Source of the DNA: an uncultured Rhodospirillaceae bacterium | Lineage (GTDB): Bacteria; Pseudomonadota; Alphaproteobacteria; GCA-2731375 | Reading direction: 5' to 3' | Length of the DNA: 53,825 bases | NCBI GenBank assembly: GCA_964507245.1 | Contig: CAZDQC010000002.1 | Coordinates: 2,285 to 56,109 of the forward strand | Program-made: the position numbers and the translations under genes | Part shown: positions 1-53,825 of the stretch, piece by piece | Position numbering within the stretch: position 1 is the stretch's first letter | How the letters are laid out: each line of letters starts with the position of its first letter | The notes under the pieces: generated by a model | Seen by the model: the letters and a program-made list of their open reading frames with translations, nothing else | What the model was told of the DNA's origin: nothing | The model's database searches: none

Positions 1-2235
1 GGCGAACTGGCCTATCGCCAGCGGGGCGAGGATCATGCCTGGACGCCGGAAACCGTCGCCTTACTTCAACACGCTGTTCGTGCCGGCGACCATGCTAAAT
101 ACCAGGCCTATTCCCGGCGTATGAACGAGCAGGACAAGAAGTTGAAAAATCTACGTGGCCTGTTCGAGTTCAAGTTCGCTGAAGAACCCGTCCCCTTGGA
201 AGAAGTGGAAGCGGTTACGGAAATCTTCAAGCGCTTTGCCACGGGCGCGATGTCCTTCGGCTCCATCAGTTGGGAGGCGCATACCAATCTGGCGATCGCC
301 ATGAACCGTATTGGTGGCAAGTCGAACAGTGGTGAGGGTGGTGAGGAGGCCGAACGATATCGTATTTTAGAAAATGGCGATAGCATGCGTTCGGGCATCA
401 AACAGGTTGCCTCTGGCCGTTTTGGCGTGATGGCGGAATATCTGGTAAACGCCTCCGACATTCAGATCAAAATGGCTCAGGGGGCAAAGCCCGGTGAAGG
501 GGGGCAATTGCCAGGCCATAAGGTGGATGAATGGATTGCCCGAGTGCGTCATTCAACGCCTGGCGTAGGTTTGATTTCGCCGCCGCCTCACCATGACATA
601 TATTCCATTGAGGATCTGGCGCAACTAATTCATGACCTAAAGAACGTCAATCCGGCAGCACGAATTTCTGTCAAACTGGTCTCTGAACTGGGCGTGGGAA
701 CGGTCGCAGCCGGCGTTTCCAAGGCGCATGCGGATCATGTGACTATTTCCGGCTATGAAGGCGGTACGGGCGCTTCTCCCATTACGTCAATCCAAAGTGC
801 TGGCAGTCCTTGGGAAATCGGATTGGCCGAAACCCATCAGACGCTGGTCATGAACCGCCTGCGCGGCCGCATTGCGGTGCAGGTGGACGGCGGCTTGCGC
901 ACGGGTCGTGACGTGGTGATAGGTGCTATGTTGGGCGCCGACGAATTTGGCATCGCCACTGCGGCCTTGATTTCTCAAGGCTGTATCATGATGCGCAAAT
1001 GTCATCTGAACACGTGCCCTGTTGGTGTTGCGACCCAGGATCCGGAATTGCGCAAGCTGTTCCCGGGCACACCGGAGCATGTCATCAATTTCTTCACATA
1101 TGTAGCGGAGGAAATCCGGGAACTTATGGCTAAACTGGGTTATCGCAGGTTCGACGAGATGATTGGTCAGAGGGACCGCCTAGAAATTCGCACAGCGGTT
1201 GATCATTGGAAAGCCAAAGGCTTGGACTTGACCCCATTGCTTCATAAACCTGACGCCGGACCAGAGGTAGCCATCTACAACTGCGAGGATCAGGACCACG
1301 GTCTTGATAAGGCTCTGGACCATCAGCTAATCGAACTAGCAGAACCGTCTATTGAACGTTGCGATCCTGTCAAAATTGACCTGCCGATACAGAACACGAA
1401 CCGTACAGTGGGCGCCATGTTGTCGGGCCGGATTGCCCAGCGCTACGGCAAAGCAGGACTTGATGACGACACCGTTCATGCCAAATTTACCGGAAGCGCG
1501 GGGCAAAGCTTTGGCGCTTTTCTCTCGGCTGGAGTTACCTTCGAATTAGAAGGGGACGCGAACGATTACGTTGGTAAGGGGCTGTCCGGTGGCCGACTTG
1601 TAATTTATCCCCCCAAAGTCTCTGCCATCAAACCGGAGGAAAATATTATAATTGGTAATACCGTTCTTTATGGTGGCATTGATGGCGAATGTTATTTCCG
1701 TGGCGTAGCCGGTGAGCGGTTCGCTGTTCGGAATTCGGGTGTCACTGCAGTGGTCGAAGGCGTGGGCGATCATGGTTGCGAGTATATGACGGGTGGCGTC
1801 GTCGTTGTCCTGGGAAACACAGGCCGCAACTTTGCTGCCGGGATGAGTGGCGGAATTGCTTATGTGTTAGATGACAGCCACGATTTCCATTTGCGATGTA
1901 ACATGGCCATGGTGGAACTGGAACCCATCGCGGACGAGGACATGGTCATGGAGAACCAAGGCCATCAAGGCGGGGATCTGGAGACGCATGGTCGGGTCGA
2001 TCTGATACATGACATGACCCGTTATGACGCCCAGCGCCTGCGCGGTCTGATCGAGAACCACATGCGTTATACCGGCAGCGAACTGGCGCGCGAAATTTTG
2101 CACAATTGGGATGATCAATTGCCGCGTTTCGTCAAGGTGATGCCAGTGGATTACCGCCGTGCTTTACAGGAGATGCAGGCGAGGACACAGCCCGTGTCCC
2201 GATCCAACGAAATAGTGGCGGTCGCAGGTGAGTAA
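1..2235 (+). CDS. gltB: Glutamate synthase large subunit (5'-truncated by window edge)
   Basis: Frame is open from base 1 ([17 protein letters not shown]...). Motifs [28 protein letters not shown], [3Fe-4S] [16 protein letters not shown], and C-terminal GXGXG beta-helix repeats. Confidence 0.98.
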
Positions 2236-2240
2236 GCAGT

Positions 2241-3683
2241 ATGGGTAAACCAACAGGCTTCATAGAGATCGCCCGACGTGAACAGTCGTACGCGCCCGAA
2301 AAGGAACGTTTGAAGCACTATGATGAATTCACGGTCTCTCTGAGTGATCCAGAGGTCCGGCAGCAGGGTGCCCGTTGCATGGATTGCGGTATTCCTTACT
2401 GTCATGACGGTTGCCCAATAAACAATATTATTCCGGAATGGAATGATCTCGTCTATCAGGGTGAATGGCGCGAGGCCTTGCGTATCCTGCATTCGACTAA
2501 CAACTTTCCGGAATTCACCGGCCGCATCTGCCCCGCCCCTTGCGAGGCGGCCTGTACTCTGAACATTACCGACCAACCTGTGACTATCAAGACCATCGAG
2601 GTATCCATTGTTGAGAAAGGCTGGCAAGAGGGTTGGATTGTCCCCCGCATTGCCAAACGGCGCACGGGCAAGATCGTAGCGGTAGTGGGTTCAGGCCCCG
2701 CCGGAATGGCCTGTTCTCAGCAATTGGCCCGGGCAGGGCACAGCGTGGTGCTATACGAAAAGAACGCCCGCATCGGTGGTTTGATGCGTTATGGCATTCC
2801 AGATTTTAAGATGGAGAAGCACTTTATCGACCGGCGCATGGCGCAAATGCGTGCTGAGGGCGTAGAGTTTCGTCCCAACAGCCATATTGGCATCACCATT
2901 CCTATCGAGGAAATTCAGGAGAAATTCGACGCCGTGGTGTTGACTGGTGGCGCGGAACATCCCCGCGACATGCCCGTGCCGGGGCGGGAATTGCCTGGAG
3001 TGCACTTTGCTATGGAATTCCTGACCCAGCAGAACCGGCGCCTGAATAGCGAACCTCTGGGCGAAGGCCCTGAAATCATGGCCAGCGGAAAACATGTGGT
3101 AGTGATTGGCGGCGGCGACACGGGCTCGGATTGTGTGGGCACGTCCAACCGCCATGGCGCGGCCTCGGTCACCCAGTTGGAGATCCTGCCCAAGCCACCT
3201 GAAAGGGAGGACAAGGCTTTGACCTGGCCAGATTGGCCCCTAAAGCTGCGCACATCTTCCTCTCATGACGAAGGTTGCGAGCGGGATTGGTCCATCTTGA
3301 CCAAGAAAATTAATGAGAGGAATGGTAAGATTGAAGCCCTGGAACTGGTCCGTGTCACTTGGAGCCAGGATCAAAATGGCGTCATGACCATGAACGAGGT
3401 GCCTGGGAGCGCCTTCGAGCTAAAAGCAGACCTGGTTCTCCTCGCCATGGGCTTCGTGCACCCGGTAAAGACCGGCATGCTAGAGGACCTGGGCGTAGAG
3501 CTGGATAGGCGCGGAAACGTCAAGGCAGACACGGTCGACTACGCTACCTCAATCCCGGGCGTTTGGTCGGCCGGCGATATGCGCCGGGGCCAGTCCCTGG
3601 TGGTCTGGGCGATACGAGAAGGCCGTCAATGCGCCCGCGCAGTGGATCAAGCCCTGATGGGCAGCAGTATACTGCCGCGTTGA
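2241..3683 (+). CDS. gltD: Glutamate synthase small subunit
   Basis: MGKPTGF start, [10 protein letters not shown] and [12 protein letters not shown] Fe-S motifs, GSGPAG and GGGDTGSDC nucleotide-binding motifs; 5 nt after gltB. Confidence 0.98.
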
Positions 3684-3693
3684 CGCCGCTACT

Positions 3694-4578
3694 TTGAGCC
3701 AGGGGCAAGCCACGACCCGACAATCGGACTCTTTTGGTGCCTTGATTTGGATGCTAGGTGCCGTCGCCTCCTTTTCTACCATGGCTGTGGCGGGGCGCGA
3801 GGTGCTCAAGGAGCTGGACGTCTATCAGTTGATGTTTTTTCGCAGTGCTATTGGTTTGGTCCTGATCGTTGCCTTTGGCATGTTGAGCAGAGGCGGTTTT
3901 AGGCAATTTCGCACGCGGCGCCTCAAAGTACATTTTGTGCGCAACATGGTACATCTGGTGGGTCAGTTCAGTTGGTTTTTCGCTCTGGGTTTGATCCCCC
4001 TAGCGCAGTTGGTTGCCCTAGAATTTACCACGCCACTATGGATCGCCGGATTGGCGCCAATTTTCCTACGCGAACGGTTGACGAAAATGAGACTGGCGGC
4101 GGTTATGCTCGGCTTCTCGGGCGTCCTGGTTGTCCTCCGCCCTGGTCTGGAGGCAGTGAATGTAGGTTCGGTCGTCATGCTGGTCGGTGCCGTGGGATTT
4201 GCCGGCTCCATGATGTTCACCAAACACTTGGCGCCAACAGAACGGCCCCTGACGATACTTTTCTATATGGCATTAATGCAGACGCCGGTTGGTTTGTTGC
4301 TAGCCATTAACGGGTTGCATTGGCCTGAATTGGTTACGGGTCTGTGGCTTGTGCTGGTGGGCATCCTGGGTTTCACAGCGCATTTTTGCATTGCCCGGGC
4401 CCTGAGCCTGGCCGATGCCATCGTCGTAGCACCCATGGACTTCCTTCGTCTGCCCTTGATCGCTACCATAGGTCTCATACTTTACAGTGAACCCTTAGAA
4501 ATATGGGTTTTATTGGGTGGTGGACTGGTGTTGCTAGGCAACTACGGCAATCTGATGGCTGAACGGCGGGCAGGCTAG
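3694..4578 (+). CDS. DMT/EamA family transporter
   Basis: About 10 hydrophobic segments; FTTPLW...LRER and GVLVVLRPG EamA motifs. TTG start uncertain. Confidence 0.88.
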   Translation: MSQGQATTRQSDSFGALIWMLGAVASFSTMAVAGREVLKELDVYQLMFFRSAIGLVLIVAFGMLSRGGFRQFRTRRLKVHFVRNMVHLVGQFSWFFALGLIPLAQLVALEFTTPLWIAGLAPIFLRERLTKMRLAAVMLGFSGVLVVLRPGLEAVNVGSVVMLVGAVGFAGSMMFTKHLAPTERPLTILFYMALMQTPVGLLLAINGLHWPELVTGLWLVLVGILGFTAHFCIARALSLADAIVVAPMDFLRLPLIATIGLILYSEPLEIWVLLGGGLVLLGNYGNLMAERRAG

Positions 4579-5462
4579 AGCCTGAGTCCAAGATTTTGCA
4601 AAGCCGACCGGATACGCTGTTGTTGCTCCGGGCCTGCTGGCGGCATGGGCTGTCGGGGCAGGCCAGAAGGAACACCTTGGAGATTTTGTGCGAATTTTGT
4701 GGCTGCTGGCAGGTTGTCGTGGGGCATCAAGGCGTTCCACAATCGGAGCAGTTTTAGATGCAGTTCGTGGGCCACGGTATGATCACCTGCCTGGACTGCA
4801 TCCCACAATTGGACCGAATGGCGCGGCGCCGCAGTCAAAATAGCGGCAATGGCGCCATGGGCGCCCAGGGTGTAGGAAGGATACATCAAGGCATCCACGG
4901 CGCTGAATATCAGCTTCCCAGAGGGCACATCCGCCATTAAATCGGCAAAAAGTTTCAAATCACCCGCGGATTGCTTTACGCCAATAACCTGGGGCACTTC
5001 GGTCATAATTCGGATCAGTAGTTCCGGAGACAAATAGGTCCAGGGCACAACGTTGTAGATTATGATTTTCTGGCCCGTCTCACCAACCATGGTCCGAAAA
5101 TGCTCCACCATCGCGTCATCGGTGGGGCGAAAGAGGTAATGCACCGGTGTCACTTGCAAGGCAGCTGGACCCAAATCGGTGACCATTTTTCCTCGGCGTA
5201 CTGCTTCTCGGGTGCTGTCGCATATAATGCCTGCGATAATTGGTGTGCGGCCCGAGGCGGTATCGATCGCGGCGGCGACCAGGTCCCGTCCTTCCTCAGC
5301 TGTCAGAGTATGGCCTTCGCCTGTGGAGCCGCCCACTGCGATTCCCCTGGCCCCCTCGTTGATCAACCAGTCGATCTGTTTTGCGGCGCCGTCAAAATCG
5401 ATATCGCCGGTTTCATCAAAAGGTGTCGTGGATGGCGGGATGACGCCGAAAAGTTCGGGCAT
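4575..5462 (-). CDS. Dihydrodipicolinate synthase/N-acetylneuraminate lyase family aldolase or dehydratase (not assigned as dapA)
   Basis: TTPF, GGSTGE, IIYNV (Tyr) and GVKQS (Schiff-base Lys). Start placed at the ATG after AAGGAA. Confidence 0.88.
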   Translation of the reverse strand: MPELFGVIPPSTTPFDETGDIDFDGAAKQIDWLINEGARGIAVGGSTGEGHTLTAEEGRDLVAAAIDTASGRTPIIAGIICDSTREAVRRGKMVTDLGPAALQVTPVHYLFRPTDDAMVEHFRTMVGETGQKIIIYNVVPWTYLSPELLIRIMTEVPQVIGVKQSAGDLKLFADLMADVPSGKLIFSAVDALMYPSYTLGAHGAIAAILTAAPRHSVQLWDAVQAGDHTVAHELHLKLLRLWNALMPHDNLPAATKFAQNLQGVPSGLPRQPMPPAGPEQQQRIRSALQNLGLRL

Positions 5463-5472
5463 GGTATGTTCC

Positions 5473-6372
5473 TTAAATTCCAATCAAATTTCGCAATTTG
5501 GTCTCTCCTGGCATATCGGGAGTGCCGAGAAAAACCAGCCGGTCTTCGCCCTCAAGGTCCATGGCTTGAGTGAGTTCATGGCGCCGCCCCACAAGTTGAA
5601 AAATCCAACGCCCCGATTTTTGGCGAAAACGAACAATTCCTTTTGAACGCAAAACGGATTTTGGCAGGGTTGCAATGGCTTCCATAAATCTGACCTCATC
5701 CATCGGCTCCCTCAAAAGCAGGGATACGGAGCTGAAGGCACCCTCGTGGCCATGGTGATGATCCGGCCCCCCGGCAGATGCGCGCTTTCCTGTACCTAAC
5801 AGCAATTCCGTAGGCACCTGGGCTTGGCGAGCTTGAATTATCGCTGCTTCTGGCACCTGTTTCGCCAGCCATTGTATGACCTCATTCCGATCATAGTCGT
5901 CCAGCAAATCGCATTTATTCAGGACTATCAAATCGGCGGCAGCAAGTTGCCGCAAAACAGTATCACCCACATACTGATCACCAGCCCTTTCCTCGATCAA
6001 CTCCGCGTCTGCCAGAACTATCACTGCGTCCGGGGTCAAATCATTGTGCAATACGGCGATATTGGTAATGGGCTGGGGGTCAGCGACGCCGCTGGCTTCG
6101 ACGAGGATGTGTTCAGGTGGGTCCTCTTGACGCACCAGTTTCATCAATGTCAGGAATAGATCGTCACCCATGGTGCAGCAGATGCAGCCGTTGGCCAGTT
6201 CTACAGTTTCACCCTCGTGATCCGCCAGCAGGTCACCATCTACTGCTAGGTCACCAAAATCATTAACCACAACAGCAAAACGCAGGCCCGTTCTTTGGGC
6301 CAGCAAGTTGTTCAACAATGTTGTCTTTCCCGCGCCCAGGAAACCTCCAATCACTGTTAACGGGACCGCCAT
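5473..6372 (-). CDS. CobW/COG0523 (G3E) P-loop GTPase metallochaperone
   Basis: GFLGAGKTT, VVNDFG, NGCICC, EASG, NKCD, a short His patch (DHHHGH) and the CobW C-terminal RSKG motif. Confidence 0.95.
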   Translation of the reverse strand: MAVPLTVIGGFLGAGKTTLLNNLLAQRTGLRFAVVVNDFGDLAVDGDLLADHEGETVELANGCICCTMGDDLFLTLMKLVRQEDPPEHILVEASGVADPQPITNIAVLHNDLTPDAVIVLADAELIEERAGDQYVGDTVLRQLAAADLIVLNKCDLLDDYDRNEVIQWLAKQVPEAAIIQARQAQVPTELLLGTGKRASAGGPDHHHGHEGAFSSVSLLLREPMDEVRFMEAIATLPKSVLRSKGIVRFRQKSGRWIFQLVGRRHELTQAMDLEGEDRLVFLGTPDMPGETKLRNLIGI

Positions 6373-8016
6373 TCAGTCCTCATCCCGGGCGGAGAAAATT
6401 CTTCCTCCCAACACTGTTCCCCACACGGGAATATCTTTTAGATCTACCGGTGCGATGGCAGTTGGGTCATCTTCCAACACGGCAAAATCCGCTCGCTTGC
6501 CCACTTCGATGCTGCCGATTTCCTGGTCCATCTTCAGGCTGTAGGCGGCACCTAGGGTGATCGCACTCAGGGCATCGGCGACGGTTATGCGTTCGTTTGG
6601 GCCTAGCAGATAGCCGGAAGCAGTCAACCGATTGACCGCGCACCAAGCGGTGAACAACGGACCAAGTGGCGTGACCGGGGCGTCGGAATGTATGGCGAAG
6701 GGTACGCCTAGGCGGATGGCCGTGGCCGCCGCATTGGCGCGTCTTGCCCGGTCGGGCCCCATGGTCTGTGTGCGATGTTCATCGCCCCAGAAATAGATGT
6801 GATTGGAGAAAACATTGACACCGATCCCCAAGGCCGCCATGCGGCGATACTGGCTTTCATCCGCCATCTGGCAATGCTGGAGCGTATGCCGGTGGTCACG
6901 GCGCGGTGTCTTGGCCAAGGCAGCTTCGATCGCATTTATGGTCACCTCGGACGCTTCATCACCATTGGTATGAATATGAACCTGGTATCCGGCATCGTGG
7001 TAGGCCTGAACCGTGGTGTAAATCTGATCCGGGCTCATGTTCCAGATACCATTGGGGGCGCCATTGTAATAGCCGGGCCAGCGCAGACGCCCGGTCATCC
7101 CCTGGATGGAACCATCCGTCATTAATTTAACCAGGCCGAAACGTAGTTTATCGTTGTTCAATTTTACCAGTTCAGCCATGCGGGCCACGCCCTGATCGGT
7201 CGGTACGCTGATACCGGCAAAGGCCGGAGCAATACGAAAGCGAAAATCATCATCATTCGTCCAAGTCACAAGGTTTCGTACGAATTCTTCCGACAAACTA
7301 TTGTGCAAATCTGTTGCGGTGGTGACACCGGTCTGACAAGCAAGCCGACCGAAGTTTTCCAACGACAGCTTTTCGGATGCCTCGGTGTTGTAATCCAGAC
7401 CAATTGCATTCAGGGCCATAGATTTAGCTGCCGTTTCTTGCAGTTCACCCGTCGGTTCGCCATAGACGTCCTTGGCGATGCCGTCGATGTTTATAGCAGA
7501 CGTAATGTTCGCCGCTGCCAAAACTGAGCGGGATACGTTCAACAAATGTCCGTTGGAATGCAGGACAACAACGTGGCGCGTGGTAGAAACTTTGTCTAGG
7601 TCACGGAGGTCCATGCGTCGACCGCCAAAATAAATGGGGTCAAAACCCCAAGCGACCAAGGGCGTATCGTCGTCCGGCATCGCAGCTTCGATCTTGACCA
7701 GTTTTTCAGATACGGCGTCAATGCTTTCAAGGCCTTCATAGACCTTGCCGTCAGGCCCCACACGTGGATGATATCCCAAATAGTGGTAACGCCAGATACT
7801 GCCCTGCCACAGATGGCAATGACCTTCGACAAGGCCAGGCATAAGCACCTTGTCAACGAAACGATCATTGATCACATAGTCACCCCAGCCGGTGACGTCG
7901 TCGAGGGAGCCTACCCCAAGAATACGGCCGTCCCGTACCGCGACATGAGTCGCCACGGCCTGATAGCTATTCATGGTGATAATTTTGCTCGCAGGAAAAA
8001 TTGTAATGTCGGACAC
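6373..8016 (-). CDS. Amidohydrolase 3 (YtcJ-like) metal-dependent hydrolase
   Basis: PGLVEGHCH, KLMTDGS, IHTNGD, QHCQ, HSDAPV, GSIEVGKRADF. GTG start chosen after AGGAG. Confidence 0.92.
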   Translation of the reverse strand: MSDITIFPASKIITMNSYQAVATHVAVRDGRILGVGSLDDVTGWGDYVINDRFVDKVLMPGLVEGHCHLWQGSIWRYHYLGYHPRVGPDGKVYEGLESIDAVSEKLVKIEAAMPDDDTPLVAWGFDPIYFGGRRMDLRDLDKVSTTRHVVVLHSNGHLLNVSRSVLAAANITSAINIDGIAKDVYGEPTGELQETAAKSMALNAIGLDYNTEASEKLSLENFGRLACQTGVTTATDLHNSLSEEFVRNLVTWTNDDDFRFRIAPAFAGISVPTDQGVARMAELVKLNNDKLRFGLVKLMTDGSIQGMTGRLRWPGYYNGAPNGIWNMSPDQIYTTVQAYHDAGYQVHIHTNGDEASEVTINAIEAALAKTPRRDHRHTLQHCQMADESQYRRMAALGIGVNVFSNHIYFWGDEHRTQTMGPDRARRANAAATAIRLGVPFAIHSDAPVTPLGPLFTAWCAVNRLTASGYLLGPNERITVADALSAITLGAAYSLKMDQEIGSIEVGKRADFAVLEDDPTAIAPVDLKDIPVWGTVLGGRIFSARDED

Positions 8017-8027
8017 AGGCGAAACTC

Positions 8028-8864
8028 CTAACCGTGCCAGGGCTGTAACAAAATCCATAACATTTCTACGGCGCGCAGCCAGTCATCCAGGGCCCGTTGG
8101 CGCGGCTCAAGGATAAGGGCATCGACGCCGGAGGTGGCATACCCATCCGCCATTTCCTTCAAAGCATTCGGGTCATCCTCCAACGGGTCCCAGAAAAGGC
8201 GCATTGAAACAACAAAATCCTTGCCGCGGGCCGCTCGAAGGTCCTCAATAATGGGGTTAATCTGATCCGTCGGCACGCGGGTGCCATGCCAACCGTCGCC
8301 CAGAGCTTTGGCTCGGCGCAAGGCCGGTTTGGAATTGCCGCCGACCCAGATGGGGATCTTGCGTTCCGGTTGCGGTAAGGCACGAATGCCATCCAGGGCT
8401 GCGGTCACAGTGGTAGGTTGATAGGAGATGGGGTCTTCGCCCCAGCAGGCCCGAAGGATGTTGATGATATCGTCAGTCCGGGCGCCCCGATCATGGAAGG
8501 GTACGCCCATGGCGTCGAATTCTGCTTCCATCCAGCCGACGCCGGTGCCCAGGATCAACCGTCCGTCGCTCAATAAATCTAGGGTCGCGAGCTCCTTAGC
8601 TAGGTGCGCTGGAATGCGTAAAGGCAATACCAAAACCGAAGTTCCTAGTTCCACTCGGCTTGTAGCCGCCGCCGCCCAGGTCAAAGTGATCAACGGCTCA
8701 TAAAAACTTTTCGAAGGCGGATAGGGGGCATCATGTGGAATCGCTAGATGATCATTAACCCAGATATTGTCATAGCCCAAATCCTCAGCCTGGCGGGCGC
8801 CGCGACGCACGGCTTCGGGCCCTGCCTTGCGACCGATTTGGGGAATGTGAATGCCCAATTTCAT
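8028..8864 (-). CDS. LLM-class (luciferase-like) oxidoreductase, Rv2161c-like, possibly F420-dependent
   Basis: AEDLGYDNIWVNDH, LGTSVLVLP, LAKELATLDLLSDGRL-LG-GVGW-EAEF, IPIWVGG, GDGW. Confidence 0.88.
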   Translation of the reverse strand: MKLGIHIPQIGRKAGPEAVRRGARQAEDLGYDNIWVNDHLAIPHDAPYPPSKSFYEPLITLTWAAAATSRVELGTSVLVLPLRIPAHLAKELATLDLLSDGRLILGTGVGWMEAEFDAMGVPFHDRGARTDDIINILRACWGEDPISYQPTTVTAALDGIRALPQPERKIPIWVGGNSKPALRRAKALGDGWHGTRVPTDQINPIIEDLRAARGKDFVVSMRLFWDPLEDDPNALKEMADGYATSGVDALILEPRQRALDDWLRAVEMLWILLQPWHG

Positions 8865-8932
8865 GATGCAATCCTTCTTGTGCTACGGGGGCGAGGCTGT
8901 TGTAATCTTCCGAGTATAGGAGAAATGGCGCT

Positions 8933-10582
8933 ATGGTCCGAGAGCTTATGAACCCTTGTGGCATTGTTGCGAGCGAGGATATGCCACTTGCATCACGCGG
9001 CATGCATGACGGCCCGACGATAATTGGTCTGTTCTCAAATCAAAAAGCCAATGCGGATTTGTTCCTGGATAATATCCAGGCTTTGTTGTCCGATCGATTT
9101 GATGATGTGGAATTCCTCCGCGGCCAGAAATCGGCCTCTGTGCCGGCGGAATTCTCTGACGAGTTTTTGAATCGCTGCCATATGGTGGCGGCCGCCTTTG
9201 GCGATTGAGGTTCATGCACGTCGTGGTGTATCCATGACAGCATCAAGTTAGAGAAGCTGGGCATACCCACCGCCACAGTCTGCAGTGATGAATTTTACAG
9301 CTTGGGCAAGGCGGAAGCTCAATGCCTCGGCGTACCCGGCCTACCCATTGCAGTGGTGCCCCACCCGGTCGCAAAATTATTGCCTGATGAAGTGGCCGGC
9401 CTTGCCCGTGGCGTGGTGGATGAAATTTATCGTCTGTGGCATGAGGACGCGGACCATCTGCGCGCCGAGTTCAAAGAAAAACAACCGTCCGCAAAACAAC
9501 AATTACGATACAAGTCATTGTTCGAAGGGAATTATACCGCCCCCAATGCACCTGAACGTATGAATGGCCCAGACGATTTGGACGGCGTTAATCGCCTGTT
9601 CTATAGCAGAGGGTGGACCGACGGCCTTCCCATAATCCCGCCCACGCCGGGACGATACGAAAAGATGCTGAGCGGGACGAATCTTGATGTAAATCAACTG
9701 TTATCCTTGATCGAGCCTCGTCAAGGCAAGGCTACAATTGGTAAGGTAGCGGTCAATGCAGTTATGTCGGGCTGTCTGCCGGAACATTTGCCGGTGTTGG
9801 TGGCCGCCGCCAACGCTCTGGGCAATTCGGATCTGAACCTCAAAGCTCTGAATACCACCACGCACCCTTGTACGGTTCTGGCTATAATCAGCGGCCCCAT
9901 TGTTGAAGAAATCGATATTAACAGTACCTACAACGCCCTTGGCCAGGGCAGCCTAGCTAATGCCACGATTGGTCGGGCAATTAGGTCAATCCTGTTGAAT
10001 ATCGGTGGGGGCACGCCCGGGATCCTGGATCGGGCCACTATGGGCTCTCCGTCCAAATTTAGCTTCTGCTTTGGTGAAAGGGCCGACGAAAGCCCATGGG
10101 GCGAAACTCTGGCCATGGAGCGCGGTTTTGCCCCGAATCAAAATACTGTCACCCTGTGTGGGGTTGAGGGGCCGCACAATGTGAACGACCATTACGGCAA
10201 GACGGCCGAGGAAATCTTGCTGACGGTCGGCGGCACCATGGCGCAACCAGGGCTGAATAACAGCTATCTGGGTGGTGAAATTATTGTGGTTCTGGGGCCG
10301 GAACATGCCGACATCATCGCCAAGGACGGCTTTTCTAAATCTGATGTCCGAAAATTCTTAATGGAACATGCTCGGATACCGGCCCATGCTCTGTCCGATC
10401 CACAACGCGATATTATGCGTCAATATGTACCACATCGCCTTTTGGACAACGGCAAGGGCGATGCCCTGATTGTCACTTCTCATGATGAAATTTTATTGAC
10501 GGTGGCTGGTGGCGCGGGTCGCCACTCGGCGATTATTCCCTCGTTCGGCAACACCAGGGCGGTGACTGAGATCATTGGATGA
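8933..10582 (+). CDS. UGSC-family selenoprotein (Sec at codon 92, TGA 9206-9208) fused to a C-terminal GWTDGLP domain of unknown function; 549 aa
   Basis: AGGAG RBS at 8918-8922. ORFs 8933..9208 and 9302..10582 are in frame (offset 369 nt). The gap translates without another stop: [43 protein letters not shown], a U-x-x-C motif. Confidence 0.9.
9209..9240 (+). promoter_or_regulatory. Candidate bacterial SECIS hairpin
   Basis: Directly after the TGA: TCATG(9212-16) pairs with CATGA(9233-37), and CAC or TGCAC pairs with GTG or GTGTA around a loop starting with G (GTCGTG). Folded by eye only. Confidence 0.5.
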
Positions 10583-10802
10583 GCCTTGCGGGCGCCTGGA
10601 TAGGTCTCCCTTGGATGACATGCCAATTACAATGGCCAGGCCAAAGAAAATCATGGCCACTGCCCATGTTGTTTCAGACATCAGAACTCTAGCGAACTGA
10701 AAATCTTTTGCAGTGTGCTGGATGCGAGCACAGGTTAATTCTGAGACAATCTCAAAAGCGCCAGAGAACTAAATTTTATAAATCGTCTCATGGGTCATAG
10801 GC

Positions 10803-12185
10803 CTATAAAGCCTTAACGATGTCGTCGATCATTTTCTTCGCGTCGGCGAACAGCATCATGGTGTTGTCGGCATAGAACAATTCGTTATCGATGCCGGCAT
10901 AGCCGGGCGACAGGCTACGCTTGACGAACAGGCAGGTTCGGGCTCGATCCACGTCCAGGATAGGCATGCCAGCGATAGGGGAGTTTGGCTCGTGAGCCGC
11001 CGGGTTAGTAACGTCGTTAGCCCCGATGACGAAGGCCACGTCGGCATTAGCAAAATCGGAGTTAATCTCCTCTAATTCGAACACTTCATCATACGAGACA
11101 TTCGCCTCGGCCAATAGCACATTCATATGGCCGGGCATGCGTCCAGCCACGGGATGGATAGCGTAAGTCACCTTGACCCCATGCTCTTTGAGCAAATCGC
11201 CCATGTCACGCACGGAATGCTGGGCCTGTGCCACAGCCAGACCGTAGCCGGGCACGATAATGACGGACGAGGCATTCTTCATAATATAGGCAGCATCGTC
11301 CGCGCTGCCTGCCTTTACAGGCTTGTCACTTTGGGTTCCAGTGGCGATAGCGTCACCGCCAAATCCGCCAAGCAGAACTGAGATGAAGGAGCGGTTCATG
11401 GCCTTGCACATGATATAGGATAGAATCGCACCGGACGAACCCACTAGGGCACCAGTGATAATCAGGGCGATGTTTTCCAACGTGAAACCGATGCCGGCTG
11501 CTGCCCAGCCCGAATAACTGTTAAGCATCGAAACGATCACCGGCATATCCGCTCCGCCGATGGGAATGATTAGCAAAAGGCCGAGCGCAAAGGCCAGGAT
11601 GGTCATAGCCCAAAACCATCCAGCCGCCGGCTCAATTGTGAATAGAACAACTAGAATGAGGATTGCCACACCCATGGCAGCGTTGAGGGCATGCTGGCCT
11701 GGAAAGACGATGGGATTGCCTGTGACAACACCTTGCAACTTGCCAAAGGCGATGATGGAGCCGGAAAAGGTAATAGCGCCGATCACCACGCCAATCCCCA
11801 TTTCGATTCGGCTAGCCAGCTTTAGCAACCCGTCGTCGCCGGCGATGTCGTAGGCACCCGGGTTGTAAAATGCCGCCGCTGCCACCAGAACGGCGGCTAA
11901 ACCCACTAGACTATGGAAGGCGGCGACTAGCTGCGGCATGTCGGTCATGGCAATGCGCCGGGCGATAATGGCTCCGATAGCACCGCCTGCGACCATCGCG
12001 CCCAAAATCCATTCGTAGGAGACAACGTCTGGATTGATCACCGTTGCAACCACGGCGATTGCCATGCCGATCATGCCGTAAATATTGCCGCTGCGGGCAT
12101 TTTCGGGCGATGACAAGCCGCGCAGGGCCATAATGAACAGGACCGAAGCGATCAGATATGCCAGGGCCGTCAAATTTGCCGACAT
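10803..12185 (-). CDS. pntB: NAD(P) transhydrogenase subunit beta
   Basis: MTDMPQLVAAFHSLVG, IGGADMPV, NSYSGWA, VPGYG, HPVAGRMPGHMNVLLAEA, GANDVTNPAA. Confidence 0.98.
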   Translation of the reverse strand: MSANLTALAYLIASVLFIMALRGLSSPENARSGNIYGMIGMAIAVVATVINPDVVSYEWILGAMVAGGAIGAIIARRIAMTDMPQLVAAFHSLVGLAAVLVAAAAFYNPGAYDIAGDDGLLKLASRIEMGIGVVIGAITFSGSIIAFGKLQGVVTGNPIVFPGQHALNAAMGVAILILVVLFTIEPAAGWFWAMTILAFALGLLLIIPIGGADMPVIVSMLNSYSGWAAAGIGFTLENIALIITGALVGSSGAILSYIMCKAMNRSFISVLLGGFGGDAIATGTQSDKPVKAGSADDAAYIMKNASSVIIVPGYGLAVAQAQHSVRDMGDLLKEHGVKVTYAIHPVAGRMPGHMNVLLAEANVSYDEVFELEEINSDFANADVAFVIGANDVTNPAAHEPNSPIAGMPILDVDRARTCLFVKRSLSPGYAGIDNELFYADNTMMLFADAKKMIDDIVKAL

Positions 12186-12197
12186 GACCGGGCGCCC

Positions 12198-12497
12198 CTA
12201 TTGCTTTTTCTTGTACATGGCCAGCATTCGCTGGGTAACAAGAAAGCCGCCAAATATATTCACGGCGGCCAATCCAATGGCGATCACTCCCAAAATCTTG
12301 GACAAAGTCATGTCCGGCGGTCCAGCTGCGATTACGGCGCCGACGATGATAACTGAGGAAATCGCATTAGTTACACTCATCAATGGTGTATGAAGGGCTG
12401 CTGTGACTGACCAGACCACGTAATACCCCACAAATATTGCCAGAAAGAAGATCGCTAGGCGGTAAATGAATGGATCAATGTCATTGGCCACATCCAT
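12198..12497 (-). CDS. pntAb: NAD(P) transhydrogenase subunit alpha part 2 (membrane)
   Basis: ALHTPLMSVTNAISS and NIFGGFLVTQRML motifs. Confidence 0.96.
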   Translation of the reverse strand: MDVANDIDPFIYRLAIFFLAIFVGYYVVWSVTAALHTPLMSVTNAISSVIIVGAVIAAGPPDMTLSKILGVIAIGLAAVNIFGGFLVTQRMLAMYKKKQ

Positions 12498-12503
12498 GGA
12501 CGT

Positions 12504-13658
12504 TTATTCCTTCGTACACAACAAGGGATGAATAACAGCGCCACCCTTGGTCAGGCAGACGCCCGAAACCGTCTCATCTTCGAAATTGAAGGAAATGCCA
12601 CCATTTTCGCTATCAATATGTGGCGAAAGAAAATTGAACAGATTGCGGGCATACAGTTCCGAGGCGTCGGCCGCGACCCGGGCCGGAAAATTAGCATGAC
12701 CAATAATCTTAATTCCTTTCACATCCTTAACCGTTCCCATTTCTGACAAGGCGCAATTGCCGCCATTCTCCACTGCCAGGTCGACGATAACAGAGCCCGG
12801 TTTCATCGACGCTACCATGGTTTCATCTACCAAGACCGGTGCTGCTTGGCCGGGGATCAGCGCCGTGCAGATGACAATATCCTGTTTGGAGATGGTTTCC
12901 GAGATTAGAGCTGCCTGTTTCTTCTGATATTCCCCGCTCATTTGCTTGGCATAGCCAGTTTCAGTTTCGGCCTGGGTGCTTTCCTCGTCATCGACCATTA
13001 TAAATTTGGCGCCCAGGCTTTCCACTTGCTCTTTTGTAGCAGGACGCACATCGGTGGCGGAGACCACGGCCCCTAATCGTCGGGCCGTGGCAATAGCCTG
13101 CAGGCCTGCGACCCCAGCGCCCATGACAAAGACCTTGGCCGGCGTAATGGTGCCCGCTGCCGTCATCATCATCGGCAGGGCACGGCCGAATTCTTCGGTC
13201 GCATCCAGCACAGATTTGTAGCCGGCTAAATTAGCTTGGCTGGATAACACGTCCATACTTTGCGCCCGGGTGATACGAGGCATCAATTCCATGGCAAAGG
13301 CATCGATGCCCGCTTCCGCATAGACTTCACAGTCAGCACGCCGGATAAGAGGGTTCAACATGGCGATCAGCACCTGCCCTGATTTCATAAATGCTAGCTC
13401 ATTATCCCTATCCGCCTCATCCAAAATCGGACGACGTACCTTCAGGATCACATCCGCGCCGTCGAGCGTGCCGGCTGCATCCGAGGCGATCGTAGCACCG
13501 GCCTGCTGATAATCCGCGTTGGAAATATAGGCGCCTGCTCCGGCATCAGCCTCGACCGCCACTTCAGCACCAAGTCCCACGAACTTCTTCACAGTTTCTG
13601 GCGTTGCCGCCACCCGCCGCTCACCGGTTCGCCGTTCTTTTAATACGGCAATTTTCAT
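12504..13658 (-). CDS. pntAa: NAD(P) transhydrogenase subunit alpha part 1 (dI)
   Basis: Starts MKIAVLKE..ERRVAATPETV; contains PRITRAQSMDVLSSQ, GAGVAGLQA, TALIPG. Confidence 0.97.
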   Translation of the reverse strand: MKIAVLKERRTGERRVAATPETVKKFVGLGAEVAVEADAGAGAYISNADYQQAGATIASDAAGTLDGADVILKVRRPILDEADRDNELAFMKSGQVLIAMLNPLIRRADCEVYAEAGIDAFAMELMPRITRAQSMDVLSSQANLAGYKSVLDATEEFGRALPMMMTAAGTITPAKVFVMGAGVAGLQAIATARRLGAVVSATDVRPATKEQVESLGAKFIMVDDEESTQAETETGYAKQMSGEYQKKQAALISETISKQDIVICTALIPGQAAPVLVDETMVASMKPGSVIVDLAVENGGNCALSEMGTVKDVKGIKIIGHANFPARVAADASELYARNLFNFLSPHIDSENGGISFNFEDETVSGVCLTKGGAVIHPLLCTKE

Positions 13659-13705
13659 ATATTTAACCCTGAAAGGGAGTCTAGAACGTTCAGAAGAATC
13701 CGCGG

Positions 13706-13733
13706 AATATAGCAAGTCGAGCGCATCAAGCAA
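13706..13733 (-). promoter_or_regulatory. Possible sigma70-type promoter of the pnt operon
   Basis: Minus strand TTGCTT-N16-TATATT, about 50 nt upstream of the pntAa ATG. Confidence 0.3.
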
Positions 13734-13985
13734 CGTATCGATTTTCTCTAACAATATTAATTTGTACGGATAATAAATTTTCCGCGCGGATCTGGAGAAA
13801 AAGTAGGATGCATAATTGGCCCCAATTTGGGGCACAGCGATGCTTCGATTTGATCACGCTATGCAAGGACCAGCATCATGGATACAAACAAAATTAGCGA
13901 CACTTTCTCAATATACTGCTTCATGTCTATGTATTTGGTTCTCTAGTGCGCTGAATATTGTTTGATTATACGAAGGAGCATCCTC

Positions 13986-14051
13986 ATGCCTCGGCGATAC
14001 CCCTGTTTTCCGACATGCTATTGCGCAAAGTGCCGGAAGTGTATCTCTTAG
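13986..14051 (+). CDS. Candidate 21-aa Cys-rich peptide MPRRYPCFPTCYCAKCRKCIS
   Basis: GAAGGAG 7 nt before the ATG; 5 Cys in 21 aa; below the ORF-track cutoff. Confidence 0.3.
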   Translation: MPRRYPCFPTCYCAKCRKCIS

Positions 14052-14084
14052 GACTGGGCGTAGGATCTGCAGGTGTCAGCGCAG

Positions 14085-15443
14085 TCAGGGCATATCCAGA
14101 TTGAATTTCTTGAGTACGCAATTTTGTTTTCTCCGCATCTTTTCGAGATCAAATTCTTCGATCAAATCATGGAAATGTCGGAACCAGTTCACTTCTGCGT
14201 TAAGATGCATAAAGACACCTCCCAGGCCAATGGCGGCCCGGTCCATGAAGACGAATTCCTGAGGTGGACGGACGCCGCCCAACTCGCGCAGACCGCGATG
14301 GACCTTTTCCGCCACATCTCTTCCATAGACACCAGATCCGCTGTCTTCGCGTATGCGACGGCTACGGTCTTCCAAAAGTGGGCCGTAGACGAAATTGGCC
14401 CATAAATTCAAAGTTTCAATCACTTCCTTATTTAGATCCGTGAACCCCCAGGTTTCATAGGCATGCACTGCCAAATCCTGGTTATTATCGCGTAAGGCGC
14501 GGTAGAGATCGATTACACCTCGAACGAACTTCGCCTCGAACACCCGAACGCAGCCAAAATCCAGCAAATTTACGTCCAGGTCCGGTCGGACGGAGTAGTT
14601 CCCAAGATGCGGATCGCCATGTATCACTCCGGTGCTATATAATGGTACGTACCAAGCGCGAAACATGTTCAAGGCAATTGTGTTGCGGGTTTCCAGATCG
14701 GCCTCGCGGAATTCCAATAATGGCCGGCCACCTAGCCAGTTCATGGTCAGCAGACGCTTAGTGGATAGATTTTGTATAATCTTGGGCACGTGTATGTTTT
14801 TTTCACCCTTAAGTATTTCGGCGAACAGTCCCATGTGCCGGCCTTCCCGGTCGTAATCTAGCTCCTCCCGCAAACGCTCGCTGATTTCCTTGTGCACATT
14901 GGTGGTGTCGATAGTGCGGTCATAACGCTGATAGACAGAGAATATTAGTTTGAGTTGCGCCAGGTCAGCTTCCACTGCTGAATTCATGTCGGGGTACTGT
15001 AATTTACAAGCTAGTTTCACCCCACCCAGTACCGCGCGATGTACCTGACCTAACGAGGCTGCTGCAGCGGCCTGATGTTCGAAGCTGTCAAAACAATTCT
15101 GCCAGTCGGGGCCCAGTTCTGCAGCCATGCGTCGCTTGACGAATAGCCAGCCCATAGCTGGGGCATTGGATTGCAACTGGATCAATTCCTGAACGTATTC
15201 CTGCGGTAGCGCCTCAGGAATTGTGGCAAGGATTTGCGCCACTTTCATCAATGGACCCTTCAAGCCACCAAGGGCATTTTTCAAATCTTTGGCATGGGCC
15301 GGCCGGTCAATGGAAATTCCGAACACACGGTCGCCCGCCAGACGCGCTGCTAGGCCACCCACGGCCGTGCCAACCTTGGCATACCGGCGCATGCGACCCG
15401 TGACGCTATCGCCCTCACCATCTCTTGTTTGGTCTTTACTCAT
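14085..15443 (-). CDS. AarF/ABC1/UbiB family atypical kinase
   Basis: LKGPLMKVAQ, AAASLGQVH, KLQYP, EELDY, HGDPHLGN, LLDFG. Confidence 0.95.
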   Translation of the reverse strand: MSKDQTRDGEGDSVTGRMRRYAKVGTAVGGLAARLAGDRVFGISIDRPAHAKDLKNALGGLKGPLMKVAQILATIPEALPQEYVQELIQLQSNAPAMGWLFVKRRMAAELGPDWQNCFDSFEHQAAAAASLGQVHRAVLGGVKLACKLQYPDMNSAVEADLAQLKLIFSVYQRYDRTIDTTNVHKEISERLREELDYDREGRHMGLFAEILKGEKNIHVPKIIQNLSTKRLLTMNWLGGRPLLEFREADLETRNTIALNMFRAWYVPLYSTGVIHGDPHLGNYSVRPDLDVNLLDFGCVRVFEAKFVRGVIDLYRALRDNNQDLAVHAYETWGFTDLNKEVIETLNLWANFVYGPLLEDRSRRIREDSGSGVYGRDVAEKVHRGLRELGGVRPPQEFVFMDRAAIGLGGVFMHLNAEVNWFRHFHDLIEEFDLEKMRRKQNCVLKKFNLDMP

Positions 15444-15452
15444 GACGCGTTT

Positions 15453-17222
15453 TCAGGACAGCGCCTCCAATTCATCGACGAATCCCTCCATCACGCCCAA
15501 TCCTTGTTGCCAAAACAGAGGATCGGTTGCATCCAACCCAAATGGAGCCAGCAATTCCTTGTGTCGCAAGGTACCGCCCGCACTTAACATGTCCATATAC
15601 TTCTCCGCGAAACCATCTTCGGCCTTTTGATAGACGGCATACAATGAATTCACCAGACAGTCACCGAATGCATATGCATAGACATAAAATGGGGAATGGA
15701 TGAAGTGGGGGATGTAGCACCAGAAATTTGCAAATTCTCCGTGCAGCCGGATGGCAGGACCCAGGCTTTCCTCCTGTACTGCCATCCAAATCTCGCCGAT
15801 TCGCTCTACTGACAGTTCGCCCTGACGCCGTTCTTCATGCAAGCATCGTTCGAACTGGTAAAAAGCGATCTGACGCACCACGGTGTTAAGCATGTCCTCG
15901 GTCTTGCCGGCCAACATGGCCTTGCGCCTAGCCGGTTTCGTTTCCCGGTCCAATAATGCGCGAAATGTCAATTGTTCACCGAACACGCTGGCAGTTTCCG
16001 CAAGTGTTAGTGGCGTATTCGCCATTAAGGCACCCTGCCCGCCTGCTAGGATTTGATGCACGCCATGGCCTAATTCGTGTGCCAGTGTCATGACGTCCCG
16101 CGTGCGCCCCTGGTAGTTCAAAAGGAGATAGGGGTGGGCTGATGGAACTGTGGGATGGGAAAATGCACCGGAAGATTTGCCCAGGCTGGTGGGCGCATCG
16201 ATCCAGGCATTGTCAAAAAACCGCCGCCCTACATCCGCCATGGCGGGTGAAAACCGGTGATATGCCTCCAATATCAGATCGCGCGCGGCATCAAATGTAT
16301 AGGTGAGTTGATCATCACCGGGCAGCGGTGCGTTGCGGTCCCAGTAGTCTAAGGTCTCTTGCCCGAACCACCTTGCCTTAAGGGAGTAATATCGATGCGA
16401 CAGGCGTGGATAGGCCTCCTGTACCGCATCGGCCAGGGCTTCTACGATTTCGTTTTCCAGCAGATTAGAAAGGTGCCGCGAACTGTCTGGCCTAGCAAAT
16501 TTCCGCCACTTGTCGTCAATTTCTTTGTCCTTGACTAAAGTGTTTGTGATCAACGCAAAAAGATTTTTTTGTTTTTCAAATCCTTGGCCTAGCACCTTAG
16601 CGGCGGTTCTTCGTTTGCTTGTATCCGGCTCCGACAACAGATGTAAGGTCTTTTCTAGTGAAAGCTGCTCGCCATCTATATCGAACCGTATGTCAGCTAT
16701 GGTTTCGTCGAACAACCGTACCCAAGATGCCCGCCCTGTCATCTGTTTTTCATGCAGTAATTGTTCTTGCTCATCGGGCAATTGATGGGATCGGCTGGCC
16801 CGCACATCCCGCAACCAAGGGGAATACCGGGCTAGGCTCTCGTTGGCCTCAAGCAGGGCCTGCATGGCATCGTCCTCGATCCGATTCAGCTCCAACGTAA
16901 AAAAGATCAGCTTCGAGATGATGGAGTTCAACCTTTCCATGGTGGTTTGAAAAAAACGGCCGGCCTCGCGGTCGGACACCTTGGTGGCATGATAAAGCTG
17001 AGCGTAACTGGAAATACGGCCCAACAAATCCTCGGCTGCCTCATAGTGTTGGACAGCATCACTCAATTCGGCGGCCGACAATGAAACAACCTTGCCGCAA
17101 TAATCGTTGTTGAAATTTTTGGCGGCGGCATCTGCCCGGTCTAAATCGGCCGCTAATTCAGCTGCTTCAGGGCCACTATAAAGGTCGCTCAGATCCCATC
17201 GGGGCAGATTTCCAAGGTTCAT
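15453..17222 (-). CDS. pepF: M3 family oligoendopeptidase F
   Basis: LPRWDLSDLY N-terminus, HELGH zinc motif, LAETAS, IPHFIHSPFYVYAY. Confidence 0.95.
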   Translation of the reverse strand: MNLGNLPRWDLSDLYSGPEAAELAADLDRADAAAKNFNNDYCGKVVSLSAAELSDAVQHYEAAEDLLGRISSYAQLYHATKVSDREAGRFFQTTMERLNSIISKLIFFTLELNRIEDDAMQALLEANESLARYSPWLRDVRASRSHQLPDEQEQLLHEKQMTGRASWVRLFDETIADIRFDIDGEQLSLEKTLHLLSEPDTSKRRTAAKVLGQGFEKQKNLFALITNTLVKDKEIDDKWRKFARPDSSRHLSNLLENEIVEALADAVQEAYPRLSHRYYSLKARWFGQETLDYWDRNAPLPGDDQLTYTFDAARDLILEAYHRFSPAMADVGRRFFDNAWIDAPTSLGKSSGAFSHPTVPSAHPYLLLNYQGRTRDVMTLAHELGHGVHQILAGGQGALMANTPLTLAETASVFGEQLTFRALLDRETKPARRKAMLAGKTEDMLNTVVRQIAFYQFERCLHEERRQGELSVERIGEIWMAVQEESLGPAIRLHGEFANFWCYIPHFIHSPFYVYAYAFGDCLVNSLYAVYQKAEDGFAEKYMDMLSAGGTLRHKELLAPFGLDATDPLFWQQGLGVMEGFVDELEALS

Positions 17223-17314
17223 ATGTCAGTTTCCCATCAATTACAACTTGTCCCGAAATGGCACAGGCATTACATTTTTCAAAACATAAGTAGGGAGGGA
17301 CTGGGGCAAGAGCA

Positions 17315-17539
17315 ATGGCGCAAACCGAGTTAGTTATCAATGATGAACCCACCAAGAGACGCGACGGTTGCATGCCGGTTCTAACCGCCGACGGGGAAAT
17401 TCGTACCCTGGAGGCCATGGAAGCAGACATGATCCGAACGGCGATCCAAAAATACCAGGGTCGGATGACCGAGGTTGCTCGCCGGCTGGGTATTGGCCGG
17501 TCAACCTTGTACCGCAAGGTCGGCAAGTTTGGCCTTTAG
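17315..17539 (+). CDS. Stand-alone Fis-type HTH protein resembling the C-terminus of alphaproteobacterial sigma54 activators (TacA-like)
   Basis: GEIRTLEAMEADMIRTAIQKYQGRMTEVARRLGIGRSTLYRK; no receiver or AAA+ domain upstream. Confidence 0.8.
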   Translation: MAQTELVINDEPTKRRDGCMPVLTADGEIRTLEAMEADMIRTAIQKYQGRMTEVARRLGIGRSTLYRKVGKFGL

Positions 17540-17648
17540 GTATCCTGGTATCTGATTTGAATTTTAGTTCCGAAATTTTTGCCTTATTTGTGCCGGCCTG
17601 TAGGGGTCTTCTTTATTTTGGAGGTAGGGCCTGACAACTGCCACGACC

Positions 17649-17734
17649 ATGCAGAAGCCAGTTTCATTGGCGGAAGTGTCTCTCGATGACAAATACGATT
17701 TGGAACGAGTCAGGTAGTTCTTACAGGCAACCAG
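17649..17734 (+). pseudogene. 5' relic of an indolepyruvate:ferredoxin oxidoreductase-family gene
   Basis: MQKPVSLAEVSLDDKYDLER, then after a one-base frameshift QVVLTGNQ. Matches the family N-terminus (vSLDDKY.LE.G.V.LTG.QA); the similarity then ends. Confidence 0.75.
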
Positions 17735-17810
17735 TACCAACCCACCGGGGCGGAATAATTATTCATCTAAACTTGGCCCATTAGGCTATTTCGTAGAGCG
17801 GGACTCGACG

Positions 17811-19244
17811 TTAAATCACCGGACGGTTGCGGATAGCCTCGTCCACCTTGCGTTTCAGGAATTTTCCGTCTTTGCGGTCGCCAAGAAATTCACCGTCCTG
17901 CATCATGATCTTGCCACGTAGCACGGTTAGGGTCGGCCAGACCTCAGCTTCATAGCCTTCCCAGGGAGTGTAATCAGTTTCGTGCAAACGGGCGGCGGTA
18001 ACAGTACGTTTTTCGCTTGGGTCTAGCACCGTGATATCGGCATCGCTCCCGGCAGCCAAAGCACCTTTCTTGGGATACATGCCCATGAGCTTGGCGGCAT
18101 TGCTGGAGACTAGGTCGGTAAATTTGTCCAGGGTATATCCGCGCTTTTTCACCGTCTCCGTATACATCACTGAAACTCTCGGCTCGCAGCCGGCATTGCC
18201 GCCCGTAGTATCATCGATTTGGGAACCTTGGGTCTTGGCTGACAGAGTGCAGCAAATTTCGTCTGTGGCTACGGTAGATATTGAACCTCGTAGCTGCCCC
18301 TCCCACAGAGCATCCTGATCTGAGGTTTCTTTCAGACTGGGGTAGGTATGGTAGATCTGACCATTCGGGCGTTTGTAATGTTCGTGTGTGAACATCAGAT
18401 ATTGGTGGAGTGTTTCGCCATAGATGGGGAAGCCTTTGGCTCGCGCTGCTTCAATCGCGGCAACGCCTGTGGCGGCACTAACGTGCATCATATAGAGCGG
18501 TGTGCCGTCCACATGTTCGGCCAGGCGAATAATACGGCGAAAAGAGAGGTCCTCGGACATTGTGTTGTGCACCTCAGCCAAGTTCTCGAAGCCCGTTCGT
18601 CCCTCCCGTTTCAGCACGTCGTACATATGCATGACGATCTCGTCATCTTCTGCATGGATGGCGCCAATGCCCCCTTCTTTTTTCAGGATTTTAAATATTT
18701 CCCAGATATGTCCATGGTTGATCTTACGCCCCCGCCGCGATGGCGTAATGTCGGTAGTGAAGATCTTGATGGAGGGATAGCCTTCCTGAATGACCTCGCC
18801 GATTTGGGGCAAAATTTCGGGTGGGATCGCCCCCTGCAACATGACGTGGTAGCCATAGTCGGTGTAACAATTCCCACTCCAATCCTGTTTTCGGATGTTG
18901 ATGACTTCTTCCAAGGTGCCACTTTGTTGCCAGTTGGCAAAATCCAGCAATGTGGTGGTGCCGCCGTGAATGGCGGCCTTGCTGACTACGTCCGGGCCGT
19001 CAGTCCAGCTCACTTCTCCGCCCTCCTCCAAAGGAGGGATGTGCCACAGGGAATGGATGTGTGGGTCGATGCCACCTGGGATGATGATCTTGCCCGAGGC
19101 GTCGATTACTTGACCCGCTTGGCTGTCGTCAAAAGCGCCAGGTGACGCGACAGCGGCGATGGTTTCGCCCGAAACGCAAATATCCCAAGCGCCTGTGCCT
19201 TGCGGGGTGACCACCTGGTCTCCACGAATAATCAAATCAAACAT
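17811..19244 (-). CDS. Cyclic amidohydrolase (dihydropyrimidinase/hydantoinase-like)
   Basis: FDLIIRG, PGGIDPHIH, GGTTT, SIKIF (carbamylated Lys position), IHAE, HVS, KKGALAAGSDAD. GGGGAGG RBS. Confidence 0.9.
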   Translation of the reverse strand: MFDLIIRGDQVVTPQGTGAWDICVSGETIAAVASPGAFDDSQAGQVIDASGKIIIPGGIDPHIHSLWHIPPLEEGGEVSWTDGPDVVSKAAIHGGTTTLLDFANWQQSGTLEEVINIRKQDWSGNCYTDYGYHVMLQGAIPPEILPQIGEVIQEGYPSIKIFTTDITPSRRGRKINHGHIWEIFKILKKEGGIGAIHAEDDEIVMHMYDVLKREGRTGFENLAEVHNTMSEDLSFRRIIRLAEHVDGTPLYMMHVSAATGVAAIEAARAKGFPIYGETLHQYLMFTHEHYKRPNGQIYHTYPSLKETSDQDALWEGQLRGSISTVATDEICCTLSAKTQGSQIDDTTGGNAGCEPRVSVMYTETVKKRGYTLDKFTDLVSSNAAKLMGMYPKKGALAAGSDADITVLDPSEKRTVTAARLHETDYTPWEGYEAEVWPTLTVLRGKIMMQDGEFLGDRKDGKFLKRKVDEAIRNRPVI

Positions 19245-19327
19245 TTCTATCCTCCCCAATTCCTATCTTAGAAAGTCTAGCAGCAAAATCATTCCCTGCT
19301 AACATAGCCCCGGGAGGAAAAAAATTC

Positions 19328-20923
19328 ATGAGCAGCCAGACATATGACTTCATCATCGTGGGGGCCGGTTCTGCTGGTTCAGTGCTGGCCAATCGACTTA
19401 GTGCTGATGCCAAGTGCCGGGTACTGCTGCTGGAGGCCGGTCGTACTGATCATCCTTGGACGCGTGTGCCGGTCGGTTTCGCGCGGTTGATCGACAATCC
19501 TAAGGCTAATTGGTTGTATCAGTCCGAGCCCGACGAGGGTTCTGGTCAGCGACACATCCCGGTGCCTCGTGGCAAATTACTGGGCGGTTCATCTGCTATC
19601 AATGGCATGGTCTTTGTCCGTGGACAGTCGCAAGATTTCGATACCTGGGCGCAATTGGGAAATAGAGGTTGGAGTTATCGTGACGTGCTGCCCTTTTTCC
19701 GCCAAATGGAAACCTACGCCGGTGGTGAGGATGAATTCCGGGGTCGAGAGGGGCCCTTGCAGGTCACTGATCTAAGTGAATCTGGGCCTTTGTATGACGC
19801 ACTTATTGCGGCCGCCAACGAAGTAGGTATTCCATACAATGTAGATTACAATGGCGCTGTACAAGATGGCATCTCGATGACCCAGGTGTCGATCCGCAAA
19901 GGCCGTCGAATGAGTACGGCTCGCTGTTACCTTGATCCTGTGAAGAGCCGGCCTAACCTGACAATTTTGACCGGCGCCCATACGGACGGCCTGATTATTG
20001 AAGACAAACAATGTAGGGGTGTTCGCTTCACCAAGGATGGTAGCCAGAAAGAGGCGCGCGTGGCGCGTGAGGTTATCGTCAGTGCTGGTGCCGTGAATTC
20101 ACCGCAAATCCTTGAACTTTCCGGCATTGGACAACCCGAATTGTTGAAACGACACGGGGTCGAGGTGTGTCACGCCCTCCTGGGCGTAGGCGAAAACCTG
20201 CGGGATCACTTCGCCCCGCGCATGAAGTATGAAATTATCGCATCAGGCCAAACCTATAATGACAAAATGCGCGGGATTGGAACGGTGTTCCAGGCTTTGC
20301 GTTACGCCATGACCGGCACGGGGCTATTGGGTCTGCCGGCGGCACCTTTGCGGGCGTATGTCTGCAGCCGGGATGGCTTGGCCTCACCAGACATCAATAT
20401 CAGCATTGTGCCATTTCTTGTAGCAGAAGGCTTCAAACTGGCGAAGGAATCCGGCATCACGGTGATTACCCATCCGCTACGTTCTGAATCCACCGGTTCA
20501 ATTCACATCGGAAGTCCCGATAGTAAGTCGCCACCGAAAATAAATTTTAACTTCCTGACGGCGGATTATGACCGGCAAATTACCCTGGCTGCAATGGGAA
20601 TCGTGCGCAAAATATTGGCAGCAGCGCCCATGGCACACATGCGTGGAGCAGAAATTGCCCCCGGACCGGCCTTGCAAGCGGACGATGAACTGCTGAATTG
20701 GGTCCGAGAGACGGCGGAAACTACCTATCACCCAATCGGCACCTGCAAGATGGGAACTGACGACAGGGCGGTAGTGGATGAAAAGCTGCGGGTTCGCGGC
20801 ATTCAAGGCCTGCGGGTGGCGGATGCTTCAATAATGCCCACGTTGACCTCAGGCAATACCAATGCGCCGTGCATCATGATTGGCGAAAAAGCCTCTGCTT
20901 TGGTGCTAGAAAATGCGGCCTAG
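19328..20923 (+). CDS. GMC family oxidoreductase (choline dehydrogenase-like)
   Basis: YDFIIVGAGSAG, PRGKLLGGSSAINGM, GVGENLRDH, YHPIGTCKMG, DASIMP...GNTNAP. Confidence 0.95.
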   Translation: MSSQTYDFIIVGAGSAGSVLANRLSADAKCRVLLLEAGRTDHPWTRVPVGFARLIDNPKANWLYQSEPDEGSGQRHIPVPRGKLLGGSSAINGMVFVRGQSQDFDTWAQLGNRGWSYRDVLPFFRQMETYAGGEDEFRGREGPLQVTDLSESGPLYDALIAAANEVGIPYNVDYNGAVQDGISMTQVSIRKGRRMSTARCYLDPVKSRPNLTILTGAHTDGLIIEDKQCRGVRFTKDGSQKEARVAREVIVSAGAVNSPQILELSGIGQPELLKRHGVEVCHALLGVGENLRDHFAPRMKYEIIASGQTYNDKMRGIGTVFQALRYAMTGTGLLGLPAAPLRAYVCSRDGLASPDINISIVPFLVAEGFKLAKESGITVITHPLRSESTGSIHIGSPDSKSPPKINFNFLTADYDRQITLAAMGIVRKILAAAPMAHMRGAEIAPGPALQADDELLNWVRETAETTYHPIGTCKMGTDDRAVVDEKLRVRGIQGLRVADASIMPTLTSGNTNAPCIMIGEKASALVLENAA

Positions 20924-20959
20924 GCATCGACAAATTTGATGACTAATCGGAGATAAACG

Positions 20960-21823
20960 ATGCGTATCGAGGCAATCAACGCAGATTTCGTCGGGAATGT
21001 GTCTGATGTAGAACTGAGTCAGACGCTGACCCGCGAAGAGGTGAGGCAGATTGAACGGGCAATCGCCCATTACGCGGTTCTGGTTTTTCGCGACCAGCCT
21101 TTGACCGACGATCAACATGCTGAATTCACCCGGCGCTTTGGGCTCATCGACAAGGGCTTGACAAAAGGTTCAAAGGGAAAACGCCGGCTAAAAAACCCGG
21201 ATGTGATTGACCTCGCAAATGTGGATGCAGAAGGTAACGTGCTGTCGGCGGAAAATATCCGCAATGTCAGCTTGATCGCCAACCAGTTTTGGCACAGCGA
21301 TAGCTCGTTCAAGGATCCGCCTGCGAAATTTTCCATTCTGTGCGGTATTGATTTGCCGGCTGAAGGCGGGCAGACGGAATTTGCGGACCAGCGAGCCGCC
21401 TATGATGCCTTGGACGATAACTTGAAGGCACGGATCGAAGATATGCTTGCTGAACACTTTGCCTTTCATTCCCGCGACATTTTGGGCGGCAGTCATCATT
21501 CGCAGGAGGAAATTGACGCCTTGCCGCCCGTGCATTGGCCGATGGTGCACACTGTCCCCGAATCCGGCCGTAGGTCGCTTTTTATTGGCATTCACACTCG
21601 CCAAATAGACGGGTTGCCAACGGCAGAAGCGCGCATGCTGTTACATGAACTGTTGGAACAGGCTACCCGGCGACAATTCGTCTACCGACACGAATGGCGA
21701 AACCACGACGTCTTAATGTGGGATAATCAATGTACTTTGCATAGAGGGCGTCCATATGATCTGAATAAACTACGTGAATTACGCCGCTGTACGACAGAGT
21801 TATCTGGTCGGCAAGTTGTCTGA
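20960..21823 (+). CDS. TauD/TfdA family Fe(II)/2-oxoglutarate dioxygenase, TfdA-like
   Basis: ANQFWHSDSSF (H-x-D), GGQTEFADQRAAYDAL, WDNQCTLHRG. Confidence 0.92.
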   Translation: MRIEAINADFVGNVSDVELSQTLTREEVRQIERAIAHYAVLVFRDQPLTDDQHAEFTRRFGLIDKGLTKGSKGKRRLKNPDVIDLANVDAEGNVLSAENIRNVSLIANQFWHSDSSFKDPPAKFSILCGIDLPAEGGQTEFADQRAAYDALDDNLKARIEDMLAEHFAFHSRDILGGSHHSQEEIDALPPVHWPMVHTVPESGRRSLFIGIHTRQIDGLPTAEARMLLHELLEQATRRQFVYRHEWRNHDVLMWDNQCTLHRGRPYDLNKLRELRRCTTELSGRQVV

Positions 21824-22066
21824 AGCATAATGCCAGTCAGGGCTTTCAACGCGGTTTCGAAAGACTTGTCACCCTTACCGAACGGCTTCTTTCAGCCGGC
21901 AAAGAAAATATCGTCGGCGGACTTGGCTTTGTTTTAAAGGAGTGCCGTTAATCGAAGGTGTAAGCCAGGATAGGTTGCTCGTGTTGATATATGTGATGGG
22001 GCCGGCAATTTTTTTTGGCTGCGCTTGCCAGTTGGAAATGATCGCACTAAGCGGGTGGTAGGGTAA

Positions 22067-23305
22067 CTAGGATCGATGGTCACCCTCTAAAGCCTTTGGC
22101 CGCAGCCAAGTAAAGGCGATCCGTGCGCCAAGCATTGCGATGGCGATATGACCAAATGCCAGGCCCCAGGCAAGATGCGACGGACCGCCGGCCGAATCCA
22201 ATATCCAACCCACTACTACCGGGCCGACAAAACCGCCGCCATATCCCAGCATGGAATGCACTGCCAGGGTTGCACCTCGGCGGTTGGGATAGGCACTGCC
22301 AGCCGCCCCGGCCGTCAAAGATGATGAATCGAGCCAAATGACCATGCCATAAAGCACCACCAGAAACGCGGCAGTCGGATAGTTGAAGCCACCCATAAAT
22401 CCCATTGCCAGGGCGCAAATCATCGAGCCGCCCATCGCCATGCGAATCAGGCGCTGCCGTCCCATCCGGATTGAAAGTTCATTACCGCCGATGCTTGCCC
22501 AGGCGCCGAATAGGGCCATGGCGGTAGTCATCACGGTTGGGCCGAAGAATGTAGTCTCTACATGGTCTCGCAACGCGACATAGGTCAGAAAGGCCACGGC
22601 CCAGCCGCGCATAGCCCCCATTTCCCATGTATGAATACAATAACCCAGGCTGTAGGCCATGGCGGAACGGTTTTTCAATACGGACCGAAAATCAAATAGC
22701 GACCAGCTCCAGGGCTCCCTGACCTCTTTTCGCGTTTGCTTAGGTGCGAAAAATGCGGCGATTAACCAAGCAGCAGCAGCACAAATTGCGGCTACGACGA
22801 ATGCGCCTTGCCAACCCCAAAATTGCGCTAAGACGCCGGCAATGACAAATGAAAGAGCACTGGAAACACCTAGACTGGCGGCATGACCCGTGACCGCGCG
22901 GGAGAGCATTTTGCCGTCAACGCGATCGGCCAGTAGTTTCAGGCCGGTCATATAGGTTCCCGCCCAACCTATGCCAGCGATTACGCGGGCAAGTGTGGCC
23001 GACCAAAAACCATCTGCTAGAAAGGCGAACATGAGGTGGCCCAGAACCGTACAGCCGACGCCAAAAAGATACACCTGGCGTGGGTCGATACGGTCTGTCA
23101 AGGTCACTAAAAATGGCACGGACAGCATGTAGGCAAGATAGAAGGTAGCGGTGATCCAACCCGCCTCGCTGTAGTCCAGGTTCCATCGGGGGATGAAGTC
23201 CGGTAGTAACGCTGGCCACGCATAGGCGCCTATCTGGGCGAGCACTTGTGCCGTGCAGATCAAGGCAACCAGACGCGCTGCGCCCGGCTTCACCTCTTCA
23301 TGCAT
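22067..23305 (-). CDS. MFS transporter
   Basis: About 12 TM segments, LTDRIDPR motif A-like loop, ARVIAGIG. Start placed at the ATG after GGGG. Confidence 0.9.
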   Translation of the reverse strand: MHEEVKPGAARLVALICTAQVLAQIGAYAWPALLPDFIPRWNLDYSEAGWITATFYLAYMLSVPFLVTLTDRIDPRQVYLFGVGCTVLGHLMFAFLADGFWSATLARVIAGIGWAGTYMTGLKLLADRVDGKMLSRAVTGHAASLGVSSALSFVIAGVLAQFWGWQGAFVVAAICAAAAWLIAAFFAPKQTRKEVREPWSWSLFDFRSVLKNRSAMAYSLGYCIHTWEMGAMRGWAVAFLTYVALRDHVETTFFGPTVMTTAMALFGAWASIGGNELSIRMGRQRLIRMAMGGSMICALAMGFMGGFNYPTAAFLVVLYGMVIWLDSSSLTAGAAGSAYPNRRGATLAVHSMLGYGGGFVGPVVVGWILDSAGGPSHLAWGLAFGHIAIAMLGARIAFTWLRPKALEGDHRS

Positions 23306-23380
23306 CCCCCGTTTCGTCAATGGCCATGCTCGTTTACAATAAGCTAGACTCGATACTTGCTCCCAATTATAGGACGTTTC

Positions 23381-24022
23381 ATGCGTTACCGTATTGTACC
23401 CGTAACCAAGTTTCGACAAAACTGCTCGCTGCTATGGTGTTCGGTTACCATGGAGGGTGTGATCGTTGATCCGGGGCCAGATTTTGACCCCATCGAGGCG
23501 GCCATCTCAGAGGAAGGCGTCGAGATAGTCAAGATTTTGGTGACCCACGGCCATGCTGACCATTCAGGCGGTGCAGAAGAGCTGTCAAAACGCCTGAGCG
23601 TGCCCATTGAGGGACCGCATAAGGGGGATGACTTCCTGATCGAAGCAATGGGTAAACAAGCCCAACGGACGGGTCTGCTGGCAAGACCTTTCGCGCCGGC
23701 CAGGTGGCTCCGGAACGGTGACGCCGTGTATTTTGGCCGGGTTCAACTATCGGTGATCCATTGCCCTGGGCACACCCCAGGTCATGTGGTTTTTCACCAC
23801 GCGTCCAGCAAACTGGCGATTGTGGGTGACGTATTGTTCCGGGGGTCCATCGGTCGGTGCGATGGTCCCAAGGGGGATCATATGGCGTTGGTCAACGCCA
23901 TACGAGGCAGACTGTGGCCATTAGGTGACGATACGGAATTCATCCCCGGCCATGGCGACATGTCCACATTCGCTTGGGAACGCGCCTCGAACGCCTATGT
24001 TTGTGATTTTGTTGAATATTAG
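23381..24022 (+). CDS. MBL-fold metallo-hydrolase (YcbL/GloC-like glyoxalase II family)
   Basis: VPVTKFRQNCSLLWC, THGHADH, CPGHTPGH, GDVLF.GSIGR.D, PGHG. Confidence 0.93.
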   Translation: MRYRIVPVTKFRQNCSLLWCSVTMEGVIVDPGPDFDPIEAAISEEGVEIVKILVTHGHADHSGGAEELSKRLSVPIEGPHKGDDFLIEAMGKQAQRTGLLARPFAPARWLRNGDAVYFGRVQLSVIHCPGHTPGHVVFHHASSKLAIVGDVLFRGSIGRCDGPKGDHMALVNAIRGRLWPLGDDTEFIPGHGDMSTFAWERASNAYVCDFVEY

Positions 24023-24203
24023 GTGGCGTAAACTGGTGATTTTCTGGTTTCAAGAATACAGCTGCCTGATAATGCTGCCGTGATCGGCCTGGTGTAGTTG
24101 CTATTGCTCTTAGATTTGCGGCGATATACTTGCGCGGTAGTGAATTTGTCACCTTAGCCGCTGGGAATGGCAAAATTGGTTTTGTATAGGAGACGCGAGA
24201 AAA

Positions 24204-24596
24204 ATGGCGACCATAGGGATCGAAGAAATTTTCCTCAAAGTGAAAAATATGGAAGCGGCGATTGATTTTTATCACGGAATTCTGGGCATTCCACTGGACA
24301 AGCAGGATGGAGAGCGGACCTATTTACAAATGGATCGCGGTCATTTGGTATTGCAAATTGAGCACCATACCGGACGTCACCAGGGTGGCGGACCGTTGCA
24401 TTTCGCACTGACCGTAACCGAAGAAGAATTTGATGAAATCATGGCTAAATTCAAGGGGGGATTTCATTTCACTCGTGGCCCATATGGCGAGCGCGGTAAG
24501 GGCAGGGCCTATTTTATGATGGATCCAGACGGCAATGAAAGCGAGATCAACACCCGGTATCTGTATGGCATTCCCCAGCGTTTTGACGTTGTTTGA
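24204..24596 (+). CDS. VOC (glyoxalase/bleomycin resistance) family protein
   Basis: VKNMEAAIDFYHGILG, HFAL, YFMMDPDGNESEI; AGGAG RBS. Confidence 0.88.
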   Translation: MATIGIEEIFLKVKNMEAAIDFYHGILGIPLDKQDGERTYLQMDRGHLVLQIEHHTGRHQGGGPLHFALTVTEEEFDEIMAKFKGGFHFTRGPYGERGKGRAYFMMDPDGNESEINTRYLYGIPQRFDVV

Positions 24597-24945
24597 TATA
24601 GGGTCGTGGGATAAATCTCCTTACACTTTTCTCGGACGAAGGTATCCGATTTAGAAACGATACGGTCAACAGGAATTGATCCATTTCGATCTTGTTGATA
24701 GTGACGACGAGATCTTTGAATTTGATGGTCCCAACGAACCAAATTCTGTAGACGAGGAGGTGCTCTTTGGATCTTGTCGTTTCGTCCTGTTAGCCGAGCT
24801 AATGCCACAACCGAATCTAGTGCTAATCCTAAAGACGTCAGTTCAATAAGCTCATTTACGTCACAATTCCGCCTTTGCAAGGCCATGTTTCAGAGCCAAT
24901 ATACCGTAGAGACGTCAATTGAATTGCTCTGGGGAGGAGCAGCCG

Positions 24946-25203
24946 ATGACCATCCATCGATTTTCGGCGAGGGCTGGGACCTATGACGGAGGGGTTCTAT
25001 TTCCGGTTGTTATGGCCGGCTTGCTGGGTTTATGGGCCCTATTCGCCGTAGTCATCGCTTGTGGACCGAAACTGGCAGCCTTGGAAGTCGAGAATTCGGC
25101 TACCAAGGCGTTTGTGTCTTGTGAGACCACCACGACCACGGTGCCGGGGCAACTGTTGCGTTGCATTGTCGAATTGGATTCGGGAATCGCCAGAGAAATA
25201 TGA
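24946..25203 (+). CDS. Hypothetical small membrane protein (85 aa)
   Basis: GGAGGAG 6 nt before the ATG; one hydrophobic helix (VLFPVVMAGLLGLWALFAVVIAC); no recognised family. Confidence 0.45.
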   Translation: MTIHRFSARAGTYDGGVLFPVVMAGLLGLWALFAVVIACGPKLAALEVENSATKAFVSCETTTTTVPGQLLRCIVELDSGIAREI

Positions 25204-25352
25204 ACGTGTCCTACCGGGCGTCTAGGAATGTTGGGGTCCGGCTGCATCGAGTCGATTCCCTGGGGCATCTGATGAAAGATATGATTATAACCGGCCGGTG
25301 ATTGCGTCTTGAGAAACGAAAGTTTGTTTAACCATTTTCGTGTTGTTCGTCA

Positions 25353-26966
25353 TCAAGTCGGCGGAATAGTCAAACGACCCTTGATGATCTTTCGCGTAGG
25401 CGTCATGGGCATTTCATCAACCAGAACAAGCCGTTCCGGCAATTTTGTCTTGGCGATGCCGTATCCAAGCAGGTATTCACATAATTCGCTCAGGGTAACA
25501 TCCGAATTCGCAGCAACAGCAAAGCAACAGGCTCGCTCTCCCAAAACCTCATCTTTCAAGGGGACGATGGCGGATTGAGTGATGTACGGGTGACTGTCAA
25601 GCAGATCCTCAATCTCACGGGGATTATATTTCACACCGCCGCGGTTAATGATGTCTTTGATGCGTCCGGTAATAGCGATATTGCCGTTTTCATCCTGGCT
25701 AGCTAGGTCGCCGCTGCGGAACCAGCCGTCCTCGGTAAAGGCTGCAGCATTGGCACTGGAATTGTCAAAATAGCCGGGGAACAGCATGGAGCCGCGAACC
25801 AGTAACTCTCCATCGTCGGCGATGCGGGCCTCTGCACCAGGTGCTGGACGGCCGGCGGTTGCAGCCACAATTTCGATTCCGTCGCTGGGGCGGCAGTATA
25901 ATCCGCCTTGGGTCTCTGTCATGCCCCAAAGCTGTGTGATGGTGCAACCTGGGAGTTTGTCCGAGACCGCTCGGGCCAAATCGGCCGGGACAGCGCTGCC
26001 AGAAAGAATTGCCAGCTTCAATGAACTGCAATCGTGCCGGTCAAACAGACCCATGCCCAGGCACGCTGCCATGTGAGCTGGCGCTGCCAAAAGGGCTGTT
26101 GCCCGTCCGGCTTCGATGGTCTCAGCGAGTTCTGGCGGAGTAAAATTTGGTAGTAATAGGTTGGCTGCGCCTAAACACATGGCCATGTGGAAGGAATAGA
26201 GACCAAATAGATGACCGAAAGGCGGTGCTGATATCAGTACATCGGCCGCACTCAATTGATGTTCTACAGTGCCTAGTCGGGCGTTACCTAACATGGTGTG
26301 GGAATTATGGGGCACTGCTTTGGGACTGGCAGTAGTTCCGGAAGTATAGAGCAGTAAGAACGGATCACTCGCTACAGGCCGGGTTAGGTTCATTTTTTTT
26401 GCGTTGGCTGTGCCGTTGGTTAGGGCACTGAATGAAACTGCACCTGGCACGTCTGCGCCGATGGCAATGACCGAATGCAAATTGGGTAGATCCAAACTAA
26501 GGGCGGTTTCGACAGCGGCAAATCCGGCGGCGTCTGTTAGACAAATGAGCGCTCGCGCTCGGCTGTGTCGCAACAGCGTCTCGAATTCCCTTTCTCTATG
26601 TGGCATGTAAAGTGTTGTCATCACAGCACCTAGGCGGGCGATAGCAAGATAGCTGATTAAATATTCTGCTACATTCGGCAACTGCACCCCAATGACGTCA
26701 CCCGGTCCTAGACTTAATTCGCTTAAGCTCCCGGCTAAGGTATCCACACGATCTGTCAACTGGGTATATGAAATTCTCAGGTCGCCTTGAATGATTGCTG
26801 GGGCGTCTGGGCGTTCGGCGGCATGATCGGCCAACCAGCTGACCAAGGTATCATCCGTCCACCAGCCTTGTTCGGCGTAATATTTGGCGCGATCAGGAGA
26901 GAATGTCATGGCGTCGCGCAGAGCCATTGCGTCTTCGTGATAATGAAACCGCTTTTCATGGGTCAC
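25353..26966 (-). CDS. AMP-binding acyl-CoA ligase (cyclohexanecarboxylate-CoA ligase-like)
   Basis: YTSGTTASPK, WGMTE, GWFRSGD, GRIKDIINRGG, PTRKI. AGGAGGAG before the GTG. Confidence 0.93.
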   Translation of the reverse strand: MTHEKRFHYHEDAMALRDAMTFSPDRAKYYAEQGWWTDDTLVSWLADHAAERPDAPAIIQGDLRISYTQLTDRVDTLAGSLSELSLGPGDVIGVQLPNVAEYLISYLAIARLGAVMTTLYMPHREREFETLLRHSRARALICLTDAAGFAAVETALSLDLPNLHSVIAIGADVPGAVSFSALTNGTANAKKMNLTRPVASDPFLLLYTSGTTASPKAVPHNSHTMLGNARLGTVEHQLSAADVLISAPPFGHLFGLYSFHMAMCLGAANLLLPNFTPPELAETIEAGRATALLAAPAHMAACLGMGLFDRHDCSSLKLAILSGSAVPADLARAVSDKLPGCTITQLWGMTETQGGLYCRPSDGIEIVAATAGRPAPGAEARIADDGELLVRGSMLFPGYFDNSSANAAAFTEDGWFRSGDLASQDENGNIAITGRIKDIINRGGVKYNPREIEDLLDSHPYITQSAIVPLKDEVLGERACCFAVAANSDVTLSELCEYLLGYGIAKTKLPERLVLVDEMPMTPTRKIIKGRLTIPPT

Positions 26967-27315
26967 GAATCTCTCCTCCTAAAAGTGCTTGCTGCCACCC
27001 GGTTCCAACAACCGGTTAAAGTGGCCCGTTTAGAAACGCCGTCGTTCCATCACCGTGCGGATATACATGACCTGAAACTCCATTTCGACACAATTGGTCA
27101 ACCTATTAGTTGTCGCAATCAAGACAGCGGCAAGCATGGGGGGTCTTGCTGATACAGAAGTGTCGTGATTATTGCTGAAAATTTTTAATTAGCGTGATAG
27201 TAGGCAATCAAGTTCATCAGGTCTGTAACGTCTACTGCCAGTAGTTGGGTGGTGATTGACGGCTGATTTTATGATACACTTCACTTGCTTGTTTGAATCA
27301 GGAGCCTGTAGTCCC

Positions 27316-27648
27316 GTGACGACAATCATGGTCGCGAAATTTCAAATTGGTGATGTGGTCAAACATCGCCTTCATCCCTTTCGTGGCGTCGTTTTTGACG
27401 TTGATCCAGTTTTTTCGAATTCGGAAGAATGGCTAATGTCAATTCCGGAGAATGTTCGTCCGCACCGGGAACAACCCTTTTATCATTTGCTGGCGGAAAA
27501 TGCTCAAACCACATACGTGGCCTATGTGTCGGAACAGAATTTGCTTAATGATGATGCAGACAGGCCCGTGCTGCACCCTGAAGTAGATGATTATTTCGCT
27601 GGCATTGAAGATGGCCGGTATGTGCGACGGGATTTGCCGATGAACTAG
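27316..27648 (+). CDS. hspQ: Heat shock protein HspQ
   Basis: AKFQIGDVVKHRLHPFRGVVFDVDP...QPFYHLLAEN...YVAYVSEQNL. Confidence 0.93.
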   Translation: MTTIMVAKFQIGDVVKHRLHPFRGVVFDVDPVFSNSEEWLMSIPENVRPHREQPFYHLLAENAQTTYVAYVSEQNLLNDDADRPVLHPEVDDYFAGIEDGRYVRRDLPMN

Positions 27649-27846
27649 GTTTCGGCCGGTCCCTTCATTGCTACAGAATAATGGCAGGCGTAATCCTTTC
27701 GAGGACATGGCGAAATGTATCCTGAAGTTCTGGGTGGGATAATCATTCGTAATTGCATCAACCCCTGTTTCTTTTCCCTCAAACCGCCTAAATAGCAATT
27801 GATCAGAACGCCGCCGAGCGGCGCCGTTATGAGTTGGCGGGATAAA

Positions 27847-29754
27847 ATGCGGACGACGTTTAATCCAGAGGTTGAAGAATTAGGGCGTAGCCATTGGATG
27901 ACATTGGCCACGCTGATGCCCTATTTATGGCCGCGCGGTCGTTGGGATTTACGGTTTCGCGTTGTCCTGGCGATGCTTCTGTTAGCTGCAGCTAAAATTG
28001 CAATCGTCTTCATTCCGTTCATATACAAGGAAGTCATAGACGCTTTGAATATGACTGGACCGGGCGACAAGGCCGGCATGTTGGTTGCTGTTCCCATTCT
28101 TATGATTATCGCCTTTGGTGCAGCGCGGTTGGCCAGCCAGGCCTTCGGTGAATTGCGCGATGCCGTATTCGCCAAAGTGGGCCAATATGCCTTGCGCAGG
28201 ATCGCGTTGCAGGTATTTAGTCATCTGCACAGCCTTTCCCTTGCCTTCCACCTAGATCGGCGCACAGGCGGGCTAAGCCGGGCGATTGAGCGCGGCACTA
28301 AAGGAATCGATTTCCTGCTACGCTTCTCCTTGTTCAACATTTTGCCGACTTTATTGGAACTATCCATGGTCTGCGGCGTTTTGTTGATCAATTACGGCGT
28401 TAGCTACTCGTCCATCACCCTATTCGCCGTTGGCGTCTATATAGCCTTTACCCTGACGGTGACAGAATGGCGCCTGAAGCATCGCCGGGAAATGAACCGC
28501 ACGGACAGTGAAGCTAATACAAGAGCTATCGATAGTTTGTTGAATTTCGAAACTGTCAAGTATTTTGGTAACGAAATCCACGAAGCTAATCGTTTCGACC
28601 GATCCATGGCCCGCTATGAATCTGCGGCGGTACGCAGTCATACATCCCTGGCACTGTTGAATATAGGTCAGGGTGTAATAATCGCATTTGGCATGTGCAC
28701 CGTGCTCCTGTTGGCAGCCCAAGGTGTCATTGATGACGAATTGACCATTGGTGATTTCGTGCTGATCAACACATTCATGATGCAACTTTACCAACCACTG
28801 GGCTTTCTTGGCTTTGTCTACCGAGAAATCAAGCAGAGCCTAGTGGACATGGATAAGATGTTCGAATTGATCGAGGTGCACGCTGACGTAGCGGACAAGA
28901 CAGATGCTCAGCCCTTGCAGGTGACTTCGGGTGAGGTGGAATTCGAAAATGTGGATTTCGGGTACGAGGACGACCGACAAATTCTGCATGGGGTCAATTT
29001 TAAGGTCCCTGCGGGCAACACCATTGCTATTGTCGGACCTTCCGGGGCAGGCAAGTCCACTATCTCAAGAATCCTGTTTCGGTTCTATGACGTCAAGGGA
29101 GGCCGGGTACTAATCGACGGGCAGGACGTCCGCGACGTTACACAGGCATCATTGCGCGCCAATGTGGGGATAGTGCCCCAGGACACAGTGCTGTTTAACG
29201 ACAGTATTCGCTACAACATCCGCTATGGCCGGATTGAAGCAACGGAAAACGAGATCGTCAAGGCTGCAAAATTGGCGCAAATTCATGACTTTGTGGATAG
29301 TCTTCCCGAAGGTTATGATTCCGATGTGGGTGAACGGGGATTGAAACTTTCAGGCGGCGAAAAACAAAGAGTGGCCATCGCCCGCACAATTTTGAAAAAT
29401 CCCGGGATATTACTCTTTGACGAGGCTACATCGGCGCTTGATTCGCAAACGGAAAAGGAAATCCAGACTGCCCTGCGTCTTGTCTCGCGCAACCGCACGA
29501 CACTCGTCATCGCGCATCGGCTTTCCACCATTGTCGATGCCGACGAGATCATCGTGTTGGAGGCGGGCCATATAGTGGAGCGCGGTCGCCATGAAGATTT
29601 GCTAGCCGGCAACGGTACATACGCAGCCATGTGGCGTCGGCAACAGGAACAAGCGGAAGCCTTGCAGCGTCTGGAGCGCCTGGATAAGGATGCAGTTTCA
29701 GCCCCGACTGACGACAGGAAAACTGCGGCTTCAGGGTGGCAAAACAGCGGTTGA
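27847..29754 (+). CDS. ATM1/ABCB7-type ABC exporter (fused permease-ATPase)
   Basis: [29 protein letters not shown], Walker [25 protein letters not shown]. Start uncertain. Confidence 0.95.
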
Positions 29755-29773
29755 AGGGAAGGTCGAGAACGGA

Positions 29774-30466
29774 ATGGATGCACTCAAGGCGGTCTTGGTT
29801 CCAATCAACCAGGAAGGTTATCGCTTCATTGCGATCTTTGCTGTCATCACCCTCGTTTTTTTCTGGATCGCCAACTCCTTGGGTTGGATTGGTGTCATTC
29901 TAACTTGCTGGTGCGCCTATTTTTTCCGTGATCCGGACCGAATTACCCCTAGCCGCGACGGTTTGATTGTTTCGCCCGCCGATGGGGCCGTGCAATCCAT
30001 AGAGATGGCTGTGCCGCCCGGGGAACTGGGCATGGGCGATGTCCGCAGCCAACGGATCGCAATCTTCATGAATATCTTCAATGTGCATGTGAACAGAATT
30101 CCCATCAGCGGCGAGATTACGGTCGTTAATTATCGTCCCGGAAGATTCTTGAATGCCTCCTTGGACAAGGCCTCCATCGATAACGAACGCCAGGCGGTTC
30201 GCATGACCACATCCGGTGGCCAGGAAGTAGCCTTTGTGCAGATCGCTGGCCTAGTGGCGCGTCGTATTGTCTGCGGCTTGTACGAAGGGCAGCATGTTCG
30301 GGCGGGCGAGCGGTTCGGGCTTATCCGATTTGGCAGCCGTGTTGATGTTTATCTAGATGACGGCATAGCACCCCTCGTGGCGGTCGGCCAGAGGGCGGTT
30401 GCAGGTGAAACCATATTGGCGGATTATAACAGCGATGAACCGCGGCGGCGGGGAGAAAGACGATGA
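29774..30466 (+). CDS. psd: Phosphatidylserine decarboxylase proenzyme
   Basis: [39 protein letters not shown] cleavage motif. ATGA overlap with pssA. Confidence 0.96.
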
Positions 30467-31299
30467 GTCTGCGGCGGCGTAATCGGCGGCTTCGGGAATT
30501 GCCGGTCAACAGTCTTATCCCGAATATCCTGACGGTCTTAGCTTTATGCGCCGGCATGTCGGCCATTCGTTTTGCCATGCAGGAGAGGTGGGAGCTAGCG
30601 GTAGCCGCCATTATCGTTGCAGGTATTCTGGATGGTCTGGATGGCCGCATGGCACGCCTGTTAAAGGGCGCGACGAAATTTGGCGCCGAACTCGATTCTC
30701 TATCGGATTTTATAGCTTTCGGGGTGGCACCGGCACTCGTGATCTATATGTGGAGTACGGAAGCCCTAGGCGGAGTGGGCTGGGTTGCTGGATTGGCCTA
30801 CAGCACCTGTTGCGCGCTGCGTCTGGCCCGTTTTAACACGGCCTTGGAGGACCCTGACCGGCCGGCTTGGGCCACCTTGTTTTTTACTGGCATGGCCGCG
30901 CCGGCTGGCGCCTTCATAGCTTTGTTGCCACTGACCGTTAGTTTTCAGATTGGCGATGGTTTTCTTCGGGAACCGGCACTCATGGCTCTGTGGCTCTTGG
31001 CAGTGGCTTTCATGATGATCAGTCGTATTCCTACCTATTCCTTCAAACGGGTTCGGGTGAAGCGCGAAATGGTCTTGCCCTTACTTGTTGTCGTTGGCAT
31101 TGTAGCGGCGGTCTTGGCCAGTTATCCCTGGTTTGTCTTGTCTATTTTAGGAGTGTTATACCTGGGTTCCATCCCTTTTAGTTATCGCGCTCAGCAGCGA
31201 TTTGCCGAGATGCAGCCGGCAGTCGATGAGACAGACGGTCCGGTCAGCGATAAAACCACCGGCGTCTCAGGCGACCCTGACACCAAGGAGCCGCTTTAA
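30463..31299 (+). CDS. pssA: CDP-diacylglycerol--serine O-phosphatidyltransferase
   Basis: IPNILT; DGLDGRMAR...[13 protein letters not shown]-alcohol phosphotransferase motif; ALRLARFN; coupled to psd. Confidence 0.95.
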
Positions 31300-31302
31300 G
31301 AT

Positions 31303-32169
31303 TCAAGGCCAACCAGCTCCCGGCACACTGACTTCGACGGTTTCAATTCGCCCTGACCGCAGTTCAGCCGTGCCGGGGCCGGATTGGAGGCACGTGCAGA
31401 TGAACAATGTGCGGCGTTCCGGCCCACCTAGCATGCAGGCGAACGAACCACGGTTGCCAGTGGATATCCGGTTGGTGATTTTGCCCCCTTCCAGAACACG
31501 GATGGTTTCATTGTTGCGTGGATCAGCTACCCAGACAGCGCCTTTTGCGTCCAAGCAAATGCCGTCCGGAAAGCCCCCATCTAGGTCTGCCCAGATCCGG
31601 CGGTTGCTCAAACTACCATCAGGTGCTCTGTCCCAGGCGGTGAGAATATTGCCTCGGGTCTCGGCCACAATTAGTGTTTGGCCATCTGGCGTGATGACGG
31701 ATCCATTTGGAAACGCCAGATTAGTTGCTGCGACCGAGACCGATCCATCCGGGTCGACACGAATCAAATTAGCGGCCCGAAACGGGTCGCCAGCATGGCT
31801 GTTAAATCCAAAGTTACCTATATAGGCCCTGCCATCATTATCTACCACCATATCATTGCAGTGATAGTTGGCGAAATCAGATAAATTTGCGACTTCCGTA
31901 AGGCCGTCAGGGTCCAGGCGCAGCAGGCGTCGGTCGGTCATAGAGACAACTAACAATTGGCCATTAGGGGTCCAGCCAAGGCCAGAGGGTTGCCCCGGCA
32001 CTTCGATGATATGTTCTCGGTTTCCCTGCAGATCCACCGCGATTACCTCGTGAGCGTAAAAATCGGAAAACCACAGCCGACCGTCGTGCCAACGAGGCCC
32101 CTCGGGGAATGTCAGACCGTCGAGAAGAACAACCGGTTGTTTATTTGGATCGCTTGTCACGAGTTTCAT
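31303..32169 (-). CDS. SMP-30/gluconolactonase/LRE family protein
   Basis: FPEGPRWHDGRLWFSD, CNDMVVD, FPNG, PDGICLDA. Confidence 0.93.
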   Translation of the reverse strand: MKLVTSDPNKQPVVLLDGLTFPEGPRWHDGRLWFSDFYAHEVIAVDLQGNREHIIEVPGQPSGLGWTPNGQLLVVSMTDRRLLRLDPDGLTEVANLSDFANYHCNDMVVDNDGRAYIGNFGFNSHAGDPFRAANLIRVDPDGSVSVAATNLAFPNGSVITPDGQTLIVAETRGNILTAWDRAPDGSLSNRRIWADLDGGFPDGICLDAKGAVWVADPRNNETIRVLEGGKITNRISTGNRGSFACMLGGPERRTLFICTCLQSGPGTAELRSGRIETVEVSVPGAGWP

Positions 32170-32446
32170 CCCTGTTGTGCGTTACGTGTAGGCTAGCCGA
32201 AGTTCTTTGGATCGCCCAAATAGGTGTCTTGGTTGTGCGCTATGGGAACATTCTAACGTAACCAAGAACATAATCGGACAGGAGCCCGACAAAGAACATT
32301 ACCAGTTTAAGATAATCAAACAGATTGATTTGGGATCATCGTTAGAACAATTCCGTCAAGGGTTGTTTGCAAATTCTTCTTTTTGCCCGCGTAATCCGCC
32401 ATAACGTTGTGCTGGACAACTGATTAATAACTGATGGGAGGCGACG

Positions 32447-33250
32447 ATGCGTTTACAGGGTCGAGTGGCATTGGTAGTGGGCGCCGGTCAAAGCCCAGGA
32501 GAGACCATGGGTAATGGAAGGGCCACGTCTCTATTGTTTGCCCGAGAGGGCGCCATGGTCATAGCTGTAGACCGTGATGCGGTCTCTGCTGAGGAAACAG
32601 TCGCCATGATTCACGGTGAAGGTGGGCAGGCGATGGCAGTCGAGGCCGACGTTAAAGTTGAGGAGTCGTTAAAGGTCGCGGTCGACAAAAGCTTGCGCCA
32701 GCACGGTGGCATCGACATTTTGCACAATAATGTGGGCATTTCCTTGGCCGGCGGAGATGCTGAGATTACGGAAATCACTGTCGAGGCGTTCGATCATTGC
32801 GTTGCTGTCAACTTGCGTGGAATGGTACTGGCTTGCAAACATGTCTTGCCCAGCATGCGGGAAAAGGGCAAGGGCGTGATAACAAATATTTCCTCCCTCG
32901 CTGCTTGGTCTGCCTATCCGCTGGTGGCCTACAAGACTACGAAATCGGCCGTCATCGCGCTAACGGAACAGTTGGCTATTCAAAACGCCAAATTTGGTAT
33001 ACGGGCTAATGTCATTCTGCCGGGTTTGATGGATACACCCATGGCCGTGGACACTCGGGTTCGGGTTCTGGGCAAAAGCCGTGAGGAAATCGCGGCCGAC
33101 CGGGGTTCTAAGGTGCCTTTGGGCCGCAAGATGGGCACAGGCTGGGATGTGGCTCATGCCGCCTTATTCTTGGCCTCGGATGACGCTGGGTTCATTACCG
33201 GCGCGGCCCTGCCCGTAGATGGCGGTACTTCGGTGTCGCTGGGTATATAA
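32447..33250 (+). CDS. SDR family oxidoreductase
   Basis: VGAG...GNG, HNNVG, YKTTK catalytic motif, PGLMDTPM; GGGAGG RBS. Confidence 0.93.
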   Translation: MRLQGRVALVVGAGQSPGETMGNGRATSLLFAREGAMVIAVDRDAVSAEETVAMIHGEGGQAMAVEADVKVEESLKVAVDKSLRQHGGIDILHNNVGISLAGGDAEITEITVEAFDHCVAVNLRGMVLACKHVLPSMREKGKGVITNISSLAAWSAYPLVAYKTTKSAVIALTEQLAIQNAKFGIRANVILPGLMDTPMAVDTRVRVLGKSREEIAADRGSKVPLGRKMGTGWDVAHAALFLASDDAGFITGAALPVDGGTSVSLGI

Positions 33251-33396
33251 GACTAGGCCAATAACACCAAAAAATATGGCGTTTAAATTATTCTTGTTAA
33301 TTACAATTGAGATTAACTAATCACGAAACATTTATTGTGAAAAGCGGTCGTTCTCGGGCTTCTTAGGTAGATAATTAAGCTATCTAGCCATTACTA

Positions 33397-33425
33397 TTGA
33401 CTTAGATATATCGTATTGGCATATC
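33397..33425 (+). promoter_or_regulatory. Putative promoter with overlapping palindromic operator for the PadR-RND operon
   Basis: TTGACT at 33397, then imperfect palindrome GATATATC-gtatt-GGCATATC (33405-33425) about 35 nt before the padR ATG. Confidence 0.5.
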
Positions 33426-33459
33426 AAAATCTAATGGCAGATTGAGGAGACTTTTGTAG

Positions 33460-34011
33460 ATGGATGTGAGGACGTTGTGCCTGGGCGTTTTGAGTCTGGG
33501 CAATGCTTCGGGTTATGAAATCAAAAAAAGGCTAGAAAATACCTTCAGCCATTTTTACGACGCATCGTTCGGGTCCATTTACCCGGCGTTAAGCCGGCTG
33601 CAAAAAGAAGGCCTCGTACAATGCGAGACCGAGGCCCAGGCTAACCGCCCAGACAAAAAGGTCTACAACTTGACGGTAGATGGGCGACTGAAACTGGTGG
33701 CGAAATTGAATAACATACCGGGGCGCGATCGGGTTCGTTCAGAATTCTTGGTGGCGATGCTTTTTTCAGACATTTTACCAGCGGGACGGTTAGGCGAAAT
33801 GATCGATAGGCGTATCGATGAACACCGTAAATTTGTCGCTCAGCTGGAGAGCCGAGAAGAGCGGTCTACGCCAGCCCAACAATTTGTAGCGGGTTATGGG
33901 CGCACCCTTAATGAAGCGGCTGCAAATTATTTGCAAGAAAACAGATACCTGGTGGAAAGTGAGGCTTTACTGGCGCAGGTCGACAACGATCGCGTCGAGG
34001 TTACCGATTGA
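33460..34011 (+). CDS. PadR family transcriptional regulator
   Basis: ASGYEIKK, ASFGSIYPALSRL, RPDKKVYNLT..G; GAGGAG RBS. Confidence 0.94.
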   Translation: MDVRTLCLGVLSLGNASGYEIKKRLENTFSHFYDASFGSIYPALSRLQKEGLVQCETEAQANRPDKKVYNLTVDGRLKLVAKLNNIPGRDRVRSEFLVAMLFSDILPAGRLGEMIDRRIDEHRKFVAQLESREERSTPAQQFVAGYGRTLNEAAANYLQENRYLVESEALLAQVDNDRVEVTD

Positions 34012-34033
34012 CCCGGTCTATGGGAAATCCATA

Positions 34034-35215
34034 ATGAAAAATTCCATCTTCATGGCGGTGATTATTGCTATTGTTGCAGCGGGCTGGGTGCTGAGCGGAG
34101 AATTCGGCAGCAAATTCGGAGTGGCAAATAAAACGGCCGGTGATCAAGCAAAGCCCGAACAGACAGCATCTGTAGCCGAACGTATAGTGAAACAGGGCCA
34201 GGCGGCCCTGACTGCAGTGCGCACCAAATCCTCCCAAGCGCGGAAACACTGGAGTAAGATCACCGTGCGCGGCCACACGGAAGCCAAGCGCAAGGTTATG
34301 GTGATGTCCGAAATCAAGGGCCGGATCACAAAAATTTCGGTAAAAAAGGGCAGCCGTGTCAAACGTGGCGATGAACTACTCCGTATCGACGTAGCTGACC
34401 GGAAAGCCCATATGGCCGAAGCTCAGGCTCTGGTGCGCCAGCGTGAGGTTGAATACGAAGCAGCCAAGAAGCTTCGAAAAAAGGGCTACCGTGCGGAAAC
34501 CCAGTTTTCCGCTGCCGCGGCTAAACTAGATTCTGCCAGGGCAGGGGTTAAGCAGATGGAAGTGGCCTTGTCGCGAACCATTATCCGAGCCCCCTTTGAT
34601 GCTGTTGTTGACAGTCGCGAGGTTGAGCAGGGAGCCTATGTGGAGGCCGGTAGCGGCATTGCACGGTTGGTGGACGAAGAATTTTATCTGATTGTGGCCC
34701 AGGTGGCCGAAACTGATATCGATCGGCTGAAACCGAATAGCCCAGGCAGTGCAACTCTAGTGACTGGCCAGAGGGTGGAAGGGCGTATTCATTATATTTC
34801 TGCCATAGCGGATGAGGCCACGCGTACTTACCGAGTCGAATTGCTAGTGGCGAACTTGAACCGGAAACTGCGTCACGGCACCACTGCCGAATTGCACTTC
34901 CCGACCAAGCAGTCCTTGGCCCATTTCATTACTCCGGCGATCCTGACCTTGGACGATCAGGGAACAGTGGGCGTTCGCTGCGTCGAGAATGGCGATCAGG
35001 TTGCATTTTATCCGGTAAAAATAATCGACAGTGACGCTGATGGCGTTTGGGTCTCGGGCTTGCCGAATATTGCGGAACTCATCGTTGTAGGTCAGGAATA
35101 TGTTCGCCAAGGTGATCGTGTTCGCATCTCTAACGCCGCCGGAGGAGACAACGACGGCAATTCCAAGATGGTGCCAAAAACTGCGCCGAAGACCGCCGAT
35201 TTATCCGCGTCATGA
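34034..35215 (+). CDS. RND efflux periplasmic adaptor (MFP)
   Basis: N-terminal TM anchor, lipoyl-like G.I....VKKGSRVKRGD, IRAPFD, ADEATRTYRVE, LIVVGQ. Confidence 0.93.
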   Translation: MKNSIFMAVIIAIVAAGWVLSGEFGSKFGVANKTAGDQAKPEQTASVAERIVKQGQAALTAVRTKSSQARKHWSKITVRGHTEAKRKVMVMSEIKGRITKISVKKGSRVKRGDELLRIDVADRKAHMAEAQALVRQREVEYEAAKKLRKKGYRAETQFSAAAAKLDSARAGVKQMEVALSRTIIRAPFDAVVDSREVEQGAYVEAGSGIARLVDEEFYLIVAQVAETDIDRLKPNSPGSATLVTGQRVEGRIHYISAIADEATRTYRVELLVANLNRKLRHGTTAELHFPTKQSLAHFITPAILTLDDQGTVGVRCVENGDQVAFYPVKIIDSDADGVWVSGLPNIAELIVVGQEYVRQGDRVRISNAAGGDNDGNSKMVPKTAPKTADLSAS

Positions 35216-38200
35216 ACACTCTTATTTCGGTCGCGGTTCAAAATTCCCGCACTGTTCTGTCGGTTCTTGTTCTGGTCCTGATTGCGGGTGCTTTTTCATT
35301 CCTGACCATCCCAAAAGAATCCAAGCCAGATATCAATATCCCCATAGTCTACGTCTCAATGAGTCACGAAGGGATATCGCCTGAAGATGCTGAGCGTCTG
35401 CTAGTGCGGCCCATGGAGCAGGAACTACGCTCCATCGAAGGTATCAAGGAAATGCGCAGCCGAGCGGAAACCGGCCATGCTTCGGTCCTGCTGGAATTCG
35501 ATGCCGGATTCGACTCGGACATAGCCTTGCGTGACGTGCGCGAGGCCATCGACCTGGTAAAACCCGACTTGCCGGACGAAACCGATGAGCCTACGGCTCA
35601 CGAAGTTAACGTGGGACTTTTCCCAGTGCTGGTGATTACTTTGGCAGGTGACGTATCCGAACGCACTTTGCTAATGATTGCCCGCAATTTGCAGCACGAA
35701 TTGGAAATGCTGCCCGGTGTTCTGGAAGCAGATATTGCCGGTGATCGCGAGGAATTGCTGGAGGTGCTGGTAGATCCTCTACGGCTGGAGAGTTACAACA
35801 TTAGCCACAAGGAACTGGTCAGCGCCGTTACCCGTAATAATCAACTGATCGGTGCGGGGCCCATGGATACGGGCAAGGGGCGGTTCCCTTTGAAGGTACC
35901 GGGCTTATTTGAAACAGCGAAGGACATCTTGGATTTACCAATTAAGGTGTTCGGCGATGGGGTTATCATCCTGGGGGACGTGACCACCGTGCGCCGCACG
36001 TTCAAAGATGCCGATAGCTTCGCCCGCATCAACTCACGGCATGGTGTGACCCTGGAAATCAAGAAACGCCTGGGTGAGAACGTGATCGAGACGATTGACC
36101 AGGTGCGCCGTGTTGTAAACAGCCGGTCAAAGGACTGGCCGGCCGGCGTACAGGTCAACTTCATTCAGGACGAATCGAAAGACATTCGACGCATGTTGGA
36201 AGATCTGCAGAACAACGTTCTTAGTGCCATCCTCTTGGTGATGATCGTCGTTGTCGCTGCCCTGGGTTTGCATACGGCGGGGCTGGTAGGCCTGGCCATA
36301 CCGTCATCGTTCCTGCTGGCCATTCTTGTGCTGAATTCCATGGGCTTGACTGTCAATATTGTGGTGCTCTTCGCCCTAATTCTGGCGGTTGGCATGTTGG
36401 TGGATGGCGCGATTGTCGTGACAGAATTCGCCGACCGGAAATTGGCAGAGGGTTTGCCGCGGCGTGAAGCCTATATTCTTGCTGCACAGCGCATGGCATG
36501 GCCCATTATAGCCTCCACGGCGACGACGCTTGCTGCCTTCATGCCCTTGGTATTCTGGCCCGGTGTGGTTGGTGAATTCATGAAGTTCCTGCCTATTACC
36601 CTGGTCATCACCCTTACCGGATCATTGATGATGGCCTTAATTTTCGTGCCAACTCTGGGCGGCCTTATAGGCAAATCGGGCTCGGCCAGCCCAAAGATTT
36701 TGGCTGCTTTGGCGGCGGCGGAAGACGGAGATGTGCGCCAATTACCTGGTTTTACGGGGGCCTATGCGCGGGTGCTTTCAGTCGTGATCCGGCGACCGCT
36801 CTTAGTGTTGTTATTGGCCATTGTCATATTAGTGGGTGTTCAGATGACTTACCAAAAGGTGGGCAAGGGCATTGAATTTTTTCCCGCCGTGGAGCCCGAA
36901 CAGAGTCTGATTCACGTCCATGCCCGAGGCAACATGTCGAGCCGAGAGAAGGATGCCCTGGTCCGTGAGGTGGAGAATGAATTGTTGCCGGTCAAGGGTA
37001 TACGTACAATCTATGCCCGTACCGGTGGGCGGTACCAGGGCGAAGACCAAGCCCAGGACGTGATTGGCACCATTTTTATTGAATTTTCGGAATGGGACAA
37101 ACGGCGCGCCTCAGCAGAGATCATGGCGGAAATACGGGAACGGACTGCCCATCTTGCGGGTGTCTGGGTGGAGCCACGTGAACCTGCCGTGGGCCCCCCC
37201 ACCGGCAAGGACATTCAAATTGAAATCCGCTCCCGCTTCCCAGAGCGGATTAATCCCGTGGTTGCCAAAATCCGCGCTAAGTTGGAAACCATGAGCGGCC
37301 TGCTGGACGTAGAAGACAGCCGACCACTGCCAGGGATTGAATGGCAGGTAAAGGTGGACCGCTCCCAGGCGGCCCGGTTCAACGCCGATATCCTTACGGT
37401 AGGCAAAGTAGTGCAGTTGGTAACCCACGGCATCAAAGTCGGCGAATACCGTCCTGACGATGCGGATGAAGAGGTGGAAATACGTATTCGGTTTCCTTTG
37501 GAATACCGCAATCTTCAACAGTTAGACCAATTGCGGGTGCAAACTAGCCATGGTCAAGTGCCCATCTCCAACTTTGTGACCCGCTCGCCGCAGCAACGGT
37601 CGGGCCTACTGCGGCGCACAGACGGCCAGCGCGTGATTATGGTGCAGGCTAGTGTGGCCAAAGGTTTGCTATCCGATGACAAGGTCAAGGAAATTCGTAA
37701 TTGGATGGCGATGCAGACGTTCGATCAGGGGGTTGATGTCCGTTTCAAGGGTCCGGACCACGAACAAAAAGAAGCACAACAGTTCCTGATTAAAGCGTTT
37801 GGCGTCGCCCTGTTTGTTATGGCGATCATACTCATTACGCAGTTCAACAGTTTCTACCACGCCCTTTTAATCCTGACGGCGGTGATTATGTCCACGGTCG
37901 GTGTGATGGCTGGGCTGATAATTACCAACCAGGCATTTGGTATCGTAATGACAGGCATCGGTGTTATCGCCTTGGCCGGCGTCGTCGTGAACAATAATAT
38001 CGTTCTAATCGATACCTATTCCCGGTTAGTCAAGGGTGGCATGGAACCGTTGGAAGCCGTGGTCCGCACAGGTACCCAACGGCTACGTCCGGTATTGCTA
38101 ACAACAGTGACTACCATTTTCGGTTTGTTGCCTATGGTATTCCAAACCAATATCGACTTTGTCGGCCGCAATATTTCGGTCGGTGCACCATCGACACAAT

Positions 38201-38370
38201 GGTGGGTGCAACTGTCGACGGCGGTGGCCTTCGGTCTGTCATTCGCTACGGTCCTGACCCTATTCGTCACACCGTCCTTATTGGCGCTGGGTGCCCGTAC
38301 ATCTGCTTTCTTCGACCGCTGGAAATTGGAGCGGGAGAGGACACAGGCTGGCAAGAGAGCCTCCGCGTAG
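35212..38370 (+). CDS. RND efflux permease (AcrB/AcrD/AcrF family)
   Basis: 1052 aa; PKESKPDINIP, GMLVDGAIVV.E, GVVVNNNIVLID, RLRPVLLT. ATGA overlap with the adaptor. Confidence 0.96.
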   Translation: MNTLISVAVQNSRTVLSVLVLVLIAGAFSFLTIPKESKPDINIPIVYVSMSHEGISPEDAERLLVRPMEQELRSIEGIKEMRSRAETGHASVLLEFDAGFDSDIALRDVREAIDLVKPDLPDETDEPTAHEVNVGLFPVLVITLAGDVSERTLLMIARNLQHELEMLPGVLEADIAGDREELLEVLVDPLRLESYNISHKELVSAVTRNNQLIGAGPMDTGKGRFPLKVPGLFETAKDILDLPIKVFGDGVIILGDVTTVRRTFKDADSFARINSRHGVTLEIKKRLGENVIETIDQVRRVVNSRSKDWPAGVQVNFIQDESKDIRRMLEDLQNNVLSAILLVMIVVVAALGLHTAGLVGLAIPSSFLLAILVLNSMGLTVNIVVLFALILAVGMLVDGAIVVTEFADRKLAEGLPRREAYILAAQRMAWPIIASTATTLAAFMPLVFWPGVVGEFMKFLPITLVITLTGSLMMALIFVPTLGGLIGKSGSASPKILAALAAAEDGDVRQLPGFTGAYARVLSVVIRRPLLVLLLAIVILVGVQMTYQKVGKGIEFFPAVEPEQSLIHVHARGNMSSREKDALVREVENELLPVKGIRTIYARTGGRYQGEDQAQDVIGTIFIEFSEWDKRRASAEIMAEIRERTAHLAGVWVEPREPAVGPPTGKDIQIEIRSRFPERINPVVAKIRAKLETMSGLLDVEDSRPLPGIEWQVKVDRSQAARFNADILTVGKVVQLVTHGIKVGEYRPDDADEEVEIRIRFPLEYRNLQQLDQLRVQTSHGQVPISNFVTRSPQQRSGLLRRTDGQRVIMVQASVAKGLLSDDKVKEIRNWMAMQTFDQGVDVRFKGPDHEQKEAQQFLIKAFGVALFVMAIILITQFNSFYHALLILTAVIMSTVGVMAGLIITNQAFGIVMTGIGVIALAGVVVNNNIVLIDTYSRLVKGGMEPLEAVVRTGTQRLRPVLLTTVTTIFGLLPMVFQTNIDFVGRNISVGAPSTQWWVQLSTAVAFGLSFATVLTLFVTPSLLALGARTSAFFDRWKLERERTQAGKRASA

Positions 38371-38503
38371 GCAGCGGAATAACGATACTTTCGGCTCTTG
38401 GATTGCCATGGCAACTAGTTGAGCCCACCGCCCAATCACTTTGAACTCCGGTAAAGATCCGTGCACAATATTTGTTTTAGACATTGAACTGGGAGGGTTA
38501 GCC

Positions 38504-39433
38504 ATGAATTTACAAGGTAGAGCTGGCATTGTCACTGGGGCCGGCCGGGGTATCGGACGTGAAGTTGCCTTGTTGTTAGCCAAGGAAGGCGCAAATGTAA
38601 TTGTTAATGACCCGGGCGTAGGGAGAGGCGGAGAGGAAACCGACGAGCGGCCCGCTGACGAAGTAGTCGCTGCTATCGCCGAGGCCGGGGGTAACGCTAT
38701 CGCTAATTTTGACTCCGTCGCGGAGTACGACAATGCCGGGCGCATGGTGGCACAATGCGTCGATAACTTTGGCAAGATCGATTTTCTTATCAACGTTGCC
38801 GGCATGCTCCGAGAGCGCATGATCTGGAACATGACCGAGGAGGATTTTGATCAGGTGATTCTTGTGCACCTGAAAGGCCACTGGAACATGTGCACCCACG
38901 CGGTGAAAGTGATGCGGGGCCAGCGCCATGGCCGTATCGTCAATTTTTCTTCCGACGCTTTTAAGGGATCGGTAGGGCAATGCAACTATGCTGCCGCGAA
39001 GGCTGGAATCATCGGTCTGACCCGGACCATCGCGCGGGAGGCAGGGCGTTATGGAATTACCGCCAATGCTATGTGCCCACTGGCGGCAACACGTATGACT
39101 GTCAACGATGCCGTGATTGCAGGCTGGAAACGGCGCTTAGAAGCGGGATTGCTGACGCAAGCGCAATACGAAAACCGGATGGCCATGCCTGGCCCAGAAT
39201 TTGTCGCGCCAATGGTCGCCTATCTATGTACCGACGAAAGCCGAGACGTGAACGGCCAGCTGTTCCATGCTGAACGCTCAAAAATTCATACTTATTATTT
39301 TGGCGAAGAGGCCCGCGCAATATACAAACACACCGATGGCGGTATGTTTAGTGTTGGGGAGTTAATTGAAACGGTGCCTGCTTCGTTGATGGAAGGTATT
39401 CCTAATATTGCTCCAGCGGAGGATGCAAATTAG
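38504..39433 (+). CDS. SDR family oxidoreductase (MFE-2/hydroxysteroid dehydrogenase-like type)
   Basis: TGAGRGIG, VIVND, VHLKGH, NYAAAK; GGGAGG RBS. Confidence 0.92.
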   Translation: MNLQGRAGIVTGAGRGIGREVALLLAKEGANVIVNDPGVGRGGEETDERPADEVVAAIAEAGGNAIANFDSVAEYDNAGRMVAQCVDNFGKIDFLINVAGMLRERMIWNMTEEDFDQVILVHLKGHWNMCTHAVKVMRGQRHGRIVNFSSDAFKGSVGQCNYAAAKAGIIGLTRTIAREAGRYGITANAMCPLAATRMTVNDAVIAGWKRRLEAGLLTQAQYENRMAMPGPEFVAPMVAYLCTDESRDVNGQLFHAERSKIHTYYFGEEARAIYKHTDGGMFSVGELIETVPASLMEGIPNIAPAEDAN

Positions 39434-39567
39434 CCGATTGAATTAATTTCAATGTTGAGGAGATTTTTGCTGCCGGCGCGGTTTTGCACGGTTGTGGCAA
39501 GCACAATTGTGATGTTCCGCTATTATTCCGATGATGGGAATGGGAAATGAGGCATCAGGAAAGGCTG

Positions 39568-40434
39568 TTACCGATCCGAATGAAACCCAAGCCAGGCATT
39601 CACCATTATCGCCCCAAGGACCAGACTGCCACCGATCAAGGTTTGCATTGGTGGTTGTTCGCTCAGTACATACCACACCCACAAGGGTCCCAATACTGTT
39701 TCCAGCAGCATAATCAGACTGACCTCGGCCGCCGAAATAAGTTTCGGGCCATAGGTGATTAAGCCCATCGCGACGGGTAAAATCAAACCACCATTCAGCG
39801 CAAGAATAGCAAAATCAGTACTGGTGGGTGTGGTTGGTCCGGCCCCCATGAAAAAGGCAAATGCGCCTGCCAAAAAAGACCCTAACCCGATGGCTGCAAG
39901 GGAGTTTATCCGGCGGTTCTGATTGATCGCGACAAGGGCCGCCGCCATGAATAGTGCGACCAGCACCGCCATTGCGTCGCCAAAAAAGCCGCCACTGCCG
40001 ATACGGCCCCAAAACACCATAACGATACCTGCAATGGCCAGCAGAATGGTCAACCAAGTTCGCAGCGGCAAAATTTGGCGCATCAGAACGATCGCCATGA
40101 TTGCCGCCATGAAAGGCATTGCGGCCAGAATAACAAGGGTATTGGCAACCATTGTGTGGGTGATAGAAATTACAAAACATATGTTGCTACCCGTGAACAG
40201 CAGGGCGCAGAACAAACCATCTTTGAAAAGATCACGTAGGGCATACAGTGGGTTGCGCTGTTCGATCCAGGCATTGATGGCGAATAAGCTGGCAGTCATA
40301 AACAAACTGCGCCAGAACAAGGTTGTCCAAAGATCAGCCTCAATAAGGCGCAACATCAGGGCGTCCGGCGTCAGGACTAAAACACCGAAAATAGTCATTA
40401 GCAGACCGCGTTGATGGGAATTCAGTTGGCTCAT
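39568..40434 (-). CDS. DMT/EamA family transporter
   Basis: About 10 TM segments; LTPDALMLRL and AEVSLIMLLETVLGPLWVW...E.P. Confidence 0.88.
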   Translation of the reverse strand: MSQLNSHQRGLLMTIFGVLVLTPDALMLRLIEADLWTTLFWRSLFMTASLFAINAWIEQRNPLYALRDLFKDGLFCALLFTGSNICFVISITHTMVANTLVILAAMPFMAAIMAIVLMRQILPLRTWLTILLAIAGIVMVFWGRIGSGGFFGDAMAVLVALFMAAALVAINQNRRINSLAAIGLGSFLAGAFAFFMGAGPTTPTSTDFAILALNGGLILPVAMGLITYGPKLISAAEVSLIMLLETVLGPLWVWYVLSEQPPMQTLIGGSLVLGAIMVNAWLGFHSDR

Positions 40435-40587
40435 GTTGGGTGTCAATCAGCGGTGGCCGGTTCCTGGACTTGTTGATCCTTGTGCCTTCCGTCAAACTGA
40501 GCGGTGGCGACTATTTTTTGAATTTGGAAAGGTTCCTAGCATGTCCAAGAAGTCTTTGCCCGTTTGTTTACAGGGGAGTGCTCCGAC

Positions 40588-41532
40588 GTGATCGAGCTGT
40601 TGCAGGTGACAGCTCTACCGCCGTTCTTGGTCGAGCGCTTGGAAAAAGAATTCCTCCTTCATGACTACTTAAACGCGGCAGATCCCGACGATCTTGTGGA
40701 CGATGTGAGTCCGCGAATTCGAGGTATTGTGGCAGGCGGCATGAAAGGGGCCAATGCTGACCTGATCAACCGCCTGAAAAATTTGGAAATCATTGCGTCC
40801 TTTAGCGTTGGTTACGACGCTACAGACGTGGTGGCGGCCCAGACCCGCGGCGTGATTGTCACTCATACGCCGGAAGTTTTGACAGGCGATGTGGCTGATT
40901 TGGCCATGACCTTCATCCTTATGGTGCCGCGCCGCATCGGCGAGGCGGAGCGCTTTTTGCGTAACGGGCAATGGCTTGACGGGCGGATGGACCTTGGCAC
41001 TACAGTTCGTGGTAAGCGGCTGGGCATCCTGGGCCTAGGCCGGATTGGCAAGGCGGTCGCCCGGAGGGCAGAAGTCTTTGGCTTGAGTATCTCCTATCAC
41101 GATATCAAGCCCATGGGTGATCTGGTCTATCGGTCATATCCAACAGCTTTGGATTTAGCGCTTGCAAGCGATATTCTGTTGGTTGCTTGCGAAGGTGGCA
41201 CGGCAACCCACGGCCTAGTTGATGTTGATGTTCTGGAAGCCCTGGGCCCGGATGGATATCTGATTAACGCAGCTCGGGGCACTATTGTTGATCAGCAGGC
41301 CCTGATCACTGCCCTAAAGACTGGGATAATTGCAGGCGCCGCCCTGGATGTCTTTGACGGTGAGCCGGAAGTGCCAGCAGAACTGATGTGCATGGAAAAT
41401 CTGGTTCTGACTCCACACATCGCCAGTTCAACGCGTGAGACACGCCGTGCCATGGCTGATCTTGTTTACGATAATTTACGAGCCCACTTCGATGGCAAAC
41501 CGGTTCTGACGCCTGTGCCGCTCCTGGCCTAA
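40588..41532 (+). CDS. D-isomer-specific 2-hydroxyacid dehydrogenase
   Basis: SVGYD, GKRLGILGLGRIG, LINAARG, AALDVFDGEP, LTPHIAS. GGGGAG before the GTG. Confidence 0.94.
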   Translation: MIELLQVTALPPFLVERLEKEFLLHDYLNAADPDDLVDDVSPRIRGIVAGGMKGANADLINRLKNLEIIASFSVGYDATDVVAAQTRGVIVTHTPEVLTGDVADLAMTFILMVPRRIGEAERFLRNGQWLDGRMDLGTTVRGKRLGILGLGRIGKAVARRAEVFGLSISYHDIKPMGDLVYRSYPTALDLALASDILLVACEGGTATHGLVDVDVLEALGPDGYLINAARGTIVDQQALITALKTGIIAGAALDVFDGEPEVPAELMCMENLVLTPHIASSTRETRRAMADLVYDNLRAHFDGKPVLTPVPLLA

Positions 41533-41609
41533 CGTTATTCGTCTGATAGATTTTGGTGGGACCTTGATATAGGATTATGGCTAACAAATAGATGTTCAAG
41601 GAGGAGTGG

Positions 41610-42473
41610 ATGCCTTCAAAACCATTTCACGTAGAGCCATTGGACGCCACATTTGGTGCAAAGATTACCGACCTTAAACTCGCGGAGCTGGACGAACAGG
41701 CGTTTGCAGAACTTTACGAGACGTGGCTGGAATATGCGTTGTTGGTTTTTCCGGCTCAACATCTATCCAATGATGAGCAAGTTGCCTTTGCTAAACGCTT
41801 CGGAGAATTGGAGTTTGAACTGACGGCATTGACCAATGTCAGGGAAGACGGCAGCATCCGTACCAGCGACAATGACGACATGGTTAAGATTTTAAAGGGC
41901 AACATGGGCTGGCACACTGACAGCACATATATGCCGGTGCAGGCCAAAGGCGCTGTCTTCACTGCACACGTGGTGCCGTCAAAGGGAGGAGAGACCGGCT
42001 GGGCTGACATGCGCGCTGGCTACCGTGATCTCGACATGGCTATGAAGGAGAAAATAGCCGATCTGTCTGCTTATCATTCCCTCTATTACAGCCAAAAGAA
42101 GTTTGGCAAAATGAAGGATAAGGAAGATAGTGAATATTTTGGTTATGGCCTTCATGGCCAAGATCCACCTCTGCGGCCCTTGGTCAAAGTGCACCCGGAA
42201 ACGGGCGTCACGGCTATGACTATAGGGCGCCACGCCTATGGCATACCGGGACTGAGCGAAGAAGAGTCAGAAGAATTGTTGCGGGATCTGGTAGATTTCG
42301 CTTGTCAGGAACCGCGCGTTTATCAACATAGCTGGCATCCAGGCGATTTGGTTGTCTGGGACAACCGCTGCTTGATGCACCGAGGTTATCCGTGGGACAT
42401 GATGGAGCCACGAGTGATGTACCACGCTCGCATTGCCGGCGATCTGAAGACGGAATTTGCTGCCCACGCTTGA
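41610..42473 (+). CDS. TauD/TfdA dioxygenase, SdpA-like ((S)-phenoxypropionate dioxygenase clade)
   Basis: QHLSNDEQ, GNMGWHTDSTYMPVQAKGAVF, PLRPLVKVHPETG, IGRHA, FACQEPRV, WDNRCLMHR..PWD...PRVM; tracks SdpA as I recall it. Confidence 0.9.
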   Translation: MPSKPFHVEPLDATFGAKITDLKLAELDEQAFAELYETWLEYALLVFPAQHLSNDEQVAFAKRFGELEFELTALTNVREDGSIRTSDNDDMVKILKGNMGWHTDSTYMPVQAKGAVFTAHVVPSKGGETGWADMRAGYRDLDMAMKEKIADLSAYHSLYYSQKKFGKMKDKEDSEYFGYGLHGQDPPLRPLVKVHPETGVTAMTIGRHAYGIPGLSEEESEELLRDLVDFACQEPRVYQHSWHPGDLVVWDNRCLMHRGYPWDMMEPRVMYHARIAGDLKTEFAAHA

Positions 42474-42604
42474 CTTAAATTGTGTTAACGGGACATCCTG
42501 GTTTACTTGGCCAATAACGGCGTCCAAGCTGCTATTTGGAAGAAGGCCATGGGTTGTCTGTTCGGTATTTTCCGCGGCGGACCTAAATTGCAGCAATAGC
42601 CTTC

Positions 42605-43774
42605 CTAAATTGCTAGGTCCTTCAAGTTGTAGTCGCGGATGACCCGGTCAAAGATTTCATCGGTCAACTGAAATTTGTCCTCAAGTCCAGTGAAGGGTTG
42701 ATAGTGAAACGGGGTTTCATCTGGGTGATGCGCCGTACGGGCGTTGATGGCAACGGCAATTACGGCGGACCGCTCAAATACCCGTTTCTCGTCATAGAGA
42801 TCATCCGCGTTCACACTTAGTGCACCCGTTTGGCCCAGTACTGACGACCGACGGTGAAATCCAAAGGTCAAGGAAATCCGCAGATCCGCTGTGGTGTTGG
42901 CAAAGGACCCGTGTAGGCACTGGCGGTTGACAATAGTTACGTCGCCGGCTGCACAAGTCAGGGGTATGGCTCCAGGCAGCATATCGCTACCGTCATTGTC
43001 CTTAACCCGATGCTTGATATCAATGCGGCCCAGTTTGTGGGTGCCGGGGACAACCCACAGACAATTGCCGGACGTGCTAGGATACAGCTGGATTTGAAAA
43101 TTAAATCCGTGGATGCCCTCTTCCCAACGGGGATTATCCCAGTGGGTTACGCCGTCCTGGTGCCAGGCTACGGAACCACCTAGGCCAGGCTGCTTGACGA
43201 AAATCGCGTCGTTGAATGGTACGAAATCGTCACCGTTAATGGCAGCGGCAATAGCCAACAGTTGTGGATGGCCGTATAGCCGCAGCCCAGATGGCATGTT
43301 CTGGCACATATTACGCATGAGGTAGAGTACATCTGCCGGTGCATCATCGGCTGCCTTAGGTTGAGTCATCTGGCTGGGGTGCCGACCGCCGAGAAGATCC
43401 GTACCGCCCCAGGGGTCGGATAGTGGCTTGATGAAAGTATACGGCATGTACGTCTGATCTAGCCCCATGGCGGGGCGACCTTCGGCATCCACCTTCGCTT
43501 CACGATTGATCGGTGCACGAGCGATCATATTGTTGGCATCGATCCGCAACTCCGTTAACTCGTCGGGTTTGATCACATCCTCGATGACATAAAATCCTTT
43601 TTCCCAATATGCCGTGAGAATATCGGGATGGATGTTACCGTCCTGGCAAAACTTTAGAGGCCCGCGATTGCCTACCTCTTTCGCGAGGCGCTCCCCTTCT
43701 GCACGATATGCCATCATGGAGGTGGCGTGTTCTTCCCGAGTAGGGCGGTGCGATGGAGAAGACAAATTGTTCAT
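42605..43774 (-). CDS. Phytanoyl-CoA dioxygenase (PhyH) family protein
   Basis: KQPGLGGSVAWHQD, CLWVVPGTH, AGDV....LHGSFAN...R. Start uncertain. Confidence 0.88.
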   Translation of the reverse strand: MNNLSSPSHRPTREEHATSMMAYRAEGERLAKEVGNRGPLKFCQDGNIHPDILTAYWEKGFYVIEDVIKPDELTELRIDANNMIARAPINREAKVDAEGRPAMGLDQTYMPYTFIKPLSDPWGGTDLLGGRHPSQMTQPKAADDAPADVLYLMRNMCQNMPSGLRLYGHPQLLAIAAAINGDDFVPFNDAIFVKQPGLGGSVAWHQDGVTHWDNPRWEEGIHGFNFQIQLYPSTSGNCLWVVPGTHKLGRIDIKHRVKDNDGSDMLPGAIPLTCAAGDVTIVNRQCLHGSFANTTADLRISLTFGFHRRSSVLGQTGALSVNADDLYDEKRVFERSAVIAVAINARTAHHPDETPFHYQPFTGLEDKFQLTDEIFDRVIRDYNLKDLAI

Positions 43775-43847
43775 GTCATGGATCCAGGTTTCGTGACGGT
43801 ATTTTTTGATGAGGCTAATACTCTCGGATGAATTGTCACAAGCCAAC

Positions 43848-44393
43848 TCAAGGCAGGGGAAATTCCTCTAGATAGGAGGTGTAACAGTCCTCTACGTCAA
43901 TTTCCAGGCTGCCCAGCAGGCGAACAACGGCGTTATAGAAGGCGATGACGATGGTCAGGTCGACCAGCAGCTCCTCGTTTAGATGCGTTTTCAATTTGGC
44001 GAAGGTAGCTTCTGAGATCTTGCCCTCCTCCGTCATTTCCCGTGCCGCCCGCAGCACCGCTCGATCCAGTTGCGGTAATCCGCTGTTGCGGCCTTTGGTC
44101 TCGGTGATCATGGCGTGGATGTCATCATCGGTAACCCCGAAATCTCGGCCGATCTTTATGTGATGGCTGTATTCGTACTCACTGCGAGCCAGGTAGCCAA
44201 CTTGCAGGATGGCCAGTTCGCGCAGACGTGGGTCCAGTTTTGAACCAAATCGAATATATTGTCCTATATTGCCGAAGTTGCGAGCGCCGCCGGGACTGTG
44301 CACCAGGGCGCGGTGCAAATTTATGTTCCGTTTTAAGAGGTCTTTGTCTTCATCCTCAAGATCGTCCAAGTCGAGATAGGAAATACGCGCCAT
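43848..44393 (-). CDS. Carboxymuconolactone decarboxylase/AhpD-like protein
   Basis: MARISYL, LDPRLRELAILQVG....SEYEYSHH, VDLTIVIAFYN. GGAGG RBS; no CxxC. Confidence 0.9.
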   Translation of the reverse strand: MARISYLDLDDLEDEDKDLLKRNINLHRALVHSPGGARNFGNIGQYIRFGSKLDPRLRELAILQVGYLARSEYEYSHHIKIGRDFGVTDDDIHAMITETKGRNSGLPQLDRAVLRAAREMTEEGKISEATFAKLKTHLNEELLVDLTIVIAFYNAVVRLLGSLEIDVEDCYTSYLEEFPLP

Positions 44394-44409
44394 GGGATGC
44401 CTCCAGTTC

Positions 44410-45225
44410 TCAGGCGTTGGGGTCGCGGGCTGGGCCGGAGATGGTAATGCCGCCATCCACGACCAAGGTCTGGCCGGTGATATATCGTGCCCGGGCGGAA
44501 CATAGAAAGACCACCGCGTTACCTATATCCCAGCCGCTGCCCTCAATGCCCAGTGGCGAGGCCTTGCGCCGGCCTTCGCGGGCTGTTTCCGACATGCCCC
44601 GGCTGTAGACCATGGGCGTGTAGACGGGACCAGGTGCGATGCAATTGGCTCGCACTCCATCGGCGGCGTGGTCCATGGCCATGGCCCGGGTCAAGGCAAT
44701 TACCGCGCCCTTCGAGGCGGAATAGGCGGTCAGCCCCCGTGGTCGTAGGGCAGAGATGGAGGAGACATTGACTATGGCACCGCCGTCGCCACCATCTATC
44801 ATAGCGGGAATGGCATACTTCGCGGCCAGGAACATGGATTGTACGTTGATGCGCATGACTCGGTCCCAGTTCTCCATGGTCTCCTCCACCACCGATCCCT
44901 GGCTGCCAATACCCACATTGTTATCCAGAACATCTACGCGGCCATAGGCCTCCATGGCCTTGTCAACCATAGCCTCGCAGTCAGCTTCTCTGGTGGTTTC
45001 TGCTTGGTGTGCAAAGGCCTCACCGCCTTCTGCCTCGATCATTTTGACAGTTTCAGTTGCCCGCCCCAGATCTCGATCCACGCACAAGATCCTGGCGCCG
45101 GCCTTGGCCAAAAGGACGGCAGCGGCGCGGCCGTTGCCGATACCCCCTTCCGCTGCGCCCGCGCCTGAGACAATAGCAACCTTACCGTCCAGTTGGTCAT
45201 CATTAGGAGCGAAAATTTTCGCCAT
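44410..45225 (-). CDS. SDR family oxidoreductase
   Basis: SGAG...GIGNG, DNNVG, YSASK, NCIAPG, YITGQTLVVDGG. Confidence 0.93.
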   Translation of the reverse strand: MAKIFAPNDDQLDGKVAIVSGAGAAEGGIGNGRAAAVLLAKAGARILCVDRDLGRATETVKMIEAEGGEAFAHQAETTREADCEAMVDKAMEAYGRVDVLDNNVGIGSQGSVVEETMENWDRVMRINVQSMFLAAKYAIPAMIDGGDGGAIVNVSSISALRPRGLTAYSASKGAVIALTRAMAMDHAADGVRANCIAPGPVYTPMVYSRGMSETAREGRRKASPLGIEGSGWDIGNAVVFLCSARARYITGQTLVVDGGITISGPARDPNA

Positions 45226-45244
45226 GCGTTTCCTCCATCTCTTT

Positions 45245-46456
45245 TTATTTTGCCGTAATCGGTCTTAGTGGGCTCCCACTCAGGCGATAGGAAAGTATCA
45301 CAATCAGATTGCCGCAACCCATGAACGTGGCAAAAGCGAAGGACCATGTATAGTCGCCACTGATATCGAACAATGCCCCGCCCATATAGCTGCCCAGACC
45401 CATGCCGATCCAGGCGAACAGGTTAACGATGGCCCAGCAACGGGCGGCGACCTTCTCTGGAACCATGAAGTTGACGCAAATAATCATGGACGACATGACC
45501 CCGGAAAAGAAAAATCCGAACACCGCCGCGAGAATATAAATAGCGGCTAAGGATTGCATGTGAGGGAACCAGGCCACTAGGCAAGTCTGCCCCAGGGACA
45601 TGCATGCATACGTTTGTAGCGGTCCTATCATGTCGCACAGTTTACCGGAACAGAGCCGACCCATGGCACCCGCTACCATGATTGTAGTCAGTACGGATGC
45701 AGCTATTTCTGGCGTGAAGCCAGTATCGGACAGGGCCGGGACAACGTGCACGGTAGCTACGGACATACAGGAACAACAAAAAATCGTAGCGACGGAGAGC
45801 CAGATCACTGTGCTCTTAGCTGATCCAAGGGCCCAGGCCCCGCCAGCATCCGCACCGTCTTTGATAGCGGCAATGCGCGCCCGCTTCATTGGTGGATCCC
45901 GGGTCAGCGTTGCGACGGCCATACCCAACAGTAAATATACCAAACCCAGGATCAGATAGGCGGTTTGCCAATCAAATGCTGAGATCAGCAAGCTAGCGCA
46001 AAAAGGTACAGCCGCTTGACCGAAGGCGCTGCCGGCCAGACCGACACCCAGGGCCAGGCCCTTATTGTGGGTAAACCACTGCCCAATATTAGCCCAAACC
46101 GTGCAGGCAATGGCGGCATGGCCGAAGGCGCCGAAAAGAAAATAGGCCAAGTAAAATTGCCAGATCGCCGAGATTTGGCTGAGCAGTAACAGACCAGTAG
46201 CTAAGGCCGTTGCGCCCATAAACATAAATCGCCGGGTCGGTTTGCGGTCGGCAAAATAACCCAAGGGAATTCCAAATGCTGCCGCGGAAAATGCGGCGAT
46301 GGTGTATCCGGCGGCCGTCGCGCCCCGTGACCAGCCAAACTCCGCGATTAACGGCTTCAGGAAAACACCAACGGAGGCCAGACCGCCAAAACTCATAGCA
46401 GACAAGGTGAACCCTACAAACACCATGACCCAACCGCGGTAGCTGTCCGACTTCAT
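45245..46456 (-). CDS. MFS transporter (OFA/MCT-like)
   Basis: YRGWVMV, GVFLKPLIAEFGWSRG, QWFTHNKGLALG, GGALFDISGDY; about 12 TM segments. Confidence 0.9.
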   Translation of the reverse strand: MKSDSYRGWVMVFVGFTLSAMSFGGLASVGVFLKPLIAEFGWSRGATAAGYTIAAFSAAAFGIPLGYFADRKPTRRFMFMGATALATGLLLLSQISAIWQFYLAYFLFGAFGHAAIACTVWANIGQWFTHNKGLALGVGLAGSAFGQAAVPFCASLLISAFDWQTAYLILGLVYLLLGMAVATLTRDPPMKRARIAAIKDGADAGGAWALGSAKSTVIWLSVATIFCCSCMSVATVHVVPALSDTGFTPEIAASVLTTIMVAGAMGRLCSGKLCDMIGPLQTYACMSLGQTCLVAWFPHMQSLAAIYILAAVFGFFFSGVMSSMIICVNFMVPEKVAARCWAIVNLFAWIGMGLGSYMGGALFDISGDYTWSFAFATFMGCGNLIVILSYRLSGSPLRPITAK

Positions 46457-46574
46457 ACTCGTCACTTCCCCAACCAAATGGTGCCGTGAGTCTAGCAGGC
46501 TCCGCCATGCTTGCCATCCATTGTCGGTCGGGGTAATCGCAGGTCAATAATCTCACCAACACTGGAGGCCACAT

Positions 46575-46938
46575 ATGCCGCTATCCCAAGCCATGGAACG
46601 AGGACAAATTCGCAACCGCGCGATTTAGATAACTGCCTATCAGCGCGCTGTCGGCGTAGTGGATGCGGAAGGTCATAATTCGGATATCAAGCCGTATTAG
46701 CCACGTCCGATTTGACCTATAACCTGGAAACCATCAAACTCAATTCTCCCCAGAATTTTATGCGCCGGCGAGGCAGCAGATTGGAAATTGTCCAGGGTGT
46801 AGTCTATCTGGATCGACCTACGGAGCAATTTGTCGAGTGTTTGGTCTTGATCATGAATGCCAGCGGCAACATCTGACGCGATTATTGGCTCCTGATGCAA
46901 AACCGGATCATTTCTGGGTCGATTACGGCGTTGAATAG
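46575..46938 (+). pseudogene. Degraded DUF2889-family gene
   Basis: GGAGG RBS then MPLSQAMERGQIRNRAI*ITAYQRAVGVVDAEGHNSDIKPY* (TAG at 46626 and 46698). Later frames give RLEIVQGVVYLDRP and AICRVFG..EC...HLTRLLAP, resembling DUF2889 (MPLS...R...H.R.I...Y.R.DG..D.EGH..D.K.Y ... GC.HL.ELL.P). Confidence 0.7.
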
Positions 46939-46983
46939 CATTACCTTGAGGACGAACGTCCAATCAGAATAGGGAACGGCGAC

Positions 46984-47742
46984 ATGAGTGGAGAAGGCAA
47001 GGTAGCCATTGTGACGGGTGCGGGATCAGGCGTTGGCCGCGGTGCAGCTGTTGCGTTGCTTTCGGAAGGTTATTCGGTGGTTCTGGCCGGTCGGCGGGAG
47101 GGTGCTTTGGAGGAAACTATAGCTGAGGCTGGCGTAGATGCTAGACGGGCAATTGCCGTCGTCACGGATGTTACTGATCCCGATGACTGTGCCGCACTGT
47201 TTGGCGCGACGACAAAGGCATTCAGCCGGCTGGATCTGTTGTTCAACAACGCTGGGGCCGGTGCGCCGCCAGTGAACCTCGAGGATCTAACGTTCGAACA
47301 ATGGTCAATGGTAGTGAACGTCAACCTGACGGGCGTGTTCCTGTGCACGCAAGAGGCATTCCGGGTAATGAAGGCTCAGGATCCAATGGGTGGCCGTATC
47401 ATCAACAACGGCTCTATATCGGCCCACACGCCACGGCCAAACTCTTCGCCCTATACCTCAACCAAGCACGCGGTGACCGGCTTGACTAAATCCACCTCCC
47501 TGGATGGCCGGAAATACAATATCGCTTGTGGCCAGATTGATATCGGCAATGCCCTGACGCCCATGACCGGACGCATGGTCGATGGCGTGCCTCAGGCGGA
47601 CGGTTCCATTAAGCCGGAGCCCGTCATGGACGTAGATAATGTATCGAAGGCAATCGTCTACATGGCCAGCTTACCCTTGGATGCTAATATACAAACGCTA
47701 ACGGTCATGGCGACGCAAATGCCCTTCGTGGGCCGAGGCTAG
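46984..47742 (+). CDS. SDR family oxidoreductase
   Basis: [52 protein letters not shown]. Confidence 0.93.
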
Positions 47743-48012
47743 GACGTTTGAGCCTAATGGTTGACCTGTTCGAACTGGCTTTTATCGAACGCGACCATTT
47801 TAGTCGTGCCGTCGTGGCCGAAGCGGGCAGTTTTACCCTATCTCCTGGCACTCTAAATATACCCAATTGAACGCGATTTCACTGGTCTTGAACATCAGTA
47901 CTTTCATCAAATCAAAATATTTGGGATTTCGAATCTAAATGGACTGATTGGGGTTAGGAGGCTTGGCGGTCTACGGCTAAACTGCGCCCATAACAAAAGA
48001 GGGGACGTTGCT

Positions 48013-48648
48013 ATGGCGGCACTGAACGTGACAGTGGCGGATCATCCGCTGATCCAGCACAAGGTGACTTTGTTGCGCCGGACTGAAACTTCAACTGCTG
48101 AATTCCGACAGTTGCTTGGAGAAATTGCTCTCCTACTAGCATTTGAAGCGACGCGCGATTTGCCCGTGAAGACCGTTCGGATTGAGACGCCGCTAGAGGT
48201 TATGGAAGCGCCGGTGCTGGACGGCATGAAATTGTGTCTGGTGTCGATCCTGAGGGCTGGAAACGGCTTATTGGAGGGCATGCTGGATCTAATCCCCTCG
48301 GCTCGGGTGGGGCATATCGGCATGTACCGTGACCATGATACCCTTGAGGCGGTGGAATATTATCTGAAACTGCCCCATTCCATCGGCGAACGGCAAGTCA
48401 TAGTGGTCGACCCCATGCTGGCCACCGGTAATTCGGCAACCGCTGCTGTGACCCGCCTCAAGGAGGCTGGGGCCCAGAAAATGAAATTCGTCTCTCTCGT
48501 CTCAGCACCAGAAGGGATCGAGACGTTTTCCACTGCCCATCCGGACGTGCCCATTTTGACGGCGGCCATCGATCGCCAGCTGAGCGATATCGGCTATATT
48601 TTGCCCGGACTGGGTGACGCGGGCGACCGGCTGTATGGTACTAAGTAA
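48013..48648 (+). CDS. upp: Uracil phosphoribosyltransferase
   Basis: [53 protein letters not shown]. Confidence 0.97.
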
Positions 48649-48658
48649 CACAATTGAG

Positions 48659-49396
48659 TTGGAAACGCCGCTTGAGCCGCTGTCTCATGTTGAGCGGCGC
48701 ACCCACGATCCTGTGCCACCTAACTATCTGCGGGACGATGTCACGAAATTGTTCAATACCTTAGGCAGCGGTGGCGTAGCAATTGCCCCGTTGGATGTCG
48801 CCTACGCCATCCTGGCCGCCACACCCCAGGGGATCCGCCGTATCTTCGATGCCAAAAGCCGCTCTTATGAGAAACCCAGTGGCATGTTTGGAAATATTAA
48901 CATGTCCGCCGCTCTGCACATAATGGATACGGACCGCCATGTAATGGTTCAGCAGATGGTGGAGGCGGTCGGCCTTCCATTTTCCGTAGTCGCACCGTTT
49001 CGTGAAGATCATCCCTTCTTAGCCAAGGTCGATCCCTTTGTCCTGCAATCTTCATCCAAAGCTGGTACGTTGGACATGTTATTGAACGCCGGGCAGATGC
49101 ATGACGAAATCGCCCGCCAAGCGTTGGAACGGAATATGCCGGTGTTCGGATCGTCTGCTAACCTATCACTCTTAGGCAGCAAGTATCGGTTGGCGGATAT
49201 CGATGCTGTGGTGCGTGAAGCGGCCGACATCGCCTTTGATTACGGCTTATCGCAATATGCTAACCATCAGGGGCGTTCCTCGACTATCATCGATTTTCGA
49301 GATTTTTCGGTGATCCGGGTAGGAGTGCAGTACCAACGATTGGCAGGGGCCTTCAAGGATCGGTTTGACGTAACGCTGAAGGAACAATCGGCATGA
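48659..49396 (+). CDS. Divergent Sua5/YrdC (TsaC-fold) family protein
   Basis: GGVAIAP.D.AY, IFDAK.R...KP, GSSAN.S, SSTIID. Canonical PTETVYGL is replaced by PLDVAYAI. Start uncertain. Confidence 0.8.
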   Translation: METPLEPLSHVERRTHDPVPPNYLRDDVTKLFNTLGSGGVAIAPLDVAYAILAATPQGIRRIFDAKSRSYEKPSGMFGNINMSAALHIMDTDRHVMVQQMVEAVGLPFSVVAPFREDHPFLAKVDPFVLQSSSKAGTLDMLLNAGQMHDEIARQALERNMPVFGSSANLSLLGSKYRLADIDAVVREAADIAFDYGLSQYANHQGRSSTIIDFRDFSVIRVGVQYQRLAGAFKDRFDVTLKEQSA

Positions 49397-50028
49397 AGGA
49401 CATATACGAAGACATAGGTTTTGGGGCCTACAAAATTGGGTTCGGTGAACGGCCAGGTATCGCCGTCGTGGATTTTCAAACAGGATTCACCGATGGCAAA
49501 TATACCTTGGGTGGCCGGCCCCTAGTGGAACGTGCGGTGGAAAACACCGCCAAATTGTTAAGCATTGCACGTGCCGCCAATGTGCCCGTGGCAACCTGTT
49601 ATACTGCCTATTCATCTGGCAGGGATGCACCCTACTGGAAAATTCCAACTGTCGTGGAAGAATTTCATCACGGCCATCCTTGCACTGAGTTAGAGCCTCG
49701 GATCTATGACCCGGACTACGACGTGGTATTTTGCAAAACCGGTCCGTCTATCTTTTTCCAGACTGCGATAACTCAGTTTTTCATCAAGGAGCGAGTAGAT
49801 ACGGTGATTATCGCTGGCTGCAACACATCTGGTTGTATTCGCGCTTCGGTTATTGACGCCTTTTCCTTTGGCTTTCGGGTGGCCGTACCCGAGGATTGCG
49901 TTGGTGACGTAGAAGAGGGGCCGCATGAATCCAATCTGTTGGACGTGGGTCGCCGTTATGCGGATGTGGTGAACCTGACTGAGGTGATGGACTATCTTGA
50001 AACCATACGCGGACGGAACGAAGCGTAA
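49393..50028 (+). CDS. Isochorismatase/cysteine hydrolase (N-carbamoylsarcosine amidase/maleamate amidohydrolase-like)
   Basis: Asp-Lys-Cys triad in VVDFQ, K.GPSIF and GCNTSGCIRASVIDA; C-terminal RYADV. ATGA overlap with the upstream gene. Confidence 0.92.
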   Translation: MKDIYEDIGFGAYKIGFGERPGIAVVDFQTGFTDGKYTLGGRPLVERAVENTAKLLSIARAANVPVATCYTAYSSGRDAPYWKIPTVVEEFHHGHPCTELEPRIYDPDYDVVFCKTGPSIFFQTAITQFFIKERVDTVIIAGCNTSGCIRASVIDAFSFGFRVAVPEDCVGDVEEGPHESNLLDVGRRYADVVNLTEVMDYLETIRGRNEA

Positions 50029-50056
50029 AATTTGATGAGGGAGCGCAAGTCGTAGA

Positions 50057-51136
50057 GTGGACAGTCGTTCGGTCATATTTATCGAAGTCATGGCGGCTAT
50101 CGCCGTTGTCGGTGTCTTGGCGTTTCTAATTTTTCTTATTGGGCGGGCCGTGTCCCTGTCGCGGGACGGGTCGGCCGGCGGCACGGTTGGCGGTGTCGCT
50201 GGCCGTTGGTATCAATATCTGCTAGCTGCTATTTTGCTACTTGTAGCGATTATTCTAGGCGTATGGCAGTTTTCCACAGAAGGGCTGTTGGGTCAGGCAG
50301 CAGATTGGCGGGCAGACGGCCGGGCTATTGCCTTTTTTGTTATTATGTTGATTGTTGCCGGCGTTGGGCTGATGGCGTTTATAATCTATCTGATTGTACA
50401 GACGGTGCATCAGGGCGAACAGACACCTCCGCAACACGTTGCTGGCATCGAACTCGGGGCAGGCGAGACGGCTGAGGCAGAGACCCAACCGACGTCTATA
50501 GGCGTGCGCCTGTTGGGACTGTTCGCGCTACTCGTGGCCTTCCTGCTCTTGAACTGGTTTTATTTGTCTGCAGCGGATCAGCATTTTGTCGTCTTGCAAC
50601 TAATTTATCCTGCCGCCCTGGCGGTGGCGCTGGTGCTGCTGTTTGACAAGGCGGCACGTGGCTGGAACGTCAAAGGCGGGGCAGAGAATTTCCGGGAATG
50701 GTTGTTGTGTGACGCGGTCACATTCCTTTTGATCCTTGGTTTCCTGAATTTGCGACAATATGGCGGTGGTGAGAAATACGCCTCCATGTTCTGGGATGTC
50801 CTTTATATCGCTCTGTTTTTCGTGATTTTCTGGATATTGGACCGAACCCTGACGCGATTTCGCTTCCTTATGGCCCATGTCTATCTGATAGCCTTGCCCA
50901 TCCTATTGTTGATCTGGCGCACGGTACAAGGCATGACCATGGCGCCTGAGCTGTCGTGGTGGAGCACCATCTGGCCGTTCTTCTTTTTGGCCATTATTGC
51001 TTTTGTGCTGGAAATCATCGTGATCCTGTTGCAGGGCGGTGAAAATAAGCATGGCCTGGGCGCTATCAAGGATACACTCTATGTGGCGGTATATGGCATT
51101 CTGTTGATTGTTGCAGTACCGGAGGCGGTGGCATGA
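50057..51136 (+). CDS. Polytopic membrane protein of unknown family (about 10 TM)
   Basis: 359-aa hydrophobic ORF with GAGGGAG upstream and an ATGA overlap with the amidase. Confidence 0.8.
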   Translation: MDSRSVIFIEVMAAIAVVGVLAFLIFLIGRAVSLSRDGSAGGTVGGVAGRWYQYLLAAILLLVAIILGVWQFSTEGLLGQAADWRADGRAIAFFVIMLIVAGVGLMAFIIYLIVQTVHQGEQTPPQHVAGIELGAGETAEAETQPTSIGVRLLGLFALLVAFLLLNWFYLSAADQHFVVLQLIYPAALAVALVLLFDKAARGWNVKGGAENFREWLLCDAVTFLLILGFLNLRQYGGGEKYASMFWDVLYIALFFVIFWILDRTLTRFRFLMAHVYLIALPILLLIWRTVQGMTMAPELSWWSTIWPFFFLAIIAFVLEIIVILLQGGENKHGLGAIKDTLYVAVYGILLIVAVPEAVA

Positions 51137-52551
51137 GCAATTCTGAACTCGCATTAATGGATATAGCCACTTTGGCACCTTTGATAGAACGGCGTCAGGT
51201 TTCGCCAGTTGAACTAATGGAAAGCCAACTAGCACGCATTGATGCCGTGAACCCAACCCTGAACGCTTATGTTTCATTGTACCCAGACGCTGCCCTTGCT
51301 GCCGCCAAGACGGCAGAAGAGGAGATTGCTGCGGGCAACTATCGAGGACCTTTGCACGGCATTCCTCTTGCGGTGAAAGATCTTTTCCAGGTGGCCGGTA
51401 TGGAGCGCACGTGCGGGTCTAAAATCCTTGCGGAGGGCATCGCCAATACTGATGCCACGTCGGTGGCTCGATTGCGCAATGCCGGCGCTATCATGTTAGG
51501 CCTGTTGAATCTGCATGAATTTGCTTTTGGCCCTACAGGGATAAACCCAATTGTTGGCACCGCCCTCAACCCGTGGGATACGGCTAAAGTATCAGGCGGC
51601 TCATCGTCCGGCTCCGGTTGCGCCACCTCTGCTGCGCTGGCCATGGCGACCCTGGGCAGTGATACAGGCGGATCTATTAGAATACCTGCCGCCTTGTGCG
51701 GCGTCGTCGGTCTCAAACAGACCTACGGTCTCGCGTCTCGTGCCGGAATCTATCCGTTGTGTGAGAGTTTGGATCATGGCGGACCACTGGCCCGTACGGT
51801 TCGCGATGCGGCCCTAGTTTTACAAGCTATTGCCGGCACAGACGAGGCGGACCCGTCTACTGCACACGCGAGGGTGCGAGATTACACATCCGAAATGGAC
51901 CAGCCACTAGCTGGTCTGCGGATCGGCGTGCCGCAGGATTTTTATTTTGACCGCTTGCATCCGGAGATTGAATCGGCAGTAAACGCTGCTATTAAGGTCC
52001 TGGATGATTTAGGCGCATCCGTCGAGGAGGCGGTTCTTCCCTTTAACCGAGAGGCGGTTCAGGGCTGGAACACCATGGCCATGGCCGAAGCCCTGTCCGT
52101 ACATGAAGTGCATCTGCGTGAACGAGGAGATGATCTGTCACCAGATGTGAACGAACGCCTCCGTCTGGGCGAAGGCCTGACCTCAACCGACTTCATCCGA
52201 GCCCGACAGTGTCAGGCTATGGCGCAGCGGGAGATGGCTGGAGTGCTGGAGCAAACGCCTATTCTAGTCATGCCTACAACGGTGATCCCGCCTGTTCCCA
52301 TCGAAACGGGCACAATGATGGTTAATGGCAAGGAGGTCACCGGTTGGCGTGTCCTGGGCCACCTCACGCGCCTGGCCTGTTTCACTGGCCAACCCGCAAT
52401 TTCTATACCGTGCGGCGTTACCGAAGACGGTTTACCCATCGGCCTACAATTGATGGCCGGCTGGTTTGAAGAGCCGGTATTGCTGCAAGTAGCCCACGCC
52501 TACGAACAGGCTACAGAATGGCACCTGCTCAGGCCGCCCCTGGTAAACTAA
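51133..52551 (+). CDS. Amidase signature family protein
   Basis: Lys-cisSer-Ser triad motifs LHGIPLAVKD, GGSSSGSG and GSDTGGSIRIPA; GLPIGLQL. Confidence 0.95.
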   Translation: MSNSELALMDIATLAPLIERRQVSPVELMESQLARIDAVNPTLNAYVSLYPDAALAAAKTAEEEIAAGNYRGPLHGIPLAVKDLFQVAGMERTCGSKILAEGIANTDATSVARLRNAGAIMLGLLNLHEFAFGPTGINPIVGTALNPWDTAKVSGGSSSGSGCATSAALAMATLGSDTGGSIRIPAALCGVVGLKQTYGLASRAGIYPLCESLDHGGPLARTVRDAALVLQAIAGTDEADPSTAHARVRDYTSEMDQPLAGLRIGVPQDFYFDRLHPEIESAVNAAIKVLDDLGASVEEAVLPFNREAVQGWNTMAMAEALSVHEVHLRERGDDLSPDVNERLRLGEGLTSTDFIRARQCQAMAQREMAGVLEQTPILVMPTTVIPPVPIETGTMMVNGKEVTGWRVLGHLTRLACFTGQPAISIPCGVTEDGLPIGLQLMAGWFEEPVLLQVAHAYEQATEWHLLRPPLVN

Positions 52552-52561
52552 GGTAGTAACA

Positions 52562-53416
52562 ATGGGGATCTCCATTACGCCCGTCACTCCGGTATTTGGT
52601 GCCCGGATTACGGGCGTCGATCTTCGCCGGGCTTTGTCGAATGACGATTTTGTGGCAATCCGCGCCGCGCTGGATGAATACTTGGTTATAATTATTTCTG
52701 AGCAGCCGATTACCGACGAACAGCAGATAGCGTTCAGTAAACGGTTTGGTCCTCTAGAAGGCACCCGAGGTGTAAATCCGGGGGCTGGAACGCCGTTTGC
52801 TCGCCAGTCAAATTTGGACATTGAAACCGGTGAGGTCATTCCAGAAAACGACCGACGCATGTTCTACCAGAAAGCAAATATGCTGTGGCATGCCGATAGT
52901 ACGTTCAAGGCTATTCCTTCACTATGTTCAATTCTAACTGCCCGCACTGTCCCGCCTGAAGGTGGGGCGACGGAGTTTGCCTCTACCCGGGCTGCATATA
53001 GATCACTTAGTGATACCAAGAAGCAGGAAATTGAGGAATTGCTCGTTGAGCATGATTTTGCCTATTCCCGCGGGCTGGTTGGATTCAAATTTTCGGCGGA
53101 TGAATCGGCCGGCATGAAACCTGCGCAACACTATTTAGTGCGAACTAACAAGGCTAATGGAAAAAAATCAGTGATGATTGGCGCCCACGCAAAAGTTATT
53201 GTTGGCTGGCCGGAGAATGAAAGCCGAGCTTTGCTCGATGATCTGCTGATGCGCGCGACACGGCCTGAGAATTCCTTTCGTCACCAGTGGCGTGAAGGCG
53301 ATGTTGTGATTTGGGACAATCAAGCTGCTCTGCATCGGGCATCAGAATACGATACGTCACGTCATAAACGCCTGATGCAACGGACGACGATTTCCAGCGG
53401 AGCGATATCCGCATAG
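52562..53416 (+). CDS. TauD/TfdA family Fe(II)/2-oxoglutarate dioxygenase
   Basis: ANMLWHADSTF, GGATEFASTRAAY, WDNQAALHRA, RLMQRTT. Confidence 0.92.
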   Translation: MGISITPVTPVFGARITGVDLRRALSNDDFVAIRAALDEYLVIIISEQPITDEQQIAFSKRFGPLEGTRGVNPGAGTPFARQSNLDIETGEVIPENDRRMFYQKANMLWHADSTFKAIPSLCSILTARTVPPEGGATEFASTRAAYRSLSDTKKQEIEELLVEHDFAYSRGLVGFKFSADESAGMKPAQHYLVRTNKANGKKSVMIGAHAKVIVGWPENESRALLDDLLMRATRPENSFRHQWREGDVVIWDNQAALHRASEYDTSRHKRLMQRTTISSGAISA

Positions 53417-53461
53417 CCACGAGTTCACGACGACCGGGGCCGATTTTCGGTAGAGGTGCGA

Positions 53462-53825
53462 ATGCTGGCGGAACTTTCCGAAGACGAAGCCACAGGAGAG
53501 ATCGCATATATCTATAGCGAAATTCGCCGCCTGTGGGCGGCGCCTTATGTTTCCTCTCTACAGCGCAATCTTGCGACCAAGTTTGGCTGGCTGGAATGGA
53601 CTTGGTCCGCTATCGGACCCGCGTTTTCTTCAGGTGCAGCGCAGAGGGCAGGCTGGGAAATTGCGGCCGATTTGACTCTTCCAAAATTACCACTGGATAG
53701 ACCTGTCTTACCACATCTGGACAAAGTGGATGTTCAGGCGATTGGCGATATCTGTGCTAATTTTGTTCGGGTCGCGCCGGTCAACTTGATGTTCGCAGGT
53801 CTGCTGCGGCAGTTGTTGTTGGGTT
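53462..53825 (+). CDS. DehI-like (group I haloacid dehalogenase-like) helical protein, 3'-truncated by window edge
   Basis: GAGGT RBS; MLAELSEDEATGEIAYIYSEIRRLWAAPYVSSLQRNLAT..GWLEWTW, matching the E.EA.GE...IY..IR.....P.V....R.LA pattern. Frame open to the window end; absent from the ORF track. Confidence 0.65.
   Translation, partial: MLAELSEDEATGEIAYIYSEIRRLWAAPYVSSLQRNLATKFGWLEWTWSAIGPAFSSGAAQRAGWEIAADLTLPKLPLDRPVLPHLDKVDVQAIGDICANFVRVAPVNLMFAGLLRQLLLG

Follow-up and report, generated by a model that had tools for sequence, protein, structure and literature searches.

A UGSC-Family Selenoprotein Gene and the Near-Obligate Pairing of UGSC with an Uncharacterised Domain in Bacteria

The Locus and its Gene Structure

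The window, a stretch of 53,825 nucleotides, comes from an uncultured Rhodospirillaceae bacterium whose genome assembly (3.78 Mb in 277 contigs) is 93.9% complete. Two open reading frames on its forward strand, 8933..9208 (91 aa) and 9302..10582 (426 aa), share a frame in the ORF list and are one gene for a UGSC-family selenoprotein fused to an uncharacterised domain, here called X (Table 1). From the ATG at 8933 to the TGA that ends at 10582 there is one 549-codon frame, and its sole internal stop is the TGA at 9206-9208. This codon is followed directly by GGT TCA TGC ACG, and the 93 nt between the two ORFs (9209-9301) read as 31 sense codons. The TTG at 9302 has no AGGAG-like sequence upstream. 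When the internal TGA is read through, the translation has 549 residues with selenocysteine (U) at position 92 and the motif D-U-G-S-C at residues 91-95; the N-terminus, MVRELMNPCG, is common to the window protein and its orthologs. An initial annotation of the locus had reported two ORFs in one frame separated by a single TGA, with an AGGAG ribosome-binding site on the first ORF and none at the TTG, and the sequence agrees with it in each of these respects.

Table 1. Coordinates of the features of the UGSC-X locus, numbered from the first nucleotide of the window
Feature	Position	Strand	Basis or remark
Luciferase-like monooxygenase gene	8028..8864	-	Divergent neighbour; Pfam Bac_luciferase, E 1.8e-54; functional link not implied
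AGGAG ribosome-binding site	8918..8922	+	10-nt spacer to ATG 8933; read from sequence
UGSC-X selenoprotein gene, single, 549 aa	8933..10582	+	Frame analysis; terminal TGA 10580-10582 included
UGSC domain, residues 5-170, alpha/beta with U-G-S-C motif	8945..9442	+	Pfam PF24696, NCBIfam NF041046
TGA as predicted Sec92	9206..9208	+	Position in frame; TGA in 73/73 copies; Cys there in P0022
Cys95 (TGC), resolving cysteine of U-x-x-C	9215..9217	+	Codon read; C95 nearly invariant (family alignment)
SECIS-like hairpin GUCGUGG-UGUAU-CCAUGAC	9220..9238	+	Fold, synonymous suppression, covariation; starts 11 nt after UGA
Domain X, residues 195-549, uncharacterised	9515..10579	+	AlphaFold2 model; conserved columns
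Conserved X cysteine C281	9773..9775	+	Family-wide conserved column
Conserved X cysteine C379	10067..10069	+	Family-wide conserved column

The UGSC Domain

The N-terminal part of the protein matches the Pfam UGSC model (PF24696) with E 8.2e-43 and 146.9 bits against a cut-off of 25; residues 5-170 align with profile positions 2-171 of 172 in one stretch across the TGA. The NCBIfam equivalog NF041046, "UGSC family (seleno)protein", gives 140.2 bits against a cut-off of 125. Because the Pfam and NCBIfam models both match straight across it, the TGA lies within the UGSC domain. In the family alignment C92 and G93 are invariant, and S94 is nearly so, as is C95.

The full-length AlphaFold2 model has a pLDDT of 92.0 and a pTM of 0.91, with a low-confidence linker at residues 192-195. 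The modelled N-terminal domain is a beta-alpha-beta, doubly wound alpha/beta structure with Sec92 between a strand (84-90) and a helix (93-108). Flavodoxin-like, Ras-like and GT-B proteins are among the Foldseek matches listed for it, and no thioredoxin-fold protein is among those rows, which is not to say that a family missing from the listed rows is excluded. A docking of UGSC onto X is suggested by the single-chain model, with the pTM of 0.91 as its measure.

Zhang & Gladyshev in 2008 (PMC2398784) counted 255 Sec and 21 Cys sequences of UGSC-containing proteins and placed them among the major selenoprotein families of the sea. In its main text that paper suggested a Trx-like fold for UGSC and a redox role for the conserved Cys of fused domains, and it reported a "UGSC/Unknown_1" fusion (its Figure S1A) in which the conserved fused domain has conserved Cys. 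In the cited passages of later work, UGSC is a selenoprotein of unknown function, with the cultivable Hyphomonas neptunium named among its carriers (PMC1976440), accounts for 8.2% of marine selenoprotein genes in one survey and is among the most abundant in ocean metagenomes (PMC9402790), and is still without an assigned function (PMC9312934 and the 2026 review PMC13188914). The description of UGSC in the initial annotation as recognised but functionally uncharacterised agrees with what PMC2398784 and PMC13188914 say of the family in these passages.

Domain X

Residues ~195-549 have no match in Pfam or NCBIfam, and a Pfam scan of 94 members of the X alignment found no family besides UGSC in more than two of them. 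The AlphaFold2 model of X is of high confidence (pLDDT 95.3, pTM 0.93). With this model, Foldseek against the PDB gave no convincing match (best E 5.8e-4 at TM 0.22), VIA-align did not reach a Z of 8 with any of 48,161 chains (best 5.4), and a profile search of PDB sequences with X gave a best E of 0.17. The named folds in the Foldseek and VIA lists were rejected as matches at noise level. The ESM Atlas yielded only clusters that were unnamed or had been named automatically. X is thus without a Pfam family and without a clear relative of solved structure.

The X family is large: clustered at 50% identity, it has 4984 representatives at E <= 1e-3, of which 1095 remain at E <= 1e-30. Polar residues conserved family-wide include D230, T268, N275, C281, T310, N343, R348 (invariant), D366, C379 and E382; the clade of the window protein has additional conserved histidines and a cysteine (H311, C313, H420, H458 and H531). 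In database proteins X occurs alone (~350 aa) and as UGSC-X, X-UGSC, X-X and X-Pyr_redox_2. The last of these, a fusion to a pyridine-nucleotide-disulfide oxidoreductase, was seen once. The X-UGSC entries end exactly at profile position 92, and are therefore cut short at the Sec.

Selenocysteine Recoding

The genome contains the machinery for selenocysteine insertion. The genes for SelA (583.7 bits) and SelB (442.2 bits) are adjacent, selD (382.6 bits) has an in-frame TGA of its own, and tRNA-Sec, whose anticodon ARAGORN reads as TCA, scores 68.2 bits (gathering score 47). All four are above curated or gathering cut-offs.

The TGA itself is strongly conserved. A scan of one-genome-per-species contigs yielded 74 loci of 39-95% identity in alpha-, gamma-, beta- and "delta"-proteobacterial MAGs. 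Two of the 74 end before the TGA region and were excluded from the count; in the 72 that cover the region and in the window itself, TGA is found at the same codon (73 of 73 copies), with the protein conserved on both sides. Loci L068 and L089 were left out of protein alignments for their extra stops, of which L089 has nine in the reported range. UGSC was found in 44 of 401 genomes of an alphaproteobacterial class sample, where 87 of the 93 matches contain one TGA. The 81 UGSC matches beside metagenomic X loci comprise 76 with TGA, four with Cys and one partial.

Protein databases give a different picture of the same gene. A search with the readthrough protein found 1248 proteins at E <= 1e-3 among 8000 candidates scored. 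Among the best 120 of these matches, 118 must begin after the TGA, since they are only 397-473 aa long and cover 71-81% of the query; one other has 311 aa, and P0022 (554 aa) covers 99% of the query. P0022 reads LAD-C-GSCTSWC at the site of U92, where the other nine aligned sequences have yet to begin. Of 18 full-length database relatives, 12 have CGSC or CGNC and six (one of them probably misaligned) are without the motif. As most matches begin after the TGA, databases are full of shortened calls of the Sec form, and the large number of such entries shows that the UGSC family is systematically mis-called.

The codon was also checked at the level of the DNA. Site 9206-9208 is covered by contigs from three DNA studies and bridged by one 247-nt contig of an RNA library, which is not proof of transcription. 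Among the differences listed for independent contigs none falls at 9206-9208; the listing leaves aside 21 weaker ones.

A SECIS-like hairpin with a 7-bp stem and the 5-nt loop UGUAU lies downstream of the TGA. Its fold energy alone is weak evidence, because the z-score of the 76-nt fold around it is a modest -1.91. Synonymous codon usage is more telling. In 73 orthologous sequences the seven hairpin codons (+4 to +10) have a synonymous-codon entropy of 0-0.32 bits, compared with 0.98 for D-1, 1.10 for G+1, 1.56 for S+2, 1.97 for L+14 and 0.98 for E+15 at equally conserved residues on its flanks. Covariation was scored for an 8-pair helix in 76 distinct UGSC genes, drawn from genome and metagenome loci as well as from the window. 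In this set 92.4% of the cells are paired, a figure that falls to 19-50% on sliding the 3' arm; changes on both sides affect five of the eight pairs, in 20 cells where 3.2 are expected; and none of 500 shuffles reached the score of the hairpin, a comparison in which the structure was derived from the same, related sequences on which it was scored. In the loop, conservation is at least 90% for both G23 and U24. Each of the six complete UGSC paralogs of the genome has the TGA followed by a hairpin of differing sequence. In E. coli fdhF, the 11-nt spacing between UGA and hairpin and the G-U of the loop are determinants for SelB. The window gene has the in-frame UGA, the hairpin distance and the apical-loop G-U by which a SECIS is recognised. 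An Rfam scan of 8700-10800 returned no SECIS family, only four chance matches far below gathering scores.

It is therefore very probable, as judged from sequence, that the UGA at 9206-9208 is recoded to Sec by SelB and tRNA-Sec via the hairpin at 9220-9238. The predicted 549-aa product consists of UGSC, with Sec92-Gly-Ser-Cys95 at the start of a helix, a short flexible linker and the ~350-aa X. The initial annotation had proposed one 549-aa protein with Sec92 that gene callers would split, and had named several checks on it. The proposal has held: UGSC models span the TGA, all of selA, selB, selC and selD were found in the genome, and homologs align across the junction with TGA (73 of 73) or with Cys (P0022 and 12 of the 18 full-length relatives). 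No change at the codon is listed for the contigs of independent runs, and the predicted splitting is what 118 of the best 120 database matches display.

Pairing of UGSC with Domain X

The association of the two modules extends well beyond the window gene. Seven UGSC matches were found in its genome, six of them with TGA and one a fragment at a contig edge. All eight X domains of the genome are fused to or beside the six complete UGSC loci, in several arrangements. The two are fused on C2 (the window contig), C149 and C178, the last with a second X following. On C91 the order is UGSC, X, X, and on C5 and C250 X precedes UGSC.

The same is seen elsewhere. Eighty diverse metagenomic X loci (38-61% identity) were compared; at 77 of them a UGSC domain lies in the same orientation no more than 600 bp away, and two of the remaining three are cut by a contig edge. 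In the opposite direction, X is a direct same-strand neighbour at 28 of the 29 UGSC loci taken from other alphaproteobacterial genomes. UGSC and X therefore form a near-obligate pair across bacteria, either fused, in either order, or encoded by adjacent genes of the same strand. X can also exist beside a redox-dead UGSC, since six of the 18 fused relatives have lost CGSC (one of these is probably misaligned).

What the present analysis chiefly adds is this pairing of UGSC with a domain of unplaced structure, which is a useful lead. Because UGSC is almost never found without X, the unit to express and assay is UGSC together with X, possibly with a thioredoxin-reductase-like donor.

Gene Neighbourhood

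In the window, genes for an amidohydrolase, a CobW GTPase and a DHDPS-like aldolase are found upstream of the UGSC-X gene, and pntB and pntA lie downstream on the opposite strand. Luciferase-like genes lie near UGSC-X in other sources as well: with stricter clustering and BLAST, 23 of 73 sources have such an ORF no more than 500 bp away. In the clade of the window this ORF is upstream and divergent, in a second clade downstream and convergent. An earlier count of 66 sources was discarded as an artefact in which antisense ORFs had been joined by single linkage. In the near clade, 14 sources have the CobW-type GTPase gene at a distance of 2.6 kb upstream.

Neighbours at other loci include binding proteins and transport components (TctC, NMT1, phosphonate-type binding proteins and a TRAP component) and a variety of enzymes, e.g., amidohydrolases, short-chain dehydrogenases, a dimethylformamidase-like protein, a TPP enzyme, a sulfatase, enoyl-CoA hydratase and CoA-transferase. 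The neighbouring genes are mostly catabolic. In the ortholog and metagenome neighbourhoods no third gene is conserved across clades.

A possible electron donor is encoded at a few loci. The C178 operon (UGSC-X, X) is closed by a thioredoxin-reductase-like gene with a CAFC motif. Of the 80 metagenome loci, five have a thioredoxin-reductase-like gene with CxxC, which in three cases lies directly upstream in the same orientation; the 73 orthologs of the window gene have no such neighbour.

Relation of UGSC to PrdB-Like Proteins

The genome also encodes a PrdB-like selenoprotein (Pfam GRDB) with a T-U-P-V-C motif in a local pattern like that of UGSC. Comparison of the UGSC profile with this single sequence placed Sec on Sec, weakly (E 0.009, probability 4.5%). 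For a profile-profile comparison, 30 alphaproteobacterial PrdB-like proteins (16 Sec and 14 Cys) and 117 UGSC sequences were used. With hhalign the two again aligned Sec on Sec, over 67 columns, with a probability of 73.3%, E 3e-5 and a score of 40.9; the controls scored at most 22.0 (20 column-shuffled profiles), 13.2 (reversed) and 14.7 (X domain). The Pfam GRDB model (PF07355) had no match to the window protein at E <= 0.1. In the one PrdB-like protein checked, the GRDB match stops one residue before the Sec, and so this model may miss a shared core. A relationship of X itself to PrdB-like proteins was considered and rejected (hhalign score 16.9). Among annotated neighbours, no pyruvoyl partner of the PrdA/GrdE type was found. 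On these profile comparisons the Sec-bearing cores of UGSC and GrdB/PrdB are probably distantly related, which does not imply membership of UGSC in that family.

Possible Function

The best overall explanation, with a probability of roughly 70%, is that UGSC-X is one recoded gene, that its two modules are a near-obligate pair and that together they act as a two-module reductase. The last element, taken by itself, is more tentative, at slightly under an even chance: by analogy, UGSC-X may be a Sec-dependent reductase in which X binds a small molecule and UGSC supplies the selenol. The Se-S chemistry of the U-x-x-C selenoproteins of glycine and proline reductases is the basis of this analogy. 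X would bind its small-molecule substrate via the conserved Cys281, Cys379, Arg348 and Asp366, and the UGSC selenol (Sec92) would act as the nucleophile or reductant at the active site of X. Sec92 would then form a Se-S bond with Cys95, as in GrdB and PrdB, and a thioredoxin-reductase-like flavoprotein or the general thioredoxin/thiol system could reduce this bond again.

Several observations bear on such a reductase. The match to the PrdB-like profile, the thioredoxin-reductase-like gene of C178 and the catabolic neighbours speak for it. Against it, the likeness to GrdB/PrdB is moderate (73%, over 67 columns, and only 4.5% in the single-sequence comparison), the GRDB model does not match the protein, X resembles neither PrdB-like proteins nor a Pfam family, annotated neighbours include no pyruvoyl-type partner, thioredoxin-reductase-like neighbours are rare (5/80) and absent beside the 73 orthologs, no third gene is conserved, and six of 18 fused relatives are without CGSC.

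An alternative, unlikely but deserving of attention, is that UGSC works as a thioredoxin-like thiol/selenol-disulfide oxidoreductase of a generic type, in antioxidant defence or on protein disulfides, in line with the proposal of 2008. X would in that case be just a dedicated client or regulatory protein of UGSC, and no small-molecule enzyme. The U-x-x-C at a helix N-terminus fits this, the two family-wide conserved cysteines of X could form a disulfide, and one ESM Atlas cluster has been automatically named 'Thiol-disulfide oxidoreductase family protein'. The main text of PMC2398784 likewise suggests a Trx-like fold, and for the Cys of fused domains a part in redox chemistry. However, the modelled N-terminal domain is doubly wound alpha/beta and the Foldseek rows listed for it hold no thioredoxin fold; moreover, six UGSC and eight X paralogs in one genome would better suit substrate-specific enzymes than a single housekeeping redox pair, and the gene neighbourhoods are catabolic.

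X might instead handle a metal, an Fe-S cluster or sulfur/selenium, with UGSC as a delivery or chaperone module and not the catalytic reductant. The clade-conserved H311, C313, H420, H458 and H531 could be read in this way, as could the class I fumarate hydratase, L-serine dehydratase and CyuA among weak Foldseek/VIA rows and the CobW-type GTPase 2.6 kb upstream in 14 near-clade sources. This is quite improbable, however: the structural matches are at noise level (TM ~0.2, Z <= 5.4), a standard cubane site would need more than the two cysteines conserved family-wide, the additional His and Cys residues are clade-specific, and the CobW gene is non-adjacent and confined to near relatives.

That the TGA is a genuine stop (leaving a 91-aa fragment with a restart, or a nonsense pseudogene), or that Cys or Trp is inserted at the UGA without selenium, is hardly credible, for all that gene callers annotate the split: all 73 copies have the TGA, even those of only 39% identity, with the protein conserved on both sides, the hairpin is conserved and covarying, the genome has the full Sec machinery, the Pfam UGSC domain would be cut in mid-fold, and TGA is not generally a sense codon, because the same gene terminates with TGA at 10580.

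There is also a wider proposal, which is rather doubtful at present. UGSC and X could be a widespread, unrecognised two-component selenoenzyme, whose catalytic domain has a fold without solved relative and spans ~5000 clusters, served by a miniature Sec module related to GrdB/PrdB. Stickland-type Sec-dependent reductive chemistry would then reach aerobic marine and soil bacteria, and the 'stand-alone' UGSC proteins of ocean surveys would be the small subunits of this enzyme.

Comparison with Known Systems

Thioredoxin-fold oxidoreductases with U-x-x-C or C-x-x-C resemble UGSC in the spacing of the motif and in its position at the N-terminus of a helix. They may differ in fold, the topology predicted for UGSC (from the model only) being Rossmann- or flavodoxin-like.

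The GrdB/PrdB selenoproteins of glycine, betaine, sarcosine and D-proline reductases, to which the marine PrdB-like selenoproteins are close, work with a separate substrate-binding partner. As in UGSC, the U-x-x-C of GrdB/PrdB (PF07355) follows a beta-strand at the start of a helix, and the alignment with UGSC takes in a subsequent L-E-x-x-G-I-P-T strand as well as a G-V-P ... (H/F)-P-L segment. In contrast to UGSC, PrdB-like proteins have a long region before the Sec. The host of the window gene is an aerobic marine alphaproteobacterium and not a Stickland fermenter, and neither PrdB-like proteins nor any Pfam family is related to the UGSC partner X.

The closest known system is the UGSC family itself, with its "UGSC/Unknown_1" fusion. 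The window gene shares the U-G-S-C motif, the TGA-encoded Sec and the fusion to a conserved Cys-bearing domain; its protein is above the curated HMM cut-offs, its source is a marine alphaproteobacterium, and there is no difference in kind. The comparison of X with "Unknown_1" relies on the main-text description in PMC2398784. Both the UGSC family and its fusion to a conserved unknown domain were already described in 2008. The window gene is an ordinary member of that family, and for this reason the "hidden selenoprotein" is a correction of annotation and not a discovery. What goes beyond the cited passages of PMC2398784, which mention only a fusion, is the near-obligate UGSC-X pairing; in the cited passages of the UGSC literature no mention was found of an obligate partner or of a link to GrdB/PrdB. 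The pairing makes the long-standing question of UGSC function directly testable.

Selenoprotein content of the genome

The genome that contains the window derives from a marine alphaproteobacterium that is rich in selenoproteins, as judged from its six UGSC genes, at least four PrdB-like genes (selenoproteins matching Pfam GRDB) and a Sec-containing SelD. The PrdB-like genes are found on contigs C36, C200, C53 and C194 (loci L094/L197 and further places). Each of them has one in-frame TGA, located at a T/N-U-P-V-C motif. Since one in-frame TGA also occurs inside selD, SelD is itself a selenoprotein in this organism.

Coordinates of genes in the window and elsewhere in its genome
Gene	Location	Strand	Remarks
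Glutamate synthase, large and small subunits	window 1-3683		at window start
pntB, pntA (NAD(P) transhydrogenase)	window 10803-13835	opposite to UGSC gene	downstream of UGSC gene
selD	C86:11713-12639 (L001)
Thioredoxin-reductase-like	C178, L107:553-1455	-	300 aa, CAFC motif
EthD-domain	C178, L107:1-531
PrdB-like	L094:1180-2334	+	Pfam GRDB match

Gene neighborhoods and domain X

On contig C178, the thioredoxin-reductase-like and EthD-domain genes come directly after the UGSC-X and X genes, and the set looks like a complete electron-donor operon. Within the window, no evidence was found that ties either the glutamate synthase genes or pntB/pntA to the UGSC gene.

Domain X, the C-terminal partner of UGSC, can be duplicated. 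In the database protein P0220 (717 aa) two copies occur in tandem within one chain, and on contigs C91 and C178 a single UGSC is followed by two consecutive X genes. Such duplication hints that X may form hetero-oligomers.

Unusual orthologs

The UGSC-X copy in a Burkholderiales MAG (L089:1900-3407) keeps the TGA of the D-U-G-S-C motif and has nine in-frame stops across the reported match range; it may reflect a frameshift, a pseudogene, or an offset in the tblastn coordinates. At L078:6001-7811 the match is ~170 nt longer than in all other loci, and the Sec codon lies ~170 nt deeper into the locus. This ortholog may have an insertion in its N-terminal part.

The Pfam GRDB model

The GRDB match of the L094 PrdB-like protein runs to the profile end (position 347 of 347), one residue short of Sec. 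This suggests that the Pfam model was built on UGA-truncated sequences and lacks the conserved post-Sec region.

Follow-up and report, generated by a model that had tools for sequence, protein, structure and literature searches.

The closest described relatives of the gene studied here are the members of the UGSC family, the 'UGSC-containing protein' of Zhang and Gladyshev. The family was already a selenoprotein of unknown function in the literature of 2007-2008, as summarized in the pertinent section of PMC2398784, and according to the part of PMC13188914 that deals with it, it has gone without an assigned function for nearly twenty years. The same sections class it with the thioredoxin (Trx)-like selenoproteins and give it a 'likely Trx-like fold' (PMC2398784, PMC13188914). 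In GOS it counts 255 selenocysteine (Sec) against 21 Cys members (Table 2, PMC2398784), the opposite of the thioredoxin-fold selenoproteins, in which Cys members far outnumber Sec members there. A culturable bacterium that PMC1976440 lists among the carriers is Hyphomonas neptunium. A second point of reference is selenoprotein B of the Stickland reductases, that is GrdB, GrdF and GrdH (TIGR01917, NF040794, NF040795) and PrdB (TIGR04483), which have in common with UGSC a UxxC motif with Sec in first place. The PrdB variant U151C is described as inactive in the relevant passage of PMC11229817.

The gene lies in an uncultured Rhodospirillaceae bacterium, on a 53,825-nucleotide stretch of DNA that was analysed as a whole and is called the window below (Table 1). 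Its frame runs from an ATG at 8933 to a TGA at 10582 with a single internal stop codon, the TGA at 9206-9208, and a Cys-form homologue of 554 amino acids aligns with the product from end to end at 54% identity. The protein scores above the curated cut-offs of PF24696 (E 8.2e-43, 146.9 bits, cut-off 25) and NF041046 (140.3 bits, cut-off 125), carries the U/C-G-S/A-C motif with an in-frame TGA, and is encoded in a genome with the means for Sec insertion; at the family level it is alike in both the U-G-S-C motif and the preference for Sec. The initial annotation had proposed an undescribed reductase system. Since the domain belongs to a curated family described in 2007-2008, the family is not new, and that part of the proposal cannot be upheld: the domain has counted as a selenoprotein since then, and its fusion with an unknown domain was already noted as 'UGSC/Unknown_1' in the corresponding section of PMC2398784. 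The three motifs on which the proposal was built are all found in one frame and in the order claimed, with U-G-S-C at residues 92-95 (D-U-G-S-C at 91-95), a 14-letter motif at residues 104-117 (9242-9283) and IAVVPHPV at residues 139-146 (9347-9370).

Table 1. Features of the selenoprotein gene (positions in the window).
Feature	Position	Strand	Remarks
Shine-Dalgarno-like AGGAGA	8918..8923	+	9 nt upstream of start codon; read from sequence
Selenoprotein CDS	8933..10584	+	549 residues plus stop; UGSC domain, linker, unnamed C-domain
UGSC domain, residues 5-170	8945..9442	+	PF24696, NF041046; predicted flavodoxin-like alpha/beta fold
TGA read as Sec, U92	9206..9208	+	TGA conserved in family; Cys in homologues; Sec machinery present
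Cys95, partner of U92 in U/C-x-x-C	9215..9217	+	alignment of 35 domains
SECIS-like hairpin	9220..9238	+	7-bp stem, 5-nt loop with GU; begins 12 nt past TGA
Linker between domains	9443..9550	+	low-confidence N-terminal part in C-domain model; outside both HMMs
C-domain, about residues 207-548	9551..10576	+	C-domain HMM positions 4-345
Cys281, motif NAVMxGC-x-PE	9773..9775	+	near-invariant; N-terminus of second of two helices

Comparison across the family strongly supports decoding of the TGA at 9206 as Sec. Among 67 UGSC matches in 33 genomes, 61 have exactly one TGA at the U92 site and five have Cys, as does the homologue P0022, and positions 92 (U or C) and 95 (C) are invariant in all 35 aligned UGSC domains. 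The genome contains selB (442 bits), selA (584 bits), selD (383 bits) and tRNA-Sec, with selB and selA adjacent; in some genomes selD, selA and selB adjoin the UGSC module. All 32 TGA-bearing UGSC genes that were folded have a predicted hairpin at one and the same site downstream of the TGA. No Rfam family matches this stretch, and RNAalifold returns no consensus structure for the 45 nt downstream of the TGA because the register differs between UGSC subgroups. Pairing was then counted against a named structure: 86% of cells pair, whereas shuffles reach 76% and slid controls 11-48%. Both sides change in four of the seven pairs, which amounts to covariation.

A likeness to the Sec region of GrdB and PrdB had been suggested from the motifs, and it goes beyond chance. 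When the 35 UGSC domains were scanned singly against 18,950 NCBIfam models, the recurrent families other than UGSC were GrdB (16 of 35, best E 2.3e-5), GrdF (13, best E 1.2e-5), GrdH (nine), PrdB (eight, best E 4.1e-5) and TIGR01918 (five); every other family was hit by one domain only. The register is constant in all hits, with UGSC residues of about 65-165 falling on GrdB positions of about 323-420 and PrdB positions of about 111-221. The domain of the present protein matches TIGR01917 at E 0.058 and 12.3 bits (cut-off 602), residues 69-162 lying on model positions 323-413 of 431. A profile comparison by hhalign of UGSC with 32 PrdB-like proteins places Sec column on Sec column (E 2.6e-4, probability 42%, 78 columns), and controls with reversed or unrelated profiles give P 0.23-0.43. 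Reciprocally, all 152 PrdB-like proteins are matched by the UGSC HMM, at a median of 9.1 bits and with 56 of them scoring at least 10, whereas reversed decoys stay at or below 2.2 bits and none reaches 10; since the PrdB-like sequences are related to one another, these counts overstate their independence. The same NCBIfam and Pfam test on 73 C-domains yields no family in more than two members.

The sequence evidence thus supports remote homology between the UGSC domain and the C-terminal part of GrdB and PrdB that bears the Sec. Common to UGSC and the Stickland selenoproteins B are a strand, the U-x-x-C helix, an LExxG(I/L)PT strand, a further helix and a hydrophobic strand with Pro, along with a strong Sec preference and a two-component design. 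Membership in the GrdB/PrdB family itself is rejected, the HMMER matches lying far under the curated cut-offs (e.g. 12-23 bits versus 602) and the alignable part amounting to about 95 residues (78-100 columns). UGSC residues 1-60 have no counterpart in GrdB/PrdB, and the first two thirds of GrdB (PF07355) have none in the UGSC protein, with which PF07355 gives no match at E<=1. PDB sequence searches with the protein and the family profiles yield nothing of significance, the best hits being unrelated chains (E 0.034-1.9), and the PrdB-like profile finds no match in the PDB. Unlike in Stickland selenoprotein B, the partner of UGSC is an unrelated, unnamed domain and the host is aerobic, as the initial annotation had supposed and as a haem-copper oxidase in the genome bears out.

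Outside the window, the same genome has five genes for PrdB-like selenoproteins, e.g. P0122 and P0123, and on PrdB-like genes of this genome the motif order claimed for selenoprotein B was borne out. These PrdB-like selenoproteins of aerobic Alphaproteobacteria have the UxxC...LExxGxxT...P-R-hydrophobic pattern in common with UGSC. With the PrdB model they align along some 200 of its 238 positions (E 1e-24 to 1e-37), so that they stand much nearer to PrdB than UGSC does. They occur in 21 of the 33 UGSC-positive genomes, a co-occurrence that is confounded by the common need for Sec machinery, and no C-domain or UGSC gene lies within 1.5 kb of any of 32 PrdB-like loci. The initial annotation saw no grd genes in the window, a remark that the PrdB-like genes elsewhere qualify. 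The pyruvoyl partner GrdE/PrdA (PF09338) and GrdA (PF04723) go unmatched in the genome, which is 93.9% complete, in searches that had no positive control and were likewise blank in the control genomes. GrdC/D were not found in the genome either, again by searches without a positive control.

The published guess of a Trx-like fold differs from what we obtain by modelling. The AlphaFold2 model of the UGSC domain (pLDDT 91.7) strongly supports a flavodoxin-like alpha/beta sandwich rather than a thioredoxin topology, in agreement with the initial annotation, which had suggested that the protein may not act as a thioredoxin. By DSSP the model has a hairpin followed by b-a-b-a-b-[U92]-a-b-a-b-a and no beta-beta-alpha end, and U92 sits between strand 84-90 and helix 93-108, so that the invariant U92-x-x-C95 is predicted with good support at a helix N-terminus. 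Flavodoxin, Ras, CheY and PBP-type folds are among the matches listed by Foldseek and VIA-align. UGSC has in common with the thioredoxin-fold selenoproteins (Trx, Prx, DsbA-like) the UxxC at the N-terminus of a helix, and like them it probably forms a selenenylsulfide, with a thioredoxin-type system as the probable reductant; it differs in its order of secondary structure, a run of five beta-alpha units in which Sec follows the third strand.

The partner of the UGSC domain is a C-domain of about 350 residues that has no Pfam or NCBIfam match and whose model (pLDDT 93.9; 49-58 over its first 20 residues) has no clear match in the PDB. It belongs to a large unnamed family, with at least 4999 clusters at E<=1e-3, which accompanies UGSC nearly everywhere: the two are fused or neighbours on the same strand in 34 of 35 UGSC loci, and in the present genome every full UGSC copy has a C-domain in one of these arrangements. 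The fusion implies that the two domains act together. Several UGSC paralogues occur per genome, up to seven, with C-domains that are 30-44% identical, which is as expected for substrate-specific enzymes. Cys281 is conserved in at least 90% of 73 C-domain sequences, and in the model helices 85-94 and 99-112 flank it (position 97 in model numbering). The Cys of a 'THPC' motif, the first suspect, is not conserved, and kinship of the C-domain with GrdE/PrdA was likewise discarded, none of the 73 members giving such a match in NCBIfam or Pfam.

What might such a pair do? The best reading of the UGSC domain is that of a putative Sec/Cys redox module serving a reductase. In this scheme, the C-domain would bear the substrate site with Cys281 as a nucleophile, and the UGSC domain would be its dedicated redox module. 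The U92 selenolate would attack a centre on the C-domain that is oxidised or has substrate bound; the target would be an adduct of Cys281 or else the substrate. C95 would resolve the Se-X intermediate into a selenenylsulfide, and a thioredoxin-type system would re-reduce the U92-C95 bond. In split relatives this last step would probably be aided by the thioredoxin-like extension with CxxC that the C-domain protein carries there, and at a few loci by an adjacent TrxB-like flavoprotein. The enzyme would then be a Sec-dependent reductase of a small-molecule substrate, acting as the UxxC unit of protein B does in the Stickland reductases, but without a pyruvoyl partner. That the gene encodes a two-domain selenoenzyme of this kind is our best explanation of the whole, and we place it, mechanism included, slightly above even chances.

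The context of the loci bears on this scheme in part. An N-terminal CxxC extension is present on the C-domain protein of six split relatives and absent from the selenoprotein described here. It is probably thioredoxin-like, to go by thioredoxin-superfamily Pfam matches in five of the six, all sub-threshold, and by the automatic Atlas names of look-alike clusters ('thioredoxin domain-containing', 'AhpC/TSA', 'thiol-disulfide oxidoreductase'). A TrxB-like gene adjoins the UGSC module in two of 25 regions, and beyond the UGSC/C-domain pair the gene neighbourhoods show no conservation; these neighbour counts are lower bounds, ORF calling having picked antisense ORFs in GC-rich loci.

It is also conceivable, though rather unlikely, that the U92 selenolate acts as in Stickland protein B, by direct attack on a substrate carbon and reductive cleavage of a C-N or C-S bond, the C-domain replacing the pyruvoyl subunit as substrate activator. 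The distant relationship to the GrdB/PrdB Sec region would fit, as would the marked preference for Sec over Cys (61 versus five; also seen in the section of PMC2398784 on the family) and an obligate second component, with the C-domain gene preceding UGSC in 23 of 35 loci much as prdA precedes prdB. Several divergent paralogues per genome recall GrdB, GrdF and GrdH, and some UGSC loci have catabolic neighbours (dimethylformamidase-like, amidohydrolase, CoA-transferase III and TRAP transporter genes). However, these neighbourhoods are inconsistent, the part in common with protein B is the redox-motif subdomain only, the C-domain has no sequence relation to the GrdE/PrdA models, and PF09338 and PF04723 go unmatched in the genome, as far as searches lacking a positive control can tell. 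The CxxC extension and Cys281 favour thiol/selenol exchange; they are no less compatible with a Sec/Cys redox relay than with an attack of Se on a substrate carbon.

Alternatively, UGSC could be a general antioxidant or thiol-disulfide oxidoreductase whose UxxC reduces protein disulfides or peroxides, with the C-domain in a regulatory or targeting role. The UxxC motif itself speaks for this, as do the grouping with Trx-like selenoproteins in the sections of PMC2398784 and PMC13188914 cited above, the thioredoxin-type Atlas names and the sub-threshold thioredoxin-family matches on the CxxC extension. However, the names probably stem from that extension, which the present protein lacks, and the UGSC model has no thioredoxin fold. 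An obligate, highly conserved partner of 350 residues with many invariant polar residues resembles an enzyme more than an accessory, and up to seven paralogues per genome would be unusual for a housekeeping redoxin, all of which makes a general oxidoreductase an improbable reading.

Very improbable, in our view, is a carrier or binder of metals, metalloids or chalcogens, in which the stretch U-G-S-C-T/S-S-C/W-C, rich in Cys and Sec, would bind Hg, As, Cu, an Fe-S cluster or a persulfide/perselenide and pass it on to the C-domain. Most UGSC members do have an extra Cys at +6 or +7 from the Sec, one of 34 members gives a sub-threshold NapF ferredoxin match, and a gene for a CobW-type metallochaperone lies nearby on the opposite strand. 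Yet invariance is confined to U92 and C95, one subgroup (...UGSCTPAV...) lacks the third Cys, no match to metal-binding families recurs, and the CobW gene is divergent and not a recurrent neighbour. Finally, that the TGA is a true stop, leaving either a pseudogene or a 91-aa fragment and a 426-aa gene with a start of its own (TTG 9302), is hardly credible, for although a table-11 ORF does span 9302-10582 and the annotation of most homologues in the database gives proteins of 409-470 aa starting past the TGA, such short entries are the expected product of gene callers halting there, the Pfam and NCBIfam matches span the codon, full-length homologues have Cys in its column, nearly all family matches (the 61 of 67) retain it singly, and the hairpin is conserved beside a complete Sec machinery.

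Returning to the two-domain selenoenzyme, it is tempting to extend it to the family, although we regard the following as doubtful in its full breadth. UGSC and its partner may form widespread, pyruvoyl-independent, Sec-dependent and substrate-specific reductases of aerobic marine and freshwater bacteria that derive from the Stickland Sec module, with each paralogue reductively cleaving a different small molecule (e.g. an osmolyte or amide, at a C-N, C-S or C-O bond) and the partner constituting a new catalytic fold. The problem can now be put in testable form, with a GrdB/PrdB-type Sec site on a scaffold that is predicted to be flavodoxin-like, a domain that practically never occurs without its partner of about 350 residues, for which there is no family name or solved relative, and a conserved helix-capping Cys in that partner. 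If the pair is indeed a reductase, Stickland-type selenium chemistry would reach into aerobes, and this could help explain why these bacteria retain the Sec machinery.

The TGA within this gene is, on strong support, decoded as selenocysteine (Sec). Under translation table 11 the locus is read as two pieces, a stub of 91 codons and an ORF starting at TTG (9302-10582), and most database relatives are annotated likewise, split at the TGA (409-470 aa). Matches to two curated models span the codon: PF24696 of Pfam (residues 5-170, E 8.2e-43) and NF041046, the 'UGSC family (seleno)protein' model of NCBIfam, which scores 140.3 bits against a cut-off of 125. A full-length homologue of 554 aa (P0022), 54% identical over 547 residues, carries Cys in the TGA column. 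The UGSC family is present in 33 of 301 genomes of the same class, where exactly one in-frame TGA occurs in 61 of the 67 matches and Cys in five, the remaining match being a contig-edge fragment that ends short of the Sec site. A 7-bp hairpin with GU in its loop begins 12 nt 3' of the TGA and is predicted at the same position in all 32 TGA-bearing UGSC genes that were folded. Tested as a named structure, it pairs in 86% of cells, where shuffles reach 76% and slid controls 11-48%; four of its seven pairs show changes on both sides. RNAalifold returned no consensus structure at the hairpin because subgroups differ in register, and Rfam gave no match to it. The window's genome has selB adjoining selA, as well as selD and tRNA-Sec; selD (contig C86:11713-12639) itself has an in-frame TGA, and thus selenophosphate synthetase is a selenoprotein in this genome. 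In some genomes, selD-like, selA and selB genes lie a few kb from the UGSC module (loci L090:9809-15258, L091:12724-16501, L089 and L093). Read-through ORF lists call too many selenoproteins; window 5473-8058 (-), taken as one TGA-read-through frame of 861 aa, was rejected as two genes, and the TGA there is therefore an ordinary stop.

Features of the UGSC gene and of the rejected read-through frame (window or residue positions)
Feature	Position	Strand	Remark
UGSC selenoprotein gene, 549 codons	8933-10584	+	one open frame, sole interruption TGA
In-frame TGA (U92)	9206-9208	+	read from sequence
AGGAGA	9 nt upstream of ATG	+	read from sequence
U-G-S-C motif	residues 92-95	+	sequence
[14 protein letters not shown]	residues 104-117	+	sequence
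IAVVPHPV	residues 139-146	+	sequence
CobW-type GTPase	5473-6372	-	split of 861-aa frame
Amidohydro_3 amidohydrolase	6373-8058	-	split of 861-aa frame

All three motifs that the initial annotation had likened to selenoprotein B of the Stickland reductases (GrdB/PrdB) were found in place, and the likeness reflects a real and meaningful, if remote, homology that does not extend to family membership. We compared a profile of 35 UGSC domains with one of 32 PrdB-like proteins from the same class, which themselves match TIGR04483 (PrdB) over ~200 of 238 positions (E 1e-17 to 1e-43), none reaching the cut-off. The two profiles aligned in hhalign over 78 columns (E 2.6e-4, probability 42%), Sec column on Sec column and with the LExxGxPT and hydrophobic-Pro segments in register, at a score of 34.9 versus 13.5-16.8 (P 0.23-0.43) for reversed and unrelated controls. 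When the 35 domains were scanned singly against all 18,950 NCBIfam models, GrdB (16/35, best E 2.3e-5), GrdF (13/35, 1.2e-5), GrdH (9/35), PrdB (8/35, 4.1e-5) and TIGR01918 (5/35) recurred; apart from these Grd/Prd models and UGSC itself, each family matched once. The window's own domain matches TIGR01917 at E 0.058 (residues 69-162 on 323-413), and 18 of the 34 others have a Grd/Prd match at E<=0.05, always in GrdB ~323-420 of 431 or PrdB ~111-221 of 238. The same recurrence test on 73 sequences of the partner domain described below, which serves as negative control, found no family in more than two members. Reciprocally, the UGSC HMM matches every one of the 152 PrdB-like sequences, at a median of 9.1 bits and with 56 of them scoring 10 bits or above; their reversed copies score at most 2.2 bits. 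These sequence comparisons strongly support remote homology between the UGSC domain and the region of selenoprotein B that carries Sec. The domain falls outside the selenoprotein B family itself: only ~95 residues align, and scores lie one to two orders of magnitude under the cut-offs.

The window's genome also contains five PrdB-like selenoprotein genes (contigs C36, C46, C194, C200 and C53; loci L001, L002, L044 and others). All five have a single in-frame TGA, within a U-P-x-C motif, and match TIGR04483 at E 1e-24 to 1e-37, far under the cut-off. No match to PF09338 (GrdE/PrdA, the pyruvoyl partner) or PF04723 (GrdA) was found in this genome, nor in the control genomes.

The AlphaFold2 prediction for residues 1-176, made from a 35-sequence alignment (pLDDT 91.7), strongly supports a non-thioredoxin alpha/beta fold, with a predicted beta-hairpin followed by b-a-b-a-b-[U92]-a-b-a-b-a. 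Since this modelled element order does not fit thioredoxin topology, the thioredoxin fold that would have refuted the initial annotation is not seen, and the 'likely' Trx-like fold in print (PMC2398784, in the passage found) is not borne out. A sequence search of the PDB copy returned no solved GrdB or PrdB.

The remainder of the protein (residues ~207-548), here the C-domain, gave no match in Pfam or NCBIfam, nor by sequence in the PDB. It represents a very large family (at least 4999 representative clusters at E<=1e-3, 1095 at E<=1e-30), either stand-alone (~340-370 aa) or fused (~530-570 aa), with conserved motifs that include GWTDGLPxxPPT, NAVMAGCxPE, GPGxRANATIGRAxR and VAGGxGxHS. One Cys, C281 of the window's protein, is near-invariant; in the model it separates two helices and lies at the N-terminal end of the latter. 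In 34 of 35 UGSC loci the C-domain is either fused to UGSC or encoded immediately beside it on the same strand, preceding UGSC in 23 and following it, fusions included, in 11; the sole locus without one within 1.5 kb flanks is L021 (G243:C119). The window's genome has seven UGSC and eight C-domain copies, each complete UGSC copy being paired, and neither domain was found near the PrdB-like loci (0/32). Pairing with this Cys-bearing partner is thus, on strong support, close to obligate.

In six split relatives (L082, L091, L094, L098, L099, L100) the C-domain protein opens with an extension of ~110 residues that contains C-P-T-C and, further on, a conserved PGCG. Five of the six extensions, searched alone, gave solely thioredoxin-superfamily Pfam matches, all sub-threshold (E 0.0016-0.27: TraF, Thioredoxin, Thioredoxin_2, AhpC-TSA, Glrx-like, Redoxin). 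As a lead only, the automatic names given to Atlas clusters that resemble the C-domain include 'thioredoxin domain-containing'. A contig-edge copy on contig C250 of the window's genome (L003:2-1144) has the same C-P-T-C/PGCG extension; in the window's fused protein, the UGSC domain occupies its N-terminal position.

Recurrent neighbours are few among 25 regions, several from the same genomes and called with a crude ORF caller: SelB (4), CoA-transferase III (3), luciferase-like monooxygenase (3, including window 8028-8864) and a TrxB-like flavoprotein (2). The window's gene stands alone, the luciferase-like gene divergent on one side and pntB convergent on the other. The TrxB-like pyridine-nucleotide disulfide oxidoreductase gene shares its strand with the UGSC module and directly adjoins it on contig C178 of the window's genome (L078:408-4998), followed there by an EthD-domain gene, and at L085:8555-10048. 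On contig C91 (L077:7571-14021), a dimethylformamidase beta subunit-like gene (DMFA2_C), UGSC, two tandem C-domain paralogues and an alpha/beta hydrolase form what is possibly a catabolic cluster. The genome also encodes a haem-copper oxidase (subunit I match of 453 bits, contig C29:16454-17839 (-), reported with one in-frame TAG).

We lean slightly towards reading the UGSC/C-domain enzyme as a reductase in a general sense. The partner domain would be its catalytic, substrate-binding part, and U92 and C95 would cycle between selenol/thiol and selenenylsulfide, reducing a centre on that domain; a thioredoxin-type system would restore them, and the TrxB-like neighbour is a candidate reductant. 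It is possible, if improbable, that U92 attacks a substrate carbon directly, as in proline or glycine reductase: three findings keep such a Stickland-like version alive, namely the strong Sec preference, the existence of paralogue families and kinship with selenoprotein B, but the CxxC extension and Cys281 point rather to a relay in which Sec acts on oxidised Cys281.

Whichever chemistry applies, the protein clearly belongs to the UGSC family; it adds a member to a selenoprotein family that is already catalogued and does not represent the undescribed reductase system first suggested. In the passages found, UGSC is a selenoprotein without known function (PMC1976440), a major selenoprotein family of the GOS metagenome, where 255 sequences have Sec and 21 have Cys and a 'UGSC/Unknown_1' fusion is mentioned (PMC2398784), and still functionally uncharacterised in a 2026 review (PMC13188914); none of them states a link to GrdB/PrdB. 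A GrdB/PrdB-type Sec site on a flavodoxin-like scaffold, and its coupling, at nearly all loci, to a large domain that has neither a name nor a solved relative, appear to go beyond these passages. Together, the type of Sec site and the coupling to a partner open the old question of UGSC function to experiment.

Follow-up and report, generated by a model that had tools for sequence, protein, structure and literature searches.

A gene on the plus strand of the window, the 53,825-nucleotide stretch of DNA from an uncultured Rhodospirillaceae bacterium that was analysed here, encodes a selenoprotein in which a UGSC domain is followed by a large partner domain. The two modules are obligately coupled in genomes, and we put at roughly 55% the probability that the protein is the single-chain form of a two-part, thioredoxin-driven selenoenzyme. 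UGSC is one of the selenoprotein families of greatest abundance in ocean and freshwater metagenomes, according to Table 2 and the accompanying text of PMC2398784, and it still appears with no function in reviews of 2022 and 2026. Features of the gene are:

8933..10582, plus strand: whole gene, a selenoprotein of 549 codons (UGSC domain, linker and partner domain) plus stop; single frame with one in-frame TGA
8945..9442, plus strand: UGSC domain, residues 5-170; modeled as parallel alpha/beta, flavodoxin-like (PF24696, NF041046, AlphaFold)
9206..9208, plus strand: TGA read as selenocysteine U92 of U-G-S-C, with C95 as its partner cysteine (translation, alignment)
9220..9238, plus strand: SECIS-type hairpin with a 7-bp stem, GUCGUGG/CCAUGAC, and loop UGUAU; starts 11 nt after the UGA (folding)
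9440..9529, plus strand: polar, partly helical linker beginning HEDADHLRAEFKEKQPSAKQQ, residues 170-199 (translation, full-length model)
9530..10579, plus strand: partner domain, residues ~200-549, named "Unknown_1" in the 2008 paper; belongs to no family in the catalogues
9773..9775, plus strand: Cys281 in motif NAVM[AS]GC, kept by 339 of the 364 domains aligned; the Cys highlighted in the 2008 figure
9974..9976, plus strand: Arg348 in motif ANATIGRA, invariant (364 of 364)
10067..10078, plus strand: Cys379 to Glu382, C-F-G-E (consensus CxAENE); C379 in 336 of 364, E382 in 362 of 364

With TGA translated as U, frame 8933-10579 yields 549 residues and holds a single in-frame TGA, that of U92; the stop codon occupies 10580-10582. 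The sequence-only reading had claimed a fusion of a UGSC domain to a large domain, and this fusion is real, with PF24696 matched on residues 5-170 within one frame. Its coordinates for linker and partner (9440..10582) are exact, because residue 170, where the linker starts, corresponds to nt 9440 and the end is that of the stop codon, and every sequence block that it quoted occurs in the translation (RGWTDGLPIIPPT, AVNAVMSGCLPEH, NTTTHPC, ANATIGRA, NIGGGTPGILDRATMGSPSK, CFGERADESPW, and VAGGAGRHS). An AGGAG lies at 8918-8922, 10 nt 5' of the ATG, and the same start, M-[AV]-RELMNPCG, is found in the closest homologue (L015, 77% identity). A promoter scan of 8700-10900 returned no sigma-70-like sites. 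The AlphaFold model of the full-length fused protein has a pLDDT of 92.5 and a pTM of 0.91, with pLDDT falling below 50 at residues 194-198 of the linker.

Organization of related loci ties UGSC to this one partner, whether by fusion in either order, by adjacency, or at least by residence in the same genome. Across 77 related loci, drawn from the best 80 of 600 and therefore a sample that leans to close relatives, UGSC and partner are fused in that order in 16 and in reverse in one, and are separate genes in 51 (UGSC first in 40, partner first in 11). Of the remaining loci, three are truncated by the end of a contig and six have no UGSC nearby. The sequence-only reading had the partner often as a separate gene beside UGSC, and the 51 adjacent pairs bear this out; with 68 of 77 loci fused or adjacent, a domain found mainly apart from UGSC is not what these loci show. 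The six loci with no nearby UGSC belong to one compact subfamily, and an unlinked Sec-UGSC is present in five of five genomes searched out of those six. Co-occurrence extends to the phylum, where the partner is found in five of 401 sampled genomes, UGSC in the identical five, and the two are adjacent in each. The source genome has seven UGSC matches and nine partner copies, and each of the six UGSC copies that are complete is either fused to a partner or lies next to one. Fusions in the order partner then UGSC number three among 120 representatives scanned. Fusions in both orders are classic Rosetta-stone evidence for joint action and, together with adjacency and co-occurrence, they support the proposal in the sequence-only reading that the two modules act as one enzyme. 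Because the partner is nearly always the neighbor or fusion of UGSC, both modules are probably parts of a single reductase.

The partner domain is a large family. Homologous clusters at 50% identity number 5002 at a threshold of E<=1e-3, or 1096 when this is tightened to E<=1e-30, with many phyla and archaea represented, and as judged by sequence the domain is conserved far beyond chance. Vineibacter terrae, Robertmurraya sp., Natrialba asiatica, and Hyphomonas neptunium are among the cultivable carriers. Conservation in 364 aligned copies is concentrated in a polar core of D230, N343, R348, R351, D366, K375, and E382, in which R348 is invariant and E382, N343, and D230 are present in 362, 360, and 359 copies, respectively. 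The cysteines are more variable; C281 is missing from 25 copies and C379 from 28. Apparent "cysteine migration" (N275C with C379V), considered as a sign that C281 and C379 form a pair, was set aside because the signal is too weak, with two cases set against three others that have C275 and C379.

Searches with the partner domain in Pfam, NCBIfam, and the sequences and folds of the PDB returned no convincing relative, and the domain does not prove to be a characterised enzyme. Pfam and NCBIfam searches of the whole protein at E<=1 matched UGSC only, and a Pfam search at E<=10 of all 69 members of alignment A2 gave chance matches only, with two or fewer members per family. A search of PDB sequences returned ISG15 alone (E 1.9), which is noise, and the ESM Atlas returned the domain's own unnamed or auto-named clusters and no named cluster. 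The AlphaFold model of the domain (pLDDT 94.6, pTM 0.93) had no Foldseek match in the PDB at E<=1e-3. Three candidate folds were rejected: class I fumarate hydratase, the top Foldseek match (E 1.7e-3, TM 0.22); the cyanuric acid hydrolase/barbiturase fold (TM ~0.19); and chorismate mutase, which had the top VIA-align score in a comparison with 48,161 chains (Z 6.3 over 90 aligned residues), inside the stated noise. The partner probably has an uncatalogued fold. Because this large family is absent from the catalogues and has no relative of solved structure, determining its structure would probably bring a new enzyme fold to light.

The UGSC domain, in contrast to its partner, is readily assigned to a family. 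The match to PF24696 spans residues 5-170 with the TGA inside (E 8.2e-43; 146.9 bits versus a cut-off of 25), and the NF041046 score is 140.3 bits versus a cut-off of 125. Residues 90-95 form the motif GDUGSC, of which the first position of U-G-S-C is encoded by the in-frame TGA. Across 65 aligned UGSC domains, position 92 (Sec/Cys) is invariant and C95 is conserved in at least 90%. In the AlphaFold model, U92 and C95 are at the start of helix 93-108 and the beta-alpha-beta order is parallel. VIA-align places model residues ~25-180 with flavodoxin-like/Rossmann-like folds (Z 8-9.5), the best Foldseek matches are likewise flavodoxin-like or Rossmann-like, and no thioredoxin-fold chain is among the top 50 matches listed by either program. 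On the basis of these models, the domain looks flavodoxin-like rather than having the thioredoxin-like fold proposed in 2008.

Modules that reduce disulfides are repeatedly fused or adjacent to the partner, and these include thioredoxin reductase (TrxR)-like, ferredoxin-thioredoxin-reductase-like, and thioredoxin-fold types. Among the 120 representatives scanned, the partner is fused to Pyr_redox_2 in P0144 and to FeThRed_B in P0221. In the source genome, a TrxR-like gene carrying the motif CAFC is directly 3' of the cluster on C178, and TrxR-like genes occur in five of the 77 loci. In G204 and G230, a fusion of the partner to a thioredoxin fold (CETC) is followed by a separate UGSC gene. Retention of UGSC beside a thioredoxin-fold fusion argues that UGSC is not merely a substitute for thioredoxin.

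In the two-part selenoenzyme that we favor, the C-terminal partner would be the substrate-binding, catalytic body, with its polar core and the usually conserved C281 and C379, and the N-terminal UGSC would be a flavodoxin-like alpha/beta module that offers Sec92-x-x-Cys95 where a helix begins. In the first step, the Sec92 selenolate would attack the substrate, or an oxidised intermediate, held by the partner domain. In the second step, Cys95 would resolve the adduct, leaving a Sec92-Cys95 selenenylsulfide. A thioredoxin-type system would then re-reduce the Sec92-Cys95 bond. For this cycle, we infer both the chemical steps and the direction in which electrons flow. Substrate binding and resolution of the selenium adduct, the two roles raised for the partner by the sequence-only reading, are likewise ones that it may have. 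A full-text search of journals open without subscription found no functional study of UGSC or the partner.

Electron transfer could also be divided differently between the modules. UGSC could be a mere thiol/selenol-disulfide shuttle, functionally a thioredoxin, with the chemistry of the partner proceeding via a C281-C379 disulfide that forms in each turnover and is reduced by UGSC. Its predicted UxxC at a helix start resembles that of thiol oxidoreductases, 314 of 364 partner copies have both cysteines, and the fusions of the partner to Pyr_redox_2 and FeThRed_B show it joined to other disulfide-reducing modules. We nevertheless consider a shuttle unlikely. One of the two cysteines is missing in 50 of the 364 copies, and the model of UGSC is flavodoxin-like, with thioredoxin-fold chains absent from the top 50 Foldseek and VIA-align matches. 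The arrangement in G204 and G230, where the thioredoxin-fold fusions retain an adjoining UGSC gene, indicates that UGSC is not interchangeable with thioredoxin. Moreover, the Sec core of UGSC aligns with that of GrdB/PrdB, in which Sec acts on the substrate.

It is more doubtful still that the partner is a non-redox enzyme with a carboxylate substrate (a hydrolase, lyase, isomerase, or epimerase), with UGSC as a redox-sensing or structural accessory outside catalysis. As this alternative would have it, strict conservation in the partner falls on Arg, Glu, Asn, and Asp and not on Cys. Among 17 full-length fused database proteins that were aligned, four have lost the redox motif (IGGS, IGAA, SGVY, GGNP) and another keeps the first Cys and has Ser at position 95; the conserved residues of the partner are intact in all 17, including those without the motif, suggesting that the partner may work without a redox-active fused UGSC. 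The genes nearby have catabolic roles that are not specific to redox (TctC, MmgE/PrpD, CoA-transferase III, enoyl-CoA hydratase, amidohydrolases). However, the costly Sec codon is kept in 63 of 68 neighboring UGSC genes, Sec/Cys92 is invariant in the 65 aligned domains, and it is difficult to see why the partner should recurrently be joined to, or lie beside, TrxR-like, FTR-like, and thioredoxin-fold modules unless electrons are transferred.

The gene neighborhood bears on the substrate as well. Clustering of the 595 neighboring ORFs of the 77 loci revealed no operon partner conserved across them. TctC occurs in 21 loci, MmgE/PrpD in eight, SDR, enoyl-CoA hydratase, and CoA-transferase III in six each, and luciferase-like and TrxR-like genes in five each; the 64 same-strand ORFs within 150 bp are equally mixed. 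These genes suggest small organic acid or amide/amine substrates, which probably differ between paralogues.

The TGA at 9206-9208 is read as selenocysteine because the hairpin that follows it is conserved and the genome encodes SelA, SelB, and tRNA-Sec. Across 69 distinct sequences, 92.3% of hairpin cells pair, and 23 cells with both sides changed are spread over four of the seven pairs. None of 500 shuffles was as good, and slid positions pair at 20-53%. Rfam had no match around the gene, the SECIS-type hairpin included. On contig C169, selB (442 bits) and selA (584 bits) both score above cut-offs, and aragorn predicts a tRNA-SeC(tca) in the genome. The Sec position is TGA in 63 of the 68 related loci with UGSC and encodes Cys or another residue in five. 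It is very improbable that the TGA is a true stop that leaves two products, an N-terminal fragment of 91 residues and a protein of 426 residues from 9302: translation with table 11 does split the frame into precisely these two in-frame ORFs (8933-9208 and 9302-10582) and public gene calls begin after the TGA in 106 of the 120 closest clusters, but a single Pfam domain runs across the TGA, full-length homologues have Cys (P0079 and 12 others with CGxC), the hairpin 3' of the TGA covaries, and Sec machinery is encoded in the genome.

Because UGSC is tied to one partner, and that partner recruits thioredoxin-type reductases, its function is now experimentally addressable. Pairing and recruitment turn a label of "function unknown" into a concrete biochemical experiment, for which the single-chain protein of the window and its Cys-containing fused homologues are handy constructs.

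Several known systems resemble this one in part. Some thiol-dependent reductases are fused to their own reductant, as in methionine sulfoxide reductase-thioredoxin fusions. The partner would be analogous in that a catalytic domain is joined to disulfide-reducing modules that differ by lineage. Unlike methionine sulfoxide reductase-thioredoxin fusions, to which it has no sequence or fold relation, the system described here has an extra obligate Sec module, UGSC.

A parallel may also lie in the substrate-specific "protein B" of glycine/sarcosine/betaine reductase (GrdB/F/H with GrdE/G/I) and D-proline reductase (PrdB with PrdA), which are represented by PF07355 and PF09338. These enzymes have a small UxxC Sec subunit and a larger substrate-binding subunit, and receive electrons from a thioredoxin-type system. 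By analogy, UGSC would be the small Sec UxxC module beside a larger partner. A profile-profile alignment (hhalign), with 65 UGSC domains on one side and 13 proteins of PF07355 type on the other, gave a probability of 80.9% (E 1.3e-5) over 59 columns, in which Sec aligns on Sec, Cys95 on Cys, and an LExxGxPT block is common to both; for a profile against a single sequence, the probability was 49%. The Sec core of UGSC thus appears remotely related in sequence to GrdB/PrdB "selenoprotein B" over this short alignment. The Pfam GRDB family (PF07355) is not matched by the whole protein at E<=1, and PF09338 (GrdE/PrdA) is unmatched in the source genome but likewise in 14 of 14 control genomes. Between the partner domain and the N-terminal segment of PrdB-like proteins there is no relationship (hhalign probability 0.05%). 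The systems differ in other ways. UGSC is ~175 residues whereas PrdB-like proteins of the source genome have at least 385, the partner has no relative in the catalogues, and hosts of UGSC and partner are mostly aerobic aquatic and soil bacteria. We know of no pyruvoyl group or self-cleavage in UGSC or partner proteins.

Tentatively, and at less than even odds, we suggest an undescribed class of selenium-dependent reductases: a pared-down "protein B" of GrdB/PrdB kind that uses a new catalytic fold, in which Sec attacks the substrate and thioredoxin-type modules recycle the Sec-Cys bond, with many paralogues acting on different small-molecule substrates and a wide distribution in aerobic aquatic and soil bacteria and some archaea. 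If true, a selenoprotein that is among the most abundant in aquatic settings would gain a function.

The fusion itself is not a new discovery. A UGSC/Unknown_1 fusion was published from Global Ocean Sampling data (Zhang and Gladyshev, PLoS Genet 2008, PMC2398784), with an N-terminal Sec-UGSC followed by Unknown_1, the same order as here and with no difference in architecture. Rows of its Fig S1A show A[VI]NAVMAGC[KR]PEY, where the signature here is AVNAVMSGCLPEH, and the marked Cys of A[VI]NAVMAGCxPEY[ML]PV in that figure is C281. The gene is a further member of this known, functionally uncharacterised fusion, to which the present analysis adds the size of the family (5002 clusters), its spread across phyla and archaea, the obligate coupling of the two modules, and a flavodoxin-like model of UGSC.

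Under translation table 11 the gene under study reads as two in-frame ORFs, which decoding of the intervening TGA as selenocysteine joins into a 549-residue protein with the motif GD-U92-G-S-C95.

8933–10582, + strand: gene under study (UGSC domain, linker, partner domain from residue ~200)
8933–9208 and 9302–10582, + strand: the two table 11 ORFs
9206–9208, + strand: TGA read as selenocysteine 92
9220–9238, + strand: hairpin directly 3' of the TGA, stem GUCGUGG/CCAUGAC, loop UGUAU

An AGGAG lies 10 nt 5' of the ATG at 8933, and this start agrees with that of the nearest homologue (locus L015, 77% identity). All motif blocks quoted in the sequence-only reading are present in the translation; its start for the linker and partner region, 9440, falls precisely on His170, where the linker begins, and its end is the stop codon. 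The Pfam UGSC family PF24696 covers residues 5–170, TGA included (E = 8.2e-43), and the protein reaches 140.3 bits on the NCBIfam model NF041046 (cut-off 125). Searched whole against Pfam and NCBIfam at E ≤ 1, the protein matched UGSC and nothing else.

[quoted passage not shown] S1A alignment displays the NAVMAGCxPEY motif of the partner domain. In a 2007 paper UGSC is a selenoprotein whose function is not known, 2022 and 2026 reviews merely list it, and a search of full-text literature outside subscription journals found no functional study. The window gene is therefore a further example of a known, uncharacterised fusion. Beyond the 2008 paper, comparative inference adds obligate coupling of the two domains, recruitment of thioredoxin-type modules, a flavodoxin-like model for UGSC, and a remote link to GrdB/PrdB.

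The genome is equipped for selenocysteine decoding, with selB and selA each above its curated cut-off and a tRNA-SeC. Folded alone, the window hairpin is unremarkable (z −0.8) and has no Rfam match. Across 69 distinct UGSC genes a hairpin occurs in the same register, with 92.3% of cells paired and two-sided changes in 23 cells, spread over 4 of 7 stem pairs. None of 500 shuffles matched the observed pairing or covariation, and slid controls reached only 20–53% pairing. The stem also codes T-S-W / V-H-D, which inflates its conservation, but the compensatory changes favor a structure nonetheless. Homologues with Cys in the Sec position exist. In two of the loci examined, selB, encoding the Sec-specific elongation factor, adjoins the module: directly upstream of a putative thioredoxin-fold fusion of the partner, with its UGSC gene, in L109 of genome G204 (106–1788, 1976–3562, 3577–4107) and directly downstream of the pair in L071 (1948–3867).

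The partner domain closely tracks UGSC. Across 401 evenly sampled genomes of the window's phylum, five have the partner and the same five have UGSC, always side by side. The window's genome has seven UGSC matches and nine partner copies; every complete UGSC copy contains a single TGA, and the seventh match ends at a contig edge. Fused genes are on contigs C2 (the window gene), C178, and C149, and split clusters on C91 (UGSC followed by two partners), C5, and C250 (both partner, then UGSC). Among 77 genomic loci drawn from the best 80 of 600 matches, a set that consequently leans to close relatives, the two are fused with UGSC first in 16 and last in one. That the partner is often a separate gene beside UGSC, as stated in the sequence-only reading, is borne out by 40 loci with UGSC first and 11 with the partner first, with gaps mostly below 160 bp. 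Three loci are cut by contig edges and six lack UGSC; TGA is present in 63 of 68 UGSC genes. The six (L054, L059, L062, L075, L080, and L088; match at ~6940–7780 in most) carry a compact, mostly poribacterial partner subfamily of ~310 residues, with ~40 fewer before the VAGG block. No UGSC gene lies within 7 kb of these compact genes, and an unlinked Sec-UGSC gene was found in all five of the genomes searched. Additional fused copies were seen elsewhere: three in tandem, each with a TGA, on a Chloroflexi contig (L049; 5607–7277, 7673–9355, and 9367–11049), and more divergent ones in L068 and L043.

Database entries show the same association. In the 120 closest clusters, 106 start within UGSC immediately past the Sec position; they represent fused selenoproteins in which gene calling resumed downstream of the TGA. 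The remainder noted comprise one full-length Cys form and two of stand-alone size. Among the best 150 representatives at 50% identity (Pfam run on 120, our UGSC profile on all), 81 are stand-alone (≤385 aa), 36 are post-Sec fragments of fused forms, 16 are full-length fusions, four have the reverse order with UGSC ending at the Sec codon, and 13 have other architectures.

The partner family is very large: 6739 of 8000 scored candidates from a 90%-identity collection match at E ≤ 1e-3, as do 5002 clusters at 50% identity (1096 at E ≤ 1e-30), and no Pfam or NCBIfam family covers it. Hosts include Alpha-, Beta-, Gamma-, and Deltaproteobacteria, Binatia, Rokubacteria/Methylomirabilota, Chloroflexi/Dehalococcoidia, Acidimicrobiales, Poribacteria, one Bacillaceae isolate, one haloarchaeon, and one Methanobacteriaceae MAG. 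Over 364 aligned copies, R348 (364), E382 (362), N343 (360), D230 (359), D366 (347), R351 (332), and K375 (331) are strongly conserved. A domain-only AlphaFold model from 140 sequences has pLDDT 94.6 and pTM 0.93. Because Foldseek found no PDB match at E ≤ 1e-3 and the best hit of an exhaustive VIA-align search (Z 6.3 over 90 residues) is within that tool's stated noise, we regard the predicted fold as one for which no solved relative can be recognised, its newness being unproven. Residues 361–380 (window ~10013–10072), form a loop with D366, K375, and C379; block means of pLDDT drop there to 73 and 67 when the full-length protein is modelled (below 50 at 371–374), against ~95 in the domain-only model. 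The loop may act as a mobile lid where the domains meet, or the drop may reflect the shallower alignment. One relative (P0218) has two partner domains in a 717-residue chain, and another (P0159) an N-terminal extension of ~200 residues with no Pfam match.

Some partner domains have recruited reductase modules. P0144 is fused to Pyr_redox_2 (E = 6e-41), P0221 to a ferredoxin-thioredoxin reductase catalytic chain (E = 2e-21), and P0156, P0168, and P0192 end in a CxxC-bearing C-terminal extension of ~90 residues that gives only a faint NifU-like signal. TrxR-like genes occur in five of 77 loci. In the window's genome a TrxR-like gene directly after the C178 cluster has a CAFC motif and scores 236 bits on TIGR01292, under the 343 cut-off. 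In genomes G204 and G230 a partner fused to a thioredoxin fold (CETC; a weak assignment, AhpC/TSA E = 3e-5, 24.4 bits, slightly below cut-off) lies upstream of a stand-alone UGSC gene. Since UGSC persists even alongside a partner that bears a thioredoxin-like module, it is not simply standing in for thioredoxin. In the full-length model (57 sequences; pLDDT 92.5, pTM 0.91), UGSC is predicted to be parallel alpha/beta, U92 lying at the N-terminal end of helix 93–108; the solved structures nearest to it are flavodoxin-like or Rossmann-like (Z 8–9.5), and thioredoxin is absent from the matches listed.

Taken together, the recruited modules, the case against a mere thioredoxin substitute, the predicted UGSC fold, and the GrdB/PrdB link lead us to favor, at a probability of roughly 0.55, a model in which Sec92 would act on a substrate bound in the partner domain, Cys95 would resolve the adduct to a selenenylsulfide, and thioredoxin-type systems would recycle it. 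Several findings count against this model. C281 is missing in 25 of 364 partner copies (present in 339) and C379 in 28 (present in 336). Among 17 full-length fused database proteins the UxxC motif is lost in four and Cys95 in one more, while all 17 retain the partner core residues. No neighbour gene is conserved across the 77 loci, and the window gene itself stands alone.

6373–8864, − strand: F420-type LLM oxidoreductase and Amidohydro_3 protein, divergent from the selenoprotein gene
10803–13835, − strand: pntA, pntA-4TM, and pntB NAD(P) transhydrogenase operon, convergent on it

The oxidoreductase is of the TIGR03619 "F420-dependent" type (222 bits, above cut-off); luciferase-like genes lie near the pair in five of 77 loci, and amidohydrolase-type genes recur near other copies in this genome (C91). 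No association with pntAB was seen in the remaining loci. Contexts are mixed and catabolic, including TctC receptors, MmgE/PrpD, CoA-transferase III, enoyl-CoA hydratase, acyl-CoA dehydrogenase, luciferase-like oxidoreductases, and a range of amidohydrolases. Of the last type, a DUF6282 gene separates UGSC from the partner in L034 (464–2983), L041 (2470–4924), and L068 (4286–7751), with a TrxR-like gene just upstream in L034 and L068, an arrangement that could represent a system variant with four genes.

Among 151 genomes of the class, 13 carry PF07355-type genes, the family of the GrdB/PrdB selenoproteins. The window's genome encodes two such selenoproteins, with U-P-x-C motifs, each directly beside a gene whose product looked, from its N-terminal sequence, like a family III CoA-transferase.

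L092 (contig C36), 1180–2337 and 2344–3420: PrdB/GrdB-like selenoprotein and neighbour
L093 (contig C46), 25–1251 and 1267–2640: PrdB/GrdB-like selenoprotein and neighbour

A search of this genome for a GrdE/PrdA-like (PF09338) gene found no match, and the same search matched no positive control. The partner domain is not akin to the N-terminal part of PrdB-like proteins, the comparison showing no relation; this, the shortness of the GrdB/PrdB link, and the failure of the Pfam GRDB model to match the window protein also oppose the favored model. The link itself comes from a profile–profile comparison of 65 UGSC domains with 13 PF07355-type selenoproteins (probability 80.9%, E = 1.3e-5), in which 59 columns place Sec on Sec and Cys95 on Cys and share an LExxGxPT block.
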